Below are positions 1 through 64,000 of a stretch of 64,000 nucleotides of DNA, in pieces. How positions within the stretch are numbered: position 1 is the first letter of the stretch; each line of letters starts with the position of its first letter. Source of the stretch: an archaeon. Lineage in GTDB: Archaea; Micrarchaeota; Micrarchaeia; Norongarragalinales; UBA97. The notes beneath the pieces are model-generated. The model was not told the DNA's origin. It was given only the letters and a program-made list of their open reading frames with translations, and did not search any database. Position numbers and translations under genes: made by a program. The stretch lies in contig JAGVFW010000003.1 in NCBI GenBank assembly GCA_020057405.1, positions 32,001-96,000 on the forward strand. The letters are read 5' to 3'.

Positions 1-276
1 CCCTAGGCCGGGCGGCAGGGACTGTTGGTAGGAGTTTCTGAAGAAGCGATTGTTGTTGCCGTAAGTGCTAAAGGGCGCGGTTTCATAGTAGACGCAATTG
101 TCGCGGTGAAAGCCGCCGCTGCAGTGGCCGTAGTCTAAGGCCGCGATTGAGGGAAGCGCTTTTGGCATCGCGGGATAGACCGGCGAGTCTCCTGAAACGG
201 TCCAGAGGTAGGCGGATGCCTGCGGGGCAAGTGTTGCGAAGAGAACGAAAGCAAACGCGATTTTTCCTAGTTTCAT
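1..276 (-). CDS. Secreted hypothetical protein (partial, runs off window start)
   Basis: ATG at 276 after a GGAGGG SD-like site; MKLGKIAFAFVLFATLAPQASA signal-peptide-like N-terminus; open to the window edge. Confidence 0.6.
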   Translation of the reverse strand, partial: MKLGKIAFAFVLFATLAPQASAYLWTVSGDSPVYPAMPKALPSIAALDYGHCSGGFHRDNCVYYETAPFSTYGNNNRFFRNSYQQSLPPGLG

Positions 277-291
277 TTTTCTCCCCTCCCT

Positions 292-702
292 TTAGCACCA
301 GTAGCCATAGCACACGCCGGTTGAGTAGCGCGGGCCGTAAGAGTAGTAGCCGCCGTAGCCCCCGCGGCCGTAGTAGTAGTCATCGTAGGCTGCGACGGGC
401 TGGTAGTTGCCGTTGTAGGACGGGTTGTAGTAAGAGGCGTAGTAGGAGTTGGCGCCGTAGTTGGAACCACCGTAATAGCCGTAGCCATAGTTTGAGCCGT
501 AAGCGTAACCTGAACCGTAGACGCTTGGAGTGTAGCCGACGGGATAGCCGCCGTAGCAGTTGTAGCAACCCGAATAGTAGTTGCCGTTATTGCCCGAGGA
601 ATAGTAGGCGTAACCGTTTGAGTCGTAGTAACCGAAGGAATAGCCGTATGCCGACGCGAAAGCGGCGATTGACAGCGCAAAGACAAGGAAAGCGAACTTC
701 AT
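292..702 (-). CDS. Secreted Tyr/Gly/Asn-rich low-complexity protein
   Basis: Signal peptide MKFAFLVFALSIAAFASA followed by a YG/GYY-rich body. Confidence 0.7.
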   Translation of the reverse strand: MKFAFLVFALSIAAFASAYGYSFGYYDSNGYAYYSSGNNGNYYSGCYNCYGGYPVGYTPSVYGSGYAYGSNYGYGYYGGSNYGANSYYASYYNPSYNGNYQPVAAYDDYYYGRGGYGGYYSYGPRYSTGVCYGYWC

Positions 703-842
703 TTCAACCCACCCTGACTATAATTCGGCCTAGTCCCGACTTAAAAGCCTTTTCCGCGTGACGCGAACAAGAAAAGCAAGCCGGAAAGGCCGGCAACCTA
801 CTGCCTGACCGCATTATGAATAACCAAAGACTTTTTTGACTC

Positions 843-1820
843 GTGACCATCTTTCCTCAACAACCGGCCGTGCCCATAGCTAACTTCATACCCATTATCT
901 GCAAGAAAATTCGGATAGCTACTGCTCGGAACCGCTTGCTGGAAATTCACGCAAAGAAATTCACAACATACGCGCGCGGAGCTAGGAAGATGGGATATCC
1001 GGAAAGCGTATACCGACGGTACGTTGTTGGAGAAGTGCCATACTCGGTTAAGTTCTTGATAGACTTTTGCGAACAATCCGACGCCGCGCACTTATTGGAC
1101 GAAATCTATCACGAAAACGGCCTCGCCTTTACTGCCAAAAAGGAAAGGGTAATACTTCCGAAAAGCGTGACGCCGTCCCTTGCCTATTTCGTCGGATACT
1201 TGCTCGGAGACGGTTATCTGTGCACCGACGGCAAGCGAATAGAATTCATAGATGAAGATCAGTGCCAACTCGAACAAATAAGCAGTTTGGCCGAGAACTT
1301 GTTTGGCTTTCCGGGAATTCTGCGTGCGCGCCCCAACCCGCCTTCAACTAACAACATATTCCTGCTCACGCTTAGCCGGATAGCTATTCACTCGTTCCTA
1401 AACCTAGTCCTGGGAATACAGCCTGGAACAAAAATCAATTTAGGCATACCCCCACTCGTCAAGGGCAACCGGGAGCTGCTGCGGTGGTTCCCGAGGGGCG
1501 TTTTTGATGCTGACGGGACCTTGCCAAAAAATCCGGAAAAAGCGAAACAGCTTTTCATTGACATTGCTTTAAAAGACTTGAATTTCATAATAGAAATAAG
1601 GGAGGCTTTGGAGACATTTGGCGTGAAAACGCTTGAGCCTTACCCTAGAAAATCGCTATCACCTGCAACCGGAAAAAGCTGCGTAACTTGGGAATTACGA
1701 ATACGCCGGAAGGGAGAAATTTCAGAATTTCTCCACGAGATTGGATTCATTCACCCGAAGAAAATGGAAAGACAAGCAAGAACGATTGCTTTTATTGGGC
1801 CCGTAGCTCAGCCCGGATAG
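843..1820 (+). CDS. Double-motif LAGLIDADG homing-endonuclease-like protein
   Basis: Motifs LAYFVGYLLGDG and WFPRGVFDADG; C-terminal FLHEIGFIHPKK; stop codon lies inside the tRNA. Confidence 0.8.
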   Translation: MTIFPQQPAVPIANFIPIICKKIRIATARNRLLEIHAKKFTTYARGARKMGYPESVYRRYVVGEVPYSVKFLIDFCEQSDAAHLLDEIYHENGLAFTAKKERVILPKSVTPSLAYFVGYLLGDGYLCTDGKRIEFIDEDQCQLEQISSLAENLFGFPGILRARPNPPSTNNIFLLTLSRIAIHSFLNLVLGIQPGTKINLGIPPLVKGNRELLRWFPRGVFDADGTLPKNPEKAKQLFIDIALKDLNFIIEIREALETFGVKTLEPYPRKSLSPATGKSCVTWELRIRRKGEISEFLHEIGFIHPKKMERQARTIAFIGPVAQPG

Positions 1821-1920
1821 AGCGACTGGAGACAAAAGCCAAGCTTCTGCCTCTCGCAAACCTCCTATCTCCGAGCTGGGAGAAAGTAGTAGGTCCCGCG
1901 TTCAAATCGCGGCGGGCCCG
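1797..1920 (+). tRNA. tRNA-Arg(CCT) with two introns (1828-1859 at position 29/30; 1868-1884 at canonical 37/38)
   Basis: Acceptor GGGCCCG/CGGGCCC, D-arm GCTC/GAGC, T-arm CCGCG-TTCAAAT-CGCGG. Removing both introns gives ACTAC-CT-CCT-AA-GTAGT. Both junctions form BHB-like helices (GCGA/TCGC and CTCC/GGAG) with 3-nt bulges. Confidence 0.88.
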
Positions 1921-2007
1921 CTAAACCTTTTTTCCTCCCCTTGAGTCCGAAACTCACGGTTTTTATTGCTCGCTCCGTAATGAATACCGCTTTGGAAGGG
2001 GCGGTTT

Positions 2008-4020
2008 ATGGCGGAGCAAATTGTCCTAGTTGACCTAGGAATCATCGTTCTTGTTGCGCTAGTGTGTGGCATCGTCTTTAGCAGGCTACGCCAGAACAGC
2101 GCCCTTGGCTACATCCTGGCTGGCGTCATCCTCGGGCCCCTTGCGCTAAAGTACTTAGTGCCGGGCACTGGGCTCGCACCGCTTTTCGGCGAGCTTGGCG
2201 TAATAATGATTCTGTTCTACCTGGGCCTTGAGCTTAACATGCACAAGCTTAAGCAAACGGGCGCCATTTCAGCCGTGCTTGCCGTTGCCCAGATGACGGT
2301 AACTTTCGCACTTGGATTCATGGTCGGAAAACTCTTTGGCTTTGGCAACATCGAGAGCATGGTCCTTGGGGCGATGATTGTCGCAACGAGCACGGTCATC
2401 ATATCCAGGTTCCTGATCGAACGCGGGGTTATCGAACGCGTGGACTCGCACATTGCGCTCGGCATTCTCATGTTCCAGGACTTTTTTGCAATCTTCATCC
2501 TCGTTTTGCTAACCAGCCTGGGGGCCGAAAAGTCGCTCAACACGGTTGTGCTAAACGCGCTTCTCTTCATGATTGGCATGTTCTTCATCGTGAGTAAGGC
2601 AAGCCGCCATATCCTGAATTTCTTGCACTCACTTGGCCACGGCGACAAGATGGTGTTCTACGCAATCGGCGTGGGGGTTGTCGCAAGCTATGCCGGAGTG
2701 CTCCTCGGCCTAAGCTCGGCATTGGGAGCGTTCTTCGCGGGCTTTGCCCTTGCAGAGAGCCAGTATGGCGAGCGCATCAAGCGCGAGCTTGGCTTCATCA
2801 GGGAGTTCTTCGTGCTGTTTTTCTTCGTGAGCTTCGGCTCGACTCTGTTCTACGATTTTGAATTAGGCGCGGCCGTGGTGCCAGCCCTCCCGGCGCTCCT
2901 GCCGCTCGTTGCAATCGCCATCACACTCGTAGTCGTTTACCTAATCGGCTCGTCACTGGCACTCTACCTAACCGGCACGCTGATGGGTCTTGACAAGTAT
3001 TCTACGGGCACCATCGCCATGCTGATGACGACGCTCGGGGAATTCGTCATCATCATCGCAAACGCTTCCAGGCCGCTCGTCGATAAGGCGGGGTTTGACG
3101 CTCTTGTGACAATAGGGTTCATGCTCATCATCTTCACTTCACCCCTGACCCCCGTACTCTATGACAACAACAAGAAAATCACCGACTGGTTCTTCTCGCT
3201 CTTGCCAAAGCCCATAAGGAAGGTATTAGACCGCGCCCACGGCGGCGTAGCGCGGCTTGAATCTGCTTCGCACAACCCGATTCTTCACGACCATTACGTC
3301 GTTTCGATGGAGCAGATTGGCAAGCACCTGCTCGTCGCCTTCAGCATCGTGTACTTGAGCATTGCAATCAATGAACAGTTGCCGCAGCTTGGCACCGAGA
3401 TTCTCCCGCGCGAGTTGTCAGTAGGCTTCCTCGTGCTATTGCTCGTCACATGGCCGCTGTACCGCCTCGTCGTCGAGCTGCGCGCCCTTGTCGAGGGGGT
3501 TACGCGCCACTTCATCCACTCGGCGTTTCCGGCAGTGAAAAGAAGCGAGCTTTACATCGAGGACGAGATTGCCGATGTCTTCACCGGCATTTTACTCACG
3601 CTCATCGGCATCGTCGGGGCGGCAATTATCTACTCGACGTTCCCCAAACAGCCGTACTTCCTAATCGCGCCGGTTGCCTACACCATGCTCGCGCTCATGC
3701 AGCTTTCCCGCTCGTTCTATTCCCTCGTTGAGCACTATGAAACGCTCAACTTTCTTTCGGGTGGTGACGCGCCGGCTGACGCCCGCGTCAAGGCGATGGG
3801 CCGCGAGTTCGAGGAGCACTCAAGGCGCTTTAGGATGATTCACGCCGAGCGCGAGCGCGTAACTGAACTCGTGCGCGAGGCCCTTAGACAAAACGACATG
3901 GCGCGCGTGCGAAACCTGCTTATCCACCTCAAGCGCAGCGAGGGCCGCATCCTGGCCGGCATTTCGGAGAAGAAGGGCGAGCACATGCGCCGCTATCTTC
4001 TTAAACAGGCCAAGCCCTAG
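2008..4020 (+). CDS. CPA2 (Kef-type) cation:proton antiporter
   Basis: Many TM helices; GYILAGVILGP, LFYLGLE, FQD and LGAFFAG motifs. Confidence 0.85.
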   Translation: MAEQIVLVDLGIIVLVALVCGIVFSRLRQNSALGYILAGVILGPLALKYLVPGTGLAPLFGELGVIMILFYLGLELNMHKLKQTGAISAVLAVAQMTVTFALGFMVGKLFGFGNIESMVLGAMIVATSTVIISRFLIERGVIERVDSHIALGILMFQDFFAIFILVLLTSLGAEKSLNTVVLNALLFMIGMFFIVSKASRHILNFLHSLGHGDKMVFYAIGVGVVASYAGVLLGLSSALGAFFAGFALAESQYGERIKRELGFIREFFVLFFFVSFGSTLFYDFELGAAVVPALPALLPLVAIAITLVVVYLIGSSLALYLTGTLMGLDKYSTGTIAMLMTTLGEFVIIIANASRPLVDKAGFDALVTIGFMLIIFTSPLTPVLYDNNKKITDWFFSLLPKPIRKVLDRAHGGVARLESASHNPILHDHYVVSMEQIGKHLLVAFSIVYLSIAINEQLPQLGTEILPRELSVGFLVLLLVTWPLYRLVVELRALVEGVTRHFIHSAFPAVKRSELYIEDEIADVFTGILLTLIGIVGAAIIYSTFPKQPYFLIAPVAYTMLALMQLSRSFYSLVEHYETLNFLSGGDAPADARVKAMGREFEEHSRRFRMIHAERERVTELVREALRQNDMARVRNLLIHLKRSEGRILAGISEKKGEHMRRYLLKQAKP

Positions 4021-4022
4021 TA

Positions 4023-4709
4023 GTGATGCAAATGGATGACTCGCAATTAAAAGCAGGCCTCGATGACGTGCGGGCGGCGGTCCTCGCCCTTACCGACAGG
4101 CTGGCGATTAGCATGCGCGGGCTTGAGACCGCAAGCAGTGAACTGCAGGAACTCTCAAGCGAGATGCGCAAGATGCAGCGGGAAATGGCGTCGCACAAGG
4201 CAACCGAGCTGCCGGACTCGCTCCTCTCACTGCCGCTAAAAGTAGACGCGACGATGGCCTCGCAGGCGAGGCTCGTCAACACACTTGATGAAATGCGGCA
4301 CGGCCTCGAGCAGTTGTCGCTCCAGGTCGAGGCAAGCGCAACGAAGAGCGAAAAAGGCGGGGCGGTAAAGGAGCTTGTCGGGGCGGCCCTTGACGAGAAG
4401 CTCGTGATGCTTGCCAAAATCGACGCGGAAACTCTTGAGCAGGCGCGGCGGAACGGAGCCGAACTCGAAGAAAAACTTATTCCGCTTGCCACGCTTGGCG
4501 CCGAGACGCTTGAGCAGACGCGGCGCAACAACGAGGCGCTAGTCAAGCTCGTCGAGAGCCAGAACATCCAGAACGAAGTGCTTGGCGAGACCCTCGGAGC
4601 GCTGCTTGAACTAACTGAACACGTAAAAGCCCGCGTCGAGAAGCTTCCCGAAAAGAAGGAACTCGAGGAAGAAGTCGAGCGGGACATTGCAAAGAAGCTC
4701 TCCGAATAA
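4023..4709 (+). CDS. Coiled-coil hypothetical protein
   Basis: E/L/A/K-rich helical ORF directly after the antiporter; internal repeat AETLEQ(A/T)RRN. Confidence 0.6.
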   Translation: MMQMDDSQLKAGLDDVRAAVLALTDRLAISMRGLETASSELQELSSEMRKMQREMASHKATELPDSLLSLPLKVDATMASQARLVNTLDEMRHGLEQLSLQVEASATKSEKGGAVKELVGAALDEKLVMLAKIDAETLEQARRNGAELEEKLIPLATLGAETLEQTRRNNEALVKLVESQNIQNEVLGETLGALLELTEHVKARVEKLPEKKELEEEVERDIAKKLSE

Positions 4710-4894
4710 TATAAGATGGCTTGCAAGGACGTCGGGCTCAACTACTTCCAATTCAACACTACCGACGAGTTCAACTGGACCGCGCAAACACCCGACCGAA
4801 ACTTCACGGTGTTCAAGTCGGGAACTTGCTAGCTGCTTCAAACAGTCTTTTCGACAAGGCAAAATAGCAGCCGGGTATTGGGACGGCTAGCAAC

Positions 4895-5992
4895 CTAATT
4901 CCTGGCGCCAATTTTCCCTAGTTTTACGCCGGTCTCAAGAATCACCGGAACTTGTTCTAGGGGCGTCGTCCTAAGCAGGGCGGTGATTATGCTCGTGGGG
5001 ATCGAATGCTTTCTCTCAAGCGATTGGACCCGCTTGAACTGCCGGACTTTTTCCTTGATAAGCTGTTTTCCGGAGAACGCCGAAATGCGTTCGTACCACG
5101 CTGCCACGGGTTCGTCCTTGCGTCGCACAAACCCGGGGTTGAGTGCAAACACGTGCTCGTGTTCTGAATAAAGCTCTGAAAGCTGGCCGTCAATCTCTTT
5201 TGCAAGCGATTCGATCGGGGGTTCCTGTCCGTTGGCGGTACCGTCCTTAAGCGTTTTTAGCGCTGCGATGCCGACGGCGAATTTTTCAGAGACATCTTTC
5301 GGCAATACGGCGACGGTGCCGCGATACGCCGGTCTTCTAGCCGGAAATGAAAGGAGGTTGAGGAAAACGTTGTAAGCTGACCAGCGGTTTACGTAATGCG
5401 CTGCAAGCTCCTCGCCAGGCGGTTGTTTCTCGCTTATCGCGTTTGACCACGCGTGCTCGAACTCGTGCCTGCGCGAGATTTTCGCGACCCCGCTGAAAAG
5501 GAATACGCGGGAAAAGTCCTCCAGGTTGAGGCCGTGGTCGGCAATCAGGCGCTTGAAGGCCGGGTGGAAAACCCGTTCCAGCGTCTCGCGGGCATAGTTT
5601 AACTCTCCGCCCCTCAAATCATCGCCAAACTCACGGTCTATGACTCGCTGGTCTATGACCATATTCTGGCCGTAAGGCGTAAACTCGGTTTCCCTGACTT
5701 TAAAGGATTTTACGCCGGGTACGTCTGCAAAAACCGGGATTCCCTGCTCATCGGCCCTCACAAGCGCCTTTACCGCCCGGATTATTCGGCCCACCCGGAG
5801 CGATTTCTTTATGGCCTGGCGCAGTTGGGGCCTTGATGGCTTGAGTCCGCTGGCGTTCAAGTCTTCAACCAGCGCCTTCATTACACGAAGAGTGGAAAAA
5901 TTGTCGTCAAAGCCGTGGGCCTCCACCTCGGCCCGCAGGACCGCTTCGGAAAATGCCTTCCTGAAAGCCTTGGCTGGACGCTCGATCGCCAT
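4895..5992 (-). CDS. Hypothetical protein (possible HExxH motif HEFEH)
   Basis: 365-aa ORF; family not recognised. Confidence 0.55.
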   Translation of the reverse strand: MAIERPAKAFRKAFSEAVLRAEVEAHGFDDNFSTLRVMKALVEDLNASGLKPSRPQLRQAIKKSLRVGRIIRAVKALVRADEQGIPVFADVPGVKSFKVRETEFTPYGQNMVIDQRVIDREFGDDLRGGELNYARETLERVFHPAFKRLIADHGLNLEDFSRVFLFSGVAKISRRHEFEHAWSNAISEKQPPGEELAAHYVNRWSAYNVFLNLLSFPARRPAYRGTVAVLPKDVSEKFAVGIAALKTLKDGTANGQEPPIESLAKEIDGQLSELYSEHEHVFALNPGFVRRKDEPVAAWYERISAFSGKQLIKEKVRQFKRVQSLERKHSIPTSIITALLRTTPLEQVPVILETGVKLGKIGARN

Positions 5993-6025
5993 GCAGATTA
6001 GTTGCCGCCCCCTGAAATAAAAAGC

Positions 6026-6814
6026 CTACCACTCTTTCTTGTGTCCCATCGTGTCGCGGTGGCACTTCCCGAATTCGGCTAGCTTTAGCGACTCGACGCC
6101 CGTAAATACCGGACCCTGCTTGCACACGAGGCCGCCCCCTGCGTCGCACTTGCCGCAAACGCCGATGCCGCACCCCATGTAGCGCTCGAGGGCGAGCTGC
6201 GATGGCAGGTCGTGCGCAAGGGCGACTTTTGCAACTGCTTCCATCATTTTCTCCGGCCCGCAGGCGTAGATGCAGTCAAACTTACTGCCGTCTGAAATTA
6301 GTTTTTCAGCCAACTCGTGCGGCCGGCCCTTGAACCCTGCGCTTCCGTCGTCGGTTGAGACGAACGCCTCGATGCCCATGCGCGTAAACTCGTTTTCGAA
6401 AATCGCGTCGTCTTTAGTGCGCGCGCCAATTACCATGACGGGCGTGATGCCGGCCGCAAGGCATTGTTCTGCAAGGAAGTTTAGTGCCGCAACTCCGTAG
6501 CCCCCGCCGACTAGCAGAACAGATTTGTATGATGGCTCGAGCCAGAACCCCTTGCCGAACGGCCCGCGAATGCTTAGCTTGTCGCCCGCCTTGAATGCAG
6601 CGAGCTTTTTCGAGAATGACCCGACTGCTGCAATGCTAAGACGCAGCGGAACGGCATTAACAATGCAAAACGGCTTTTCGTCCATTCCGGGAAGCCACAC
6701 CATCACAAACTGCCCTGGCTTTGCACCCGGCATGGAGCAGTCAAGCTCAAGAGTGTTGACGCGGTAATTTTCCTTGCGCACTGAAGTAATCGGGGCGGTA
6801 GTGTAGTAGGACAT
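6026..6814 (-). CDS. pyrK: Dihydroorotate dehydrogenase electron transfer subunit
   Basis: PGQFVMVW, GPFGKGF, GGGYG, CGPEKM and CGIGVCGKC...VCKQGPVF [2Fe-2S] motif. Confidence 0.95.
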   Translation of the reverse strand: MSYYTTAPITSVRKENYRVNTLELDCSMPGAKPGQFVMVWLPGMDEKPFCIVNAVPLRLSIAAVGSFSKKLAAFKAGDKLSIRGPFGKGFWLEPSYKSVLLVGGGYGVAALNFLAEQCLAAGITPVMVIGARTKDDAIFENEFTRMGIEAFVSTDDGSAGFKGRPHELAEKLISDGSKFDCIYACGPEKMMEAVAKVALAHDLPSQLALERYMGCGIGVCGKCDAGGGLVCKQGPVFTGVESLKLAEFGKCHRDTMGHKKEW

Positions 6815-6820
6815 AGCGGC

Positions 6821-7768
6821 TCACTCGTGCGCCTTTGAAATCAGCTGCTTGGCCGAATTGTAGCCGTTTGCGTCCATCCAGGCGGTCATTTCGCTGCACA
6901 CTTGATTGAATACAGTCAGCTCACGGTAGAAGGCCGCAGTGCCGATGCCAACTGCACTGGCGCCAGCCATCATCATTTCAATGGCATCCTCGCCGGAGAA
7001 AACGCCGCCGGTGCCGATGATTGCGGTGTCAGGAAGTGCCGCGCGGATGCGGTAGACGCACTTGATTGCAAGCGGCTTTAGGGCAGGGCCCGAGAGGCCG
7101 CCGTACTTGTTGGCAAGAATTGGCTTGGCGCGGTTAATGTCAATCGCCATTCCTGGACCGGCGGTGTTCACTGCAGTGATGCCACCAGCGCCCGACTCGA
7201 CGCACGCCCTTGCGATGAGCTCGATTGCGGGCACGTCGGGAGAGAGTTTTGCAAAAATGGGAATCGATTTGGGCACGCGGCTTGCAGCTTCCTCAACTGC
7301 CTTCGCGGAGGCCTTCTCGCTTAGGCAAAAGAGTCCGCCGAACTCGTCCTCTACGTTCGGGCAGCTCATGTCAAGCTCGATTGCGTCGGGTGCGGCTTTT
7401 GAAATAAGCTCGGCGGCGAGGCCGAACTCCTCGGCTGTTGAGGCAAACACGCTTGCGATAATCGGGGTTTTGGTGAGGCGCTTGTACTCTGCAATCTCGG
7501 CGGCCTTTTCCTCGACTCCGGGGTTGCTTAGCCCAACCGCGTTGAGAAACCAGCCTTTTGAGAGAGCGTCGACGACAATGGGATTCGCGTGGCCCTTTCT
7601 TTCCTTGACGCTTGCGCTCTTGCTCGTGATTGCGCCAGCCCCGCCCTCGTTAGCGACTTTCGCCATAAGTTGTGCGGTCGTGCCAAGGATGCCGCTTGCC
7701 AGGACAGTAGGGTTGGAAAGTTGCATGCCAGCAAGCTGCACTTTTAGGTCAACGGTCATCAATGCCAC
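6821..7768 (-). CDS. pyrD: Dihydroorotate dehydrogenase class 1B catalytic subunit
   Basis: NPTVLASG, NAVGLSNPG, SCPNV, AKLSP, GGLSGPALKP. Confidence 0.95.
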   Translation of the reverse strand: MALMTVDLKVQLAGMQLSNPTVLASGILGTTAQLMAKVANEGGAGAITSKSASVKERKGHANPIVVDALSKGWFLNAVGLSNPGVEEKAAEIAEYKRLTKTPIIASVFASTAEEFGLAAELISKAAPDAIELDMSCPNVEDEFGGLFCLSEKASAKAVEEAASRVPKSIPIFAKLSPDVPAIELIARACVESGAGGITAVNTAGPGMAIDINRAKPILANKYGGLSGPALKPLAIKCVYRIRAALPDTAIIGTGGVFSGEDAIEMMMAGASAVGIGTAAFYRELTVFNQVCSEMTAWMDANGYNSAKQLISKAHE

Positions 7769-7837
7769 CGGACTACCCTAGGTTGCCCAAAGCTTTTATT
7801 TGCTAGTAAGCTGTGCTATACTTAGACCAGATAACCC

Positions 7838-9328
7838 ATGGCGCTTCTCTTTGACTACTCAAAAAAACCTGCAAGCGCGCTTTTCATCGCGCACTCGGCA
7901 AGCCCTGACTTTGCCGGGGCAAAGGCCCGCTTTGATGCACTGCACGCCCTTTCCGCAAGCGGCGGCACGCAAGTCAACGCAAGGTTCCTGACTGGATTTA
8001 GCGGCCTCGTGCCGCAGTGGGCCGGCGGGACTTCCCAAAACAAGCTGCTAAGCGCGCTAGCCGGCCTGCCAGTCTACGCCAACCACAATGGCGTGCTCCT
8101 TGCGTCAATCGGCGCAGCCGATGCCGGGGAAGTGGCGCAATACCTGGCGCAAGGGACGACAACAGGTGAGCCTCAATCAACTGGCGAACGGGCTGAACTG
8201 TCCGGCCGGGAAAGCCACGCGCTTTACTCTGCCGCAAGGGCGCTAGTCAAGTCTGCAGGCTTTCAAACAGTAGTGTGCGAGGGGTGGCCGTCTTTTGAGG
8301 CGGGCCTGCGGCTGAAAAAAGAACTTGGGATAAAAGCAATCTTCTCTTTCCACGGCGCCTCAGCCGACAGGTCAGTGCAGGGGCAGGAGCGCGCTGCAGT
8401 CGAGGCAGGCGACGCGCTGCTTTTCTCGCAAACAGGAGCCCTTGAGTCGGTGTTAGAGAGGCACCGGAGTTCGGGCAAAACGACTTCAATTTCAAGGCAC
8501 GCCGGGGCGCTTGCGCAAATGACCCTCGCGCTCAATCTTTCAAGCGAGAAGGCTGTCCTCGAGCGGGTCGTCTCAAGCCTCGGCGCCTCCGTTGAGGAAA
8601 AACGCAGTGCGATAGCGCTTGTCAAGCAGGCCGGCCACGCGCTCGAACTATTGGGGGCCAACCGCGGCGTGTTCCACTTGCGCACGCCGACCATAGCGCT
8701 TTTGCCCCACGGCCTCACGCACAACTACATACCCTCGGCGGGACCTGGCGACTTTGCTTTTGCGCGAAAGAAAATGGAGTCGCTTAGTGCAGCAAGCGGC
8801 AGGAAACTCTCAGGCAAGCGGCTGATTTACGCGCACGCGCGTGACGCTGTTGACGGCATAAAAATGCTTGAGACGCTTGCGGCTTTACCGTCAGACGTCG
8901 CGATGGCAATCCACTCGGACTCGGCGTGGGATTTTGCAGGCAATGCCAAACGCTTGGGGGTTGAGGAGCGGGCGGCGCGCATTGAGCAGGCAGGCGAACT
9001 TGAAATGCTGGCTTGCGAGGCCCTCGCGCTTCCAAGCCCTACGCCATCCGTGCTCTCAAGCGCGCTTCGCGCCTGTCGCATGGCGCAAATGGCGGGGTTG
9101 GCAGGACCAGTGCTTCTGTTGGGTGACAATCCCGTCCACTCGCTTTCGGAAAATGTCCTGCTAAGCCGCTCCCAGACTAGTGCGCAACGCGCCTACCTCA
9201 TTGCAAGTGCAATGGAAGACCGTGCGCTAAATGAGAAGCTGAAGATGTCTGCCCTCGCGGTTGCTGGAAGGGAATGGACCGGCAGGGCAAGCAGCCAAGA
9301 GCTCGCGGCGTTCATTGCGGGCGTTTAG
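7838..9328 (+). CDS. Divergent glycosyltransferase-like (GT-B/GT4) protein
   Basis: Weak GT4-like segments (EGWPSFEAGLRLKKELGIKAIFSFH; IALLPHG); catalytic motifs degenerate. Confidence 0.45.
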   Translation: MALLFDYSKKPASALFIAHSASPDFAGAKARFDALHALSASGGTQVNARFLTGFSGLVPQWAGGTSQNKLLSALAGLPVYANHNGVLLASIGAADAGEVAQYLAQGTTTGEPQSTGERAELSGRESHALYSAARALVKSAGFQTVVCEGWPSFEAGLRLKKELGIKAIFSFHGASADRSVQGQERAAVEAGDALLFSQTGALESVLERHRSSGKTTSISRHAGALAQMTLALNLSSEKAVLERVVSSLGASVEEKRSAIALVKQAGHALELLGANRGVFHLRTPTIALLPHGLTHNYIPSAGPGDFAFARKKMESLSAASGRKLSGKRLIYAHARDAVDGIKMLETLAALPSDVAMAIHSDSAWDFAGNAKRLGVEERAARIEQAGELEMLACEALALPSPTPSVLSSALRACRMAQMAGLAGPVLLLGDNPVHSLSENVLLSRSQTSAQRAYLIASAMEDRALNEKLKMSALAVAGREWTGRASSQELAAFIAGV

Positions 9329-9377
9329 CGGCCCTCGGGAGAGCTAGGTAATTGTAGTGCCTAACTTTAGCAATTGC

Positions 9378-9932
9378 TTAGCCCTGAGCGTGGGCAGGCG
9401 AGGCGAGTTCGGCCGCGTGGTAGAGGCGCTCGCAGTAGGCGCACCTTAGTTTGAGCGGGTTTCTTTCTTCGACTCTAAAGATGCTCTTGCCTTCGGCGTT
9501 GGTGACGCACTTGTTGTTCGGGCAGCGGACGACGTCTTTTACCTCGTCGGCCACGCTGACGCGGTATTTCTCAACTACCTTGAAGCCCTTGATGACGTTG
9601 ACAGTCGAGTGTGGTGCCAGAAGAGCAGCGCGATCGAGTTCGGTCTTGCCAAGAGCTTTCCCTTCAATCTTGACTAGGTCTTTAAGACCGTGCCTCGAGC
9701 TTGGTGACTTCATCAAAATGCTTACGGTGCCGGGAAATTCGGCAGTGACTCCAAGAGCGTCAAGCACTTTTAGTGCGCTGCCGGGGGGCAGGTGGTCAAG
9801 CACAATGCCATTCTCGATTTTGTTGACGCGCAACTGCTCGTCGTCCGCACCGTGGACGGCCTTGCCTTCAGTTTGGGGCTTGGTCTTGCCTTCGGCTTGC
9901 GGTTGGTGCTTGTCATCGTGCTTTTCAGTCAC
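9378..9932 (-). CDS. pyrI: Aspartate carbamoyltransferase regulatory subunit
   Basis: IENGIVLDH, KDLVKIE, CPNNKCVTN...CAYCE Zn motif. Confidence 0.95.
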   Translation of the reverse strand: MTEKHDDKHQPQAEGKTKPQTEGKAVHGADDEQLRVNKIENGIVLDHLPPGSALKVLDALGVTAEFPGTVSILMKSPSSRHGLKDLVKIEGKALGKTELDRAALLAPHSTVNVIKGFKVVEKYRVSVADEVKDVVRCPNNKCVTNAEGKSIFRVEERNPLKLRCAYCERLYHAAELASPAHAQG

Positions 9933-9937
9933 TTAAT

Positions 9938-10855
9938 TCACCCTTTTCTTGAAAGAATCTTGTTGAGAACTGCCATGCGAACGCAAATGCCGTTTGCCTC
10001 CTGCCTGAAGTAGGCGGCGCGCGGGTCGGCGTCGACTTCCTCAGCGATTTCGCCAACGCGGGGGAACGGGTGCATGAGAATTGCGTCGGTCTTCATTGTC
10101 GCCAGTTCATCAGTGCCAATGTGGTAAGAATACTTGCGGTATTCTTCCGGATCGGCAAAGCGCTCTTTTTGGATGCGCGTGGCGTAAACCACGTCGGCCT
10201 GTGAGAGGTCGAATGACGAGAGTTCGCGCATCTTGATTTGCCCGCGCAATTCATTCGTAATCTGTTCGGGCATTCGAAGCGCGGGGGGGCTGTGGAAGAG
10301 GAGTTCGACGTCATCGAATTGGGAAAGCGCATAAGCAAGGCTGTGTACCGTCCGGCCGTACTTGAGGTCACCCAACATCAGGATTTTCAGGCCATCGATA
10401 GTGCCTTTCTCTTTTCGGATTGTGTAGAGGTCAAGGAGCGCTTGAGTCGGATGCTGGTTGGCACCGTCGCCCGCGTTGATTACCGGCGCTTCGGAGACAT
10501 TTGCCGCAGCCTGGGCAGCGCCCTCCAAGGGATGGCGGATGACGATGCAATCCGCGCAAGCGTCAATCACTTTTATTGTGTCGCTTAGTGTCTCGCCCTT
10601 TACCGTACTCGTTACAGAATCATCGCCAAAGCCGATGCGGCGCGCGCCTAAGCGCATGGCCGCAGTCTGGAAAGAAAACCGCGTGCGCGTGCTTGGCTCG
10701 AAAAAGAGCGTTGCAACGACTTTCCCCTTCAAAGTATCGGTCGAGCGCTTTTCGCGCGCAATTGAGGAAAAGGAGTCTGCCTCTCGCAGGATTTCCTCGA
10801 TGTCGTCGCGGCCTAGGCCCCTTGCAGTCACCAAGTCGCGTCCGAACCAAGTCAA
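9938..10855 (-). CDS. pyrB: Aspartate carbamoyltransferase catalytic subunit
   Basis: FFEPSTRT, HPTQALLD, GDLKYGRTVHSL, TRIQKER, MHPFPR. Confidence 0.97.
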   Translation of the reverse strand: MTWFGRDLVTARGLGRDDIEEILREADSFSSIAREKRSTDTLKGKVVATLFFEPSTRTRFSFQTAAMRLGARRIGFGDDSVTSTVKGETLSDTIKVIDACADCIVIRHPLEGAAQAAANVSEAPVINAGDGANQHPTQALLDLYTIRKEKGTIDGLKILMLGDLKYGRTVHSLAYALSQFDDVELLFHSPPALRMPEQITNELRGQIKMRELSSFDLSQADVVYATRIQKERFADPEEYRKYSYHIGTDELATMKTDAILMHPFPRVGEIAEEVDADPRAAYFRQEANGICVRMAVLNKILSRKG

Positions 10856-13800
10856 GCCTTACCCACCCCCGCAATATCATTAAGTGAATGGAGAGGAAGT
10901 TCTTCAGCCTTTCGGCCCGAGAGAACGGAGACGCTCTCTGCCATGGCAATTGCGGCAAAGGCGCTAGTGACGCAGTGCACGCCCTTGGCAACAGCTGCCA
11001 GGCGGGCAGAAGCGCCACTCCGCGAGTCAACCCCGCTGACAAGCAGGGAGGCGGGGTTGCCTGCCGCGAGGAATTCGGCTGCCTCTTTGGTTGTTGCAAA
11101 CGACTTGACCGCAACTCCGGCGGACTTGAACTTTTCTGCAATGACTTTAGTCCACTTGCCGCAGTCGCAAAGCACGACCGTTCCCCCAAGGGAAACGCCA
11201 GAGGCAAGAAGCGCCTTTAGGTACGCTTCCTCGAAAGTGGCGGCAACGCCCATGGTCTCGCCAGTGCTCTTCATTTCGGCACCTAGTTTGGGGTCAAGGG
11301 CGGAAAAGCGGCTGAATGGGAAGACGGGAACCTTGACTGCAGGCATACCCGTCTTGAGTTCAGCAGGCAGGCCAAGCGCGTCAAGCGTCATTCCTTGCGC
11401 CTGGATGCGCGCTGCGAGCTTGGCCACCTGCACGCCGGTTGCCTTGCTTACGAAGGGAACCGTGCGCGAGGCACGGGGATTGAGCTCAAGGACAGTAACT
11501 TCATCGCCCTTGACTACCATCTGAATGTTTGCGAGGCCGACAATGTTCAGAGTCGATGCAAGCTTCTGGGAATAATCGCGCACTGTCGCGAGCGCCTTTT
11601 GCGTCAGGCGGCGCGTTGGCAGGCAACAGGCTGAATCGCCGCTGTGGATGCCGGCCTCCTCGATTTGTTCCATGATGCCGACGATGCACGCGCGCTTGCC
11701 ATCAGCGATAAAGTCAATGTCAAGCTCGATGCCATCCTGCACAAAGTGGTCAATTGCAACGGGCTTGCCTCGGGAAACTTCGATTGCCTCGTCAATTCTT
11801 GCGAGGAGCTCTTTTTCGTTGGCAACCACTTCCATTGCACGGCCGCCCAAAACGTAGGAGGGGCGCAGGAGAAGCGGGTAGCCAACGTAGCCTGCAACCT
11901 CGACTGCTTCCTCGCGAGTGTAGGCAACGCCGCTCTGCACTAGGGGAATGCCTAACTTGCGCATGATGGAGTTGAACTTCTTTCTGTCCTGTGACAAGTC
12001 AATTGAATTGACGGTGGTGCCCAGTATCTTCACACCTGCTGCCTCAAGTGGACCAGCGAGGTTGACTGCAGTCTGACCGCCGAACTGCACAATAACTCCC
12101 GCAAACTCTTTTCCTTGCCGCTTGCAAGCCTCCTCTTCGACGCGAACTACTGCGAGCACGTCGTCGGGCGTGAGGGGCTCGAAGTAAAGCTTGTCGCTAA
12201 CGTCAAAGTCAGTGCTCACTGTCTCGGGGTTGTTGTTGATGACGACAGTCTCAAAGCCCGCCTCGCGCAGCGCCTGGACGGCGTGCACCGTGCAGTAGTC
12301 GAACTCGATTCCCTGGCCCATGCGGATGGGGCCGCCGCCGAGAATGATGACCTTCTTGCCGCCCTTGGAGACTGGGGCGGAGGGCGACTCGTCCTCTGGC
12401 TCGTAAGTGCTGTAAAAGTAGGGCGTGACTGCCTCGTATTCGCCCGCGCAGGTGTCAACCATCTTGAAGACGGGCCTTAGGCCTGCCTTTTCCCGCGCTG
12501 CACGCACTTGTTCGGGGTGCCGGCCTCCGCTGTAGGCTCCGATTTTCTTGTCGCTGAAGCCCAGGCGCTTGAGGTGCAGCAAATCCGCGGGGTTGTTGAA
12601 GTCAAGGCTGCCTGAAATCATTGCCTTTTCCGCCATTGCGATGTTGCGGATTTTTTCTAAAAACCACGCGTTGATTGAAGTGGCTGAGGCGAGCTCTGCG
12701 ACAGTCGCGCCATCGCGCAAGAGCTGCTTGAGCTTGAAGAGGCGCAGTTCAGTTGGCTCAAGGGATTCCAGTCGCTTGGCCTGTTCCTCGTAGCCCGGGC
12801 GCAACTCGAGGGAACGGATGGCTTTCATGAGGGACTCTTCGAAAGTGCGGCCAATTGCCATAGTCTCGCCAGTGCTCTTCATGCCAGTGCCCAGGTTTTC
12901 CTTGAGCCGCAGCTTATCGAACGGCCAGCGCGGGATTTTGAGCACAACGTAATCGATTGCTGGCTCAAAGCACGCGGTCTTGCCGGTTACTCGGTTCTCG
13001 ATTTCTGGAAGCGTGTAGCCTGCGGCGATTTTTGCGGCAACGCGGGCGATTGGGTAGCCAGTTGCCTTGCTTGCCAGGGCGCTTGAGCGGGAAGCGCGGG
13101 GGTTGACTTCGATGATGTAGTAGTTGCCGTTTGACTGGTCGAGTGCGAACTGGATGTTGCAGGCGCCCTCGACCTTGAGTGCGCGGATAATCTTGATTGC
13201 CGAAGTTCGGAGCTTCTGGTGGTCGTCGTCGGAGAGAGTTTGCGCAGGTGCCACGACAATGCTTTCGCCAGTGTGCACGCCAATTGGGTCAATGTTTTCC
13301 ATGTTGCAGATGGTGATGCAGTTGTCTGCCGAATCGCGGATGACTTCGTACTCGATTTCAGCCATTCCCTTGACGCTGCGCTCGACTAGCGCGCTATTGG
13401 TGGCGCTTGCGGTGAGGCTGACTTGGATGAGGCCGATCATTTCCGCTTCATTGGCGACAATGCCGCTTCCTGTGCCGCCAAGGCAGTAGTCTGCGCGCAC
13501 GATGACGGGGTAGCCAATGCCTTTTGCGGCCCCTAGTGCTTCCTCGACTGTGCGAACGCGCTTGGATGCCGGGATTGGCTCGTCGATTTTCTGGATGAGT
13601 TCCTTGAACTGTTCGCGGTCCTCTGCAAGCTCGATTGATTCGATGCTGGTGCCGAGCACTGCAACGCCGTGCTTCTTGAAGACTTCACGCAACTGCACTG
13701 CCAGGTTTAGGCCCGTCTGGCCCGCCATTGTCGCAAGCACGCCATCGGGCTTCTCGCGCTCGATGATGCGCTCAAGGACTTTAGCGTGAAGTGGCTCGAC

Positions 13801-14022
13801 GTAAACGATGTCTGCAGTGTCAAGGTCAGTCTGGATTGTGGCAGGGTTGCTGTTCACTAGCACTACCTTGATGCCTTCCTCCCTCAGGGCGAGGCAAGCT
13901 TGCGTGCCGCTATAATCAAACTCGGCCGCTTGTCCAATAACTATAGGACCGCTGCCGATTAGCAGCACTTTCGATAGACCTTGTTTCTTTGGCAATTTCT
14001 TCAAACCCACCAGAGTAATCAA
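10852..14022 (-). CDS. carB: Carbamoyl-phosphate synthase large subunit
   Basis: GSGPIVIGQAAEFDYSGTQA and two ATP-grasp halves; C-terminal MGS-like domain looks short and divergent. Confidence 0.97.
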   Translation of the reverse strand: MITLVGLKKLPKKQGLSKVLLIGSGPIVIGQAAEFDYSGTQACLALREEGIKVVLVNSNPATIQTDLDTADIVYVEPLHAKVLERIIEREKPDGVLATMAGQTGLNLAVQLREVFKKHGVAVLGTSIESIELAEDREQFKELIQKIDEPIPASKRVRTVEEALGAAKGIGYPVIVRADYCLGGTGSGIVANEAEMIGLIQVSLTASATNSALVERSVKGMAEIEYEVIRDSADNCITICNMENIDPIGVHTGESIVVAPAQTLSDDDHQKLRTSAIKIIRALKVEGACNIQFALDQSNGNYYIIEVNPRASRSSALASKATGYPIARVAAKIAAGYTLPEIENRVTGKTACFEPAIDYVVLKIPRWPFDKLRLKENLGTGMKSTGETMAIGRTFEESLMKAIRSLELRPGYEEQAKRLESLEPTELRLFKLKQLLRDGATVAELASATSINAWFLEKIRNIAMAEKAMISGSLDFNNPADLLHLKRLGFSDKKIGAYSGGRHPEQVRAAREKAGLRPVFKMVDTCAGEYEAVTPYFYSTYEPEDESPSAPVSKGGKKVIILGGGPIRMGQGIEFDYCTVHAVQALREAGFETVVINNNPETVSTDFDVSDKLYFEPLTPDDVLAVVRVEEEACKRQGKEFAGVIVQFGGQTAVNLAGPLEAAGVKILGTTVNSIDLSQDRKKFNSIMRKLGIPLVQSGVAYTREEAVEVAGYVGYPLLLRPSYVLGGRAMEVVANEKELLARIDEAIEVSRGKPVAIDHFVQDGIELDIDFIADGKRACIVGIMEQIEEAGIHSGDSACCLPTRRLTQKALATVRDYSQKLASTLNIVGLANIQMVVKGDEVTVLELNPRASRTVPFVSKATGVQVAKLAARIQAQGMTLDALGLPAELKTGMPAVKVPVFPFSRFSALDPKLGAEMKSTGETMGVAATFEEAYLKALLASGVSLGGTVVLCDCGKWTKVIAEKFKSAGVAVKSFATTKEAAEFLAAGNPASLLVSGVDSRSGASARLAAVAKGVHCVTSAFAAIAMAESVSVLSGRKAEELPLHSLNDIAGVGKA

Positions 14023-14027
14023 ATAAC

Positions 14028-15128
14028 TTAATCTAGCATTTTTGCAAATTCATCGAACAGGTAACGGTTATCGTACGGCCCGGGGTTCGCCTCGGGGTGG
14101 TACTGGACGCTGAAAATGGGGAGTTCCTTGTGGCGCAAGCCCTCGTTAGTGCCATCATTGGCATTGACGAACAATTCTGAGACTGTTTTTGGCAAGTCCT
14201 TGACTGCGTAACCGTGGTTTTGCGAAGTGATGAACGCTTTTCCAGACTCAACGTTGAGAACTGGCTGGTTTGAGCCCCTGTGGCCGAACTTTAGCTTGAA
14301 CGTTTTTGCACCAAGGGTGTGTGCGAGAAGCTGGTGACCCAAGCAAATGCCGAAAATGGGCAGCTTGCCTGCAAGATTCTTGAGCGTATCGATTGTGTAA
14401 GTAGCCGTTGCGGGATCGCCTGGTCCGTTGCTTACCATCAGACCAGCGGGCTCAAGGGCCATAATCTCCTTTGCAGTAGTCTTTGGCGGAACGACAACCA
14501 CGCGGAAGCCGCGCTTGACTAGCTCGCGGGCGATGCTGCCCTTGGCGCCGACGTCGATGAGGACGACGGTCTTGGCACCCGCTTCGTTAAACACTTGGTT
14601 AGTCTTGGTGGCAACTGCCAGGACATAGTCGTTTGCGCCATAGTCAAACGCCTTGGCTTTCTTTAGGGCGGAAGCGATGACGGCCTCGCGCTCGGATTCG
14701 TCGTTTAGCTGGACTAGCGCGCTTGGCATGACGCCAGCTGAGCGGACTTTGCGTACAATGGCACGCGTGTCAACGCCTGAAATGCCGGGAACGCCGGATT
14801 GCTCTAGGAATTCGTCTAGCGAACGCCTGCTTTGGTAGTGAGTTGGCAGGTTGCAGGCTTCCCGCACGATTGCTGCTGAGGGCTGGACTTTGGAGCTCTC
14901 GAAGGCTTCCTCGCTTATGCCGTAATTGCCGATTAGGGGGTAGCAGAAGGTCAAAAGCTGGCCCGCGTAGCTCGGGTCAGTGAGCGCTTCCTGGTAGCCG
15001 GTCATCGAAGTGTTGAATACAAGCTCGCCAACAGCGTCGACTTTGGCGCCAATGGAGTGTCCTTCAAAAATAGAGCCGTCCGAAAGAACAAGGAGGGCCG
15101 TTTTCCCCCTACCGGCATGGACCAACAT
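14028..15128 (-). CDS. carA: Carbamoyl-phosphate synthase small subunit
   Basis: FNTSMTGYQE, SNGPGDP, GICLGHQ, QYHPE. Confidence 0.97.
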   Translation of the reverse strand: MLVHAGRGKTALLVLSDGSIFEGHSIGAKVDAVGELVFNTSMTGYQEALTDPSYAGQLLTFCYPLIGNYGISEEAFESSKVQPSAAIVREACNLPTHYQSRRSLDEFLEQSGVPGISGVDTRAIVRKVRSAGVMPSALVQLNDESEREAVIASALKKAKAFDYGANDYVLAVATKTNQVFNEAGAKTVVLIDVGAKGSIARELVKRGFRVVVVPPKTTAKEIMALEPAGLMVSNGPGDPATATYTIDTLKNLAGKLPIFGICLGHQLLAHTLGAKTFKLKFGHRGSNQPVLNVESGKAFITSQNHGYAVKDLPKTVSELFVNANDGTNEGLRHKELPIFSVQYHPEANPGPYDNRYLFDEFAKMLD

Positions 15129-15278
15129 AAGCTATCGAAAAATATACTTCCCAAGTTCAAGTTAAAAAGGGTTTGTAATGGGCCTCACCTGATTGCGGGC
15201 TTAGGCCAAGTCATATGAAGCCGTCAAGCGTGAACCGCCTATACCTTAATTAAGTAATAGCGTGTAAGAAACTACATA

Positions 15279-15358
15279 GGGAGTGAACTTGACTGCCAAA
15301 AGCTGTCAATTACACCGGGGAAGTGAACACAAATGCCAAAAGCTGTCAATTATACCGA
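15279..15358 (+). repeat. 40-bp tandem duplication spanning the start of the downstream ORF
   Basis: GGGAGTGAACTTGACTGCCAAAAGCTGTCAATTACACCGG then GGAAGTGAACACAAATGCCAAAAGCTGTCAATTATACCGA. Confidence 0.85.
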
Positions 15359-16019
15359 TGAGGAAATTTTACTTGCGTTAATCTGGACCATGCCTAAAAA
15401 ACTGACTAAGGGCCAGATTGGCCGCCTTTTGAGAATCAAGTCGGCGGGCCAGAAGCACTGGCGCGAACGGTTTGAGAAGCTGGGTGAAAAGGGCCTGCTT
15501 TCAATCGAGAAGCTGGATGCAGGAGACCTGTTCCACGGGTCGCCTATCCTCAAGTATTACCTCTCTGAAGCGAACCTAGAAACGATTTGGGACAAATATT
15601 TCATCAATTACGACGAGCGCCACGGCCTGGTCAATGACCCGTTCCTCACGCCGTTTTCAGCCGGAATCTGGAACATAACCAGCTCGGCAGATTTCTCCAA
15701 GCTCGTAGGTTCGAAGTTCAACTACCAATTCCTTTGTGCCAAGAACGAAGCGAACCCTACCAAGTCTTCGGAGAGCATCGAGTCGTTAAGCAACGGAAAC
15801 AAGGCAAAAACTTGGAAAGTCATGGATGCCGTACTCTCGATTGGCTGGAAGACCGAAGCCTACCGGAGAAAGCCCGTCCTTATGGAGACGTTAACATCAC
15901 AACAAAGAAAGACGTACAAAGTCATAACTTCGATTTATGAAGCGGAGATCAAAACGCACCCTGCTGACTACAAGCGGTTCACAACGCTATTCGAGAAGAA
16001 CTTCAAGTACTACCTCTAG
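15333..16019 (+). CDS. Hypothetical protein, possible N-terminal winged HTH
   Basis: ILLAL...LTKGQIGRLL...FEKLGEKGLL wHTH-like pattern. Confidence 0.5.
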   Translation: MPKAVNYTDEEILLALIWTMPKKLTKGQIGRLLRIKSAGQKHWRERFEKLGEKGLLSIEKLDAGDLFHGSPILKYYLSEANLETIWDKYFINYDERHGLVNDPFLTPFSAGIWNITSSADFSKLVGSKFNYQFLCAKNEANPTKSSESIESLSNGNKAKTWKVMDAVLSIGWKTEAYRRKPVLMETLTSQQRKTYKVITSIYEAEIKTHPADYKRFTTLFEKNFKYYL

Positions 16020-16141
16020 AAACCAGTTTCCTTCCGCCTTTTTTTAGCCCGTTTTAGCGCAAGCCCTACGCCCCCCAAAGCACTATTCCTAGCCCGATTA
16101 TTCAATACATAACTCTATATACAACTACATAGATGTTATAT

Positions 16142-16206
16142 TTGTAATAAGACAGAACAGTTGTAATAACAAAGAACAATTGTAATAAGGCAGAACATTC
16201 GTAATA
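16142..16206 (+). repeat. 19-bp tandem repeat, three copies plus a partial (TTGTAATAAnnnAGAACAn), in a 5' leader
   Basis: Units at 16142, 16161, 16180 and partial at 16199, in an AT-rich promoter region. Confidence 0.85.
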
Positions 16207-16238
16207 GAGTGATTTGAGTTTTGGTGGGTGGGTTTCAA

Positions 16239-16919
16239 ATGAATAAGTTATTTTTAGTTCTGGGCGTTCTTCTTGCGGCATTCTTGGCAGGCTGCATCTC
16301 ACAGCAAACAGGCAGCGGTCGCGTAGTTTTTGCTATCACAGACGCGGCTTCTGACATGAGCGGGGTAACCAGCGTTAATGTCACAGTCAACCAGATCAAG
16401 CTTCACAGTGAAGAAAAGGGCTGGATAACCGTATCGTCAACGCCCAAAACCTACGATCTGTTGGTGCTTAAGTCTCAGGGAAGCGCGTCTTTGCTTGCTG
16501 ACGTTCAAGTGCCAAATGGAACCTATAACTTAGTAACGCTTGAAATCTCCCGCGTCGTAGTCACAGACGCAAGCGGCGCTCACGACGCCAAGCTGCCTTC
16601 AAACGAGCTAAAGCTAAAGGGCGAAGTGATTGTTCGCAACGGTACGACCACGACTGCGACATTTGACTTCATTGCCGACAAATCCTTGCACAAGACTGGC
16701 AATGGCCTCTACATATTGACGCCAGTAGTCAAGATGGAATCCCGCGAGGAAGCCGAAGTCGAAATTGACGACAACGAGCGCGTTCAGATCAACGGCGGCC
16801 GCATGCACACGAACAAGATGTTCGGAATGGATGTTGAAGGAAACTTCGAGGAAGGCATCCGAGTAGATGAGAATGCACGGCTGTTTGTTGAAGACAACGG
16901 TAAGATTCGCATGAGCTAA
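16239..16919 (+). CDS. DUF4382-domain lipoprotein-like protein
   Basis: Lipobox-like LAGC; ITDA...VNVTV, YDLLVL, KLPSNELKL, FDFIADKSL...GNGLYILTPV. Confidence 0.75.
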   Translation: MNKLFLVLGVLLAAFLAGCISQQTGSGRVVFAITDAASDMSGVTSVNVTVNQIKLHSEEKGWITVSSTPKTYDLLVLKSQGSASLLADVQVPNGTYNLVTLEISRVVVTDASGAHDAKLPSNELKLKGEVIVRNGTTTTATFDFIADKSLHKTGNGLYILTPVVKMESREEAEVEIDDNERVQINGGRMHTNKMFGMDVEGNFEEGIRVDENARLFVEDNGKIRMS

Positions 16920-16945
16920 ATTTTTGGTTAATGGAGTTGGTATAA

Positions 16946-18049
16946 ATGAACAATATTTTTGGTAAAACTCTGTTTGGTTTGATGCTAGTAGTTCTTTTCC
17001 TTTCGCAAGCGGTTTACGCCGCTGGCCCCGCGGCCGTGAACCTTGGTTCGGCAGGCAGTTTTGCGGTTTTGTCCAAAGCGGGCATCTCGACCACGGGCAC
17101 TACGGCTATTGTCGGAGATATCGGCGTCAGCCCGATTGACAGCACGGCCATCACCGGATTTGGCCTGATACTCGATTCTTCAACTCAATTTGCTACGTCG
17201 TCCCTTGTCACTGGAAAAGCGTATGCTGCTGATTATTCGCCTCCTACGCCAGCTAAGATGACTACTGCCGTAAGCGACATGGAAACGGCGTACACTGACG
17301 CAGCTGGACGGACAAATCCGACAGCTACCGAATTGGGCGCAGGAAACATTGACGGAATGACGATTGCACCTGGCCTCTACAAGTGGGGAACGGGAGTTAC
17401 AATCCCAATCGCCGTCACCCTCTCGGGTGGTCCGAATGACGTTTGGATCTTCCAAATCGCGCAAAATCTCGACGTGGGCAACGGCGCCATTATCACCCTC
17501 GCAGGCGGCGCACAGGCCAAAAACATCTTCTGGCAGGTTGCCGGGCAAACGACTTTTGGAACCACTTCCGACGTCAAGGGAATCATCCTGTCCAAAACCG
17601 CCATTGTCTTGAATACTGGGTCACGCCTAAACGGCAGGGCACTGGCACAGACCGCGGTAACGTTGGACGCCAGCGCAGTGGTAGCGCCAACGGCATCTGG
17701 TTCAGCAACGCCCACGCCAATAGCGTCGCCGACTCCGAAGCCATCCGACACTCCAACGCCAACAGTATCGAGTACGACTGCCACTCCGCGACCGGCAGTG
17801 ACTCCGGCCATAACGCCAAGGCCGACTGCAACTATTTTCCCTACGACCAAGCCGACTGCAACACCGGCACCTTATATGACTCCGGCCCCGACGCCAAGGC
17901 CGTCTGCAACGCTTGCTCCCACGCCCAAGCCGGCCTCATCGCCGAAGCCCGTTGCCACCCCAATTGCGCAAAAAAGCTTTTTTGGAGGCGTCACGGATTT
18001 CTTTTCAAATTTCTTTAGTTCAATAACCAAGTTTTTTGGCGGCAAGTAA
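16946..18049 (+). CDS. Ice-binding protein (DUF3494) with Pro/Thr linker and amphipathic C-terminal tail
   Basis: AVNLGSAGSFAVLSKAGIS, GDIGVSP, DMETAYTDAAGR, PGLYKW, WIFQIA, NIFWQVAG, GRALAQTAVTLD. Confidence 0.92.
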   Translation: MNNIFGKTLFGLMLVVLFLSQAVYAAGPAAVNLGSAGSFAVLSKAGISTTGTTAIVGDIGVSPIDSTAITGFGLILDSSTQFATSSLVTGKAYAADYSPPTPAKMTTAVSDMETAYTDAAGRTNPTATELGAGNIDGMTIAPGLYKWGTGVTIPIAVTLSGGPNDVWIFQIAQNLDVGNGAIITLAGGAQAKNIFWQVAGQTTFGTTSDVKGIILSKTAIVLNTGSRLNGRALAQTAVTLDASAVVAPTASGSATPTPIASPTPKPSDTPTPTVSSTTATPRPAVTPAITPRPTATIFPTTKPTATPAPYMTPAPTPRPSATLAPTPKPASSPKPVATPIAQKSFFGGVTDFFSNFFSSITKFFGGK

Positions 18050-18073
18050 CGGCCGACTTAAAAGCAGGCAGTA

Positions 18074-18298
18074 GTGTTTGAAGAAAGTCCGCAAGAGTAC
18101 GGATCGAGTTTTGTGGTGGGCGTGGTTGACGTGGATTTGGTGGTTATCGTAAGCTTGATTACGGGTGCTCTGGCGGTTGGAAGCATCCTTTACATGGTCA
18201 AGTTTCAGGTTATTCCGAGTGAGCGCGTAATTCAGGGCAGTTCCGGCAGCGTAAGACAGGTCAAGGAACGGTCGATGTATTCGCAGCGCGGCAAGTAG
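18074..18298 (+). CDS. Small membrane protein
   Basis: One hydrophobic segment; lies in a run of co-oriented small ORFs. Confidence 0.4.
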   Translation: MFEESPQEYGSSFVVGVVDVDLVVIVSLITGALAVGSILYMVKFQVIPSERVIQGSSGSVRQVKERSMYSQRGK

Positions 18299-18322
18299 AT
18301 TTTGTTTGGAGGATTGGTGAAA

Positions 18323-18475
18323 ATGGATTTGTTGACGACTTTAGTGGTAATTTTACTGGTTCTCTGGGTGCTGGGCATTTCGTTTGCTTCGTCAGTCGGA
18401 AGCATCCTTCACCTGCTTTTGGTGATTGCAGTCATTGTCATTGTAGTCAGGCTCATCAGGGGCCAGTCGATATAA
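18323..18475 (+). CDS. lmo0937/DUF5670-like small membrane protein (50 aa, absent from ORF track)
   Basis: MDLLTTLVVILLVLWVLGISFASSVGSILHLLLVIAVIVIVVRLIRG; GGTGA SD upstream. Confidence 0.8.
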   Translation: MDLLTTLVVILLVLWVLGISFASSVGSILHLLLVIAVIVIVVRLIRGQSI

Positions 18476-18504
18476 AAAGTTTGAAAAATGGAGACGTGGT
18501 TTGA

Positions 18505-18942
18505 ATGGGTAAACACAACATATTGTCAGGCAGCCTTGTTTTGGTCGTCATTTTGATGATCGCACTATCAACATTCATGGTGGTAACTTACACCACGGGA
18601 GTCCTTACCGCAGCGGTGGCGTTTGCGTCAACTGACCAGATTGCAAAGCTTGAGGCTTGCGGAGTAGCCATTCCGGACGAGCTCTTCAAGCTCAAGGCAG
18701 ACGTCCCTGGCCTCTTGCTTCCGGCAATCTACGTAGGCTTTCCGGGCCTGATGATAGTCCTAGCGATACTGATGTTCATCGCCGGATTCTACTTTGGAAG
18801 CGACAAGGCAGGACACAGCAGCAGTGAGACGACAACCACGACGAGTACGCCGAACAGGAGCCGCAATAGCGGAAGGTACGCGCCCGGCAGGCGCGTCGAG
18901 AAGATTCGGACGCAGAGGTCAACCAGGAGTGAGGGAAGCTAA
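18505..18942 (+). CDS. Two-TM membrane protein with basic tail
   Basis: Two hydrophobic helices; S/T/R-rich C-terminus. Confidence 0.6.
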   Translation: MGKHNILSGSLVLVVILMIALSTFMVVTYTTGVLTAAVAFASTDQIAKLEACGVAIPDELFKLKADVPGLLLPAIYVGFPGLMIVLAILMFIAGFYFGSDKAGHSSSETTTTTSTPNRSRNSGRYAPGRRVEKIRTQRSTRSEGS

Positions 18943-18998
18943 TTCCCTTCTTTTTCACTCAAAGCGCGCGCGATGGAAATCAAGTTAGAAAAAAAGAG

Positions 18999-19442
18999 TT
19001 GGTAAAAATGGAAGTAAAAAAGACAGTTAATGGCATTGGCGGCGCAGGCGCCCAGGCAGTTAGGGTAACTGCTGAAGTTGTAGGCGACGTTGCAAAAGTA
19101 TCCGGAAAGGCTGTTGAAGCCATTGGCGAGAAGGGCGGCGCTGTTGTCGGCACCGTAGTCCACGCGTCAACCAAGGCAGTCGGCGACACTAGCGACTACA
19201 TTGCCGAAAAGGCTGGAGACGCTGGAAGCGCAGGCGGTCACGCAGTAGGCACTGCAAGCCACGCCATCTCGCACGGAGCGGGCGCAGTCGGTGAGAAGGC
19301 AGGCGCCGTCGTTGGTACCGTTGTCAACGGGACGGCCAAGGCAGTCGGCAACACTAGCGACTACATTGCCGAAGGAGCAGGAACAGTAGGCAGTGACGTC
19401 GGAAAGGCTGTCGGCGGCTTCATTGGGAAGCCCAAGAAGTAA
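18999..19442 (+). CDS. Gly/Ala/Val-rich 11-mer-repeat amphipathic protein
   Basis: 11-aa units such as KAVGDTSDYIA/KAVGNTSDYIA and AVVGTVVHAST/AVVGTVVNGTA. Confidence 0.65.
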   Translation: MVKMEVKKTVNGIGGAGAQAVRVTAEVVGDVAKVSGKAVEAIGEKGGAVVGTVVHASTKAVGDTSDYIAEKAGDAGSAGGHAVGTASHAISHGAGAVGEKAGAVVGTVVNGTAKAVGNTSDYIAEGAGTVGSDVGKAVGGFIGKPKK

Positions 19443-19485
19443 ATGCCTGACTGAAGCACGACCAAAAATTTGAGGTGAAGTGAAT

Positions 19486-19563
19486 ATGATAATGGAACTA
19501 TTAGGCATGACTTTCAGTTCGGTAATCGATACCGCGAAGATGGCCCTGGACGAAATCATCTAA
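19486..19563 (+). CDS. Putative 25-aa peptide
   Basis: MIMELLGMTFSSVIDTAKMALDEII after a strong GAGGTGA SD. Confidence 0.4.
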   Translation: MIMELLGMTFSSVIDTAKMALDEII

Positions 19564-19630
19564 GCAGGTGAAGTGGCGGAGAAAAACTCCGCACTTTTGC
19601 CACTTTAGCATCATTTCGAGGATTGGTAAT

Positions 19631-19927
19631 ATGGAAGCAAACTGCATCACAGTCGATCAAAAAACACTTCGGTCCCTTGGCGCTGACACGCGCGTAAGCA
19701 TACTCAAGCAGCTTTCGGGCAAGCCCATGACGCAGACCGAGCTTGCAGCCGAGCTTAAGATTTCGCCGCCCGCAGTTAACGCGCACCTGCACAACTTGGC
19801 CGAAGTTTCACTCGTTAGACAAGTCGATTCGCAGGGCCGCAAGTGGAAGTATTACGAGCTTTCGGAAAAGGGCGAGGCGATAATCCGGCCAGAGGGCGCC
19901 CGTACGCTGATGTTTACGTTTATTTGA
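19631..19927 (+). CDS. ArsR-family HTH regulator
   Basis: LGADTRVSILKQL...TQTELAAELKISPPAVNAHLHNL...KWKYYELSEKG. Confidence 0.85.
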   Translation: MEANCITVDQKTLRSLGADTRVSILKQLSGKPMTQTELAAELKISPPAVNAHLHNLAEVSLVRQVDSQGRKWKYYELSEKGEAIIRPEGARTLMFTFI

Positions 19928-19951
19928 CAGGTTGATTTTTGAGGAGGAGAT

Positions 19952-20209
19952 GTGTTCATGGCAATTTATTTTGAAGTTGGAGCAGTCCTAGTTACGTTGT
20001 TCTTCCTTTACTTGCTTGTAAGATTCCTGTTCAACCCGCTGCACATCATCGCCAACTCGATTTTCGGCATAGTGGTGTTCTTCCTGATGAACTCGTTTTT
20101 CGGCGTAGGAATACCGATAACGTTCCTCTCGGTTGGAGTCGTAGCCATAGGCGGAATTTTGGGAGTTATCTTAGTATTTTTGCTCCACGCAACGGGCTTG
20201 GGCTTCTGA
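19952..20209 (+). CDS. BofA-family (pro-sigmaK processing inhibitor-like) small membrane protein
   Basis: NSIFGIVVFFLMN...IPITFLSVGVVAIGGILGV pattern. Confidence 0.7.
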   Translation: MFMAIYFEVGAVLVTLFFLYLLVRFLFNPLHIIANSIFGIVVFFLMNSFFGVGIPITFLSVGVVAIGGILGVILVFLLHATGLGF

Positions 20210-20258
20210 GTCCGGCGGGAGCAAATCGGGAAAAAATCGTACGGGGGTGCATGAAACA

Positions 20259-20375
20259 ATGAAGAAAACAAGGGGAACGAGAATGGCCGCAGCAGTCAAG
20301 CGCGCAGCCAAGACCAAGGGCGGAAAAGGCAAGGTTAAGCACCGGGCAGTCGGCCGCAACATCATGAAAACGTAA
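20259..20375 (+). CDS. Putative 38-aa highly basic peptide
   Basis: MKKTRGTRMAAAVKRAAKTKGGKGKVKHRAVGRNIMKT; GGGGGTG upstream. Confidence 0.4.
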   Translation: MKKTRGTRMAAAVKRAAKTKGGKGKVKHRAVGRNIMKT

Positions 20376-20434
20376 TTTCCGTGGGCCCCTTTAGGCCCTA
20401 CGGTTTTCAATTTATCGAATGGAGTGTGAAGAAG

Positions 20435-20869
20435 ATGGAAAATAATGTGAAAGTTGTTTTGGCAGTTGTCTTAGTCGCTATTGTCGCTTTTGGAGTCTAC
20501 TACATGGGCCAGCCTGGCCTGCTGTCGCAAAATGGCGCTACGCCGACGCCAAAGATAGGTGAGGCACCGCCAATCTTCACAAGCCCGCTTCCCAACCCCA
20601 CTGACGCGATTTCAACGACCGACGTGAAGATATTGTACGGCTCGTTCAACCCGCAGGCCATCAGGGTTACCGTGGGTTCTACAGTCACTTGGGAGAACCA
20701 GGACGGCGTCATCCACAGCATTACCTCAATGCCAGGATCGACATATAACTTCACCTCGGGCATAATCGGAGGCAGGCAGACCTGGAGCTACACCTTTAGC
20801 GGCCCCGGAACCTACCCCTACTACGACGACACCACCCGACAGGCCCAGGGCGTAGTCTACGTAGGCTAG
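20435..20869 (+). CDS. Membrane-anchored cupredoxin-like protein lacking the Cys/His/Met ligands
   Basis: FNPQAIRVTVGSTVTWENQD..HSI, YTFSGPGTYPYY; DDTTRQAQG where CxxHxxMxG is expected. Confidence 0.8.
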   Translation: MENNVKVVLAVVLVAIVAFGVYYMGQPGLLSQNGATPTPKIGEAPPIFTSPLPNPTDAISTTDVKILYGSFNPQAIRVTVGSTVTWENQDGVIHSITSMPGSTYNFTSGIIGGRQTWSYTFSGPGTYPYYDDTTRQAQGVVYVG

Positions 20870-20922
20870 AAAACCTAACGCGACCTAAGTGGAGGGGAAC
20901 TTGCTCTCACCCCCTTCATTTA

Positions 20923-20940
20923 TTACTCTTTTTCGAGTAA
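20923..20940. promoter_or_regulatory. Palindromic operator TTACTC-N6-GAGTAA (candidate RbkR box) at the ribK start
   Basis: TTACTCTTTTTCGAGTAA, 8 nt before the ATG; the same motif occurs upstream of the rib operon. Confidence 0.7.
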
Positions 20941-20948
20941 GGTTATTC

Positions 20949-21590
20949 ATGAAACCTACCCAGCTTGATCTGCTTTTGCTCGTTGCTGAAGAAGGCGGCA
21001 CTGGCGGAGGCGCTGCATTGACTACGGTTGCAGCTGCAGCGCGGCTTGGCGTCAGCCAGCAAACTGCCTCAAGGTGGGTGCGCGAACTGGCAACTGAGGG
21101 CATGCTTGAGAAGACGCACGCGGGCCTGCGGTTGACTGCAGGTGCGATAAAGCGCCTCGAGCGTCTAAAGGCAGTCTTTGACCGGAAACCAGCAGTCACT
21201 TTTGAGGGCGTTGTTGTCGAGGGAATGAAGGACGGCGCCTACTACATGGCACTTGAGGGCTACAAGAAGCAATTCAAGCACCACCTAGGGTACGAGCCGT
21301 TTGCCGGAACGCTCAACTTGCGCCTTGACGACGCCAAGGACATTGCCGCAAGGACGGCACTTGACTCGAGGTCAGGAATTCCAATTGAGAGCTTCAAGAT
21401 GGGCGAACGGTTCTTCGGAGGCGCCAAGTGCTTCCCCTGCAAGGTAAACGGGAAAGTTGACGGCGCGATAATCATTCCCCTTCGTACCCACCACGACATC
21501 AAGATTGTCGAAGTAATTGCGCCAATGAAACTGCGCGACAAGCTAAGGCTCAAGACCGGCGAGGCCGTGGTGCTTGAAGTAAAGGCTTAG
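20949..21590 (+). CDS. ribK: HTH-fused CTP-dependent riboflavin kinase (RbkR)
   Basis: HTH LGVSQQTASR; GMKDGAYY, PFAGTLN, RTHH, EVIAP..LRDKL. Confidence 0.93.
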   Translation: MKPTQLDLLLLVAEEGGTGGGAALTTVAAAARLGVSQQTASRWVRELATEGMLEKTHAGLRLTAGAIKRLERLKAVFDRKPAVTFEGVVVEGMKDGAYYMALEGYKKQFKHHLGYEPFAGTLNLRLDDAKDIAARTALDSRSGIPIESFKMGERFFGGAKCFPCKVNGKVDGAIIIPLRTHHDIKIVEVIAPMKLRDKLRLKTGEAVVLEVKA

Positions 21591-22620
21591 CCCTCACAAC
21601 CAGGTCGCCGCCGCTCTTCTTTGCCGACATCACTTCAAGGGGACCAAATCGGGGTGCCTTGACTCCCTCGTGGAGCCTCTTTTTCGAAAAGATTAGCGTA
21701 AAGGCGTCAACCAACCCCGCGTCAATGAATGACTGCGCCAATTCCCTTCCGCCTTCAAGCAGGATGCTTGAAACTTTGAGGCCGGCCAGCTGCTTGAGTA
21801 GTTGTTTTAGGTTCACGCGTTTGCCGGCAGTGCTGAAAACAGGTATGCCTTTTTTCTCAAGTGCAGCTTTCTTTCGCTTGTCGCAGCCGCTTGCGGTGAA
21901 GACCACGCAATTGGCGTCATTGAAGACTTTTGCGCTCAAGGGCGAGCGCAGGCGCGAGTCGACAATCACGCGAAGCGGGTCGCGGCCGCCTTGCAGCCTG
22001 CAGGTAAGGCGCGGGTTGTCGGCGAGAACAGTGCCAACTCCCACCATTATCGCGTCGCGAGTGTTGCGCAAGTGCTGGACGCGCAGGCTCGATTGAGCGT
22101 TTGAGATTTGACTAGTTTGAGGCGACCAAATGAAGCCGTCTGCAGCTACGGCCATCTTCAAGTGCACGAACGGCAGGCCTGTTGAGACGAGCTTGATGAA
22201 GGGCGCGTTGATGGCGGCTGCCTCAAGCTCAAGGAGGCCCGACTCAACTTTGATGCCGGCCTTTCGCAGTAGCGTAATTCCCTTTCCCGCCACTTTGGGA
22301 TTCACGTCCCGCATTGCGATGACAACTCGCTTTACTCCGGCGGCAACTATTGCCTCGGCGCACGATGGTGTTTTCTTGCCTGCAAAGCGCACGCATGGCT
22401 CAAGGGTTACAAAGAGAGTGGAGCCGCGGGCCTTCGGGCCGGCCTTTGCAAGGGCGACTGTTTCCGCGTGAGGGCCGCCGAACTGAGAGTGAAAGCCTTC
22501 GCCAACCACGCGACCGGCGTTGACGATTACGCTGCCGACTAGGGGGTTTGTCTTCGTCCGTCCGGCGCCCTTGGAGGCAAGGCTTATCGCGCGGCGCATA
22601 GCGTGTTCTTCGGTGGTCAT
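21550..22620 (-). CDS. ribD: Bifunctional riboflavin deaminase/reductase (bacterial type)
   Basis: NPLVG, HAE, VTLEPC..PSC, VGVGTVLADNPRLT, LLEGG. Confidence 0.93.
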   Translation of the reverse strand: MTTEEHAMRRAISLASKGAGRTKTNPLVGSVIVNAGRVVGEGFHSQFGGPHAETVALAKAGPKARGSTLFVTLEPCVRFAGKKTPSCAEAIVAAGVKRVVIAMRDVNPKVAGKGITLLRKAGIKVESGLLELEAAAINAPFIKLVSTGLPFVHLKMAVAADGFIWSPQTSQISNAQSSLRVQHLRNTRDAIMVGVGTVLADNPRLTCRLQGGRDPLRVIVDSRLRSPLSAKVFNDANCVVFTASGCDKRKKAALEKKGIPVFSTAGKRVNLKQLLKQLAGLKVSSILLEGGRELAQSFIDAGLVDAFTLIFSKKRLHEGVKAPRFGPLEVMSAKKSGGDLVVRAKPLLQAPRPRRS

Positions 22621-23198
22621 ATGTAGCCGTGGCCCAACTTCGTCTTCTTGGTCCTAAGATAACGCGCGTTGTGGACGCCGGGCTTTATTGCGGTAGGAAG
22701 CGCGACGTCAACTTTGATTCCGTTTTTCTCAAGTCCGGAAACCTTGGCGGGATTATTCGTGAGCAGGCGGACGCTTTTGACGCCGAGGCGTTTTAGAATG
22801 CGGGCGCCAACGGCAAAATCCCGCGTGTCCACTTCCTCGCCGATTGCGGTGTTGGCATCGACAGTGTCGAGGCCGCACTCGTCCTGGACACGGTAGGCCT
22901 CAATTTTCTTTCGCAAGCCGATTCCGCGGCCTTCCTGCCTCAAGTAAACGAGAACTCCGCGGCCTTCTTTTCCTATGCGCAATAGCGCTGACTGCAATTG
23001 TTCGCGGCAGTCGCACTTGAGGCTGCCGAACACCTCGCCGGTCACGCACTCGGAATGCACGCGGCAAAGCACGTCCTTGCCGCTAACGTCGCCTATGACG
23101 AGGGCAGCGTGGTCCTTGCCGTCCTCGGAGAAGACAAAGATGCGGAAGTCGCCGTAAAGGGTGGGCAGCTTGGCGAAAACGGGTTCGACGGACTTCAC
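22617..23198 (-). CDS. ribA: GTP cyclohydrolase II (bacterial type)
   Basis: RVHSECVTGEVFGSLKCDC, QEGRGIGL, LLTNNP. Confidence 0.95.
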   Translation of the reverse strand: MKSVEPVFAKLPTLYGDFRIFVFSEDGKDHAALVIGDVSGKDVLCRVHSECVTGEVFGSLKCDCREQLQSALLRIGKEGRGVLVYLRQEGRGIGLRKKIEAYRVQDECGLDTVDANTAIGEEVDTRDFAVGARILKRLGVKSVRLLTNNPAKVSGLEKNGIKVDVALPTAIKPGVHNARYLRTKKTKLGHGYI

Positions 23199-23599
23199 TT
23201 TAGCACCCCGACCAAATCAATTGCAGCGTCAACTGCCCGCCCGGCGTACTCGACGGCGCGGGCTTTTGCCTGCGACTCGCTCACGCCTGGGCCGATTACG
23301 CCGAGGGCGACGGGCTTTTCAAACTCCATGGACAAAAGAGAAAGCGAGTTCGCGATTGCAAACCCGATTACTTCGTCGTGCTTTGTCCCGCCGGTTACTA
23401 TGGCGCCGAGGACTGCGACAGCGGAGACGTCTTTTCGCTTGAGAAGCTTCTTGACTGCCAGGGGAGAGTCAAAAGCTCCGGGCACGAAAAGAACCGAGAC
23501 GACGCCCACTCCCCGCGTCTTGGCCCGCAAAAGCGCGGCCTTAAGCATTTTGGAAGTGATTTCTCCATTGAACTTGCTGCAGACTATTGCTATTTTCAT
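23195..23599 (-). CDS. ribH: Lumazine synthase
   Basis: IVCSKFN, VPGAFDSP, GGTKHD, KPVALGVIGP. Confidence 0.92.
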   Translation of the reverse strand: MKIAIVCSKFNGEITSKMLKAALLRAKTRGVGVVSVLFVPGAFDSPLAVKKLLKRKDVSAVAVLGAIVTGGTKHDEVIGFAIANSLSLLSMEFEKPVALGVIGPGVSESQAKARAVEYAGRAVDAAIDLVGVLK

Positions 23600-24066
23600 T
23601 TTCGCTTCACCTTGATGGAACCGACGTGGTCCTTGCCCTGGCGCAAGCCCTGGCCGGCATGTTTTGACAAATCATCGCCGTCCTTTGCGAGAATATATGC
23701 GTTCTTTGCGTGCTTGGCCGCACGGTCGACTGCCATTTCGGCAAGTTCCTTTGGGTCGTCGGACTCGATTTCGTGGATTGTGGCCTCAACAATGTGTTTG
23801 TTGGTCAAAAGCTTGGCCCATTGTATGCCCATTGACGCCTGGTTGGCGCACACTTCGTCGATTGGCGCCCCGCCAACCCAGCCTAGGGCGAGTGCTGCGT
23901 CGCATCCGCCGTCAAGCAGGCGCTTGCACTCAACTGCCAAGTCCTTGATGCCTGGCACGGTCTTGTGCTCAACGCGCGCGCCAAGTTTGCGAAGGACAGC
24001 AATTGCGGGCGAAGCCATGTCAACGCGTGAAAACGTCGTGTCCACTACGCCAATCCTAACGCTCAT
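23596..24066 (-). CDS. ribC: Archaeal-type riboflavin synthase
   Basis: IGVVDTTFSRVDMA, TVPGIKDL, HIVE..IHE. Confidence 0.93.
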   Translation of the reverse strand: MSVRIGVVDTTFSRVDMASPAIAVLRKLGARVEHKTVPGIKDLAVECKRLLDGGCDAALALGWVGGAPIDEVCANQASMGIQWAKLLTNKHIVEATIHEIESDDPKELAEMAVDRAAKHAKNAYILAKDGDDLSKHAGQGLRQGKDHVGSIKVKRK

Positions 24067-24099
24067 GGGTAAGTGAAGCCCTGCAAAGAATATAAGCGG

Positions 24100-24135
24100 T
24101 TACGCGAAAACGCGTAATTACTCTTAAGCGAGTAA
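24100..24135. promoter_or_regulatory. Two abutting palindromic operators (candidate RbkR boxes) upstream of the rib operon TATA
   Basis: TTACGCGAAAACGCGTAA (24100-24117) and TTACTCTTAAGCGAGTAA (24118-24135); minus-strand TTATAT follows. Confidence 0.72.
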
Positions 24136-25449
24136 GGCGAACTGGTTCTTTCCTGTGCCCGGCTTGGCGACTAAGTGCTCGCCTTCCTTCACAAGCTTGC
24201 CGCGGAGGAACACGGCGTTGATTTTGCCGTTTAAACGGGCACCGTCAAACGGGCTCCAGCCGCACTTGGTGTAGAGGCCGGAGTTTTCGATTAGCGTAGT
24301 GCCAGCCATGTCAACGAGGACGAAGTCGGCGTCAAATCCCGTCTCGACTGCGCCCTTGTGGCGCAGGCCAAACTTTCTGGCGGGGTTGTAGCAGCATAGC
24401 TCAACTACTTTCTCTAGCGTCAGCCGACCCGATAAAACTGCGTCAAGCAAAAGCGGCAGCGTTGTTTCCAAGCCGGGCACGCCGCTTGGCGCCTCCCAGT
24501 ACCCGCGCTCTTTTTCGGCGGGCAGGTGCGGGGCGTGGTCGCTTGCGATGAGGTCTATAGTGCCATCGGCAATGCCTTCCCATAGTGAACGCGAGTCTGC
24601 GGCGGAGCGCAGGGGCGGATTGACTTTTGCGAAGCTGCCCATTCGCTTGCAGGCCGACTCGTCAAGAAATAGGTGGTGCGGGGTCGCCTCGCAGCTGACG
24701 TTTACCCCTCGGGCTTTTGCCGCGCGGATGAGCTCAAGTTCAGAAGCCGTGCTGACATGGCAGACGTGCAGGTGGCAGCGTGCCTTTTCTGCAAGCGAGA
24801 GGCCAAGCTCAACCGCCTTTACCGCAGCTTCGGGCGGACGCACGCTGTTGTGCTCAGCTGCCGTTGCCGACGAGCCAAGCGACTCGCGGTACTTCTTCTC
24901 GGCTTCGCCTATGACGATTGCGTCTTCGGCGTGAATCATCACTGGCTTGGGGTAGGAAAAGTGCGCGGGCACGTCGCTTGAGGCAAGCGCTTCGGCCGAG
25001 GTCGTGCCGCCGATGAAAATCTTTTTTGCCGCCACTTGCGGGACGGCCTTAAGCGACTCTTCCTCGTTGCCGATGGCGGCGCCAAAGACGAGGCCGTAGT
25101 CGCACACTGCTTTTTCAGCTGCAATTGCCGCCTTCTGGTTGAGTGCCTCTAGTGAGGTGGTAGGCGGTGAAGTGTTCGGCATGTCAAAAACGGTTGTCAC
25201 GCCGCCCGCAAGCGCGGCTGTTGTGCCGGTGAGAAAGTCTTCCTTGGCAGTAAAGCCTGGGTCGCGAAGATGGCAGTGCACGTCAATGAGGCCGGGCAAG
25301 AGAAATGCGCCGCCGGCGTCGTATTCCTCCTCGCCGTTTGCCGGCATGGACGGGCCGATTTCCTCGATGATGCCGGACTCTTCTCCAAAGCGCACGCTTG
25401 AATCAAAAATTCCTTGTGGCGAGACGATGCGGCAGTTTCGCACTATCAT
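24124..25449 (-). CDS. pyrC: Dihydroorotase
   Basis: PGLIDVHCHLRDPG, DMPNT, HAED, CHVS, KVNPPLR, SDHAPH. Confidence 0.93.
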   Translation of the reverse strand: MIVRNCRIVSPQGIFDSSVRFGEESGIIEEIGPSMPANGEEEYDAGGAFLLPGLIDVHCHLRDPGFTAKEDFLTGTTAALAGGVTTVFDMPNTSPPTTSLEALNQKAAIAAEKAVCDYGLVFGAAIGNEEESLKAVPQVAAKKIFIGGTTSAEALASSDVPAHFSYPKPVMIHAEDAIVIGEAEKKYRESLGSSATAAEHNSVRPPEAAVKAVELGLSLAEKARCHLHVCHVSTASELELIRAAKARGVNVSCEATPHHLFLDESACKRMGSFAKVNPPLRSAADSRSLWEGIADGTIDLIASDHAPHLPAEKERGYWEAPSGVPGLETTLPLLLDAVLSGRLTLEKVVELCCYNPARKFGLRHKGAVETGFDADFVLVDMAGTTLIENSGLYTKCGWSPFDGARLNGKINAVFLRGKLVKEGEHLVAKPGTGKNQFALLA

Positions 25450-26117
25450 CGCGACGCCGCCTTCCGAAGTTCCTTGATTGCCGCTGCGGCATTTGGTGCG
25501 CAGAAGACTGCGGCGCCTGCGACAAAAGCCGTGACGCCTGCTTTTGCAAGTATCGGTGCGGTCTTGTCGTTAACTCCGCCGTCGGCCATGAAAAGGGCTT
25601 TGAGTTTTAGGGCGGTTGCGGCTTTTGCGATTTGGCGGAACTTGGGCATGACTTTTGGCATGAACGCTTGTCCGCTGTAGCCGGGCGCTACCGTCATCGG
25701 CAGGATGTAGTCGCACTCGGCCAAGAGGGCAGGTGTGATTTTTGAGGCGGGAGTGGCGGGAACGAGGGCGAGGCCGGCTCCGCAACCGTGCTTTTTGATG
25801 AGCTTGAGGGTCTGCACGATTTGCTTTTCGGTGCCGGCTTCGACGTGGATGCAAATGCTTGCGGCACCGGCTTTTGCGTAGTCTTTGATGACGAGCCACG
25901 GAGTGCGGATCATGAGGTGAACGTCAAGGGGCAACTGGACTGCTTTTGCAAGTAGTTTGACGGTTGGGACGCCGTAGTTTACTCGGGGGACAAACTTTCC
26001 GTCCATGACGTCAACGTGGAGAATGTCGGCGCCGGCTTTTTGGGCGCGCTTGGCTTCTGCGGCGAGCCGAGTTTGGTCGGCTGCCAGGATGCTTGGTGCA
26101 ATGATGACGCGCGTCAT
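25446..26117 (-). CDS. rpe: Ribulose-phosphate 3-epimerase
   Basis: IAPSILAAD, HVDVMDGKFVP, DVHLM, MTVAPG, DGGV. Confidence 0.95.
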   Translation of the reverse strand: MTRVIIAPSILAADQTRLAAEAKRAQKAGADILHVDVMDGKFVPRVNYGVPTVKLLAKAVQLPLDVHLMIRTPWLVIKDYAKAGAASICIHVEAGTEKQIVQTLKLIKKHGCGAGLALVPATPASKITPALLAECDYILPMTVAPGYSGQAFMPKVMPKFRQIAKAATALKLKALFMADGGVNDKTAPILAKAGVTAFVAGAAVFCAPNAAAAIKELRKAASR

Positions 26118-26129
26118 GCCGGGTTCACC

Positions 26130-26699
26130 TTAGTGGGGCTCGCGGCGAGAGTCCTCGCCTGCCTCGTGGCGTTTTTTGACTGCCTTGAAAACTTTCTCGA
26201 CAAGCACCTCGGGTGACGAGTCGTGAAGCACGAGTGCTTTAGTCGGCCGGTCTGCCCGTCTGGAAACTGCGGGAAAGAGCTCGGTGACGCCTCCAAGGCC
26301 GGCGAGGAGGCCGATGACCTTGTTTTCGTCAAAGGCGATTGTCAGCTCGTTTAGCGTGCCCATGCCACCGTGGAGGGAAATGACCGCGTCGCTTGCGCGC
26401 ACGAGGAGAAGGTTTCTGCCCTTGAAGCCAAAGCCGGTCGTTGAGATGAAGTCGTGGTTCTTGTATGGATACTTTTTGCGCCTGTGTTCGGTGATGCTGC
26501 TAACGGGAGAGAATCCCACTACGGTGCCGCCCGCCTGCTTGGCGGCCTTTGCGGCTTCTTCAGGCAATCCGGGGCACGCGCCGTTGACGAGCACGCAACC
26601 GGTCTTGGCAATCTCACGGCCAACGGCCCTTGCCTTTCTGACCTCGTCGGCTGAAAAGCGGCTTGCGGCCGAGCCGATGACGCCAATGCAGTGTTTCAT
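26130..26699 (-). CDS. LOG-family (TIGR00725-like) nucleotide-binding protein
   Basis: IGVIGS, GACPGLP, RNLLLVRASD, GGMGTLNE; start reassigned to MKHCIG. Confidence 0.85.
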   Translation of the reverse strand: MKHCIGVIGSAASRFSADEVRKARAVGREIAKTGCVLVNGACPGLPEEAAKAAKQAGGTVVGFSPVSSITEHRRKKYPYKNHDFISTTGFGFKGRNLLLVRASDAVISLHGGMGTLNELTIAFDENKVIGLLAGLGGVTELFPAVSRRADRPTKALVLHDSSPEVLVEKVFKAVKKRHEAGEDSRREPH

Positions 26700-26730
26700 A
26701 AGTAAATGCATGTAGGGGAGTGCAAGCTTT

Positions 26731-27462
26731 TTATGGTGTTGCCGCAAGCAGTTTTTCGCACAACGATTTTGCGGCTTCGCGCATCAGCTCTTCCCCGCCG
26801 GCGTTGTAGATGGCTCGGCCGACAATCGGGTGGAAGCGTTTGCCTGCCGCCTTGGCACCCTCGCTTATGTCGCCGCCTTGTGCGACAAAGCCGGGTGAGT
26901 AGAATGCGAAGTCGGCGCCAAGGGATTTCTCAAGCTCCTGCCGGTATTGGGTAATCTTTTCCGGCTTGGTACCCGGGACGACGAAGTCGCGAACGCCCAT
27001 GCGCGCTGCAAGCGACAGGATGCGTGAGGGAGAATCGTTTGAGAGGTAGCCGCCGTCAGACTGGAGGAATCGCTCGTGAGTCATTTCGCCGGCGACGATG
27101 ACTGAAAGGCCGGCGTCCTGCACTGCCTGCGTCCAGGCGACTTGCGTTGCCGGTCCGGACATTGGGACGAGGATGATTGAGTCGACGCCGGCCTCAGCGC
27201 AGGCGGCAACAAAAGGCGCGCCCGTGTCGGGAATGTCGGTGCCGGCTTTTTGGTGGTCGTAGATGATTGGCTTGTCGCAAAGTGCGCGGATTTCCTTGAC
27301 GACCGAAGGCAGGCCATAGCGGAGCGCGAGTGTGAAGCCCAGCTTGTAGGCGCCGATTCCTTCCAGGTCGGCAGTCGCCTTTACTAGGGCGCGCAGGTGG
27401 TCGAGGGTCGCCACGTCACAGGCGGGCACGATGCTTTTGTCTGCGGCGATGATGCGTTTCAT
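26731..27462 (-). CDS. pyrF: Orotidine-5'-phosphate decarboxylase
   Basis: ACD, YKLG, YDHQKAGTDIPDT, SPGFVAQGG, IVGRAIY. Confidence 0.93.
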   Translation of the reverse strand: MKRIIAADKSIVPACDVATLDHLRALVKATADLEGIGAYKLGFTLALRYGLPSVVKEIRALCDKPIIYDHQKAGTDIPDTGAPFVAACAEAGVDSIILVPMSGPATQVAWTQAVQDAGLSVIVAGEMTHERFLQSDGGYLSNDSPSRILSLAARMGVRDFVVPGTKPEKITQYRQELEKSLGADFAFYSPGFVAQGGDISEGAKAAGKRFHPIVGRAIYNAGGEELMREAAKSLCEKLLAATP

Positions 27463-28196
27463 TCCGATAGCCTCACTGCGCCGTACTTAACATAGTATTC
27501 AATCCACGCGCGCTTGATTTGCGGCTCTAGGTCGTCCTTGACGGCTGAGAAGATGTCCTGCATGGTAAGGACTGAAACGGATTTGATGCCGAGCTCGGAT
27601 TCAAACGCCTGCACTGCGCTCTTGTCGCCCACAATGGTTGCGTCGCCCATGAGCTCTTGCCGGTCAACCGCTAAGACAAGGCCGGCGAGCTTGAAGTCGG
27701 GCAGGGCTTTAAGCCGTTCGAGCGCGTCGTACTTGGCCTTGCCGGTGGTGATTACGTCGTCGACTAGGAGGATGCTTGAGCCCGCAGTCCACGAACCTGC
27801 ACCAGTGATTACCTGGTCGGCGGCTAGGTCGCCGTAGTTTTTCGCCTCCTTGCGGTCGTAGAGGAGCGAGGTGTTCTTGCCGTAAAGCTCGAATAGTCCT
27901 TCGCAGGAGAGTGCCGCAAGCGTTATGCCCTTGTAGGCCGGGCCGAAGATGAATGTGAAGTCCTTGAGTACTCCGGCGCGCACGCCCTGGGCGATTGCGG
28001 TTGCGTAGGCGCGCTTGAGGGCCGACTGCGACTCGCCGTCACAGAGGGCGCCGATGTTGATGAAGTTGGGGCTCTTGCGACCGCTTTTGAATGTGAAGAA
28101 GCTTTTTTCATCGGACGCGATTTTGAGGGCTTTTTTTGTAAGGAGGAGTTCTAGAAACTCTTTTTTGGCCGCTGCGAAGTCGGGCGATAGTTCCAT
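27459..28196 (-). CDS. pyrE: Orotate phosphoribosyltransferase
   Basis: FKSGRKSPNFIN, GPAYKGI, DRKEAK, LVDDVITTG. Confidence 0.93.
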   Translation of the reverse strand: MELSPDFAAAKKEFLELLLTKKALKIASDEKSFFTFKSGRKSPNFINIGALCDGESQSALKRAYATAIAQGVRAGVLKDFTFIFGPAYKGITLAALSCEGLFELYGKNTSLLYDRKEAKNYGDLAADQVITGAGSWTAGSSILLVDDVITTGKAKYDALERLKALPDFKLAGLVLAVDRQELMGDATIVGDKSAVQAFESELGIKSVSVLTMQDIFSAVKDDLEPQIKRAWIEYYVKYGAVRLSE

Positions 28197-28201
28197 TTCA
28201 A

Positions 28202-29185
28202 TCAGAGGGTCTTTTGGCCTTGGCTGTTGCGTTTGAAGAAGAGCTCGCTCACGCTGCGGTTCTCGTGGATGCGGATAATCGCCTCGCTTAGAAGCGGGGC
28301 GAGTGATACTTGCGTGACGTTTTTGGGCGCACCGGGCCGTAGGAGGATGCTGTTGGTGACGATGAGCTCCTTTACGCCGCTTGCGGCGATGTTCTCAAAT
28401 GCCTTGCCGCTAAAGACCGCGTGGCTTGCGCAGGCGAACACTTGCTTTGCGCCCTTTGCGTGAAGCGACTTGACTGCGGGCAGAAGCGTGCTTGCGGTGT
28501 CGACCATGTCGTCGGCGATGATGCAGGTCTTGCCGCTCACTTCGCCGATGACGTGGATGATTTCGCTCGCGTTGGGCTCCGGCCGCCGCTTGTCAAGGAC
28601 GGTTAGGGGAACGTCGAGGAGGCGGGCGAGGTTTCGCGCGCGCTTGACGCCGCCCACGTCAGGGCTGACGATGACGGCGTTTTTCAGTTCCTTGCCGAGT
28701 TTCTTCTTGAAGTGCTCCGCGAACATCCAAATCGCGCTTAAGTCGTCGATTGGCACGCGGAAGAAGCCCTCGATGCCGCTTGAGTGCAAATCAACGCACA
28801 CTACAGCATCGGCGCCCGCGTTCTCGATGATGCTGGCGACGAGCGCCGCACTGATTGGGCTGCGGCCAATGAGCCTATCTTGCCTTGCGTATCCGTAATA
28901 GGGGATGACTGCGATGACGCGGTGGGCGCTTGCCCGCCTTGCCGCGTCGATGAGAAGCGCCAGTTCCATGAAGTTGTCGTTGACTGGAGCTGACGTGGGT
29001 TGGATGACGAAAACGTCCTTGCCGCGCACGCTCTCGCCGATGAGGACATTGTACTCGCCGTCGGAAAACTTCTTGACTTCAACGGTAGTGAGTTTGGCGC
29101 CAAGCTGTGCTGCAATCTCGTTGGCTAATGGAAGATTCGCCGTTCCAGCAAGTAGTTTTAGTTCTGAAGCTGCCGTTAAGCCCAC
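28202..29185 (-). CDS. prs: Ribose-phosphate pyrophosphokinase
   Basis: FSDGE, PYYGYARQDR, DLH, SPDVGG, DDMVDTAST. Confidence 0.95.
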   Translation of the reverse strand: MGLTAASELKLLAGTANLPLANEIAAQLGAKLTTVEVKKFSDGEYNVLIGESVRGKDVFVIQPTSAPVNDNFMELALLIDAARRASAHRVIAVIPYYGYARQDRLIGRSPISAALVASIIENAGADAVVCVDLHSSGIEGFFRVPIDDLSAIWMFAEHFKKKLGKELKNAVIVSPDVGGVKRARNLARLLDVPLTVLDKRRPEPNASEIIHVIGEVSGKTCIIADDMVDTASTLLPAVKSLHAKGAKQVFACASHAVFSGKAFENIAASGVKELIVTNSILLRPGAPKNVTQVSLAPLLSEAIIRIHENRSVSELFFKRNSQGQKTL

Positions 29186-29244
29186 CTAAGAGCATTAGCC
29201 GGAAACTGGTTTAAATATCCGCGTTGCCTGCTTGGCACGCTACC

Positions 29245-31026
29245 TTAAAGCACGGTGACGCTTTTGGCGAGGTTCCGCGGCTTGTCGGGGGAGATGCCAC
29301 GCTCTTTTGCGGTGTAGTAGGCAAGAAGCTGCAGCGGCACGACGCTTAGGAGGGGGTAGAAGAGTTCGCTTGCCTTTGGCACGCGCAGGAAGGCGTCGTA
29401 GGCGGGGTCCGGCTCGTCGCTGACGCCGATGACAAAAGCCCCGCGCGCCTTTGTCTCAACCGCGTTTGCTAGCGTCTCTGAGCGCGTGATGTCGCTCGGG
29501 TTGATGACGATTACTGGCGTCTCCTTTTCGATTAGTGCGATTGTGCCGTGCTTGAGCTCGCCTGCAGGCATGCCCTCGGCGTGAAGGTAGGAAACTTCCT
29601 TGATTTTGAGGGCGCCTTCTAGTGCGGTTGCAAAGTTGATGCCGCGGGCGATGTAGTAGGCGTCGTGCTTTTTCGCGAGCCACTTCGAGAGTTCCCGCGC
29701 TTTCTCGTCGTTCTCGTCAATGCACTTCTTTACGAGGAGAGGCATTTGGGAAAGCAGTTGCTTGCCTTCTGCAAGCCTGCCGGCCGCTGCAAACGAGAGG
29801 AGCATGCCCACGACGACCTGGTTGACAAATGCCTTTGTCGAGGCGACCGCGATTTCTGGCCCCGCGTTGATGTAGAGGCGTTTGTCGCTCATGCGGTCAA
29901 GTGTGCTGCCCACGACATTCACGAGGGAATAGATTTTCGCGCCCTTCGCTTTCGCCTTCTTCGCTGGCACGACGACATCAGCCGTCTCGCCGCTTTGGCT
30001 GATTGCGAAAATTATGGTGTCCTTCCCCGCCCGGTCGGCAAAGTAAGTGTACTCACTTGCCATCATCACTTCGGCGTGCTTGCCTGCAACCGAGTCAAGG
30101 GCGTAGCGGGTAATCAGGCCGGCGTGGCGGGCGGTGCCCATTGCTATGATGATGACGTTTCGCGCAAGCATCAGGTCGTCTGCGAAATCCTGGACTGCAG
30201 CGTCGTCCTGGCGTAGCGCGTCGGCGACTGCTAGGGGCTGTTCCATGATTTCCTTTAGCATAAAGTCCGCGTAGCCGCCCTTTTGCGCCTGCTCGGCGCT
30301 CCAGTCAACGGTAGTGGGCTTCTTGTCAACGGCAGTGCCGTCGGAAACCTTGAGCACCTGCACCGCGCCTGCAGTCAGGACGGCGATTTCCCCGTCGTCA
30401 AGAAATATGAGGTCGCGGGTGTGTGAGAGGACCGGGGTGGCGTCGCTTGCGGCAATTGCAAATCCTTCGCCAATTGCTGCAATAAGGGGGCTTTCGTTGC
30501 GGACTGCGATGAGTTTTTTCTCGCTTGAGCGGCCTACGAGGAGGGCATAGCTGCCGTGCATCCTTTTTACTGCAAGGCGAACTGCCTCCTCAAGCGTCAC
30601 CCCTTTTGCAAGCTCGTCCTCAATTAAGTGCGCGGCCACTTCGCTGTCGGTATCCGAGCGAAACTCGTGGGTCACGGCTAGGCCGCGCTTTAGTTCCAAG
30701 TAGTTTTCGATGATGCCGTTGTGAACAACTACGAGGTCATTGTCGCAATCAGAATGCGGATGCGCGTTCTCCTGCGTCACTGCGCCGGTTGTTGCCCAGC
30801 GGCAGTGCGCCATGCCGAACTCGCCGTCAAGCTCGCCCCAGTCCTGCGCGGCGCTGACGTCACCGACCATGCCGACTTCCTTTCGGAGTTCAAGTTTTCC
30901 GTCGTTGGCGACGGCTATGCCGCACGAGTCGTAGCCGCGGTATTCGAGTTTTGCGAGGCCCTCGCGCAGGTGGCTTCCCATCGTTCCCTTGGGAAAGTCG
31001 CCGACGATGCCGATGATTCCGCACAT
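29245..31026 (-). CDS. glmS: Glutamine-fructose-6-phosphate aminotransferase
   Basis: MCGIIG start (31026), LEYRGYDS, HNGIIENY, SQSGET, ASTKAF, PRNLAKSVTV. Confidence 0.97.
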   Translation of the reverse strand: MCGIIGIVGDFPKGTMGSHLREGLAKLEYRGYDSCGIAVANDGKLELRKEVGMVGDVSAAQDWGELDGEFGMAHCRWATTGAVTQENAHPHSDCDNDLVVVHNGIIENYLELKRGLAVTHEFRSDTDSEVAAHLIEDELAKGVTLEEAVRLAVKRMHGSYALLVGRSSEKKLIAVRNESPLIAAIGEGFAIAASDATPVLSHTRDLIFLDDGEIAVLTAGAVQVLKVSDGTAVDKKPTTVDWSAEQAQKGGYADFMLKEIMEQPLAVADALRQDDAAVQDFADDLMLARNVIIIAMGTARHAGLITRYALDSVAGKHAEVMMASEYTYFADRAGKDTIIFAISQSGETADVVVPAKKAKAKGAKIYSLVNVVGSTLDRMSDKRLYINAGPEIAVASTKAFVNQVVVGMLLSFAAAGRLAEGKQLLSQMPLLVKKCIDENDEKARELSKWLAKKHDAYYIARGINFATALEGALKIKEVSYLHAEGMPAGELKHGTIALIEKETPVIVINPSDITRSETLANAVETKARGAFVIGVSDEPDPAYDAFLRVPKASELFYPLLSVVPLQLLAYYTAKERGISPDKPRNLAKSVTVL

Positions 31027-31247
31027 AACAAAACACCTAGTTTGATGCCAAAGGGGCGGGAGCCTTACGAGCCAGCAAGGCCTTCCCACACCCACCTGTG
31101 CGCACGGGGTGATCCGTTTGCACTATTCTTTTTGCCTCCGGGCGGTATTAAAGCCCGCTAAAGCTTTTTTCCCACAACCGCAACCTTTTTTAACAAAATT
31201 GATAGTATAGTTATCAAATTATTCATTGCATTATCAAGTTGGTCAAC

Positions 31248-32159
31248 ATGGCTGGTTCGCAGGGACTCCTCCTCCGTGACGGGAAAGCGCTCTCTGCATC
31301 AATAGTCGGCGAAAAGGCGCTCGCCGTTCTAAGCGAGGACCGCCTGCGCATCCTGCGGGCACTCGCCGAGGAGCCCAAGTATCCCACCCAGGTGGCGCGC
31401 GAGTTGCGGATGCAGGTGCAGACGGTCTACTACCACATGCGCCTGCTTGAGGAAAATGAACTGGTTCAGTTTGTCGAGCACGAGGAAAAGGGGGGCGCTA
31501 CTGCAAAGAAGTTCGCCGCAGCTGGTGACGCGCTTGCCGTCGTCGTAAACGAACGCAACTGGAAGCCGTACTCGGCGGGAAAGCTCGCAAAGCCGCCCGC
31601 GTTCCTTGAACACTTCGTCTCGGGTGGTCACCTAGACGCCAAGATGGTGCTCGGTTCGCCCGACGCTCACGGAAAATACCGCGCACGCGGGAGCGAACTG
31701 TGCGCTGCCGAGTTGGCAATGTTTTTGGGCAACTACGCGACATTCTCTTATCCACTCTACTACCTCGACACCGAGATTACGGAAAAAGCCAAACGCGGCA
31801 ACTTAATCGTCATCGGCGGGCCCAAAGTCAACACGCTTGCCGCAGAACTTAACCCGCACCTGCGAGTGCAGTTTGACGAGCGCTCCTTCGCCATCCGCTC
31901 GCAAGTTAGCGGCAAGACCTACGAGGAGAACGTCGGGGTCATCGAAATCACGGAAAATCCGTTCCACCGCGGGAAGAAAATCATTATTTTGGCCGGCATG
32001 AACCACCTTAGCACGCGCGTTGCGGTGCTTGCGCTCCTAAAGGAGCGGAAGAAACTAGAGGAAGGCAACCTCTTTGACGCCAGTGTCAAGGCGAAGGTCG
32101 TGCAGGGATTCGACGAGGACGGCGACGGGATTGTGGACGCGGTCGAAGTGCTCGAGTAA
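31248..32159 (+). CDS. ArsR-like HTH regulator with C-terminal S-layer-like alpha/beta domain
   Basis: RLRILRAL..PKYPTQVAREL..QTVYYH; NLIVIGGPKVN; TTGATA-N7-TATCAA inverted repeat upstream (31199-31217). Confidence 0.75.
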   Translation: MAGSQGLLLRDGKALSASIVGEKALAVLSEDRLRILRALAEEPKYPTQVARELRMQVQTVYYHMRLLEENELVQFVEHEEKGGATAKKFAAAGDALAVVVNERNWKPYSAGKLAKPPAFLEHFVSGGHLDAKMVLGSPDAHGKYRARGSELCAAELAMFLGNYATFSYPLYYLDTEITEKAKRGNLIVIGGPKVNTLAAELNPHLRVQFDERSFAIRSQVSGKTYEENVGVIEITENPFHRGKKIIILAGMNHLSTRVAVLALLKERKKLEEGNLFDASVKAKVVQGFDEDGDGIVDAVEVLE

Positions 32160-32207
32160 ATAAGGCAATTAAAACGGTTTAGGAAGAATAACTCAGTAGG
32201 GAAGAAC

Positions 32208-33032
32208 GTGCACAAGCAAACAACCGACGTCAAGGAACTCGAGCGCATTGCAAACGACGTCCGCAAGTGGTCAATCAAGATGACTACTGCCGCCAACAGC
32301 GGGCATCCGGGCGGCTCACTGTCATCAGCAGACTTTTTCACTGCCCTCTACTTCTCAGTCATGAAGCATGACCCGGCCAAGCCCGATTGGGATGGCCGCG
32401 ACAGGTTCATCCTCTCAAACGGCCACATTTGCCCAGCTTGGTATTCAGTGCAGGCGCTCGCGGGCTACTTTCCCGTTGAAGAGTTAATGACTTTCCGCCA
32501 GTTTGGCAGTCGCTTGCAGGGCCACCCCACGCGCGGCACGCTTCCCACAATTGAAATCTCTACGGGCTCGCTTGGCCAGGGCTTCTCCGCCGCAGTCGGC
32601 TACGCACTTGGCCTCCAGTTGGCGGGCAAGCCGAACAAGGTGTTCGTTAGTGTTGGCGACGGCGAGCTTGAGGAAGGCGCGACCTGGGAAGCGGCAATGG
32701 CTGGCAGCCACTACAAGCTAGGCAATCTCATCGCAGTGTGCGACCGAAACGGCCTGCAGCAGAACGGCTCAACTGAAGACTTGATTGGCCTTGAGCCGCT
32801 TGCCGGCAAGTACACGGCGTTCGGCTGGCGAGTGGTAGAGGCAGAAGGCAACGACATGGCGAAAGTCCTCGACGCGTTCAAGAAGGCACTCGCACCATCG
32901 CAGAAGCCTACGATGATTCTGTTCAAGACGGTTATGGGCAAGGGCGTCAAGTTCATGGAAAACGATCACCAGTGGCACGGAAAGGCCCTGCCGCAAGACA
33001 AGGCGGAAGCAGCACTAAAGGAACTAGGGTGA
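32208..33032 (+). CDS. Transketolase N-terminal subunit
   Basis: SGHPGGSLS, RDRFILSNGH, LQGHP, GSLGQG, GDGEL. Confidence 0.95.
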   Translation: MHKQTTDVKELERIANDVRKWSIKMTTAANSGHPGGSLSSADFFTALYFSVMKHDPAKPDWDGRDRFILSNGHICPAWYSVQALAGYFPVEELMTFRQFGSRLQGHPTRGTLPTIEISTGSLGQGFSAAVGYALGLQLAGKPNKVFVSVGDGELEEGATWEAAMAGSHYKLGNLIAVCDRNGLQQNGSTEDLIGLEPLAGKYTAFGWRVVEAEGNDMAKVLDAFKKALAPSQKPTMILFKTVMGKGVKFMENDHQWHGKALPQDKAEAALKELG

Positions 33033-33037
33033 AGAAA

Positions 33038-33199
33038 ATGGGAATGAACGAAATGATTTTGTCCTCGGTTGTCGGGCTCGTAATTGGGATTGTATTCGGC
33101 GTTCTCAAGCTCCCGTTGCCAACGCCAGACAAGATTGAAGGAGTCATTGCCGTAATCGCAGTCTTTGCCGGAATGATGTTGGTCAAACAATTCACTTAA
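33038..33199 (+). CDS. XapX/DUF1427-like small membrane protein
   Basis: GLVIGIVFGVLKLPLPTP...GVIAV. Confidence 0.7.
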   Translation: MGMNEMILSSVVGLVIGIVFGVLKLPLPTPDKIEGVIAVIAVFAGMMLVKQFT

Positions 33200-33207
33200 G
33201 TGAAAAC

Positions 33208-34173
33208 ATGGCAGTAAAACTCTCGACTGTTGAAAAGCCTCTTCTTGAGGCAACTCGCGATGGTTTTGGCAGGATGCTTGCTGCGCTTGGCGAGAAGGAC
33301 AGCCGCATCATCGGCCTTAGCGGCGACCTTAACGACAGCACGCGAATTGATTGGCTGAAGGAGAAGCGGCCAAAGCAGTTCGTTCAGGCTGGCATTGCGG
33401 AGCAGAACATGGTTGGCATGGCGGCGGGCCTGTCACTTGCGGGCTTCGTGCCCTTTGCAGCGACTTTCGGGGCATTCACCTTCAGGGCCGCCGACCACAT
33501 TCGCGTCTCAATCGCATTTAGCAACCTGAACGTCAAGATAGTCGCCACCCACTGCGGCGTGACGACGGGAGAAGACGGGGGCAACGCGCAGGTGCTTGAG
33601 GACATCGCCTTCTTCCGCTCGCTCCCGAACTTCACAGTCATTTCCCCCTGCGATTCGCTTGAGGCAGAGAAGGCAACCGAAGTCGCGGCTGGTTTACAAT
33701 CGCCGGTTTACCTGCGCCTTGGGCGCGAGAAAGTCCCGATTATCACTTCAGCAGAGACGCCGTTTTCGCTTGGCAAGGCCGAAGTGTTCCACGATGGTGA
33801 CGACGTAGCCATTATCGCAACTGGCCTCGAAGTGAATGAGGCGATGATTGCGGCTCGCGCGCTTGCCAAGGAAAAAATTAGCGCCCGAATAATCAACATG
33901 CACACGATTAAGCCCATTGACGAAGAGACGATTGTCAAGGCGGCCAAAGAGTGCGGCTGCGTGGTCACTGCAGAAGAGCACCAGGTGACAGGCGGGCTAG
34001 GCGGAGCGGTTGCCGAAGTCTTGGGCCAACGCCAGCCCGTGCCAATGAGATTTGTCGGCGTCCAGAACAGGTTCGGCGAGAGCGGCAAGGGCGCCGAATT
34101 GCTGCATAAGTTCGGATTAACAAGCGAGTTTATTGTCAAGGCGGCGAAGGAATCGGTTAAGGCAAGAAAGTAG
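33208..34173 (+). CDS. Transketolase C-terminal subunit
   Basis: [29 protein letters not shown]. Confidence 0.95.
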
Positions 34174-34181
34174 GTAAAAAA

Positions 34182-34826
34182 ATGAAGCTCTTTTTGGACA
34201 CCGCGATTGTCGACGAAGTGCGAGAAGCCGCAAGCTGGGGCATCCTTGGAGGCGTGACGACGAACCCGACGCTCGTGATGAAGAGCGGCAGGAAATTCAA
34301 GGAAGTCGTAATCGAGATTTGCAACCTCGTTGACGGGCCAGTAAGCGCGGAAGTGACTAGCGAGAAGGCTGAGGACATGATGAAAGAGGCACGCGAGTTC
34401 GTCACCTGGCACGAGAACATCGTCGTGAAATTCCCGATGACTGAAGAAGGCATGAAGGCAGTCAGCCAGGCGAGCAAAGAAGGAATCAAGAGCAACGTCA
34501 CACTCGTCTTCACGCCAAACCAGGCCTTGGTTGCCGCGCGTGCCGGCGCGACGATGGTCTCGCCTTTTGTAGGCAGGCTAGATGACATAAAAGAGGACGG
34601 CATGCAGGTCGTGCGCGAAATCGTCGAGATTTTTTGCATCTACGAGATTGAGACTAAAGTGCTTGCCGCGAGCATTCGCCACCCCGAGCACGTGAGGCAG
34701 GCGGCCCTGGCCGGCGCAGACTACTGCACCATGCCGTTTAGCGTGATGAAGGAACTCTTCAAGCATCCGCTCACTGATGCTGGACTAAAGAAGTTTGCAG
34801 AAGACTGGGCAAAGGCGAAGAAGTAG
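34182..34826 (+). CDS. tal: Transaldolase / fructose-6-phosphate aldolase family
   Basis: [34 protein letters not shown]. Confidence 0.9.
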
Positions 34827-34828
34827 CT

Positions 34829-35212
34829 TTATTCGGTAGTACGCTCAGTTTCCCACGGGAAAAGGATCCACTGCTTTTTTTTCACGCGGACGTGAAAGTC
34901 GGGAATGAAGGTGGTGTTTTCATGCTTGTAGATTGTGCAGACGAGTGCAGCTTTCTTTGCGGCCTTGCTATTGGACAACGTTTTTCCCGAGTCGGCGATG
35001 TCATCGACCACTAGAGTTGTTGCGCCAACTTTTTTTTCGTCAAGCACTAGCGGCTGCTCAAGTATGTGCGAAAGTTTGACGGCAAGCACGAGGCCACCAC
35101 GAGGAAATCCGTAAATGCCGTCGATTTTCTTGCCACTGCCTCTCACATGGTCAGCTATTTTCAGACAATCGTTATCGAATTTTCTCCACGTCAAACGCTC
35201 GAGTTTTGGCAT
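34829..35212 (-). CDS. Type I phosphoribosyltransferase (purine salvage-like)
   Basis: PRGGL, LVVDDIADSGKTL, WILFPWE. Confidence 0.88.
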   Translation of the reverse strand: MPKLERLTWRKFDNDCLKIADHVRGSGKKIDGIYGFPRGGLVLAVKLSHILEQPLVLDEKKVGATTLVVDDIADSGKTLSNSKAAKKAALVCTIYKHENTTFIPDFHVRVKKKQWILFPWETERTTE

Positions 35213-35218
35213 CTAAAA

Positions 35219-35923
35219 TCATACCCCCAACTTGTAGTAGAGCCGCTTGTTTTTTGCGCCCTTGTTGTCAAGCTTGATGACAACGATTCGGCCGATTTCG
35301 TTCAAATTGTGCACGTGCGGCCCGCCGTCGGCCTGGATGTCGACGCCCGGAATCTCGACAATGCGCAGAATTGGGATGTTCGGGGGCAGGACGTTGGCGA
35401 GCTTCACCATTTCTGGAATGGCTAGTGCCTGTTCTCGTGGCATTTCGGAGATTTTGAGTTCAACATCTTGGGCAAGGGCGGCGTTGGCCTCTCCGATTAT
35501 CGCGTCCAAGACCGACCGGTCAAATTCTTCCATTGACAAGTCAACGCGCGTCTCGTCAGGCCCTACTTGGTTGCCTGTGATTTTGTAGCCTTTGCCAAAC
35601 GCGATTGAGCCGAGTACGTGGAGAGAAGTGTGCATGCAGATGAGGGCGTAGCGGCGGGGCCAGTCGATTTCGCAGCGGACTTCGTCGCCGGTTGTCAGAC
35701 CCTCGCGGTCGACGGTGTGCAGCACACGGCCGCTGTCCTTTCGCACTTCGGTGACGGCGAACTTCTCGTTCGCCTTTTCAATCACCCCGAAGTCGCAGGG
35801 GACGCCCCCTCCGGTTGGGTAAAAGACAGTCTTGTCGAGCTCCACGCGGTTGCCGAAAACTGCAACGACTTTGGCGGTGCATTCTTTCTGGTAGGAGTCC
35901 TTGAGGCACAATAGTTCAGTCAA
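35219..35923 (-). CDS. alaXM: AlaX-M alanyl-tRNA editing protein
   Basis: FYPTGGG, MHTSLH, DGGPHV, KGAKNKRLY. Confidence 0.85.
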   Translation of the reverse strand: MTELLCLKDSYQKECTAKVVAVFGNRVELDKTVFYPTGGGVPCDFGVIEKANEKFAVTEVRKDSGRVLHTVDREGLTTGDEVRCEIDWPRRYALICMHTSLHVLGSIAFGKGYKITGNQVGPDETRVDLSMEEFDRSVLDAIIGEANAALAQDVELKISEMPREQALAIPEMVKLANVLPPNIPILRIVEIPGVDIQADGGPHVHNLNEIGRIVVIKLDNKGAKNKRLYYKLGV

Positions 35924-35925
35924 GC

Positions 35926-37557
35926 TTAGTGGCCACCGTATTTCTTGTCCATTTCCGCAAGCTTTTTGTCGATTTTCTTTTCCGACTCGAGGCGCTCGAG
36001 GGTCGGCGAGGCCGAGTGGTCGACGAAAGTCATGTAATTGGCAAAGGCGGGGTGAACTTTTCCGATTTCGGCGTGCATTTTCTGGGCCATGCGACGGTAA
36101 TCGGGATGGCCCTGCGGAGTCGAGCGCAGTTCAAGCAGGTGGAATGCCTCGCGGAGGTTCAGGTCGGCGTACCAGCGCACGCGGTAGGCCATTGGCACGG
36201 CGTACTGGGCTTCTGATGCATGTGACTTGACAATCTCGTCGTAAGCGTTTGCGGCAACGGCCATGCAATCGTTGAATTCCGCGTCGAAGCCTGCGTCGAC
36301 GAGTTCTGACGGCAGGTCGTAGCCAAGGCGAGTGGTTAGCTCCTGACGCTCTTGGGTGAGCATGCGATGGCGCTGGAGGTCGCGGTAGGCGCCGTAGTTG
36401 CAGCAGAGGTCGAAAGTGTAGCGCGGGAGCTCGAAGGCTCGGCCGGGTTTGTTGCGGCGGTTGGCGCGCTCGCCAACGTAAGTCTTGATTACGGTTGCGC
36501 GCTCGTGGGCCGGCATTGCAGCAGCCTTTTGCCGCAAGTCTGCCATTGAATCATGCGAGTGGGGGTAGAGGGCTGCTGCGATAATGCGCTCTTCGGCGTT
36601 GGCATCGTAGTCGATGAGGGTGACTTCCTTTGAGAATGACGCCGCCGCCTTGTTTTGCTTTGCCGCGTGGCGCAGGTTCCGCCGGATTGCCTTCCAGTAC
36701 GCCTGCTGCTGGACGCCGTAGGCGTTGTTCGCGCGCTTGACGAAAGACGGGATTACTTTTGCGAGTTCCTCGTTCATTGCGCCTGAAATGTTTCTGATTT
36801 CCGCCAGGTCGCTTGAATACATTTTAGTGAGCAGGTACTCAAATGACCTGCCGTTGCCGTAAATGCCGGTATTCGTGATTGTCGAGGCCGGCAGCAGGCC
36901 GCGAAGCAAGTCGCAGGTCTTCGCGCGGACGGTAGACTTGTACGCCCTGTCGCTGACTTCAGTTTCTTGCGGGAAGCGCTCGATGACGTAGGCGCTGACT
37001 TTTGGAATGAGTTTTGCGTAGGTGCTGAAGAGTTTTTCGCAAGTTGCGACGTAGAGGTCGGCCTGGTGTGACGCCATTAGCGTTGGCTCGCGCAGGTAAA
37101 GGTACTCGCCGTTGACTTTCTCGTCGAAGTAGACGTAGCGCGTTGACTTCTCAAGCGGGCTTAGTCCGATGCGGCTGTCCTGGAGTGCTTTCGTTGCAAT
37201 GTTGCTTACTTGCTCGCAGGCAATGTGGACTCCCGCGAGTTCAGCGACACTATCATCGCCGTAGCCGACGAGGACTCTATCGTAGAATTCCTCTGCTTTC
37301 TTGATGGCAACGACGTCGGAGACGCCCCGCTCTTGCTGGTGGCCGACGATTGCCTCAAAGCCCATTTCGGGCGCGTTGATGAATTCGTCTAGAAGGACAC
37401 GGCGGAGGCTCTTTGCGGTGCGCGAGTAGCGGGAGAAGAGGGCGCCCTTGACGACTTCGGGGAGGTTCTTGAGGGCGAAGATGGGCTTGTCGAGGTTGGT
37501 GAAGAAGGGCGCTAGGATTTTTTCTTCTTCGGGGGTGAACTCGGTCATGTTTTTCAC
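35926..37557 (-). CDS. thyX: FAD-dependent thymidylate synthase (tandem two-domain form)
   Basis: ALFSRYSR, YGDDSVAEL, EKSTRY, RDLQRHR, ELRSTPQGH. Confidence 0.88.
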   Translation of the reverse strand: MKNMTEFTPEEEKILAPFFTNLDKPIFALKNLPEVVKGALFSRYSRTAKSLRRVLLDEFINAPEMGFEAIVGHQQERGVSDVVAIKKAEEFYDRVLVGYGDDSVAELAGVHIACEQVSNIATKALQDSRIGLSPLEKSTRYVYFDEKVNGEYLYLREPTLMASHQADLYVATCEKLFSTYAKLIPKVSAYVIERFPQETEVSDRAYKSTVRAKTCDLLRGLLPASTITNTGIYGNGRSFEYLLTKMYSSDLAEIRNISGAMNEELAKVIPSFVKRANNAYGVQQQAYWKAIRRNLRHAAKQNKAAASFSKEVTLIDYDANAEERIIAAALYPHSHDSMADLRQKAAAMPAHERATVIKTYVGERANRRNKPGRAFELPRYTFDLCCNYGAYRDLQRHRMLTQERQELTTRLGYDLPSELVDAGFDAEFNDCMAVAANAYDEIVKSHASEAQYAVPMAYRVRWYADLNLREAFHLLELRSTPQGHPDYRRMAQKMHAEIGKVHPAFANYMTFVDHSASPTLERLESEKKIDKKLAEMDKKYGGH

Positions 37558-38060
37558 ACGTTTTCCTTGTGGTGGATGCCCTTGTAGAGTTCCGCGGCGT
37601 GGTCGTCGAGGGTGACGAACATGAGTTGAGTGATTTTAGCGTTTTTCTTTAGAGTCAGGCCCGCAGGGTTCATCACGGCCAGCATATTCTCGCTCCTGCC
37701 CGAATACCCCGGGTCCCAAAAACCTATTTGCACGGCTGCGCCGCAGCGGGTGAGTGAGGAGCGCGAGGAGTTGAAGGCGCAGAGGTCAGACGGCAGGGAG
37801 ACGATTTCATTGTAGCGCACTTTATAGGCGCCCGGCTTGAGGAATACCTTGTCGGATGCGTCAAACGGGAGTTCCTCTACTTCAGAGAGCTTGCGCTCCG
37901 CATTGTCAAAGTCGATTGTGCCGCCGTCCTTGAAGGCAAAGACTTTCTGCAGCGTCAGATCGAAGCTGGCGGGCTGGAGTTGCTGCTCGAGGTCGACGTA
38001 GTCGGTAAAGAGCTTCTGTTCCTTGATGCGGCGCAAGAGCTCTGACTTTTGAAGAATCAC
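37554..38060 (-). CDS. dCTP deaminase / dUTPase family
   Basis: LQPASFDLT, RSSLTR, WDPGYSG, QLMF. Confidence 0.88.
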   Translation of the reverse strand: MILQKSELLRRIKEQKLFTDYVDLEQQLQPASFDLTLQKVFAFKDGGTIDFDNAERKLSEVEELPFDASDKVFLKPGAYKVRYNEIVSLPSDLCAFNSSRSSLTRCGAAVQIGFWDPGYSGRSENMLAVMNPAGLTLKKNAKITQLMFVTLDDHAAELYKGIHHKENV

Positions 38061-38126
38061 TTAAATCCCACCGCAAGTAGATTGGGGGAAAAGGTTTTAT
38101 TGGCTGCGGGAAAGGGAGTTAACGGC

Positions 38127-41069
38127 TTAGCGTGGGACGATGACGTTGTGCATTCCAAGCGCCCAGGCGGGCGAGCCGGGTTGCAGGGTGTAGTCGTCGG
38201 CACTCGGGTTGGTGAAGAGCGGGTCGGCGATTACCGAGTCGGCGTCATAGCCAAACGCGTTCCACTGGGCCCAGGTGTAATGGCCGTTGGCTCCGCCGTG
38301 CCATGATGCTTCGGGATCGAGAACCGACACAGTGCCGCCGCCGTTCCAAATCAGGTTCTTGCTAAAGCGCGTGTTTGCAGTGCCGACAATGTGGCGCACC
38401 CAATAGAGGTTGGCAGTCGGGTGTCCCGGGTAGTAGACGATGTTGCGCTCAAAGCGGTTGTTTTCGTAGACCGTATTGTTCGCCATTGTCGCGGGGTTGG
38501 GCGCGTTTACCAAAAGCGGGTAATGCGAATAGTATTTTGCGGTGTCGAATCCCCAGCCGGTCATGTTTTGCAGTTCATTCCACATGCCAATGTAGTAAAC
38601 GAAAATGCTCGGCGGGCCCCACTCGCCTTGTGCGTACATGCCGTCGTAGATTCCCTCGACACCGATGTTGTCGTGGATGTAGTTGTCGCGGCCGGCGTGG
38701 ATTTGCGCGAACCCTGAGCCCGTCCTTGCGACGACGTTGTCGTTGATTTCAAATTCGCTTGAAAAGTCATCCGGGTAGATGCCCCAGCTGAAGCCCGGGT
38801 ATTGATAGGTGTTGGTTTGGCTCTTGTACTCGTAGCCGCCCAGGTCGTGGATGAAATTGTGGCGGACGGTGGTGTTGCGGTAGAGCCAGCTGCGGGAGAG
38901 AAATCCGATGCCGCCGGTGTCCTGCGTCTCGCGGTTGAGGTTGTAGACGTGGTTCCACTCGATTACGTTGTCGTTGCCCTGGCCGCCTATTGCAATTCTA
39001 GGCGTGTCGCGTATGGTGTTGTTGGCAATCACGATGCCGACTGCGCGGTAACTGATGGCGGCAGTTGCCTTGTTCAGCGTGCCGGTGTTGTAAATCGAGT
39101 TTCTCAATATACGGTAGTTGCCGGGGGTGAGGGTCTTGAAGTGGTACGCCTCTTGCGAACGGTCCTGGCCAGGCAGCCATGTGCCCCAACCGCTTTGCAA
39201 GTCTATGGCTGAACCGCCAGTGTCGTGAATAGTGTTGTCGGTAAACTCAAGGTTGTAGAAGTTAGTGTCCTGGCTCGGGTCGGAATAGGCTTCGATGCCC
39301 TTGCCGGTCAGGAAGGGCCCGCCGTTTGGCCGCGAGTTTTCGTTGTTGGCAATGTTGCGAATTTCGCTGTTGCGGATTGTGATGTCGTGGGCGTTCTTGA
39401 TTGTGAAGCCCTGGGCGCGGAATTCTTCTAGGGTGAGGCCGTTGAATTCGAGGTGGTGCGTGCCGGTGTCGACGAAAATACCCAGCGTTGTTGACGGCAC
39501 TGAGGCGCGGTCGTTTGTTGAATAAGCCGACGGCGGATAGACGTAGAGCTTTTGTACAGTGCTGTCGTAGAACCACTCACCTGGAACGTCAAGCGCTGCT
39601 CGCACGTGCTGGATGTAGAAGCGGTTGCCTTTGAGGATCGTGTAAGATGCGCCGGTGCCCCACTCAAGCAACCTAAGCGAGCCGTTTGAAGAGTCAACGC
39701 GCTCTAGCTTGCCAATGCCGTTCCAGTAGTTGGGGCCAGTGTAAATCACAAGCTGGCTGTTCTGCATTTGCCACGAGCTGGAGTCAAAAGCGTTTGGCTG
39801 GAACAGCACGAGCTTGTCGCTGATGTTGGTTGAGGCGCTTGCTAGCACGAAAGAGCCTGCCCACGGGTCTGTTTGACCGAAGTTTGGAGTAACGGCGTTT
39901 GGATAGCGCGCGGGTTCGAGAAGTTTTCCGTTCCAGAAGAGAACTAGCTGGCCGTTGGTGAAAACTGACGGTGCGACTGTAGCCTCGTAAACGTTCGATT
40001 GAGAGGACGGACTGAATGCAGTGATTGAATTGCTTCCGCGAAGGATTGGCGTTTCGCCGTAGTAGTTGCGCCAAATTATGCGGTAGCCGCTCTTGCCCGA
40101 GTCAGTTGCGGCGTAGAGGCTCAGTTGGCTTGCGAGATTGTAGGCGCCGCCTCGCAGAAATATGACGACGTTTTTCGTCATTCCTGAGGTGATGTTGGTG
40201 CGGACGGTAGTTTGGGCTTTTGAGAGTGTTAGGAAGGGTGCGGTTAGGGTGCCGGGGTTGGTGTCGCTGCCGTTTGTTGCAACGTAGAAGAATACGGTTG
40301 AGTCGCAGGCATCCCCAACGCCATTGCCGTCGGCGTCCCATTGGTTTGCGTTGGAGGTTGTGGGGCAGTTGTCGAGTGAGTCGGGGATGCCGTCGCCATC
40401 GGAATCGGGCAAGGGCGTTGGAGTTGGCGTTGGGGAACCATTCGGGGTTGGTGTCGGAGAACCGTTTGGAGTTGGCGATGGCGTGGGAGTGCCGCTTGGT
40501 GTCGGGGTGGGCGAACCCTGCGGTCCTGGAGTCGGCGTTGCCGTCGGTAGAGGAGTCGGCGAGGGCCTTGGCGTGACTATGGGTTCGGTTGAGTTAACGC
40601 AATTGGTTGCATCGACAATTTGCGCACCGCTGCACGCTGCGACGCACTCGTTAAAGTAAGTCCGACCGTCATTGCCGCAGACCGGCGTGTAGACGCTTGG
40701 GCAAGCGCAGGGGTCGGGCGTAGGCGTTGCCGTCGGCACCGGAGTCGGCTGGACTGAAGGCATTGGCGTGGGCGATGGGCTGGGCGTGACGATTGGCGTT
40801 GAGAACATATCGACTCCACGCAAGCCGAATAAGCTTTCGCCCAGCTCGCGAATTTTGGCCGCAACTTTCTCTTGCGCGCCGACCACGTGCTCAGCAGCGG
40901 TGACGACGGGAGTGTATTCGGCTTGCGTTGGCGGGGACGAGACGACGAAAAACGAGCCAGCCATTACAACGTAAGCGAGAACGGCGATTAGGAAAACGAT
41001 TGTAAACGCGGATGAAACGCCTTCGCCGAGCTTGCCTTTGATTGCAGCCAGCTCTTCCCCCAAGTTCAC
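38127..41069 (-). CDS. Membrane-anchored surface protein: PT linker, Kazal, TSP3 repeat, right-handed beta-helix (paralog A)
   Basis: CPSVYTPVCGNDGRTYFNEC; DSDGDGIPDSLDNCP...DACD; YVATNGSDTNPGT, LRGG, PGEWFYD, DTGGI, GIYPDD. Confidence 0.82.
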   Translation of the reverse strand: MNLGEELAAIKGKLGEGVSSAFTIVFLIAVLAYVVMAGSFFVVSSPPTQAEYTPVVTAAEHVVGAQEKVAAKIRELGESLFGLRGVDMFSTPIVTPSPSPTPMPSVQPTPVPTATPTPDPCACPSVYTPVCGNDGRTYFNECVAACSGAQIVDATNCVNSTEPIVTPRPSPTPLPTATPTPGPQGSPTPTPSGTPTPSPTPNGSPTPTPNGSPTPTPTPLPDSDGDGIPDSLDNCPTTSNANQWDADGNGVGDACDSTVFFYVATNGSDTNPGTLTAPFLTLSKAQTTVRTNITSGMTKNVVIFLRGGAYNLASQLSLYAATDSGKSGYRIIWRNYYGETPILRGSNSITAFSPSSQSNVYEATVAPSVFTNGQLVLFWNGKLLEPARYPNAVTPNFGQTDPWAGSFVLASASTNISDKLVLFQPNAFDSSSWQMQNSQLVIYTGPNYWNGIGKLERVDSSNGSLRLLEWGTGASYTILKGNRFYIQHVRAALDVPGEWFYDSTVQKLYVYPPSAYSTNDRASVPSTTLGIFVDTGTHHLEFNGLTLEEFRAQGFTIKNAHDITIRNSEIRNIANNENSRPNGGPFLTGKGIEAYSDPSQDTNFYNLEFTDNTIHDTGGSAIDLQSGWGTWLPGQDRSQEAYHFKTLTPGNYRILRNSIYNTGTLNKATAAISYRAVGIVIANNTIRDTPRIAIGGQGNDNVIEWNHVYNLNRETQDTGGIGFLSRSWLYRNTTVRHNFIHDLGGYEYKSQTNTYQYPGFSWGIYPDDFSSEFEINDNVVARTGSGFAQIHAGRDNYIHDNIGVEGIYDGMYAQGEWGPPSIFVYYIGMWNELQNMTGWGFDTAKYYSHYPLLVNAPNPATMANNTVYENNRFERNIVYYPGHPTANLYWVRHIVGTANTRFSKNLIWNGGGTVSVLDPEASWHGGANGHYTWAQWNAFGYDADSVIADPLFTNPSADDYTLQPGSPAWALGMHNVIVPR

Positions 41070-41112
41070 CTAGGAGTAACGCAAGCGGAATTTAAGAAAT
41101 GAATGGCCAGCA

Positions 41113-42060
41113 TTAACGCGCCGCAAGAGGCTTGGCGAAATCCTTGCTTACTGAGGCCAGGTATTCCTCGATGTTCTTTCGCGTAGTCACCCACGCCCTG
41201 CCGCGCTTGAGTGCGTTGAGCCGGCCTTTCCTTGCAAGGAGGCTTAGGTATTCCTGGCTGTAGGGAGTGAGCTTTGCGGCATCTGAGAGTGAAATGAGGC
41301 CGGTTTTTTCGGATGGCTTTTCCAGGACTTCAAGGTAGAGGTCAAGCGAGCGTTCCACACTCCTTGCAACCAGTTCAACAAATGATCCGAAGGTTCCCGT
41401 GCGGGCGGCGTCAAGCGAAGAGTAGTAGCGGGGCCGATCGCCCTTTAGGATAACCGCGGGGGGAAAGCCGTGACGCATTAGAAAGAGGTTCGTCAGCAAC
41501 CGGGCCGTTCGGCCGTTGCCGTCAACGAACGGGTGGATGTCAACTAGCTTGAAGTGCGCGAGGGCCGCGAATTCAACTGATTCAAGCAAGCCGCGGGGCT
41601 CGGCCTTCAAAAACTTGACGAACTCCGTCATCAAGTGCGGCACTTTTTCGGGCGAGGGCGGAGTAAACTCCGAGCCCGTGATGCGTACGCGCTCGCGGCG
41701 GTAAAATCCGGCTCCGTGCGGGTCGATGCGGTCAAGCACGAGCGCGTGAATCTCAAGCACGTCAGCCTCGGAAATGCTCTTTTTCTTGAGCAGGCCATTG
41801 ACGAAGTCTATCGCGGCCTTATGGTTCGTCACTTCCAAGTGCTCGCGCATGCTCTTGCCCCCCACCGTAATGCCATCCCTAAGTACCAGCATCGTCTCGC
41901 GCAAAGTAAGCGAATTGCCTTCAATCGCGTTGGAATGGTAAGTCCACTCTAGCTCGAACCTCTCGCGAAGCTTTTCGAGCGACGCCGGAGGAATCGGCCT
42001 CAGCGCGTCAAGCCTCCGCCGCTTCTCCAAAATCCGCCCGGCAAGAACTGCTGGAATCAT
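41113..42060 (-). CDS. Fic-domain protein with C-terminal HTH
   Basis: SNAIEGN, HPFVDGNGRTAR; C-terminal YSQEYLSLLARKG. Confidence 0.92.
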   Translation of the reverse strand: MIPAVLAGRILEKRRRLDALRPIPPASLEKLRERFELEWTYHSNAIEGNSLTLRETMLVLRDGITVGGKSMREHLEVTNHKAAIDFVNGLLKKKSISEADVLEIHALVLDRIDPHGAGFYRRERVRITGSEFTPPSPEKVPHLMTEFVKFLKAEPRGLLESVEFAALAHFKLVDIHPFVDGNGRTARLLTNLFLMRHGFPPAVILKGDRPRYYSSLDAARTGTFGSFVELVARSVERSLDLYLEVLEKPSEKTGLISLSDAAKLTPYSQEYLSLLARKGRLNALKRGRAWVTTRKNIEEYLASVSKDFAKPLAAR

Positions 42061-42186
42061 AACAACAATTAGACGATACCGATATTTAAGCCTATCCGAT
42101 AATTAAAGTATCGGAATGCGCGAAGTATCGGATATGCCCCACGCGAGCCGTTGCTTCAGGTAAACTGCTCAAAAACTCGGGGCCCG

Positions 42187-43182
42187 TTAATCCCACTTGA
42201 GCGAGCCGGCAGTCTGGTATTCGGTGACGCGCGTCTCGAAGAAGTTCTTTTCTTTCGGGAGGTCGGCGGACTGGCTCATCCATGGAAACGGGTTTTCAGT
42301 GTTGTAGGCCTTTGGCAGGCCGATGCGCTCGAAGCGGCGGTCGGCGATGTACTCGACGTAGGCGGCGAACTGGTCTGAGCGGATGCCGACGATGCCGTCG
42401 GGGCAGGCTTCGTAGGCGTACTTCTTCTCAAGCTCGACGGCCTTCTTGATTAGCTCAATGATGTTCTTCTCGAAAGCCGGAGTCCACACTCTTGGGTTCT
42501 CGGCCTTGATCGTGTTGATGAGGTCGCAGCCGTAGGCCAGGTGCAGGCTCTCGTCGCGCATGATGTACTCGAACTGCTCGCCTATGCCGATCATCTTGTT
42601 CTGGCGCTTTAGTGCAAGCATCATGGCGAAGCCCGCGTAGAAGAAAATGCCTTCCATGATGACGTAGTAGCCGACGAGGTCGTGGAGGAAGAGCCGGATG
42701 TTCTCGTCGCTGTCTGTCAAGAAGGTCGGGTCGAAAATGCTCTTGGTCAACTCGACGACGTAATCGTCTTTCGCCTTGATGCAGGGGATGGTGTTGTACA
42801 TGTTGTAAATCGTGTCCGGGTCAAGGCCAAGCGTGTCACAACAATAGATGAAAGTGTCAGTGTGGACTGCCTCCTCATAAGCCTGGCGCAGCATGTATTG
42901 CCTGCATTCCGGATTTGTCACGTGGCGGTAGACGGCGAGCACGATGTTGTTTGCGGTAAGCGACTCGGCGGTTGAGAAGAAGCCCAGGTTCCACAGGATG
43001 AGCTTGCGTTCCTCCGGCGAAAGGACTTTAGGCGACTTCCACTGCTCGACGTCCTTTTGCATTGACACTTCTTCCGGGGTCCAGTTGTTTGCGATGCCGT
43101 CCTTGTAGTACTTGCGCGCCCAAAGGTAGGACATCGGGAGAATCTTGTTCGGGTCGGTCTTGCTGTTGTTGATTATGGGCAT
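42187..43182 (-). CDS. nrdB: Ribonucleotide reductase R2 subunit, class Ic (Mn/Fe)-type signature
   Basis: FFSTAES, EEAVHTDTF, EGIFFY, RDESLH, EKNFFETRVTEY. Confidence 0.93.
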   Translation of the reverse strand: MPIINNSKTDPNKILPMSYLWARKYYKDGIANNWTPEEVSMQKDVEQWKSPKVLSPEERKLILWNLGFFSTAESLTANNIVLAVYRHVTNPECRQYMLRQAYEEAVHTDTFIYCCDTLGLDPDTIYNMYNTIPCIKAKDDYVVELTKSIFDPTFLTDSDENIRLFLHDLVGYYVIMEGIFFYAGFAMMLALKRQNKMIGIGEQFEYIMRDESLHLAYGCDLINTIKAENPRVWTPAFEKNIIELIKKAVELEKKYAYEACPDGIVGIRSDQFAAYVEYIADRRFERIGLPKAYNTENPFPWMSQSADLPKEKNFFETRVTEYQTAGSLKWD

Positions 43183-43221
43183 TTTTCACACCTTTTGATT
43201 GAGTTAATATTTTGGGTAAAA

Positions 43222-46212
43222 CTACTGGCAGGCTTCGCATTCGGGGTCGCCCACGCACACGAGGCCTGCATTCTTTGCGGCCGGGTCAAACTTGCCTTCT
43301 GCGGCCAGCTTCTTGGCTGCCATCTCAAGTGCGTTAGGAGCGCGGAACTCGGGTGCGGCTTGGCCTTGCTCGACTGCGGGCTGGACTACGGGCCTTGACA
43401 CTGCGCCTTCCATCACGGTGGTCCTGCCGGCGCCCTCCATTGCCATCATTGGCGCGCGGCGGGAGGCGGCGACGTCGACTGCAACTTGCGCAGAGGCGAG
43501 TGCCGTTGCGCCCGCGTCTTGCGCAACTGTCGCGTACTCGCGCTTTTGCGTGAAACCGTATTTCGTGTCTAGCGTTGACTTCTCGATTTGCGATGCGGCG
43601 AGGGTGCGCAGGTAGTAAGTCGTCTTCAGGCCCGCGTGCCATGCTGCAAAGTAAGTGTCGTCAAGCGCCTTGCCTGTTGCCCCGCCCATGAATATGTTGA
43701 GCGACTGGCTCTGGTCAATCCACTTGCCCCTAACGGCCGCGTGCTTGATGAGGCACTCGGACTCTACTTCAAACGCTTCCTTGTACTTTTCTTTGAGCTC
43801 TTTTGGAACGCCGGGGATGAGTTGGATGCTGCCGTCGTAGTACTTGAGTTGCTCAAGCATTTCGGTGTTCCACAGGCCCATGCCTTTTAGGTCCTCGACG
43901 AGGCCGGAGTTCACTATGGTGAACTCGCCGCTGATGTTGGCCTTCACATAGATGTTTTTGTAGATGGGCTCGATTGAGGGAAGGCAGCCGGCGATGTTGG
44001 AGATTGTCGCAGTCGGGGCGATTGCCATGGTGTTCGAGTTGCGCATGCCGTGCTTTCGCACGCTCTCGCGGACGGGAGTCCAGTCAAGCGACTCGTTTCG
44101 GTTGACTTCGACTTTCATGCCGCGCTCTTCCTCAAGCAATTGAAGGGTGTCAAGGGGGAATAGCCCCCGGTCCCACTTGCTGCCCTGATAGGATTCGTAG
44201 GTGCCGCGCTCTTTGGCAAGCTCGCTTGAAGCGAGGATGGCGTGGTAGGCGATGAATTCCATCATGTTGTCGGAAAACTCGATTGCCGCGGGCGAGTCAA
44301 AGGACAAATCCATTGCATAGAGGCTGTCTTGGAAGCCCATGATGCCTAAGCCGACTGGCCGGTGGCGCATGTTTGAGACTTTAGCCTCCGGAGTTGGGTA
44401 GTAGTTTACGTCAATGACGTTGTCCAGCATGCGCATGCCGGTCTTGGTGGTCGCCGCGAGAAGCTCGCGGTCGAGCTTGCTGCCATCCAGGTGGCGGGAG
44501 AGGTTGATTGAACCCAGGTTGCACACTGCAGTCTCTTCGGCCGAGGTGTTGAGCGTGATTTCAGTGCACAAGTTGCTGGAGTGCACCACGCCGGCGTGGT
44601 CCTGCGGCGAACGGATGTTGCACGGGTCCTTGAAAGTTACCCACGGGTGGCCGGTCTCGAAGAGGCGCGTTAGCATTTTCCGCCAGAGCTGGCGGGCTGA
44701 GAGGACTTTGTGCTTCTTGATTTGGCCGTTGCGGGCTTTTTCCTCGTAGCCTAGGTACTGGCTTTCGAACTTGCTTCCGTAAATGTGGTGCAGGTCGGGC
44801 ACTTCCTCTGGGGAAAAGAGCGTCCAGGTCTCGTCTGCGGCAACGCGCTTCATGAAGAGGTCGGGAATCCAGTTGGCCGTGTTCATGTCGTGCGTTCGGC
44901 GGCGCTCGTCGCCAGTGTTGCGGCGCAGGTCGAGGAAGTCCTCTATGTCAAGGTGCCACGTCTCGAGGTAGGCGCATGTCGCTCCGCGTCTCTTGCCGCT
45001 TCGGTTGATGGCGACAGTCACGTCGTTGGCGATTTTGAGGAATGGGATTACGCCCTGGCTCTCGACTTTGGTGCTTTTTATCCACGAGCCGGTCGCTCGG
45101 ATGTTGCTCCAGTCGTTGCCAAGCCCTCCGCTCCACTTCGAGAGCTGCGCGTTGTCGCCGAAGCTCTTGAAAATGTCGGTCAAGTCGTCGCTCACGGTGG
45201 TGAGATAACAAGAGGAGAGCTGCGGCCGCGCGGTTCCCGAGTGGAAGAGCGTCGGGGTCGAGGGGACGAAACGCATGAGAGAAATTGCGTCGTAGAACTC
45301 GAGTGCCTTTGCTTCCTTGTGCTTCTCGTTTAGGGACAGGCCCATTGCTACGCGCATCCAGAATGACTGCGGGAGTTCGGCGCGCTTGCCGGCGACGCTG
45401 AAGAAGTACCGCTCGTAGAGAGTCTGGATGCCGATGTATTGGAAGAGCGCGTCGCGGCCGGGAACTAGCCCGCCGGCCATCTTGTCGAGGTCGAAATCGA
45501 GCATGCGCTTGTCGAGTGTGCCCTCGTCGACGCCGGCGAGGATGCCTTTTGCGAACGCCGTGCGGTATGCCGCTTCCATTTCCTCGTCCTTGATTGAGCG
45601 GCCGATGACTTCCTTGTAGAGCTTTTGGAGAAATAGGTTGGCGGACAGGTAGCTATAGGCCGGGTCGCGCTCGATGAAGGAAATGCTTGAGAGGATGAGG
45701 GTCTTCTCTAGCTCGTCGGTTGAAATGCCGTCGTAGACGTTTTTCAGCGCCTCTTTTGAGACGAGCTCGACTGAAACGGCATCGCCAAGCGTGCGGCTGG
45801 AGCGGGCGATTGATGCGTTGAGCTTCATGATGTCGAAGATGACGGTCGCACCGTCGCGCTTTCGCACGCGCAGCTTGCCGAGAAGCGATTTGCGGACGTT
45901 CTGCTGCTTTTCTTCCTCGCGCTGGTCGTGGCGCTTGGCGCGGTAGAGGATGTAGCCTTTTGCGACTTCGTAGAGGCCCTTTTGGACCAAGTGTTTTTCG
46001 ACTAAATCCTGGATGTTCTCGACGTTGGGGTAAAAGTCGGTGAAGCGCCGCTGGACTTCGGTTGTTATTTCGGAAGTGATTTCGTCAACCGCGCCCGGGG
46101 GCAGGTCGGTCTGGGTTGCTGAAACTGCTTTCGAGATTGCGCTCTTGATTCGGTTAGCGTCAAAATCAACTACTTCGCCAGTTCTCCTGACGACCATCAT
46201 TCCGCCGTTCAT
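43222..46212 (-). CDS. nrdA: Ribonucleotide reductase R1 subunit with two ATP-cones
   Basis: VVRRTG and VRKRDG cones; PQLSSC, SNLCTEI, VCNLGS, APTATIS, KTTYY, CEACQ. Confidence 0.95.
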   Translation of the reverse strand: MNGGMMVVRRTGEVVDFDANRIKSAISKAVSATQTDLPPGAVDEITSEITTEVQRRFTDFYPNVENIQDLVEKHLVQKGLYEVAKGYILYRAKRHDQREEEKQQNVRKSLLGKLRVRKRDGATVIFDIMKLNASIARSSRTLGDAVSVELVSKEALKNVYDGISTDELEKTLILSSISFIERDPAYSYLSANLFLQKLYKEVIGRSIKDEEMEAAYRTAFAKGILAGVDEGTLDKRMLDFDLDKMAGGLVPGRDALFQYIGIQTLYERYFFSVAGKRAELPQSFWMRVAMGLSLNEKHKEAKALEFYDAISLMRFVPSTPTLFHSGTARPQLSSCYLTTVSDDLTDIFKSFGDNAQLSKWSGGLGNDWSNIRATGSWIKSTKVESQGVIPFLKIANDVTVAINRSGKRRGATCAYLETWHLDIEDFLDLRRNTGDERRRTHDMNTANWIPDLFMKRVAADETWTLFSPEEVPDLHHIYGSKFESQYLGYEEKARNGQIKKHKVLSARQLWRKMLTRLFETGHPWVTFKDPCNIRSPQDHAGVVHSSNLCTEITLNTSAEETAVCNLGSINLSRHLDGSKLDRELLAATTKTGMRMLDNVIDVNYYPTPEAKVSNMRHRPVGLGIMGFQDSLYAMDLSFDSPAAIEFSDNMMEFIAYHAILASSELAKERGTYESYQGSKWDRGLFPLDTLQLLEEERGMKVEVNRNESLDWTPVRESVRKHGMRNSNTMAIAPTATISNIAGCLPSIEPIYKNIYVKANISGEFTIVNSGLVEDLKGMGLWNTEMLEQLKYYDGSIQLIPGVPKELKEKYKEAFEVESECLIKHAAVRGKWIDQSQSLNIFMGGATGKALDDTYFAAWHAGLKTTYYLRTLAASQIEKSTLDTKYGFTQKREYATVAQDAGATALASAQVAVDVAASRRAPMMAMEGAGRTTVMEGAVSRPVVQPAVEQGQAAPEFRAPNALEMAAKKLAAEGKFDPAAKNAGLVCVGDPECEACQ

Positions 46213-46240
46213 AATCCCCCACCCCAGACCTATAAACAAA

Positions 46241-46732
46241 TTACTGCGATTTTACGATTGCAATTTCCTTCTCTTCCCGCTTGAGCTCGCGCAAGGCCTT
46301 CTCAAACTCGCTCACGTCGGCAAACTCGCGGTAAACGGATGCAAAGCGGATGTAGGCGACCTTATCAAGCGCCTTTAGGTGCGCCATCACCTTTTCCCCA
46401 ACCTGGGCGCTTGCGACTTCCTCGGACTCGCTGCCAAAGCGGAGTTCGGCCTCGATTTCTGCAACAGTCTGGTCAACTTGCTCCATGCTGACTGGACGCT
46501 TGTGACAGGCCTCAACCAGGCCCTTTCGCAGCTTTAGGGGTGAAAACGTCTCGCGCCGGCCGTCTTTTTTGATGACGACTAAGTCGGGCGCCTCGACACG
46601 CTCGTAAGTGGTAAAACGCTTGCCGCAAGCCTCGTTTAGGCACTCCCGTCTGCGGCGGTTTGTTACCTCTCCCTCGGCCTCTCTTTTGTCGAGAACCCGC
46701 GTTTCAACGTGCAAACAAAACGGACATTTCAT
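46241..46732 (-). CDS. nrdR: Transcriptional repressor NrdR
   Basis: MKCPFC, RRRREC, KRFTTYE, VIKKDG, VAYIRFASVY; start reassigned to 46732. Confidence 0.95.
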   Translation of the reverse strand: MKCPFCLHVETRVLDKREAEGEVTNRRRRECLNEACGKRFTTYERVEAPDLVVIKKDGRRETFSPLKLRKGLVEACHKRPVSMEQVDQTVAEIEAELRFGSESEEVASAQVGEKVMAHLKALDKVAYIRFASVYREFADVSEFEKALRELKREEKEIAIVKSQ

Positions 46733-46775
46733 GTAAATTCCCCACCAACATGGCACACGCCAAACAAGTGCCCCA

Positions 46776-46823
46776 AAACCACCAGTTGTGCCATACAACT
46801 TAATGAAACACAAGCTTTTGTGG
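46776..46823. promoter_or_regulatory. Candidate pair of NrdR boxes
   Basis: ACACAAGCTTTTGTGG (46808-46823) and weaker AAACCACCAGTTGTGC (46776-46791), 32 bp apart, between the TATA and the nrdR start. Confidence 0.5.
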
Positions 46824-47013
46824 TTTTGCGTCATTCTCAACGCTATTCTAGTTTAAATAAGTTTCGGCTTTCTTCAAGAATATCCCGCCGTTTTAGGGAA
46901 AAACGCGTAGTGCTTTGGTGCGTACGAGAAGTTTGGCGGTTAGGCGCCGATGCTCACTCGGACAAGGTACGGGCGCAAGCAATGGTAAAGTTTATTAATG
47001 GTATTTTTTATAA

Positions 47014-47250
47014 ATGGTAGGTGGTTTTGTGGAGAATGTGAGTGTTGACAAGTCGGGCCGCTTCGTTATTCCAAAGAAGGTGCGAGCCGAGTTTGACACC
47101 AACGTGTTTTCAGTAGAGGTGGAGAAAGACGCCATTGTCTTGCGGCCGAAGAAGGGCCTTAGGGGACTTTTTGGCACGTTTCCGGACCTCGACATGAAGG
47201 AATTCGAGAAATGGAAGAGGGAGGAAGTAGAACGTGAGAATTCTTCTTGA
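47014..47250 (+). CDS. vapB: AbrB/MazE-type antitoxin
   Basis: VDKSGRFVIPKKVR...IVLRP; overlaps the PIN gene. Confidence 0.85.
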   Translation: MVGGFVENVSVDKSGRFVIPKKVRAEFDTNVFSVEVEKDAIVLRPKKGLRGLFGTFPDLDMKEFEKWKREEVERENSS

Positions 47251-47608
47251 CGCTTGGGCCATCCTTGAACTCATCAAGGGCAGCGACAAGGGCGCAAAAG
47301 TGGAAGAAATCGTGCGCGATAGCACGCTTGCCTGCACCACTTCCCTAAATCTCTACGAAGCGAAATACAAGCTTACCGGCCGGTACGGCGAGGCCAGAAT
47401 CGACAAAATGCTCGATGAAGTCAGGGCAACAACCCAAATCCTCCCAATCACCGAAGAAGCCGCGCTTGCGGCAGCGGAAGTAAAGCTGCAGCAAAAGCAG
47501 CTAAGCGCAGTTGACTGCAACGCTTATGCTGTCGCCCGGCTCCACAAACTAGAATTCGTTACAGGCGACAAGGGTTTTACCGGACTCGAAGGCGTCGTGC
47601 TGGTCTAA
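47234..47608 (+). CDS. vapC: PIN-domain toxin
   Basis: ILLDAWA, NLYE, LSAVD, VTGDKGF; stop codon is part of repeat R1. Confidence 0.9.
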   Translation: MRILLDAWAILELIKGSDKGAKVEEIVRDSTLACTTSLNLYEAKYKLTGRYGEARIDKMLDEVRATTQILPITEEAALAAAEVKLQQKQLSAVDCNAYAVARLHKLEFVTGDKGFTGLEGVVLV

Positions 47609-47620
47609 GTGCAGGGGGAG
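47603..47620 (+). repeat. Junction repeat R1
   Basis: GTCTAAGTGCAGGGGGAG, then hairpin GACTCTAG-N7-CTAGAGTC. Confidence 0.9.
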
Positions 47621-47766
47621 CGACTCTAGCTTCTTACTAGAGTCTGAAGCACCGGGCAGTTAACCCCACAAAACGTTGTTTTTTATGCATGCCAAACAAT
47701 CGCGCCCCTCTAGGCGTAGTCACTTAGAACGATTAATTTAAATAGGCGTAGTCACCTATTACTACT

Positions 47767-48705
47767 ATGCACGTTGAACTCCGCAAGGCTGGCGAGGGTC
47801 GTAAGTTCTACTTGGCACACTCATACCGGAGAGGCAAGAAAATAGTCAAGCTCCGCATCTACCTTGGCGCGAACCTTTCCCCCGATGAAATAGTGGAGAA
47901 AAAACACCTTGCCGAAAGCACGCTTCGCTATCGTGTCGATGCCAGCGCTGCCATGAGCGACCCGTTTGAAACCGCGCTTTCCAAGGGTGAGCTCGAGGAG
48001 CTTAAGACGCTTGAGGCCAAGGGAGAGCTCGCCATCAAGCACTTGTCCGAGGAGGACTGGCGCAACTTTACCGAAGCGTTCACTTACGACACGAATGCCA
48101 TCGAAGGCTCCACCATACTCCGGGAAGAAGTAGGGGACATCCTCGAGCGCGGGAAGTGGCCGGACAAGCCGAAGGGAGACATATCCGAAACGTATGGCGT
48201 GGCGAAAGCCATCGAACACGTAAGAAAAACCAAGGAGCACATCTCGCTGCCGCTGCTTTTAGAATTGCACCGCATAGTTTTCCTGAACTCTAAGCCGTAC
48301 GCGGGAAAGTTCAGGGCGCGCGGAGTGGAAGTAGTCGTGGCGGACGCATACGGGAATATCCTGCATCGCGGCGCCCCTTCGACGCAAGTGCGAAAGCTCC
48401 TAAAGCGGCTGGTGGAATGGTACGGGAAGAACAAAAAGCGCTACCCGCCACTAGTCCTCGCCGCCGTAGTGCACAACCAGTTCGAGAACATCCACCCGTT
48501 TCAGGACGGCAACGGGCGGGTCGGCAGGCTCTTGCTCAATAATATCCTGCTCAAACACGGGCTGCCGCCGCTCAACATCGAACTGCGCAACAGGCACGAA
48601 TACTACGCGGCGTTGCAGGCGTACGAGCACAAGCATGACATCCGGCCCACAATCCAGCTCATGCTCAAGGAATACCGTGCTCTCAAGAAACTCCTCAAGA
48701 GGTGA
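47767..48705 (+). CDS. Fic-domain protein
   Basis: TNAIEGS, HPFQDGNGRVGR; N-terminal KFYLAHSYR...IYLG domain. Confidence 0.92.
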   Translation: MHVELRKAGEGRKFYLAHSYRRGKKIVKLRIYLGANLSPDEIVEKKHLAESTLRYRVDASAAMSDPFETALSKGELEELKTLEAKGELAIKHLSEEDWRNFTEAFTYDTNAIEGSTILREEVGDILERGKWPDKPKGDISETYGVAKAIEHVRKTKEHISLPLLLELHRIVFLNSKPYAGKFRARGVEVVVADAYGNILHRGAPSTQVRKLLKRLVEWYGKNKKRYPPLVLAAVVHNQFENIHPFQDGNGRVGRLLLNNILLKHGLPPLNIELRNRHEYYAALQAYEHKHDIRPTIQLMLKEYRALKKLLKR

Positions 48706-48743
48706 CTACACCGCACAATTTTGTAGTCACCCAAAACAGCGTG

Positions 48744-48797
48744 CTTCTAGCCCTAGTCTAAGTGCAGGGGGAGTAAGCTTAGACCTGGACTAAGTGC
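48744..48797 (+). repeat. Junction repeat R2 (both arms)
   Basis: CTTCTAGCCCTAGTCTAAG-TGCAGGGGGAGTAAG-CTTAGACCTGGACTAAGTGC. Confidence 0.9.
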
Positions 48798-48855
48798 ATA
48801 CCGAAACGAAAGCACGATAATGCCGAATGTGGCAAAGCCAAATAAAAAGTGTCTC
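48798..48855 (+). repeat. 58-bp direct repeat X1
   Basis: 53/58 identical to 49921-49978. Confidence 0.9.
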
Positions 48856-48874
48856 GAGTTTGAGCGGACTTGGG

Positions 48875-49816
48875 CTATGCGCGCTTGTCGTGCCCGTTTT
48901 CGGCTTGTTCTTCGGGTTTCAGGATCGTGTACTGCTCAAGCAATTGCTGGGAAAGAAAGCTCGCGAAAGGCTTTTGGTTTCCCTTGTCCGCTTCTTCGAT
49001 CGCGTTGTAGTATTGTTCCTTGTTTCTCGTTTCAATGATTGCCGGCGGGAATCGATTCCGCATGAGGATCCAGTTCATCAACAGCCTTGACGTGCGACCG
49101 TTGCCATCGGTGAAGGGATGGATTTGAACGAACCCATTGTGCAACCATGATGCCAATTCTACAGGATGAAGCGCGCGCTTATTTTTTTGATATTCCTTGA
49201 AGAGTTCGCCCATCAACCGCGGTACGTCCTTTGCTGCCGGAGGCTTCCAGTCCGAACCGCCGATTCCGACTTCACTGTCGCGGTAATCGCCTTGAATCCT
49301 GCACGTCGTGTTTTTCGTGATCTCAAACTGTATTTTGCACGCGAATTCCTTGTTCACCTGTCCCTTGTACGACTTGACGAATTCCCACGCATCCTTGCCG
49401 TTCAACACCTCGATGACGTCGTTCGTCTTTACGCCTTGCGGCGCGATTCCTTCGGAAAGAATGAGCGCGGTTTGCCGCAAGGTGAGCGGATTGCCTTCGA
49501 TCGCGTTCGTGTTGTACGTAAAGCGCACGAGAAAATCGCTCGGCACCATGCCCTCCGGAAAACCCTTGAACGCGACTACGGCTGAATGCAAGTCCTCGAG
49601 CCGATCTTCCGCTTCCTGCGACAGCCACTTCGCCTCGTAAGGCTTCGGCGCCTTTCGTTCAAGCTCTGAAAAATACTTTTGCAACTCATCGTGGCCTGGC
49701 ACTTTCCTCCCCAAAAACACCCGAACTTTGCTAACCTTGGTGGGAGAAAGGCGCACGCTCTTGACGAGGTAGAAATAGTCGTGCTTCCCGTGCCTCTGCT
49801 TCTCGATAAACGCCAT
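48875..49816 (-). CDS. Fic-domain protein
   Basis: TNAIEGN, HPFTDGNGRTSR; N-terminal YFYLVKSVR...FLG domain. Confidence 0.92.
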   Translation of the reverse strand: MAFIEKQRHGKHDYFYLVKSVRLSPTKVSKVRVFLGRKVPGHDELQKYFSELERKAPKPYEAKWLSQEAEDRLEDLHSAVVAFKGFPEGMVPSDFLVRFTYNTNAIEGNPLTLRQTALILSEGIAPQGVKTNDVIEVLNGKDAWEFVKSYKGQVNKEFACKIQFEITKNTTCRIQGDYRDSEVGIGGSDWKPPAAKDVPRLMGELFKEYQKNKRALHPVELASWLHNGFVQIHPFTDGNGRTSRLLMNWILMRNRFPPAIIETRNKEQYYNAIEEADKGNQKPFASFLSQQLLEQYTILKPEEQAENGHDKRA

Positions 49817-49920
49817 AATATGGCTACATCTTCAAACTATTTAAATATTGTGGTCATAATGCCTACTTTTACGCGCCTAATATAAATTGTAGCCATACGG
49901 ATTAATCTCGAGGGGAATTT

Positions 49921-49978
49921 ATACCGAAACGAAAGCACAGAAATGCCGAATGTGGCAAAGTCGAATAAAAAGTGTCTC
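49921..49978 (+). repeat. 58-bp direct repeat X2
   Basis: ATACCGAAACGAAAGCAC...AATAAAAAGTGTCTC. Confidence 0.9.
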
Positions 49979-49987
49979 TGCTTTTGG

Positions 49988-50731
49988 TTAAATCAAGTGA
50001 AGACCCGAAGCCAAAGCAACTAACCCCGAAAGCAAGACCAAAACCAATGAAATTTTCCTAAATAATTCGTCATCGACCTTGTGGACGATTGCCATGCCTG
50101 CAAGAGAACCTACGACCATTGCCGGAAAAAGCATAATCGTATAATTAATCACCTCGTTCGTAAGCAGGCCGTTCACAAAATAGAACGGAATCGTGAGAAG
50201 AAAGAGAACTGAAAAATAGGCGACTAAATCGGCGCGAAAATCATCTTTTTTTGTCCCTTGGTTTGCTAGAAAGAGCACTACTGGCGGACCGCTCATGGTG
50301 GTGCTGCCGTTAAGGACTCCACTTGCAAAGCCCGTTATCGCAAATCCCGTCAGCTTATTCTTTATTTCACGCCTGAAGCCAACGATCAACGCCAGGGCGG
50401 TTAAGGCGACTATTGTTCCTGCGAAAATTTTTAGCGTTGCAACGTCCAAATACAAGAGAATCCAAGTTCCTATCGGAATGCCCGCCAACCCGGCAACCAG
50501 CAATGGAAGTATGCGTTTGAAGCTGACGTTACGCCAGACCTGCACTAACACGATGAAATTTATCGCAGTGTTAAGGAGGAGAACTATTGGTATTGCCGTC
50601 TTTGGAGACAAGAAAAGTACGAGGAGTGGAACCGATACAAGGGCAAAACCAAATCCCGTCAAACCATAAGTCAAAGCAGCCAGGAGGATTATTGCAAACG
50701 CAAAAACAATCGGGATAGAAACTTCAAACAA
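49988..50731 (-). CDS. TauE/SafE (TSUP) family transporter
   Basis: GLTGFGFALV, GIPIG, SGVLNG...SGPP; about 8 TM segments. Confidence 0.88.
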   Translation of the reverse strand: MFEVSIPIVFAFAIILLAALTYGLTGFGFALVSVPLLVLFLSPKTAIPIVLLLNTAINFIVLVQVWRNVSFKRILPLLVAGLAGIPIGTWILLYLDVATLKIFAGTIVALTALALIVGFRREIKNKLTGFAITGFASGVLNGSTTMSGPPVVLFLANQGTKKDDFRADLVAYFSVLFLLTIPFYFVNGLLTNEVINYTIMLFPAMVVGSLAGMAIVHKVDDELFRKISLVLVLLSGLVALASGLHLI

Positions 50732-50870
50732 GGTAATTCAACTCTGCCAATTTACATTATCGCTCAGTTTGTTTAAATAGTGCCTAATGCCCTTTCGTTG
50801 ATCACCTAAAAAATGCTGAATTAATTAACGGCCAAATTCTACATTTCTGTGTAACATGAGGGCGAAAAAC

Positions 50871-50923
50871 TTCGGTATACCTTTAGACCAGGTCTAAGTG
50901 CAGGGGGAGTGCTTTGAACCCAC
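50871..50923 (+). repeat. Junction repeat R3 with T-loop-like tail
   Basis: TTCGGTATACCTTTAGACCAGGTCTAAG-TGCAGGGGGAGTGCT-TTGAACCCAC. Confidence 0.88.
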
Positions 50924-50932
50924 GGAATAGGG

Positions 50933-53704
50933 CTACCCGCGGGGGAAGGGGAAGTCGGCCATGAGGCCTACGGGAGTGGTGTTGAAGTTGGTGAAGCCGG
51001 TTGCCAGGACTGCCCCGTTTTGGACGAAGTAGTCGCCTGCGGCGGGATTCCTGAACTGGGGGTCGGCGGTGACTGAATTGACGTCAAAGCCGTATTGCGA
51101 CTGCCATTGGGCGAGAGGGATTTTTGGCGTTCCTACTTGAATCGTATACCTCCCATCAGGCCGGTAAAACGAGTTGTAATCCGAAGCGCTTACTTTGTCG
51201 GATTGCCAGTCTGCAAACTTGAACATGGTGGGATCGAGCGCGTTCGAGGTGGAGGCATAGAAAATATTGCGAGTAATGTTCAGGTGGTGGTTGGGCATGC
51301 CCAGATACGCTTGGAAGAAAGCAAGCTCTCGCGGCTCGTCGGTTGCTACAATGTTGTTGGTGAGCGTGTTGTAATCGCCTTTGATTAAGAAAGTATAGGG
51401 ATTGGTGCGGATGTTGTAAACGAGGTTGTTGCTGACCATATTGTATCCGGACCCATCGTCAAGGTACATGCCAACGGCGAATGGATTGTTGACTTGAGTG
51501 GTCGCGGTAATGTCGTGAATGACATTGTTGGTGATGAGATTGTCCTTGCCGGAACCCCACAAATAGATTCCGCCGCCGTCATGCGTGTCCCGCATCACGT
51601 CCGAAACGTCGTTAAAGGCGATGGTGCCGTTTCTGGCGTAGACGTAATCGCGGTAGTTTTCCTGAGTTGCGTCCGGAATGAAAAGTTTAGTGTAGTTGAG
51701 AGTAAAGCCGAGGTAGAGGATTCCAGCGTAATTTCCGCGGTGGATTTTGTTGAAGGACACGTTGGTCGAGCTGATGCGCGCGAGAAGCATTCCCGCGGCC
51801 CTCGAATAGCGCCGGCCGAAGTCGTAAAAGCGGTTGTTGACAATGCGGTTAAAGCCACTCACGTCGCCATTGCCCGGATAAGGGCCGCCCAATTTGATTG
51901 CATCAGCGCCAAGCTCGTTTAGGTAATTGCCGTAAATGTCAAGGCCAGTAACGTAGAAGCCGCCCGTAATTCCATGAGTCAGTTGCTTGAATTCATTGAA
52001 GCGCACGCGGATGTTGTCGGCGTAGGCCACATGCAATCCCGTGGGCGTGCTTAGCGGCCCGTTGGAATTGGCTGTCTTAAAGCCGTTGCCCATTTCGAGA
52101 GTCAGGCCGCGCAGTTCGATGTTCGACGTTTTTACCGAGGGCGAAGAGCCGGAGACCTGGATTATCCGCTCGATTGTGGGCGCCAGGATTTCCTGCGAGT
52201 CAATCGGCGCGTTTCGCGGCCAGTAGTAAGTCAGGCCGGTCGTCTCGTCGTAGAAAAATTCTCCGGGAGAGTCAAGAAAGTCGAGTGAATTGATGAGGGC
52301 AAACCGGTTGTTGAGTCTTATGACGTAGCTCGTGTTGGCTGACAGGTTGATTGTGCGGGTGGAGAAGTTGACGTAAGTGATGGGAGTTATGTCAACGGCC
52401 CAGTCGTAAACGTAAGAGCCGCTTCCGCCGGGGAAGATGTAGGCCTTGGCACTGGAGTAGGAAAACGTGTCGGGAAGCGCGCCGGACGGGTAGACGAAGC
52501 TCGTGAAGTTGTTGTCGCCATAGCCGGCAACTTTCAGGTAACCTGAATTGGGCGTGCGCGCGGGCACCGCCTCGACGCCATTTTCGTAAAGCGAGTAAAT
52601 ATTGGGGCCTATGTTTGCAACGTAGATGTTGCCTGAATAAAGCGTCCAGCCGGTCGCGGCCTTGGATGCAATCAACCTTGGCTTCTCGCCGTAGTAGTTG
52701 CGCCAAATAACGCGATAGCCGTTCTTTCCGGAATCCGGGGGCTGGAGCAAAAGCCCGCTCGTAAGGTAGTACTTCCCACCTCGAAGAAAGACAACCGCAT
52801 TAGAGGTCATTCCGGAAGTGATGTTGGTGCGGATTGTAGTCTGGGCTTTTGAGAGTGTTAGGAATGGTGCGGTTAGTGTGCCGGGGTTGTTGTCATTGCC
52901 GTTTGTTGCAACGTAGAAGAAGACTGTCGAGTCGCAGGCGTCGCCCACGCCATTCTCGTCCGCATCCCATTGGTTGGCGTTCGCCACTGACGGACAATTG
53001 TCAACTGAATCGAGCACGCCGTCGTCGTCTGAGTCGGGCGGGGGCGTCGGAGTCGGCGTGGGAGTGGGAACGCAGGAGGGGCACGGTGTTGGCGTGGGTG
53101 TAGGCGAGCCGCTTGGCGTGGGGCTCGGCGTTGGGCTGCTGTTTGGAGTTGGCGTTGGGCTTCCTTGCGGGCCCGGAGTTGGGGTCGGCGATGATGTTGG
53201 CCGGGGGGTGACTATAGGGAGAGTAGAGTTCACGCAGTGCTCGGCAGGCGCGATTGATATTCCTTCGCAGCTGGCGACACACACGTTAAAGTAAGTCCTG
53301 CCGTCAGAGCCGCAGACCGGCGTGTAAACGCTTGGGCAAGCGCATGGGTCGGGCGTAGGTGTTGCCGTCGGCACCGGAATCGGCTGGACTGAAGGCATTG
53401 GCGTGGGCGTTGGGCTGGGCGTCACGATTGGCGTTGAAAATAAGTCGAGTCCCCGCAAGCCGAACAGGTTTTTGCCTAGCTCGCGAATTTTGGTGACGAT
53501 TTTCATCTGCGCATCCACCATCTGCTGCGCAACAGAAACAATAGGATGATACTCCGATTGCGTAGGCGGGGAAGAAACGATGAAGAAAGAACCTGCGAGT
53601 GTAATGTAAGCCAAAACCGCGATTAGAAAAACGATTGTAAAGGCCGACGCCGCACTTTCGCCTAACCTACCGCGCAGCGCCTCCAGCTCTTCCCAAAAAT
53701 CCAC
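50933..53704 (-). CDS. Membrane-anchored surface protein: PT linker, Kazal, TSP3 repeat, right-handed beta-helix (paralog B)
   Basis: N-terminal third closely similar to 38127-41069; DGGGIY, GMYLDDGS. Confidence 0.82.
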   Translation of the reverse strand: MDFWEELEALRGRLGESAASAFTIVFLIAVLAYITLAGSFFIVSSPPTQSEYHPIVSVAQQMVDAQMKIVTKIRELGKNLFGLRGLDLFSTPIVTPSPTPTPMPSVQPIPVPTATPTPDPCACPSVYTPVCGSDGRTYFNVCVASCEGISIAPAEHCVNSTLPIVTPRPTSSPTPTPGPQGSPTPTPNSSPTPSPTPSGSPTPTPTPCPSCVPTPTPTPTPPPDSDDDGVLDSVDNCPSVANANQWDADENGVGDACDSTVFFYVATNGNDNNPGTLTAPFLTLSKAQTTIRTNITSGMTSNAVVFLRGGKYYLTSGLLLQPPDSGKNGYRVIWRNYYGEKPRLIASKAATGWTLYSGNIYVANIGPNIYSLYENGVEAVPARTPNSGYLKVAGYGDNNFTSFVYPSGALPDTFSYSSAKAYIFPGGSGSYVYDWAVDITPITYVNFSTRTINLSANTSYVIRLNNRFALINSLDFLDSPGEFFYDETTGLTYYWPRNAPIDSQEILAPTIERIIQVSGSSPSVKTSNIELRGLTLEMGNGFKTANSNGPLSTPTGLHVAYADNIRVRFNEFKQLTHGITGGFYVTGLDIYGNYLNELGADAIKLGGPYPGNGDVSGFNRIVNNRFYDFGRRYSRAAGMLLARISSTNVSFNKIHRGNYAGILYLGFTLNYTKLFIPDATQENYRDYVYARNGTIAFNDVSDVMRDTHDGGGIYLWGSGKDNLITNNVIHDITATTQVNNPFAVGMYLDDGSGYNMVSNNLVYNIRTNPYTFLIKGDYNTLTNNIVATDEPRELAFFQAYLGMPNHHLNITRNIFYASTSNALDPTMFKFADWQSDKVSASDYNSFYRPDGRYTIQVGTPKIPLAQWQSQYGFDVNSVTADPQFRNPAAGDYFVQNGAVLATGFTNFNTTPVGLMADFPFPRG

Positions 53705-53797
53705 GCTAGGCTAACGCCAAGGGAATTTAAGAACAGAACGGCTCTCTGCTGTCGAAACACTAATGGAAAAGAAAAAAAGCGCATAGCTAACGGTGGA

Positions 53798-53879
53798 ACT
53801 CGAAGGCATCGTGCTGGTCTAAGTGCAGGGGGAGTACGCTGAGACGTCGTCTAGAAGCGGACTTTGCGAGACACAATTG
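53798..53879 (+). repeat. Junction repeat R4, preceded by a copy of the vapC 3' end
   Basis: 53798-53834 matches 47584-47620 at 36/37; right arm CTGAGACGTCGTCTAGAAG; tail shared with R5. Confidence 0.9.
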
Positions 53880-53963
53880 ATTCGTTGATTAATATAGTCC
53901 TAAAATCAATTATTCTTGACAGAGGGAATCAACTTGATTTTGCGTCCAAGAACTTTAAAGTCA

Positions 53964-54707
53964 ATGGCTGAACAACTAGCCCAATTGCCCCCTCAAAGAC
54001 GGAAAGTAGTGGTTTTAGTCGGTAGACACCTAAATGAAGGGTCAGTAAACTTAGCAAACAGGTGTCATGAATCTTGGGGAAAAAAAGGCGCGGTCACCAT
54101 CCAACTTCCAGTGGACTGGACTCCAGAAGGTTTTTGGCATAGTGCGATGCAACGAAATCTCACTGCTGAAGAAGTAGAGAATGAAGCGAAAGCTATTCCT
54201 TCAGATGAGGCTATTTTAGACTTTCTCTTCAAAAGAGGATTTCGAATTCCGGTTCTAAATATCCACGGCGCTGGACACGAGGCGCGCGATATAACTAATT
54301 CTTCTGCGGAAACTGCCGAGAATAGGGAAAAAATCGAGACTGAACGGACTCCGACAACAAGCATAACCACAGGTAATAAAACGAGAATTTTCGAGCACAA
54401 ACTCATTCGCCATCACTATGGTAATATTGAACATCCTAACGAAATTTTGATAGAAATATATTATGGCGGATCTAAAAGAAATACTAAATCTCTAGAATAT
54501 GCGGTAGGTTTGGATCCGCATTCGAGACTCGCAGTTAACAATTCTCCGAGTTATATTGCAAAAAGATACTTGCGCGGCATCGTTATCAACCGCGGTTCAC
54601 TTGAGCGCCTTCACAAGGACGTGACTCCGAAAATAGAAGAACTGATTGAACACCTATCAAAAACCGGTCTAAAAGCAAGGCTTGGAAAAAGAGACTATAT
54701 TCGCTGA
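53964..54707 (+). CDS. Hypothetical protein, possible M14/AstE-like Zn hydrolase fold
   Basis: VVVLVGRHLNEG (HxxE), VLNIHG, ILIEIY; low GC; ATG at 53964 preferred over TTG at 53916. Confidence 0.5.
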   Translation: MAEQLAQLPPQRRKVVVLVGRHLNEGSVNLANRCHESWGKKGAVTIQLPVDWTPEGFWHSAMQRNLTAEEVENEAKAIPSDEAILDFLFKRGFRIPVLNIHGAGHEARDITNSSAETAENREKIETERTPTTSITTGNKTRIFEHKLIRHHYGNIEHPNEILIEIYYGGSKRNTKSLEYAVGLDPHSRLAVNNSPSYIAKRYLRGIVINRGSLERLHKDVTPKIEELIEHLSKTGLKARLGKRDYIR

Positions 54708-54753
54708 AATTGTGTCTCTGGATATGAAAACAAGTCGTTGGCGACAAGGTCTG

Positions 54754-54834
54754 CTTCTAGACCTGGACTAAGTGCAGGGGGAGTGCGCTTAGACGCGGTC
54801 TAGAAGTGGACTTTTCGAGACACAATTGTGTCTC
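54754..54834 (+). repeat. Junction repeat R5 (53-bp imperfect palindrome) plus 18-bp perfect palindrome
   Basis: CTTCTAGACCTGGACTAAGTGCA-GGGGGAG-TGCGCTTAGACGCGGTCTAGAAG; GAGACACAATTGTGTCTC at 54817-54834. Confidence 0.92.
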
Positions 54835-54868
54835 AATCTATAAGTAGTCTTGTTTCACAAGTGATAGT

Positions 54869-55204
54869 ATGCGAATATCCTTTCGGGCTTTTGAACACCG
54901 TTATCCTGGCACCTATGGGACGAGCATGCTTTCTGCCAACGAACTGAGAGAAGCGAAATCGCTGAGGACATTCATAACTCGCAAAAAGTACGAAGATGCT
55001 ACTCGAGGAATTCCAAAAGGAAATCCAAAAATCGTTCGCGTCTTGGGTGAGATTTTTATCATCGACGGCCATCATCGAAGTAGGTTTGCCGTAGATCGCG
55101 GGGAAGGAATCACGGTAGAGCATTTCGAAACTGACTCTAAAGCACTCAAATTTATTTTGGATAAAAAGGCAAAAGCCAAGATTGGAGGAGTGGAAATTCG
55201 TTGA
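54869..55204 (+). CDS. Small ParB/sulfiredoxin-like domain protein
   Basis: PKIVRV...FIIDGHHR motif. Confidence 0.65.
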   Translation: MRISFRAFEHRYPGTYGTSMLSANELREAKSLRTFITRKKYEDATRGIPKGNPKIVRVLGEIFIIDGHHRSRFAVDRGEGITVEHFETDSKALKFILDKKAKAKIGGVEIR

Positions 55205-55227
55205 TGAACGAAAAACGAGGCAGTACA

Positions 55228-55257
55228 CTTCTAGATGTTGTCTAAGTGCAGGGGGAG
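55228..55257 (+). repeat. Junction repeat R6
   Basis: CTTCTAGATGTTGTCTAAGTGCAGGGGGAG. Confidence 0.9.
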
Positions 55258-55280
55258 CGATTTGAACTCTTGAACGCCGT
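55246..55280 (-). pseudogene. Degenerate tRNA(Leu)-like 3' fragment
   Basis: Minus strand GGCGTTC-AAGAG-TTCAAAT-CGCTC-CCCCTGC-A; T-stem pairs only 3/5; no 5' half. Confidence 0.55.
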
Positions 55281-55285
55281 TGAGT

Positions 55286-56206
55286 TTAGCGCTTTTCGCC
55301 CTGCCAAAGCGAGACGAATTCCTTGTAGTTTCGGGCAACCATCTCGACTGCTTCCTCGCGCGAGTGCTTGCCGTCCTTCAGGCCCGCCAGGGCGTCCCAG
55401 AAGATGGTGCGGCCGACTGCAAAACCGATGATACCGGGAATTTTGGCGCCAACGGAAAGCCATTCCTTGACTTTTTCCTTGCTTTCGCCGCGGCCGAGCG
55501 TGATGACGCCGGCTTTCCTGCCGTTTGCCTGCGCTTGGGCGACTATTGCACGCGCGTCCTTTGGCGAATCAACGCCCTCCATCTTCCAGACGTCGGGCTC
55601 GACGCCTGCGGCCTGGATGTCGGCCATTGCGCGGACCATGAGCTTGGGGCGAAGTTGGGAATCGTAAGCGGCCTTGTCCCCATTGAGTTTCGCCAACTGG
55701 TCGGCGGTCGCGGGGACGAGGAGCTCGAAGAGGTAACCCCGATTGGTGCGCTCGAGGTATTCGCCGAGGGTCTTGAGGCGGGCGAGCTGGCGCTTGTTCA
55801 TCACGGCATCAGCTTCGTGGTTGTAGCGCACGAGCACTTTTGCGAATGCGGGTGCAAAGTCTTCTAGGTGGTGGCCGAATGCCCCGCCGTACTCGAAGTC
55901 AAACTCGTCCTGACCGCTTTTCTCAACGGGCATGGCGAAGTTTACGCCATTTGCTCTCGCGTCGACCGCGATTGCCGCGCCGAACTGCTCGTCAACGAGA
56001 ATGCCTGCGATGGGCTTTGGCACGCCATCGGCAATCGCCTTTGAGAAGCCCTCGTAGACGACTTTCTTGAAGTCGCAAATGCGGGAAGTCTCTGCCACGG
56101 TAGGCGGGCGTCCCTTGATGCCGAATAGCTTCTCCATGAACGACCCGCGGTGGTCAAACGCGAGAATGAGCAGCTGCCGCTTAGTAAAGTCCTTCTCCAA
56201 TGCCAT
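55286..56206 (-). CDS. DUF2090 (IolC C-terminal-like) class I aldolase-fold protein
   Basis: LAFDHRGSF, GILVDEQFG, KVLVRYN, FELL, PDVWKMEG, GFAVGRTIF. Confidence 0.85.
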   Translation of the reverse strand: MALEKDFTKRQLLILAFDHRGSFMEKLFGIKGRPPTVAETSRICDFKKVVYEGFSKAIADGVPKPIAGILVDEQFGAAIAVDARANGVNFAMPVEKSGQDEFDFEYGGAFGHHLEDFAPAFAKVLVRYNHEADAVMNKRQLARLKTLGEYLERTNRGYLFELLVPATADQLAKLNGDKAAYDSQLRPKLMVRAMADIQAAGVEPDVWKMEGVDSPKDARAIVAQAQANGRKAGVITLGRGESKEKVKEWLSVGAKIPGIIGFAVGRTIFWDALAGLKDGKHSREEAVEMVARNYKEFVSLWQGEKR

Positions 56207-56238
56207 CTAAACCATCCCCCAAAATTGAATTCAAATTA

Positions 56239-57195
56239 TTAATGCGAGTGCCTGTGAATTGCCTCGACGTAGCGAACTGTGCCGCTTTTTGCGCGCATGA
56301 CGACGGAATGCGTGCGGATTACACCATGCGGCTCAAACGCTACGCCCTTAAGAAAAGTGCCGTCGGTGACACCAGTTGCCACAAACATTGTTTCTTTCCC
56401 GCCGGCCAAGTCCTCGAGCTTGAGAATCTTGTCGGGGTCGGCCAAGCCGTAGTCGATTGCGCGCTTGCGTTCCTCTGGATTGCGGAAGGCAAGCCTGCCC
56501 TCCATGTAACCGCCCAAGCACTTCATTGCCGCCGCGGCAAGCACGCCCTCTGGTGCCCCGCCGATGCCAAAGAGGGCGTCGACGTTTGAGCCCGGCATTG
56601 CCGAGGCGATTGCACCGGAGACGTCGCCGTCGCCGATTAGTTTTATGCGCGCACCGGCTGCTCGCACGTCGTCTATGAGTTTTTTGTGCCTCTCGCGGTC
56701 GAGGATGACGATTGAAAGCTCGTTAACTTCCTTCCCCGTCTTCTTGGCAATGCTTTTCAGGTTCTCGCCAACGGACCTTTCAAGCGAGACGGCATTGCCG
56801 ACGATGGGGCCGACGGCGATTTTCTCCATGTAAGTGTCGGGAGCATTAAGCAGCTTGCCGTGGGGTGCTGCTGCAAGAACGGCTAGTGCGTTTTCCCCGC
56901 CCCTTGCGGTGACGCCGGTGCCCTCAAGGGGGTCAACAGCGATGTCGATTTTCATGCCCTTGCCCGTGCCGACTTTCTCGCCGATGAAAAGCATTGGCGC
57001 CTCGTCCCGCTCGCCCTCGCCGATGACTACGGTACCCGCAATGTCGATGAAGTTGAGCCGCTCGCGCATCGCGGTGACTGCTGCCTGGTCTGCCGAGTTG
57101 CTGTCGCCCTTGCCTGCCCACTTTGATGCGGAGATGGCTGCGGCTTCGGTAACGCGAACGAATTCTAGAGCGAGATTCTTATCCATTTCCACCAA
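56239..57195 (-). CDS. glpX: Class II fructose-1,6-bisphosphatase
   Basis: RVTEAAA, IGEGERDEAPML, DPLEGT, APDTYMEK, GAPEGV, ATGVTDG. Confidence 0.95.
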   Translation of the reverse strand: MVEMDKNLALEFVRVTEAAAISASKWAGKGDSNSADQAAVTAMRERLNFIDIAGTVVIGEGERDEAPMLFIGEKVGTGKGMKIDIAVDPLEGTGVTARGGENALAVLAAAPHGKLLNAPDTYMEKIAVGPIVGNAVSLERSVGENLKSIAKKTGKEVNELSIVILDRERHKKLIDDVRAAGARIKLIGDGDVSGAIASAMPGSNVDALFGIGGAPEGVLAAAAMKCLGGYMEGRLAFRNPEERKRAIDYGLADPDKILKLEDLAGGKETMFVATGVTDGTFLKGVAFEPHGVIRTHSVVMRAKSGTVRYVEAIHRHSH

Positions 57196-57499
57196 CTCTT
57201 TCTTCTTAGCAAATCAATAATATAAGGAGGGAGGGCGCGACGGCGCAGAGCACTTTTGGGATTGCCTCCTTGGGGTTGCCTGGCGAAGCGCCCTCATTTG
57301 GTCCTTGTCCTGACGGCTCCCGAAGGCGCGGGTGAGCGCCCCCAACGGGAGTATGATAAAGTATGAAGACATCATATTTAAAAGTTTTGGCTAGGGCCGG
57401 CCAAACGTACCGGCAAAGTGGCCGAAATGCCGGGGGGAGCAGGCACAACCGCCGCATTTAAATCCTACTTTATCATACTTCCTCTTATTCGGTGGGGAT

Positions 57500-58345
57500 T
57501 TGGCAGAGTTAGAGCGCGTTACGGTCACCATAGACAGGAACCTGCTTGCAAGCGTGGACGCTACGGTGGGCTCCGGCGAGGCAAAGTCAAGGAGCCACGC
57601 GATTGACCTTCTTTTGAGAAAAGCGCTTGCACGGACTCAGATGAGGAAGGCCATTCTTTTGGCTGGCGGCAGCCGCGATAAGCTCATGGCACCTGATGGG
57701 AAGGAAATCAAGCCCTTAGTCGAAGTGGGCGGCGTCCCGGTTATTGAGCGCATCCTCTTGCAGCTAAAGCGTTTTGGCGTAGAGGAAGTCACGGTGAGTG
57801 TCGGCTACCATGGCGAGCGCATCGTATCCAGGCTGCAAAACGGCGAGCGCTTTGGCATCAGGGTCAAGTACGTCTGGGAGAACGCCGACTCGCCCTTGGG
57901 AAGCGCGGGGAGCCTGCGATCCGCCCAGCCTGCGCTAAACGAGACGTTCGTCTTAAGTTATGCCGACGTGCTCTACGACTCGCTTGACTTGGCCGACATG
58001 CACCGGTTCCACAAGGTAAACGGAGGCGCGTGCACACTCGCGCTTGCAAATGCCGAGCGGGCGAGCCACTTTGGCGTTGCGCAGATGGAGGGGTCGCGCA
58101 TTCTCGACTTTGCAGAAAAGCCAGTCAGTGCGCAGTCGCACTTGATTAACGCGGGGGTTGCGATTTGCGAGCCAAGCGTCTTTGCATTCATTCCGAAAAA
58201 AACGCCTTGCAGTTTTGAGCACGACTTGCTTCCCGCGATGGCCAAGAAGGGCAAGCTCTTCGGCTACGTCTATTCCGGCCCGTGGTTTGATGTCGGCAAG
58301 GCCCAGGCGCTGCAGTCAGCGCAAAAGTATTTTGAGCGAAGGTAA
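57500..58345 (+). CDS. RHH (CopG-like)-fused sugar-phosphate nucleotidyltransferase-family protein
   Basis: RVTVTIDRNLL...SRSHAI; AILLAGG, KPL, PLGSAG, FAEKP, WFDVG. Confidence 0.85.
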   Translation: MAELERVTVTIDRNLLASVDATVGSGEAKSRSHAIDLLLRKALARTQMRKAILLAGGSRDKLMAPDGKEIKPLVEVGGVPVIERILLQLKRFGVEEVTVSVGYHGERIVSRLQNGERFGIRVKYVWENADSPLGSAGSLRSAQPALNETFVLSYADVLYDSLDLADMHRFHKVNGGACTLALANAERASHFGVAQMEGSRILDFAEKPVSAQSHLINAGVAICEPSVFAFIPKKTPCSFEHDLLPAMAKKGKLFGYVYSGPWFDVGKAQALQSAQKYFERR

Positions 58346-58379
58346 AGGCAAATAAGCCCCCTTTGCACGAATTCTCATT

Positions 58380-59483
58380 ATGCCGAAGATAGCTTCCAAG
58401 AACATTAAGTGGGGTCTTGCCTTCGAACTCCTAGCCATGGGCCACTCTAGGGACGCAGCCGTCCAAGTTCTCCAGCAAGAGCATCATCCCTGGAATTCAC
58501 TTGAAGAAGTTCATCGCGCTTATTTTCCCACAGGCGGTTCGCTCAAGTCACCTAATCTTGAGGGCGCTTCGCGCGAGGAAATTCTTGCGGAAATGAAAAG
58601 AATTGGCGAGATAAGGCGCAAAGTGAGTGAGCGGATGAAGGCACTGAACGACGACCCGGACTTCGCGACAATGAGAAACGCGCGCATCGCGGCAGTGAAT
58701 GCCGACCTCGAACTGACTGAAAAACGCAAGAAGGCGCAGAAAGTGGCGCTTGCGGAAGTTACGAACAGTCCGGATATGGGAAGGCAAATATCGATAGGCC
58801 TGCGCAAAAAAATTGCTGAAGACCCCGAATTTGCGCAGAGGCTTTCTCAAAACGGTTCTGCGGTCCTTAACGCGCTTTGGGACAACGACGACTTTCGGGC
58901 ACTGGCTTCCAAAAAGTCAAGCGCTTTTTTCACTCAACTTAACCAGGAGCCGTCTTTCGCTGCAAAGAGGGACGCCAAGATTGAGGGCGTAAACAAGCGG
59001 CGAAAAGAGAACCCGGCTTTCGGGAGGAGGTGGCTTAACGCGCTCAGGGCAGCGAAAACTAAAAAAACCAAGGCTGCAGCGATAAGAGGGTTTTTGGAAG
59101 GGCAAGACAGCACTTCCTCGGATTTCGAGCAAACTCCCGTAGATGCCAACACCCCAGAAAGCCATTTGATGACAAAACTCATGGCGGAAGAACTCATCAA
59201 AGCATTAGCCGCCCTTGAGCCGCAAGAGCGTCACGCGGTCAACGAGGAGTTCGAGCTTGGGATTGACTTGCCTAAAGCGCAATTCACTGACGACGAAAGG
59301 CAAAAACACGTCGCTAGCGCGCTTAAGAAAATGCGCGACCACTTCACCGACATCGACCTCCACGACTACCGGCCAGAGCCACAATGGCAGCCGAACACCA
59401 AGCGCTCGAAGGTAATAGACATCGAACTTCCAAGCGCCCTTGGCAGGCTGACCAAGGATACGCGCAAGAACCGCAAGCGCTAA
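58380..59483 (+). CDS. Helical-repeat protein with sigma70 region-4-like C-terminal segment
   Basis: Roughly 22-aa DPEF-type repeats; TPESHL...ALAALEPQERHAV...ERQKHVASALKKMR. Confidence 0.55.
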   Translation: MPKIASKNIKWGLAFELLAMGHSRDAAVQVLQQEHHPWNSLEEVHRAYFPTGGSLKSPNLEGASREEILAEMKRIGEIRRKVSERMKALNDDPDFATMRNARIAAVNADLELTEKRKKAQKVALAEVTNSPDMGRQISIGLRKKIAEDPEFAQRLSQNGSAVLNALWDNDDFRALASKKSSAFFTQLNQEPSFAAKRDAKIEGVNKRRKENPAFGRRWLNALRAAKTKKTKAAAIRGFLEGQDSTSSDFEQTPVDANTPESHLMTKLMAEELIKALAALEPQERHAVNEEFELGIDLPKAQFTDDERQKHVASALKKMRDHFTDIDLHDYRPEPQWQPNTKRSKVIDIELPSALGRLTKDTRKNRKR

Positions 59484-59518
59484 CCCACCGCTTGTTTTAA
59501 ATATTACGGCTTCGAACT

Positions 59519-62500
59519 TTGTGCATGGATAGGGGAGGGCTTGCACGCACTTACGTGCGCGGGGTAAAAAAAGCTCTTAAGGAAATTTACGAGGCCGGAG
59601 AGGAGGGCTTCTTCGGCCTGGCGGACGACTTCGAGGGCCGCGACGTTCCCGTCTACGAAAAATACATCAACCCCCTAGAGAAGCGCGGCGTGCCGAGCTT
59701 CCCGTTTACTACTGGCGTTTCCGGCATCGTCATGGTGATGGTGGGCCTGTTCCTCTACTCTCTTTTGGTTTCGCCCAACACTACGGTTGTCGAGTTCCGC
59801 GTGGTTGACACGCAAAACCATCCCATTGACGGGGCGCTCGTGCAGATTAACGACGCGTTCTCAAAGAAAGTCGAGACTTACTCTTACACTATTTCAGGCG
59901 GCAAGCTCTTGTTCAATCAAGTGCCTGCAGGAAAAGCGCTGACGTATGCGGCTTACAAGCCCGGATACGAGAGAAAGAGCGCGTCCATTGGCGGTAGCGA
60001 GCGGCTGATTACTATAGTAATGCGGTGTGTGAGCGGCGACTGCGGCACAAAGGCGCCCGCACTTCTTTTCTCGAACTTGAATGTCTGCGCTGACGGGACG
60101 CCAATCGGCGAGTGCAGCGTGACGCGGCGGCCCCTTAGGTGCAAGAATGGCGTGATGGTTCCCGATGCAAGCTGCGGGTGCGACGCTGGCTTTACATTCA
60201 AGGACGGCACGTGCGTTCCCGACAACGGATGCGGGTACTTCTGCCCCGACGGCACGCTCATCGGCTCGTGCTCGGCAAGCAAGCCGCTTGAATGCAATTC
60301 AGACCTGACCCTAACGACTAATGCGCAAAAGTGCGGCTGCCCGCCCGGATTCTTTGCCCAAGGCAACGTCTGTAAGCCCGAACGCACGACCACCGACTGC
60401 CCTGGCGGCGTTCCCCGCCTTGCGTGCAGTCCCAGCCAGCCATTTTACTGCAACCGCGACGGCAAGGTCGAGACTCGCGGAGACTTGTGCGGATGCCCCG
60501 AAGGGTTTACGCTTGATGGCACAAACTGCAAGGCTGACACGGGCGGGGGCGCAACTGAATGCGCAGACAACACCGCCAAGGGCCAGTGCAGCACTACGCG
60601 GCCGTTCTACTGCAATGACGCCCTTGAATTGGTTTCAAGGGAAAGCTGCGGGTGCGGCCCCAACTATCGTTACGCCAATGGCGTGTGCGAACCCCAGCAG
60701 CGGCCGACCGCCTGCAGTGATGGCACGGCTTTTGGCACCTGCTCGCGCAACAAGCCGTTTAGGTGTTCAGAGACGGGCGTGCTTGAGAACGCGGCGAGCA
60801 GCTGCGGATGCCCTGACGGTTTTGACTTGAATTCCGCCGACGACAGCTGCAAGCGGCGCGAAGGGACATACTTCTGCACGGATGGCACGCAGTCGACGAA
60901 GTGCTCCGCAGACAAGCTGTTCGTTTGCGATGCGACCTGCACTCTAAAGTACGCTCCGACCAGTTGTAGTTGCACGCCAAACCTGGCGATATTGTCGTGG
61001 CACCCGACTTTCGCGTGGCAGACTCTGACAATAAAGACCGACAGGGGCACCCTCGTCGTCACAATGCCGCCAGTAAATCCCGGCAAGCCGACCGAGTGGC
61101 CGGTGATTCTTTACGTGGCCCAAGACGGCACGCTTTACTACGGCGATGACGCACACGATGGCACCGGCAACCGATTGAACTTCGAGCAGGCCGCATCTAT
61201 CGCGCATAGGGTTGACCCAAGCAAGGCAATCAACAGCGCTGCTTTCGTGCTAACTGCTGTAACAGGCATGGTCTCAACTCGCGGCGATGTCTCAAGCGAC
61301 TTGCGCCAGGGCGAGATTTACGCAGCCTGGGGAATTAACGCCAAGAGCGGCTCGCGCGAACTGCCCGGCAACCACTTTGGCTACCTTGACCGGTTCAACA
61401 AATTTGTTTTGCAGGCCTGCACTGACAACTCTTGTTCAGTCAGGTCGGGAAGCCAATGTGGAGGCGGCGGTGGAGGCACCCCAACGCCCACTCCGGGAGG
61501 CATCACTCCGACACCCACGTCAACCCCGACGCCTACGCCCACTCCAGGCGGGCCTTACTGCGGTGACGGCATTTGCCAAGCTCCCGCCAACGACGCGCAG
61601 GGCACGTATGCTGAAACTTGCTTGCTTTGCCCGATGGACTGCGGCGTTTGCCCGCCTGAAGACAACACTGGCGACGTCGAGGCGCGGGTTAGCGAGTGCG
61701 GAAGCGGCCAGCCTATTGCTATTCCCAACGCGGTTGTTGTTGCCGGCGGAGTGCGCGGCGTGACGGACTCGGTGGGCCGCGTGCTGCTTACCCAAGTGCC
61801 CGCAGGCATCGGCAAGCCCGTTGACTCGTTCAAGGACACTTACTTGGCTTACCAGGGCAGCGTTGATGTGCCCCTTGGAGGCATTGCGCATGCGAACTTG
61901 TGCCTTAGGGCGAACACTGCGCCCACCCCGTTGACTGGAAGCGTGCAGGCTACAATCACATCCTGCAAAACGCAGCAGCCAATCCCGCTTGCAAGAGTGT
62001 TTGCTGGAGGAATCGGAGGAGAAACTGACTCTAGTGGAAGCGTGCTTTTAGCGCGCGTGCCAGTCGGAACGCAGCCCTTCGACGCTTTTGCCAATAGTTA
62101 CAAAGCTTACAAAGGACAAGTAACTGTGTTTTCGAACCAAGTGGCTTCGGCCCGCGCCTGCCTCGAAGAAACTGGCGGCGGCAGCACTCTTCTTGCTGGC
62201 GACTGCAGCTCGCCTGGCTTGATGGTGTATTCTTACGCCCCGCAGCCTGTTGCGCAGACTCTTGGTGTTGAGACCGAGTCAGGCGTAGTGGCAATTGCAT
62301 TGCCCGCTTTCTCGCCCGCAAGCGCCGAGCGTCCGATTGCGTTCTACATTGACTCTCAAGGAAAAGCGTATTTTGCCGACTCCAAGCACGACGGCACTGG
62401 CGCGAGGCTGACTTTCGAACAGGCGACTGCAGTCATGGGCTCTGTTGGAGGCGGCGGGAAGGCCGTGCCATTGACGTCCCAGTTTGCCTATGAGGTTGAG

Positions 62501-62842
62501 ACCACGCGCGGCGACTTGTCGGGCTCGACGCAAAGCCCCGTGCTCTACCTGGGCTGGGGTTACTCGACGACAAGCGGCTCGGACAAGTATCCTGCAAACG
62601 CGTTTGGTTACGTCAGCGCAAGTGGTGCTTTTGTTCCAGCAGGCTGCCGGGTTAACGACTGGCAAGTGTGCAGGTTTGGCAGGCCAATGGCACCAGAAGT
62701 TGTGCAAAACACTTGCGCAAACAAGGCAAGTGCATTCACTTCCTACCCATCCGGTTCGGCAGGAGCAAACATCGGTGCGCCAAGCGTGCCTGACAAGTGC
62801 ACCGACGGCACGCTCCCAGGCCAATGCAGTGTGGCAAAATGA
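59519..62842 (+). CDS. Membrane-anchored Cys-rich repeat surface protein
   Basis: TM near N-terminus; about seven CxDGT..G.CS...P..C...CGC repeats; CGDGIC motif; carboxypeptidase-regulatory-like beta domains. Confidence 0.75.
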   Translation: MCMDRGGLARTYVRGVKKALKEIYEAGEEGFFGLADDFEGRDVPVYEKYINPLEKRGVPSFPFTTGVSGIVMVMVGLFLYSLLVSPNTTVVEFRVVDTQNHPIDGALVQINDAFSKKVETYSYTISGGKLLFNQVPAGKALTYAAYKPGYERKSASIGGSERLITIVMRCVSGDCGTKAPALLFSNLNVCADGTPIGECSVTRRPLRCKNGVMVPDASCGCDAGFTFKDGTCVPDNGCGYFCPDGTLIGSCSASKPLECNSDLTLTTNAQKCGCPPGFFAQGNVCKPERTTTDCPGGVPRLACSPSQPFYCNRDGKVETRGDLCGCPEGFTLDGTNCKADTGGGATECADNTAKGQCSTTRPFYCNDALELVSRESCGCGPNYRYANGVCEPQQRPTACSDGTAFGTCSRNKPFRCSETGVLENAASSCGCPDGFDLNSADDSCKRREGTYFCTDGTQSTKCSADKLFVCDATCTLKYAPTSCSCTPNLAILSWHPTFAWQTLTIKTDRGTLVVTMPPVNPGKPTEWPVILYVAQDGTLYYGDDAHDGTGNRLNFEQAASIAHRVDPSKAINSAAFVLTAVTGMVSTRGDVSSDLRQGEIYAAWGINAKSGSRELPGNHFGYLDRFNKFVLQACTDNSCSVRSGSQCGGGGGGTPTPTPGGITPTPTSTPTPTPTPGGPYCGDGICQAPANDAQGTYAETCLLCPMDCGVCPPEDNTGDVEARVSECGSGQPIAIPNAVVVAGGVRGVTDSVGRVLLTQVPAGIGKPVDSFKDTYLAYQGSVDVPLGGIAHANLCLRANTAPTPLTGSVQATITSCKTQQPIPLARVFAGGIGGETDSSGSVLLARVPVGTQPFDAFANSYKAYKGQVTVFSNQVASARACLEETGGGSTLLAGDCSSPGLMVYSYAPQPVAQTLGVETESGVVAIALPAFSPASAERPIAFYIDSQGKAYFADSKHDGTGARLTFEQATAVMGSVGGGGKAVPLTSQFAYEVETTRGDLSGSTQSPVLYLGWGYSTTSGSDKYPANAFGYVSASGAFVPAGCRVNDWQVCRFGRPMAPEVVQNTCANKASAFTSYPSGSAGANIGAPSVPDKCTDGTLPGQCSVAK

Positions 62843-64000
62843 AGACTAAAATACAGGCAATTGTAGTAATCGCGGCAATGTTGCTGATTTTGACAGCTGG
62901 AGGCATCAACGCGGCCACGCCAACCCCAACCGGCCAGCCTACGGTCACCCCGACAGCCTGCGAATTGTGCCAAATCGAAGGCGGCCCCTGCCCTACAGAC
63001 TGTCCGGGCGGATCGCCGGGCCCAAGCCCCACGCCAATTGACTGCTTATTGTGCGAGACCATCCAAGGCAACGTAGCGTTGCCCTATTACTGTTACTTGA
63101 CCCCACCAGACGGGTGTGGATTGCCGACTCCAACGCCTTCAGGCACGCCCACCCCGACGCCGCTTGGCACGCCCACTCCAACTCCGGGCTGGTGCGGTGA
63201 CGGCATTTGCCAAGGCGGTGGCGGAGGGTTTGGCTCGCCTACGCCCATCGGGGTGATTGACGTCATTACCGCAAAGGGCGGATTCATGTCATTTCTTCCA
63301 GTCAAGGACATTGGCCTAGGCAACGGCGGGAGCGGCGGTTACTCTGAAACGTGTTCCTCGTGTGCAGTTGACTGCGGCGTGTGCCCGACGCCTTCACCAA
63401 CGCCATACGGCTTCTGCGGCGACGGCATTTGCGGAGCAACTGAAAACTGCATGCAGTGCACCCGCGACTGCGGTGCGTGCCCGACTCCCTCGCCCACTCC
63501 AACAACCGTTCCGTGCAACTGCTTCTGCGTTCCAAACCCGACTCCAACGCCTGGGCCGCAGAGCAACGCCTGCGCTGTTCGACCGCAGCTCGTTGACTTC
63601 ACCGCCTGCAAGCTTCAGTTGGGCGACATTTCTGGCCCCTCGCCATCATCCTGCCAGTCTGACCTGACTGTTCGCGTCTGCGACGCCACCGGTTTGCCGC
63701 TTGGCGGCAAGGTATCTGTTTTTGATGGCGTGTCGGACTTAAACTCCGGCTTGCGCATTCAAACGCTTACGCGAAACCGCGGGCGCACTTCGGCAACTGC
63801 AAAAGGAGGCACGCTGGCGCTTGACATTACAACCGGCACGGACGAACTGGTGCCGCCACTTGTCGTAAAGGCGTGGTGCGGCGACGGCAAGGCATTCGAG
63901 TGGCGCACGCCAGAGTTTAACCGCGGAGTCTCGGTCGGCATTGAGCCGAGCGACTTGCTGTTATACGCTTCAAGCGACGGCTCGACTTACTTTGCGACCA
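62839..64000 (+). CDS. Secreted Cys/Pro/Thr-rich protein (partial)
   Basis: ATGA overlap with the previous stop; signal peptide MKTKIQAIVVIAAMLLIL; CGDGIC motifs; appears open to the window end. Confidence 0.7.
   Translation, partial: MKTKIQAIVVIAAMLLILTAGGINAATPTPTGQPTVTPTACELCQIEGGPCPTDCPGGSPGPSPTPIDCLLCETIQGNVALPYYCYLTPPDGCGLPTPTPSGTPTPTPLGTPTPTPGWCGDGICQGGGGGFGSPTPIGVIDVITAKGGFMSFLPVKDIGLGNGGSGGYSETCSSCAVDCGVCPTPSPTPYGFCGDGICGATENCMQCTRDCGACPTPSPTPTTVPCNCFCVPNPTPTPGPQSNACAVRPQLVDFTACKLQLGDISGPSPSSCQSDLTVRVCDATGLPLGGKVSVFDGVSDLNSGLRIQTLTRNRGRTSATAKGGTLALDITTGTDELVPPLVVKAWCGDGKAFEWRTPEFNRGVSVGIEPSDLLLYASSDGSTYFAT

What the first reader, a model, noticed from the sequence alone, without database searches (positions are those of the whole stretch)
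47584..55280. Repeat/gene-sized-spacer array built on a tRNA-Leu-3'-like core: candidate undescribed cassette-capture system
Seen: six co-oriented cores G(T/A)CTAAGTGCAGGGGGAG at 47603, 48756, 50892, 53817, 54766 and 55240, each at a gene boundary. Three of them (R2, R4, R5) have a mirrored right arm; R2 and R5 are full palindromes and R4's left arm is partial. Arm consensus is CTTAGAC-N3-GTCTAGAAG, itself a sub-palindrome, and the facing arms are exactly 15 nt apart. Between cores lie accessory modules of about 0.5-2.9 kb: Fic; Fic plus TauE; a beta-helix enzyme; an M14-like gene; a ParB-like gene. The core's reverse complement resembles an archaeal tRNA-Leu 3' end. Known: casposons have TIRs, make roughly 14-15-bp target duplications, target tRNA 3' ends (tRNA-Leu in Methanosarcina) and can insert in tandem. 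Tyrosine integrases use 6-8-bp overlaps between inverted arms. Integron attC sites are four-box hairpins. Inference: this is a tandem accretion array of non-autonomous single-gene cassettes mobilised in trans. The enzyme could be casposase-like (15-nt TSD model) or a tyrosine recombinase (7-nt GGGGGAG overlap model). It fits neither canonical CRISPR nor canonical integrons.
Basis: partly seen in the sequence, partly recalled or inferred. Interest (0 to 1): 0.9.

Follow-up and report, generated by a model that had tools for sequence, protein, structure and literature searches.

The report
Gene cassette array at tRNA-Leu sites
A tiny archaeon (Micrarchaeota) carries a row of mostly single-gene cassettes, each separated by a copy of the last bases of a leucine tRNA gene. 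This is the footprint of a site-specific integrase that stacks borrowed genes one after another, somewhat as integrons do in bacteria.

Summary
Six co-oriented exact cores stand at the stated positions, against none expected by chance. The last 11 nt of the core (TGCAGGGGGAG) are the reverse complement of the 3' end of the genome's tRNA-Leu genes.

The sites are hybrid attachment sites: conserved left and right arms in at least three classes, which combine freely around the core. The own genome holds 17 such sites in five places, two of them at real tRNA-Leu genes.

Micrarchaeota relatives and metagenome contigs show the same arrays anchored at tRNA-Leu. Near-identical flanks switch partner exactly at the core, including one occupied/empty pair that differs by a single 1.1-kb cassette.

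Xer-like tyrosine recombinases, most with a C-terminal zinc ribbon, are encoded about 80 nt from the core in at least 8 of 59 recombinase loci of relatives. One complete 6.5-kb element carries such a recombinase.

None of the 39 small inter-core segments encodes a recombinase. Cas1 is not linked to the cores.

Verdict: a tyrosine-integrase accretion array of integrase-less cassettes. It is not an integron, a casposon or a CRISPR array. No cognate integrase was found in this 90.6%-complete genome. I file it as a new variant of a known kind.

The parts
47014..47608 (+). MazE-like antitoxin (47014-47250) and PIN toxin (47234-47608). The last ~22 nt of the PIN gene form the left ('B') flank of R1, and its stop codon lies inside the core.
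   Evidence: Pfam MazE_antitoxin 1.1e-4 and PIN 1.6e-15; sequence.
47603..47653 (+). R1: core (47603-47620) plus a class-B right arm, CGACTCTAGCTTCTTACTAGAGTCTGAAGC. Site type: B-core-P'.
   Evidence: The same arm type occurs in relatives and metagenome contigs.
47767..48705 (+). Cassette 1 cargo: Fic-domain protein of 312 aa (Fic1).
   Evidence: Pfam Fic 4.1e-20; PADLOC SoFic 5.4e-33. It recurs at 75-79% nt identity in arrays of other contigs, at different array positions.
48737..48800 (+). R2: class-A-like left arm (GCTTCTAGCCCTA), core (48756-48773), class-C right arm (TAAGCTTAGACCTGGACTAAGTGCA).
48875..50731 (-). Cargo of the R2-R3 segment: Fic2 (48875-49816) and TauE/SafE permease (49988-50731). 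Each is followed by a copy of a 58-nt repeat (48798-48855 and 49921-49978).
   Evidence: Pfam Fic 6.8e-22 and TauE 8.3e-32; repeat D6, 91% identical.
50860..50925 (+). R3: left arm (CTTCGGTATACCTTTAGACCAG), core (50892-50909), right flank that is a partial tRNA-Leu 3' fragment. Site type: P-core-B'.
   Evidence: 25 of 30 nt match tRNA-Leu(CAA). The same left arm is joined to a tRNA, to a class-A arm or to a class-C arm in L081, L064 and L088.
50933..53704 (-). Segment R3-R4 cargo: 923-aa secreted-type protein with beta-helix, Kazal and thrombospondin-3 domains. The segment has a tRNA-like flank on its left and a copy of the PIN 3' end on its right.
   Evidence: Pfam; flanks (D2).
53795..53910 (+). 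R4: copy of the PIN 3' end (ACTCGAAGGCATCGTGCTG; with the core, 36 of 37 nt identical to R1), core (53817-53834), class-A right arm with GAGACACAATTG at 53868.
   Evidence: (D2 97%, D3).
53916..54707 (+). Cassette cargo: 263-aa protein with no recognisable family.
   Evidence: No Pfam, NCBIfam, PADLOC or PDB match; best atlas score 0.84.
54706..54850 (+). R5: complete class-A site. It has a 60-nt left arm, the core (54766-54783), and a right arm with the palindrome GAGACACAATTGTGTCTC and a TATA-like TCTATAAGTA (54837-54846) 30 nt before the ATG at 54869.
   Evidence: (I3). As ssDNA it folds as a hairpin of -31.7 kcal/mol, z -7.4.
54869..55204 (+). Cassette cargo: 111-aa protein, possibly ParB/Srx-like.
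   Evidence: No Pfam or PDB hit; atlas lead to ParB_N at 0.91.
55222..55290 (+). R6: class-A-like left arm (CACTTCTAGATGTT), core (55240-55257), right flank that is a partial tRNA-Leu 3' fragment running into the 3' end of the DUF2090 gene.
   Evidence: 27 of 30 nt match tRNA-Leu(TAG).
46241..46840 (-). nrdR: conserved left neighbour of the island.
   Evidence: Pfam ATP-cone and Zn_ribbon_NrdR. It is syntenic in same-genus G001, where the interval holds other genes and no cores.
55286..56206 (-). DUF2090 gene: conserved right neighbour of the island.
   Evidence: Pfam DUF2090 4.2e-32; synteny with G001.

Best explanation
The six repeats are attachment (att) sites of tRNA-Leu-targeting tyrosine integrases, and the DNA between them is a stack of small integrated cassettes.

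Shown:
- The only sequence common to all sites is TGCAGGGGGAG, the complement of the last 11 nt of tRNA-Leu.
- Each side of it carries a conserved arm of class A, B or C, or a 'chromosomal' flank: the PIN 3' end on the left, a tRNA-Leu fragment on the right.
- Left and right arms are inherited independently, and partners switch exactly at the core. The crossover therefore lies inside the core.
- Relatives encode Xer-like, mostly zinc-ribbon tyrosine recombinases directly beside the same core and arms.

Inferred:
- A circular cassette carrying P-core-P' (about 160 bp in class A, with 11-nt inverted core sites around a 7-nt GGGGGAG overlap) recombines with any resident core. That core can be a tRNA-Leu gene or an existing hybrid site. 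The result is B-core-P' ... P-core-B'.
- Repeated insertion builds the array.
- Recombination between any two direct cores can excise what lies between them, including ordinary chromosomal DNA. The beta-helix segment, with its 'B' flanks, may be such a case.
- The cassettes have no integrase, so they depend on one supplied in trans by an autonomous element of the same arm class.
- Class-A right arms bring a palindromic operator-like box and a TATA-like box, so cargo is probably expressed from its own promoter.
- No cognate integrase was found in this genome, so the array may currently be frozen.
For: Core and tRNA identity:
- Six exact cores, none in shuffles.
- The core equals the tRNA-Leu 3' end.
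- The R3 and R6 flanks extend into the T-arm.

Own genome:
- It has 18 copies of the 11-mer. Seventeen carry arms or a tRNA body, in five loci. These include arrays at tRNA-Leu(TAG) on C11:147166-148653 and a junction at tRNA-Leu(CAA) on C16:59177.
- Arm motifs occur nowhere else in the genome.
- The island is missing from the same nrdR-DUF2090 interval in the same-genus genome G001.

Relatives and metagenomes:
- Arrays anchored at tRNA-Leu occur in relatives and in 24 of 38 metagenome contigs, by my inspection.
- Partner switching occurs at the core. L057 and L085 share 2,282 nt of left flank that is at least 98% identical in every 100-nt bin of the 1,000 nt next to the core. L092 and L085 share 2,861 nt, scored the same way. 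Identity falls to the random level immediately right of the core.
- L093 and L065 match at 287 of 292 nt on the left and 114 of 120 nt from the 18-mer rightwards. All six differences lie in the 7 nt just left of the 11-mer. L065 has one extra 1,139-nt cassette between two cores.

Recombinase linkage:
- The PF00589 domain lies 479-529 nt from the core in 8 of 59 recombinase matches in 61 genomes, and always reads away from the core.
- Three of these 8 (G007:C68, G007:C69, G021:C23) carry class A or B arms, four (G008, G020 at 568 kb, G029, G057) carry class C arms, and for the eighth (G020 at 432 kb) no arm class was recognised. L071 adds a ninth as a fragment.
- G057:C6 is a complete element: tRNA-core-P-recombinase-1424-aa cargo-P'-core.
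- The class-A arms are conserved over about 72 and 75 nt while the cargo differs.
- The recombinases are Xer-like, and 4 of 5 have a zinc ribbon. The family is large in Micrarchaeota and carries only generic names.

Cargo:
- 39 of 43 inter-core segments measure 463-2,914 nt.
- Of 53 ORFs scanned, the integrase family hit only the positive control.
- No recombinase fragments lie in the small segments.
Against: - No cognate integrase is in this genome. Its single tyrosine recombinase (C17) sits in a 5.3-kb element bounded by a 21-nt repeat of the tRNA-Phe 3' end. It falls in a separate clade (100/100 support) without the zinc ribbon. The genome is a 90.6%-complete MAG.
- No circles or empty junctions could be looked for in reads.
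- The window array is not at a tRNA gene. How it reached the PIN 3' end is not explained.
- Some cassettes have arms of different classes at their two ends. Fic1 has a class-B right arm at R1 and a class-A-like left arm at R2. There are also hybrid sites such as C16:54550, class B on the left and class A on the right. This needs either cross-class recombination or later deletions.
- Fic1 copies differ by about as much as core genes do (75-79% against 72-78%). That cassette may be old and vertically inherited.
- Alternative junctions between metagenome contigs could in principle be assembly chimeras at the repeat.
- The cleavage positions and the 7-nt overlap are read from symmetry, not measured.
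Confidence: 0.75

Rival explanations
1. The array is a graveyard. Full integrase-bearing elements integrated serially at tRNA-Leu, then lost their integrases and most of their genes by deletion. What remains are short remnants between att scars. Present-day variation comes from homologous recombination between the 100-160-bp repeated arms, not from mobilisation of the small units in trans.
For: - No cognate integrase is in this genome.
- Cassettes with arms of mixed classes, and a 21-nt stub between two cores at C16:52736/52768, look like deletion products.
- A second copy of the 58-nt repeat at 49921 has no core beside it, which suggests a decayed junction.
- Fic1 divergence is similar to that of core genes.
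- Remnants of this kind are described for tycheposon islands (passages read).
Against: - Both arms are kept, over 72 and 75 nt, around unrelated cargo in many contigs. This argues for selection on the sites.
- None of 52 ORFs and none of 39 small segments shows an integrase or a fragment of one.
- The L093/L065 difference is one whole cassette, with the switch inside the 11-nt core.
- Segment sizes cluster tightly at 0.46-1.6 kb.
Confidence: 0.18
2. It is an integron-like system. Each palindromic site folds as single-stranded DNA, like attC, and an IntI-like enzyme recombines the folded sites.
For: - The full R5 site folds as ssDNA into a long imperfect hairpin of -31.7 kcal/mol, z -7.4.
- The cargo resembles integron cargo: toxin-antitoxin parts, Fic, methyltransferases, GNAT.
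- Integrons with canonical attC sites are reported in Archaea (PMC9668308; search listing and passages read).
Against: - Left and right halves of the palindrome belong to different cassettes, and the switch is at the centre. In this fold that is the loop, not the base of the stem.
- Many sites have only one arm (R1, R3, R4, R6).
- No recombinase is beside the window array. The linked recombinases of relatives score 38-51 bits against the integron-integrase model, whose cut-off is 265, and match only its N-terminal and central part, model positions up to about 170 of 315.
- Genes lie on both strands.
- The archaeal integron paper does not contain the word tRNA.
Confidence: 0.04
3. It is a casposon-like or other cut-and-paste transposon. 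The arms are terminal inverted repeats, and the repeated core is a target-site duplication at a preferred tRNA-Leu target.
For: Inverted arms next to an 11-18-nt direct repeat at a tRNA 3' end mimic the casposon layout, as far as I recall it.
Against: - No Cas1 and no Y1 transposase are in the genome.
- Cas1 occurs in 6 of 61 relatives, never on the same contig within 20 kb of a listed core.
- Segments of 0.46-2.9 kb cannot hold a casposase plus a polymerase.
- Tyrosine recombinases are the linked enzyme.
Confidence: 0.02

Closest known systems
Integrative elements with tyrosine integrases that target tRNA 3' ends and pile up in tandem (genomic islands; tycheposon islands of Prochlorococcus, 10.1101/2020.12.28.424599, passages read)
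   Same: - The att core is the 3' end of a tRNA gene, and partial tRNA copies flank each insertion.
- New arrivals insert next to the tRNA and push older ones outwards.
- The cargo is accessory genes.
- An integrase sits next to att in the autonomous members (G057:C6).
   Different: - Here most units are 0.46-2.9 kb, mostly with a single gene and with no integrase or replication module (0 of 39 small segments).
- They keep about 160-bp two-armed sites, in at least three arm classes that share only 11 nt.
- The host is a DPANN archaeon, and the integrase clade carries a C-terminal zinc ribbon.
Integrons (IntI, attI, attC cassettes), including those reported in Archaea (PMC9668308; listing and passages)
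   Same: - Arrays of small cassettes, mostly single-gene, that lack their own recombinase.
- Palindromic recombination sites.
- Cargo rich in toxin-antitoxin and modification enzymes.
   Different: - There is no IntI beside the array.
- The anchor is a tRNA gene end, not attI.
- The crossover is in the centre of the palindrome, so the two halves belong to neighbouring cassettes.
- Cassettes lie on both strands and appear to carry their own promoters.
CIMEs: cis-mobilisable elements formed by site-specific accretion next to ICEs in streptococci (recalled; only listings seen)
   Same: DNA bounded by att sites without recombination genes of its own, dependent on the integrase of a related element.
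   Different: - CIMEs are described as decay products of ICEs, next to a resident ICE.
- Here there are many tiny units in one array and no resident integrase-bearing partner in the genome.
Casposons (recalled; listing of PMC4779613 seen)
   Same: tRNA 3' ends as targets, inverted ends, direct repeats, tandem copies.
   Different: No Cas1 and no polymerase; the units are far too small; the linked enzyme is a tyrosine recombinase.
Xer/dif hijackers (IMEX) and archaeal XerA
   Same: - The recombinases are most similar to Xer proteins: best NCBIfam model XerA_Arch at 89-106 bits.
- The class-A core has an 11-7-11 layout like a dif-type site.
   Different: - Scores are far below the XerA cut-off of 220.
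- Only 31 of 61 relatives have any tyrosine recombinase, so the enzyme is accessory, not a housekeeping resolvase.
- The site is a tRNA end.

Membership tests
Integron | IntI-type integrase gene adjacent to the array | tested here: not met
   There is no tyrosine recombinase in the window, and the only one in the genome is on contig C17. Linked recombinases of relatives score 38-51 bits against TIGR02249, whose cut-off is 265.
Integron | attC sites: the whole folded site travels with one cassette, with the crossover at the outer R box | tested here: not met
   Left and right arms segregate independently, and partners switch inside the central 11-nt core. The inner repeats are GTCTAAG/CTTAGAC, not the GTTRRRY box (consensus recalled).
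Integron | Promoterless, co-oriented cassettes read from a common promoter | tested here: not met
   Three cargo genes lie on + and three on -. Class-A right arms carry a TATA-like box 30 nt before the start codon. Promoter function was not tested.
Casposon | Cas1 casposase | tested here: not met
   There is no match in the 90.6%-complete genome. Cas1 occurs in 6 of 61 relatives, with none near a core.
Casposon | Terminal inverted repeats plus a 14-15-bp target duplication | tested here: inconclusive
   Inverted arms and an 11-18-nt direct repeat exist. Site-specific recombination explains them equally well.
tRNA-targeting tyrosine-integrase integrative elements | att core identical to the 3' end of a tRNA gene, repeated at both ends of the insert | tested here: met
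   The 11-nt core equals the tRNA-Leu 3' end. There are junctions at real tRNA-Leu genes on C11 and C16. R3 and R6 carry partial tRNA copies.
tRNA-targeting tyrosine-integrase integrative elements | Integrase gene inside the element, next to att | tested here: not met
   This is not met for the window cassettes and for 39 of 39 small segments. It is met in relatives: 8 of 59 recombinase loci, and the complete element in G057:C6.
tRNA-targeting tyrosine-integrase integrative elements | Inverted core-type sites around a 6-8-bp overlap | tested here: inconclusive
   Class A shows GTCTAAGTGCA-GGGGGAG-TGCGCTTAGAC. Class B shows no such symmetry. Cleavage sites were not measured.
tRNA-targeting tyrosine-integrase integrative elements | Occupied and empty alleles of the same site | tested here: met
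   L093 against L065 differ by one 1,139-nt cassette between cores with matching flanks. L063 has a tRNA where L079 has a cassette. Same-genus G001 lacks the window island.
Xer/dif chromosome-resolution site or IMEX | Universal housekeeping Xer recombinase and one dif site per replicon | tested here: not met
   A tyrosine recombinase was found in 31 of 61 relatives, and in 11 of 22 high-quality ones. This genome has 17 sites.
CRISPR array | Short regular repeats with 25-50-nt spacers | tested here: not met
   Spacings are 1153, 2136, 2925, 949 and 474 nt and hold genes.

The most novel reading that the evidence does not exclude
Micrarchaeota may possess a cassette platform convergent with integrons. 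It would consist of self-promoting cassettes, mostly single-gene and without an integrase, each carrying a two-armed attP-like site of about 160 bp. A lineage-specific clade of zinc-ribbon Xer-like integrases would move them in trans. They would be stacked at tRNA-Leu genes and at secondary cores, and the same cores could also excise and capture ordinary chromosomal segments. This would be a main route of gene flux, much of it toxin-antitoxin and Fic-type defence cargo, in these reduced symbiotic archaea.
Probability: 0.45. Interest if true: 0.8.

Novelty: new variant of a known kind. Interest (0 to 1): 0.62.

Why it matters
DPANN archaea have tiny genomes, and how they gain and shuffle accessory genes is poorly understood.

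If these cassettes are moved in trans, this is a simple, sequence-defined gene-capture system in that lineage. It has an 11-nt tRNA-derived crossover region, three recognisable arm classes and a candidate enzyme clade. It could be tested directly in vitro.

It would also be a second, independent solution to the problem that integrons solve. It uses ordinary double-strand att recombination at a tRNA end instead of folded attC sites.

In practice, the core plus arms gives a search key for the variable islands of Micrarchaeota genomes. It also explains some assembly breaks there.

Tried and rejected
Casposon model. I searched for Cas1 in the genome and in 61 relatives, and for a Y1 transposase. 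None is linked to the cores, so I rejected the model.

Serine recombinase. There is no match in the genome.

Generic REP/terminator idea. The arm motifs are confined to the att loci, so I rejected it.

tRNA in the window. ARAGORN found none, and Rfam found none at E up to 0.1 in 46500-56500.

Own recombinase as the enzyme. The single tyrosine recombinase belongs to a tRNA-Phe element and to another clade. tblastn with four tRNA-Leu-linked recombinases found nothing else in the genome.

Viral contigs. The class-A pattern gave 0 matches.

Synteny idea. I tested whether the beta-helix gene is the ancestral resident of the nrdR-DUF2090 interval. It shows no similarity to the 791-aa protein that occupies the interval in G001.

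Degenerate core upstream of MazE. None is visible in 46780-47080.

Sequencing runs. None was listed for window:46800-56000. Read laying was therefore not used, and excised circles or empty junctions could not be sought in reads.

IntegronFinder and CRISPRCasFinder are not available here. I judged their criteria by hand.

Literature. Searches with the terms listed no paper describing tRNA-Leu-anchored cassette arrays in Micrarchaeota or DPANN. That is all I can say about print. Supplements were not opened.

Full report
**1. The observation**

The 18-nt pattern G(T/A)CTAAGTGCAGGGGGAG occurs six times in the window. All copies are on the + strand, at 47603, 48756, 50892, 53817, 54766 and 55240. 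None of 100 dinucleotide-preserving shuffles gave a match.

The repeat finder shows the extended similarities:
- R1 and R4 share 37 nt at 97%. The shared stretch is the last bases of the PIN gene plus the core.
- R4 and R5 share a 66-nt right side at 89%.
- R5 has 31-nt inverted arms 7 nt apart.

GTCTAAG-N15-CTTAGAC is present at R2, R5 and, with one mismatch, R4.

The 263-aa protein has no detectable family, so 'M14-like' is not supported. The 111-aa protein has only a weak ParB_N lead.

**2. What the core is**

The genome is a 1.22-Mb, 17-contig, 90.6%-complete assembly. Relatives bear Candidatus Micrarchaeota names.

TGCAGGGGGAG is the reverse complement of the 3' end of tRNA-Leu(TAG) at C11:147075-147159. 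It is also the reverse complement of the 3' end of a tRNA-Leu(CAA) with a 44-nt intron at C16:59045-59170. ARAGORN missed that tRNA, but Rfam scores it at 37.8 bits.

No tRNA lies in the window. The right flanks of R6 and R3 continue the tRNA match into the T-arm, at 27 of 30 and 25 of 30 nt. The other four sites match only the core.

**3. Anatomy of the sites**

Reading all copies side by side shows that only the 11-mer is common to all. Left and right of it stand conserved arms.

- Class A. The left arm is about 72 nt and ends in CTTCTAGAC-N3-GTCTAAG. The right arm is about 75 nt: TGCGCTTAGAC-N3-GTCTAGAAG, then the palindrome GAGACACAATTGTGTCTC and a TATA-like CTATAAGTA.
- Class B. The left arm is CAGACTCTAGAAAGA-N7. 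The right arm is (C/T)(G/A)ACTCTAGAA..ACTAGAGTCTG.
- Class C. The left arm is GCGCTCTGAGACCAG. The right arm is TAAGC..AGACCTGGACTC/AAG.GCA.

In the window the six sites read as follows:

| Site | Left side | Right side |
|---|---|---|
| R1 | PIN 3' end | class B arm |
| R2 | class-A-like arm | class C arm |
| R3 | cassette arm | tRNA fragment |
| R4 | copy of PIN 3' end | class A arm |
| R5 | class A arm | class A arm |
| R6 | class-A-like arm | tRNA fragment |

This is the pattern expected from reciprocal recombination at a central core: attL-type, attP-type and attR-type hybrids. In class A the core region reads 11-7-11 (GTCTAAGTGCA / GGGGGAG / TGCGCTTAGAC). That layout is typical of tyrosine recombinase core sites (established knowledge).

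**4. It is a system, not a local oddity**

The genome holds 18 copies of the 11-mer. Seventeen carry arms or a tRNA body:
- the six in the window;
- two on C1, between uvrA and a second MazE-PIN pair;
- three at tRNA-Leu(TAG) on C11;
- one at C11:90761;
- five on C16, including the junction at tRNA-Leu(CAA), after which the contig ends in a 99-mer shared with C8 and C12.

The arm motifs occur nowhere else in the genome.

Among 61 genomes of the order, 11 have the 18-mer with at most one mismatch. The metagenome scan gave 38 contigs. By my inspection, 24 of them show a tRNA-Leu body or a recognisable arm beside the core, and 14 show neither.

Arrays that end at a tRNA-Leu gene include L089 (five exact cores and one core with a mismatch), L064 (four), L087 (four), L093 (three), G021:C3 (four) and G055:C6 (four).

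**5. Evidence that the sites recombine**

In the same-genus genome G001, the interval between nrdR and the DUF2090 gene holds two unrelated genes and no core.

Near-identical contigs switch partner exactly at the core:
- L057 and L085 share 2,282 nt on the left, at 98-100% identity in each 100-nt bin of the 1,000 nt next to the core. Identity falls to 20-40% immediately right of the core. L092 and L085 behave the same way over 2,861 nt of shared left flank.
- L093 and L065 match at 287 of 292 nt on the left and at every base of the tRNA side beyond the variable 7 nt. L065 has one extra 1,139-nt cassette between two cores.
- The left arm that ends the window's TauE segment (R3) is joined elsewhere to a tRNA (L081), to a class-A arm (L064) or to a class-C arm (L088).
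- The Fic1 cassette recurs at 75-79% nt identity at different positions of other arrays, and next to the tRNA in G003 and L094.

Caveat: these are assemblies. A chimeric join at the repeat cannot be excluded for any single pair.

**6. The enzyme**

The genome has no Cas1, no Y1 transposase and no serine recombinase. It has one tyrosine recombinase, at C17:34150-35298. That gene lies in a 5.3-kb element bounded by a 21-nt repeat of the tRNA-Phe 3' end.

In relatives, 31 of 61 genomes have a tyrosine recombinase, with 59 matches in all. The enzyme is therefore accessory, not a universal Xer.

In 8 of the 59 matches the catalytic domain starts 479-529 nt from an 11-mer core: G021:C23, G007:C68 and C69, G020 (twice), G029:C25, G008:C27 and G057:C6. 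G014:C50 is at 1,049 nt. One search listed only 150 of 192 cores, so this is a lower bound. Thirteen of the 59 matches lie within about 750 nt of a contig end.

An arm lies between core and gene in seven of the eight: class C in G008, G020 (at 568 kb), G029 and G057; class B in G007; class A in G021. At the G020 locus at 432 kb I recognised no arm class.

G057:C6 is a complete 6.5-kb element: tRNA-Leu, core, left arm, 405-aa recombinase, 1,424-aa cargo, right arm, core. L071 adds a recombinase N-terminus 100 nt after a core, at a contig end.

These proteins are Xer-like but lie far below the cut-offs of the XerA and integron-integrase models. Four of five carry a C-terminal zinc ribbon.

In a 13-sequence tree, the genome's own recombinase and its G005 homologue form a separate clade (100/100 support) without the ribbon. 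The class-C-linked ones group together (93/98).

The family is large and only generically named in Micrarchaeota records.

**7. The cassettes**

From the loci I held, 43 non-redundant stretches lie between co-oriented cores. Of these, 39 measure 463-2,914 nt and four measure 4.6-9.7 kb.

I scanned 52 ORFs from the 39 small stretches, plus one recombinase as a positive control. The integrase family matched only the control. The commonest families were Fic (5), ParE (2), PIN (2 by PF01850, plus 1 by PIN_3) and methyltransferases. Single hits included HEPN, a nucleotidyltransferase, TauE, ArsR and GNAT. The tool showed only the 25 most frequent of 56 families.

No recombinase fragment lies in the small stretches. 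Both window Fic proteins match the PADLOC families SoFic and PDC-S04.

**8. Mechanism and rivals**

Best reading (0.75): a tyrosine-integrase accretion array of integrase-less cassettes, with the crossover inside the 11-nt tRNA-derived core. Supply of the integrase in trans is inferred, not shown.

The segment between R3 and R4 has the flank types reversed: a tRNA fragment on its left and a PIN 3' copy on its right. That is what recombination between two direct cores of neighbouring arrays would excise and reinsert. This is inference.

Main rival (0.18): the units are decay remnants, and present variation comes from homologous recombination between arms.

Integron-like folding (0.04): it is contradicted by the central crossover, although the R5 site can fold as a hairpin.

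Casposon (0.02): no linked Cas1.

**9. Comparison with the known, and novelty**

The mechanism class is well known. Tycheposon islands show the same logic of partial tRNA repeats and pushing-out of older insertions (passages read).

What I did not find in the listings is the miniature, two-armed, integrase-less cassette form, its arm classes, the zinc-ribbon integrase clade, or any such arrays in Micrarchaeota.

I rate it a new variant of a known kind, with interest 0.62.

Noticed in passing
G000:C17:33577-38934 (outside the window): A 5.3-kb integrated element lies at tRNA-Phe, bounded by a 21-nt direct repeat (CAAATCACCCCTGCGGCATTC). It carries the genome's only tyrosine recombinase (382 aa, no zinc ribbon) and a 167-aa protein of no known family.
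   Followed up: partly
window 48798-48855 and 49921-49978: A 58-nt direct repeat, 91% identical, lies just past the 3' ends of Fic2 and TauE. The first copy continues the class-C right arm of R2. The second has no core beside it. The R2-R3 segment may therefore be two cassettes with a decayed junction.
   Followed up: partly
G000:C16:52736-52768 (L108:1737-1769): Two cores lie only 32 nt apart, start to start, with a 21-nt stub of a right arm between them. This looks like the product of a deletion or an aberrant recombination.
   Followed up: no
G000 contig ends (C8, C12, C16; also C1/C2, C4/C11, C5/C9/C14): C8, C12 and C16 end in one identical 99-mer, a de Bruijn graph junction. The shared sequence starts at GTCTTTCACGATAACTATGG, which indicates a multi-copy element that was not assembled. 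Other contigs share their first or last 80 nt. C9 and C13 ends look like sequencing-adapter remnants (recalled, not tested).
   Followed up: partly
61 genomes of the order: Only 31 of 61 genomes have any PF00589 tyrosine recombinase, and 11 of the 22 high-quality ones. A universal XerA-type resolvase therefore seems to be lacking or undetected in this Micrarchaeota order.
   Followed up: no
window 47603-47608: The stop codon of the PIN toxin gene (TAA) lies inside the core of R1. A 22-nt copy of the PIN 3' end precedes R4, so an insertion here keeps the gene's end intact.
   Followed up: yes
G000:C1:11490-12945 (L020): A second MazE-PIN pair lies directly beside a two-site array between uvrA and uvrC. 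Its PIN is 29% identical to the window's PIN. Toxin-antitoxin pairs seem to accompany these arrays, and PIN, ParE, HEPN and nucleotidyltransferase domains recur among cassette cargo.
   Followed up: partly
L016 (G020:C1:~652.5 kb): A tRNA-Leu of a relative appears to carry an insertion of about 50 nt inside the T-arm region, just next to the core. It may be a non-canonical intron.
   Followed up: no
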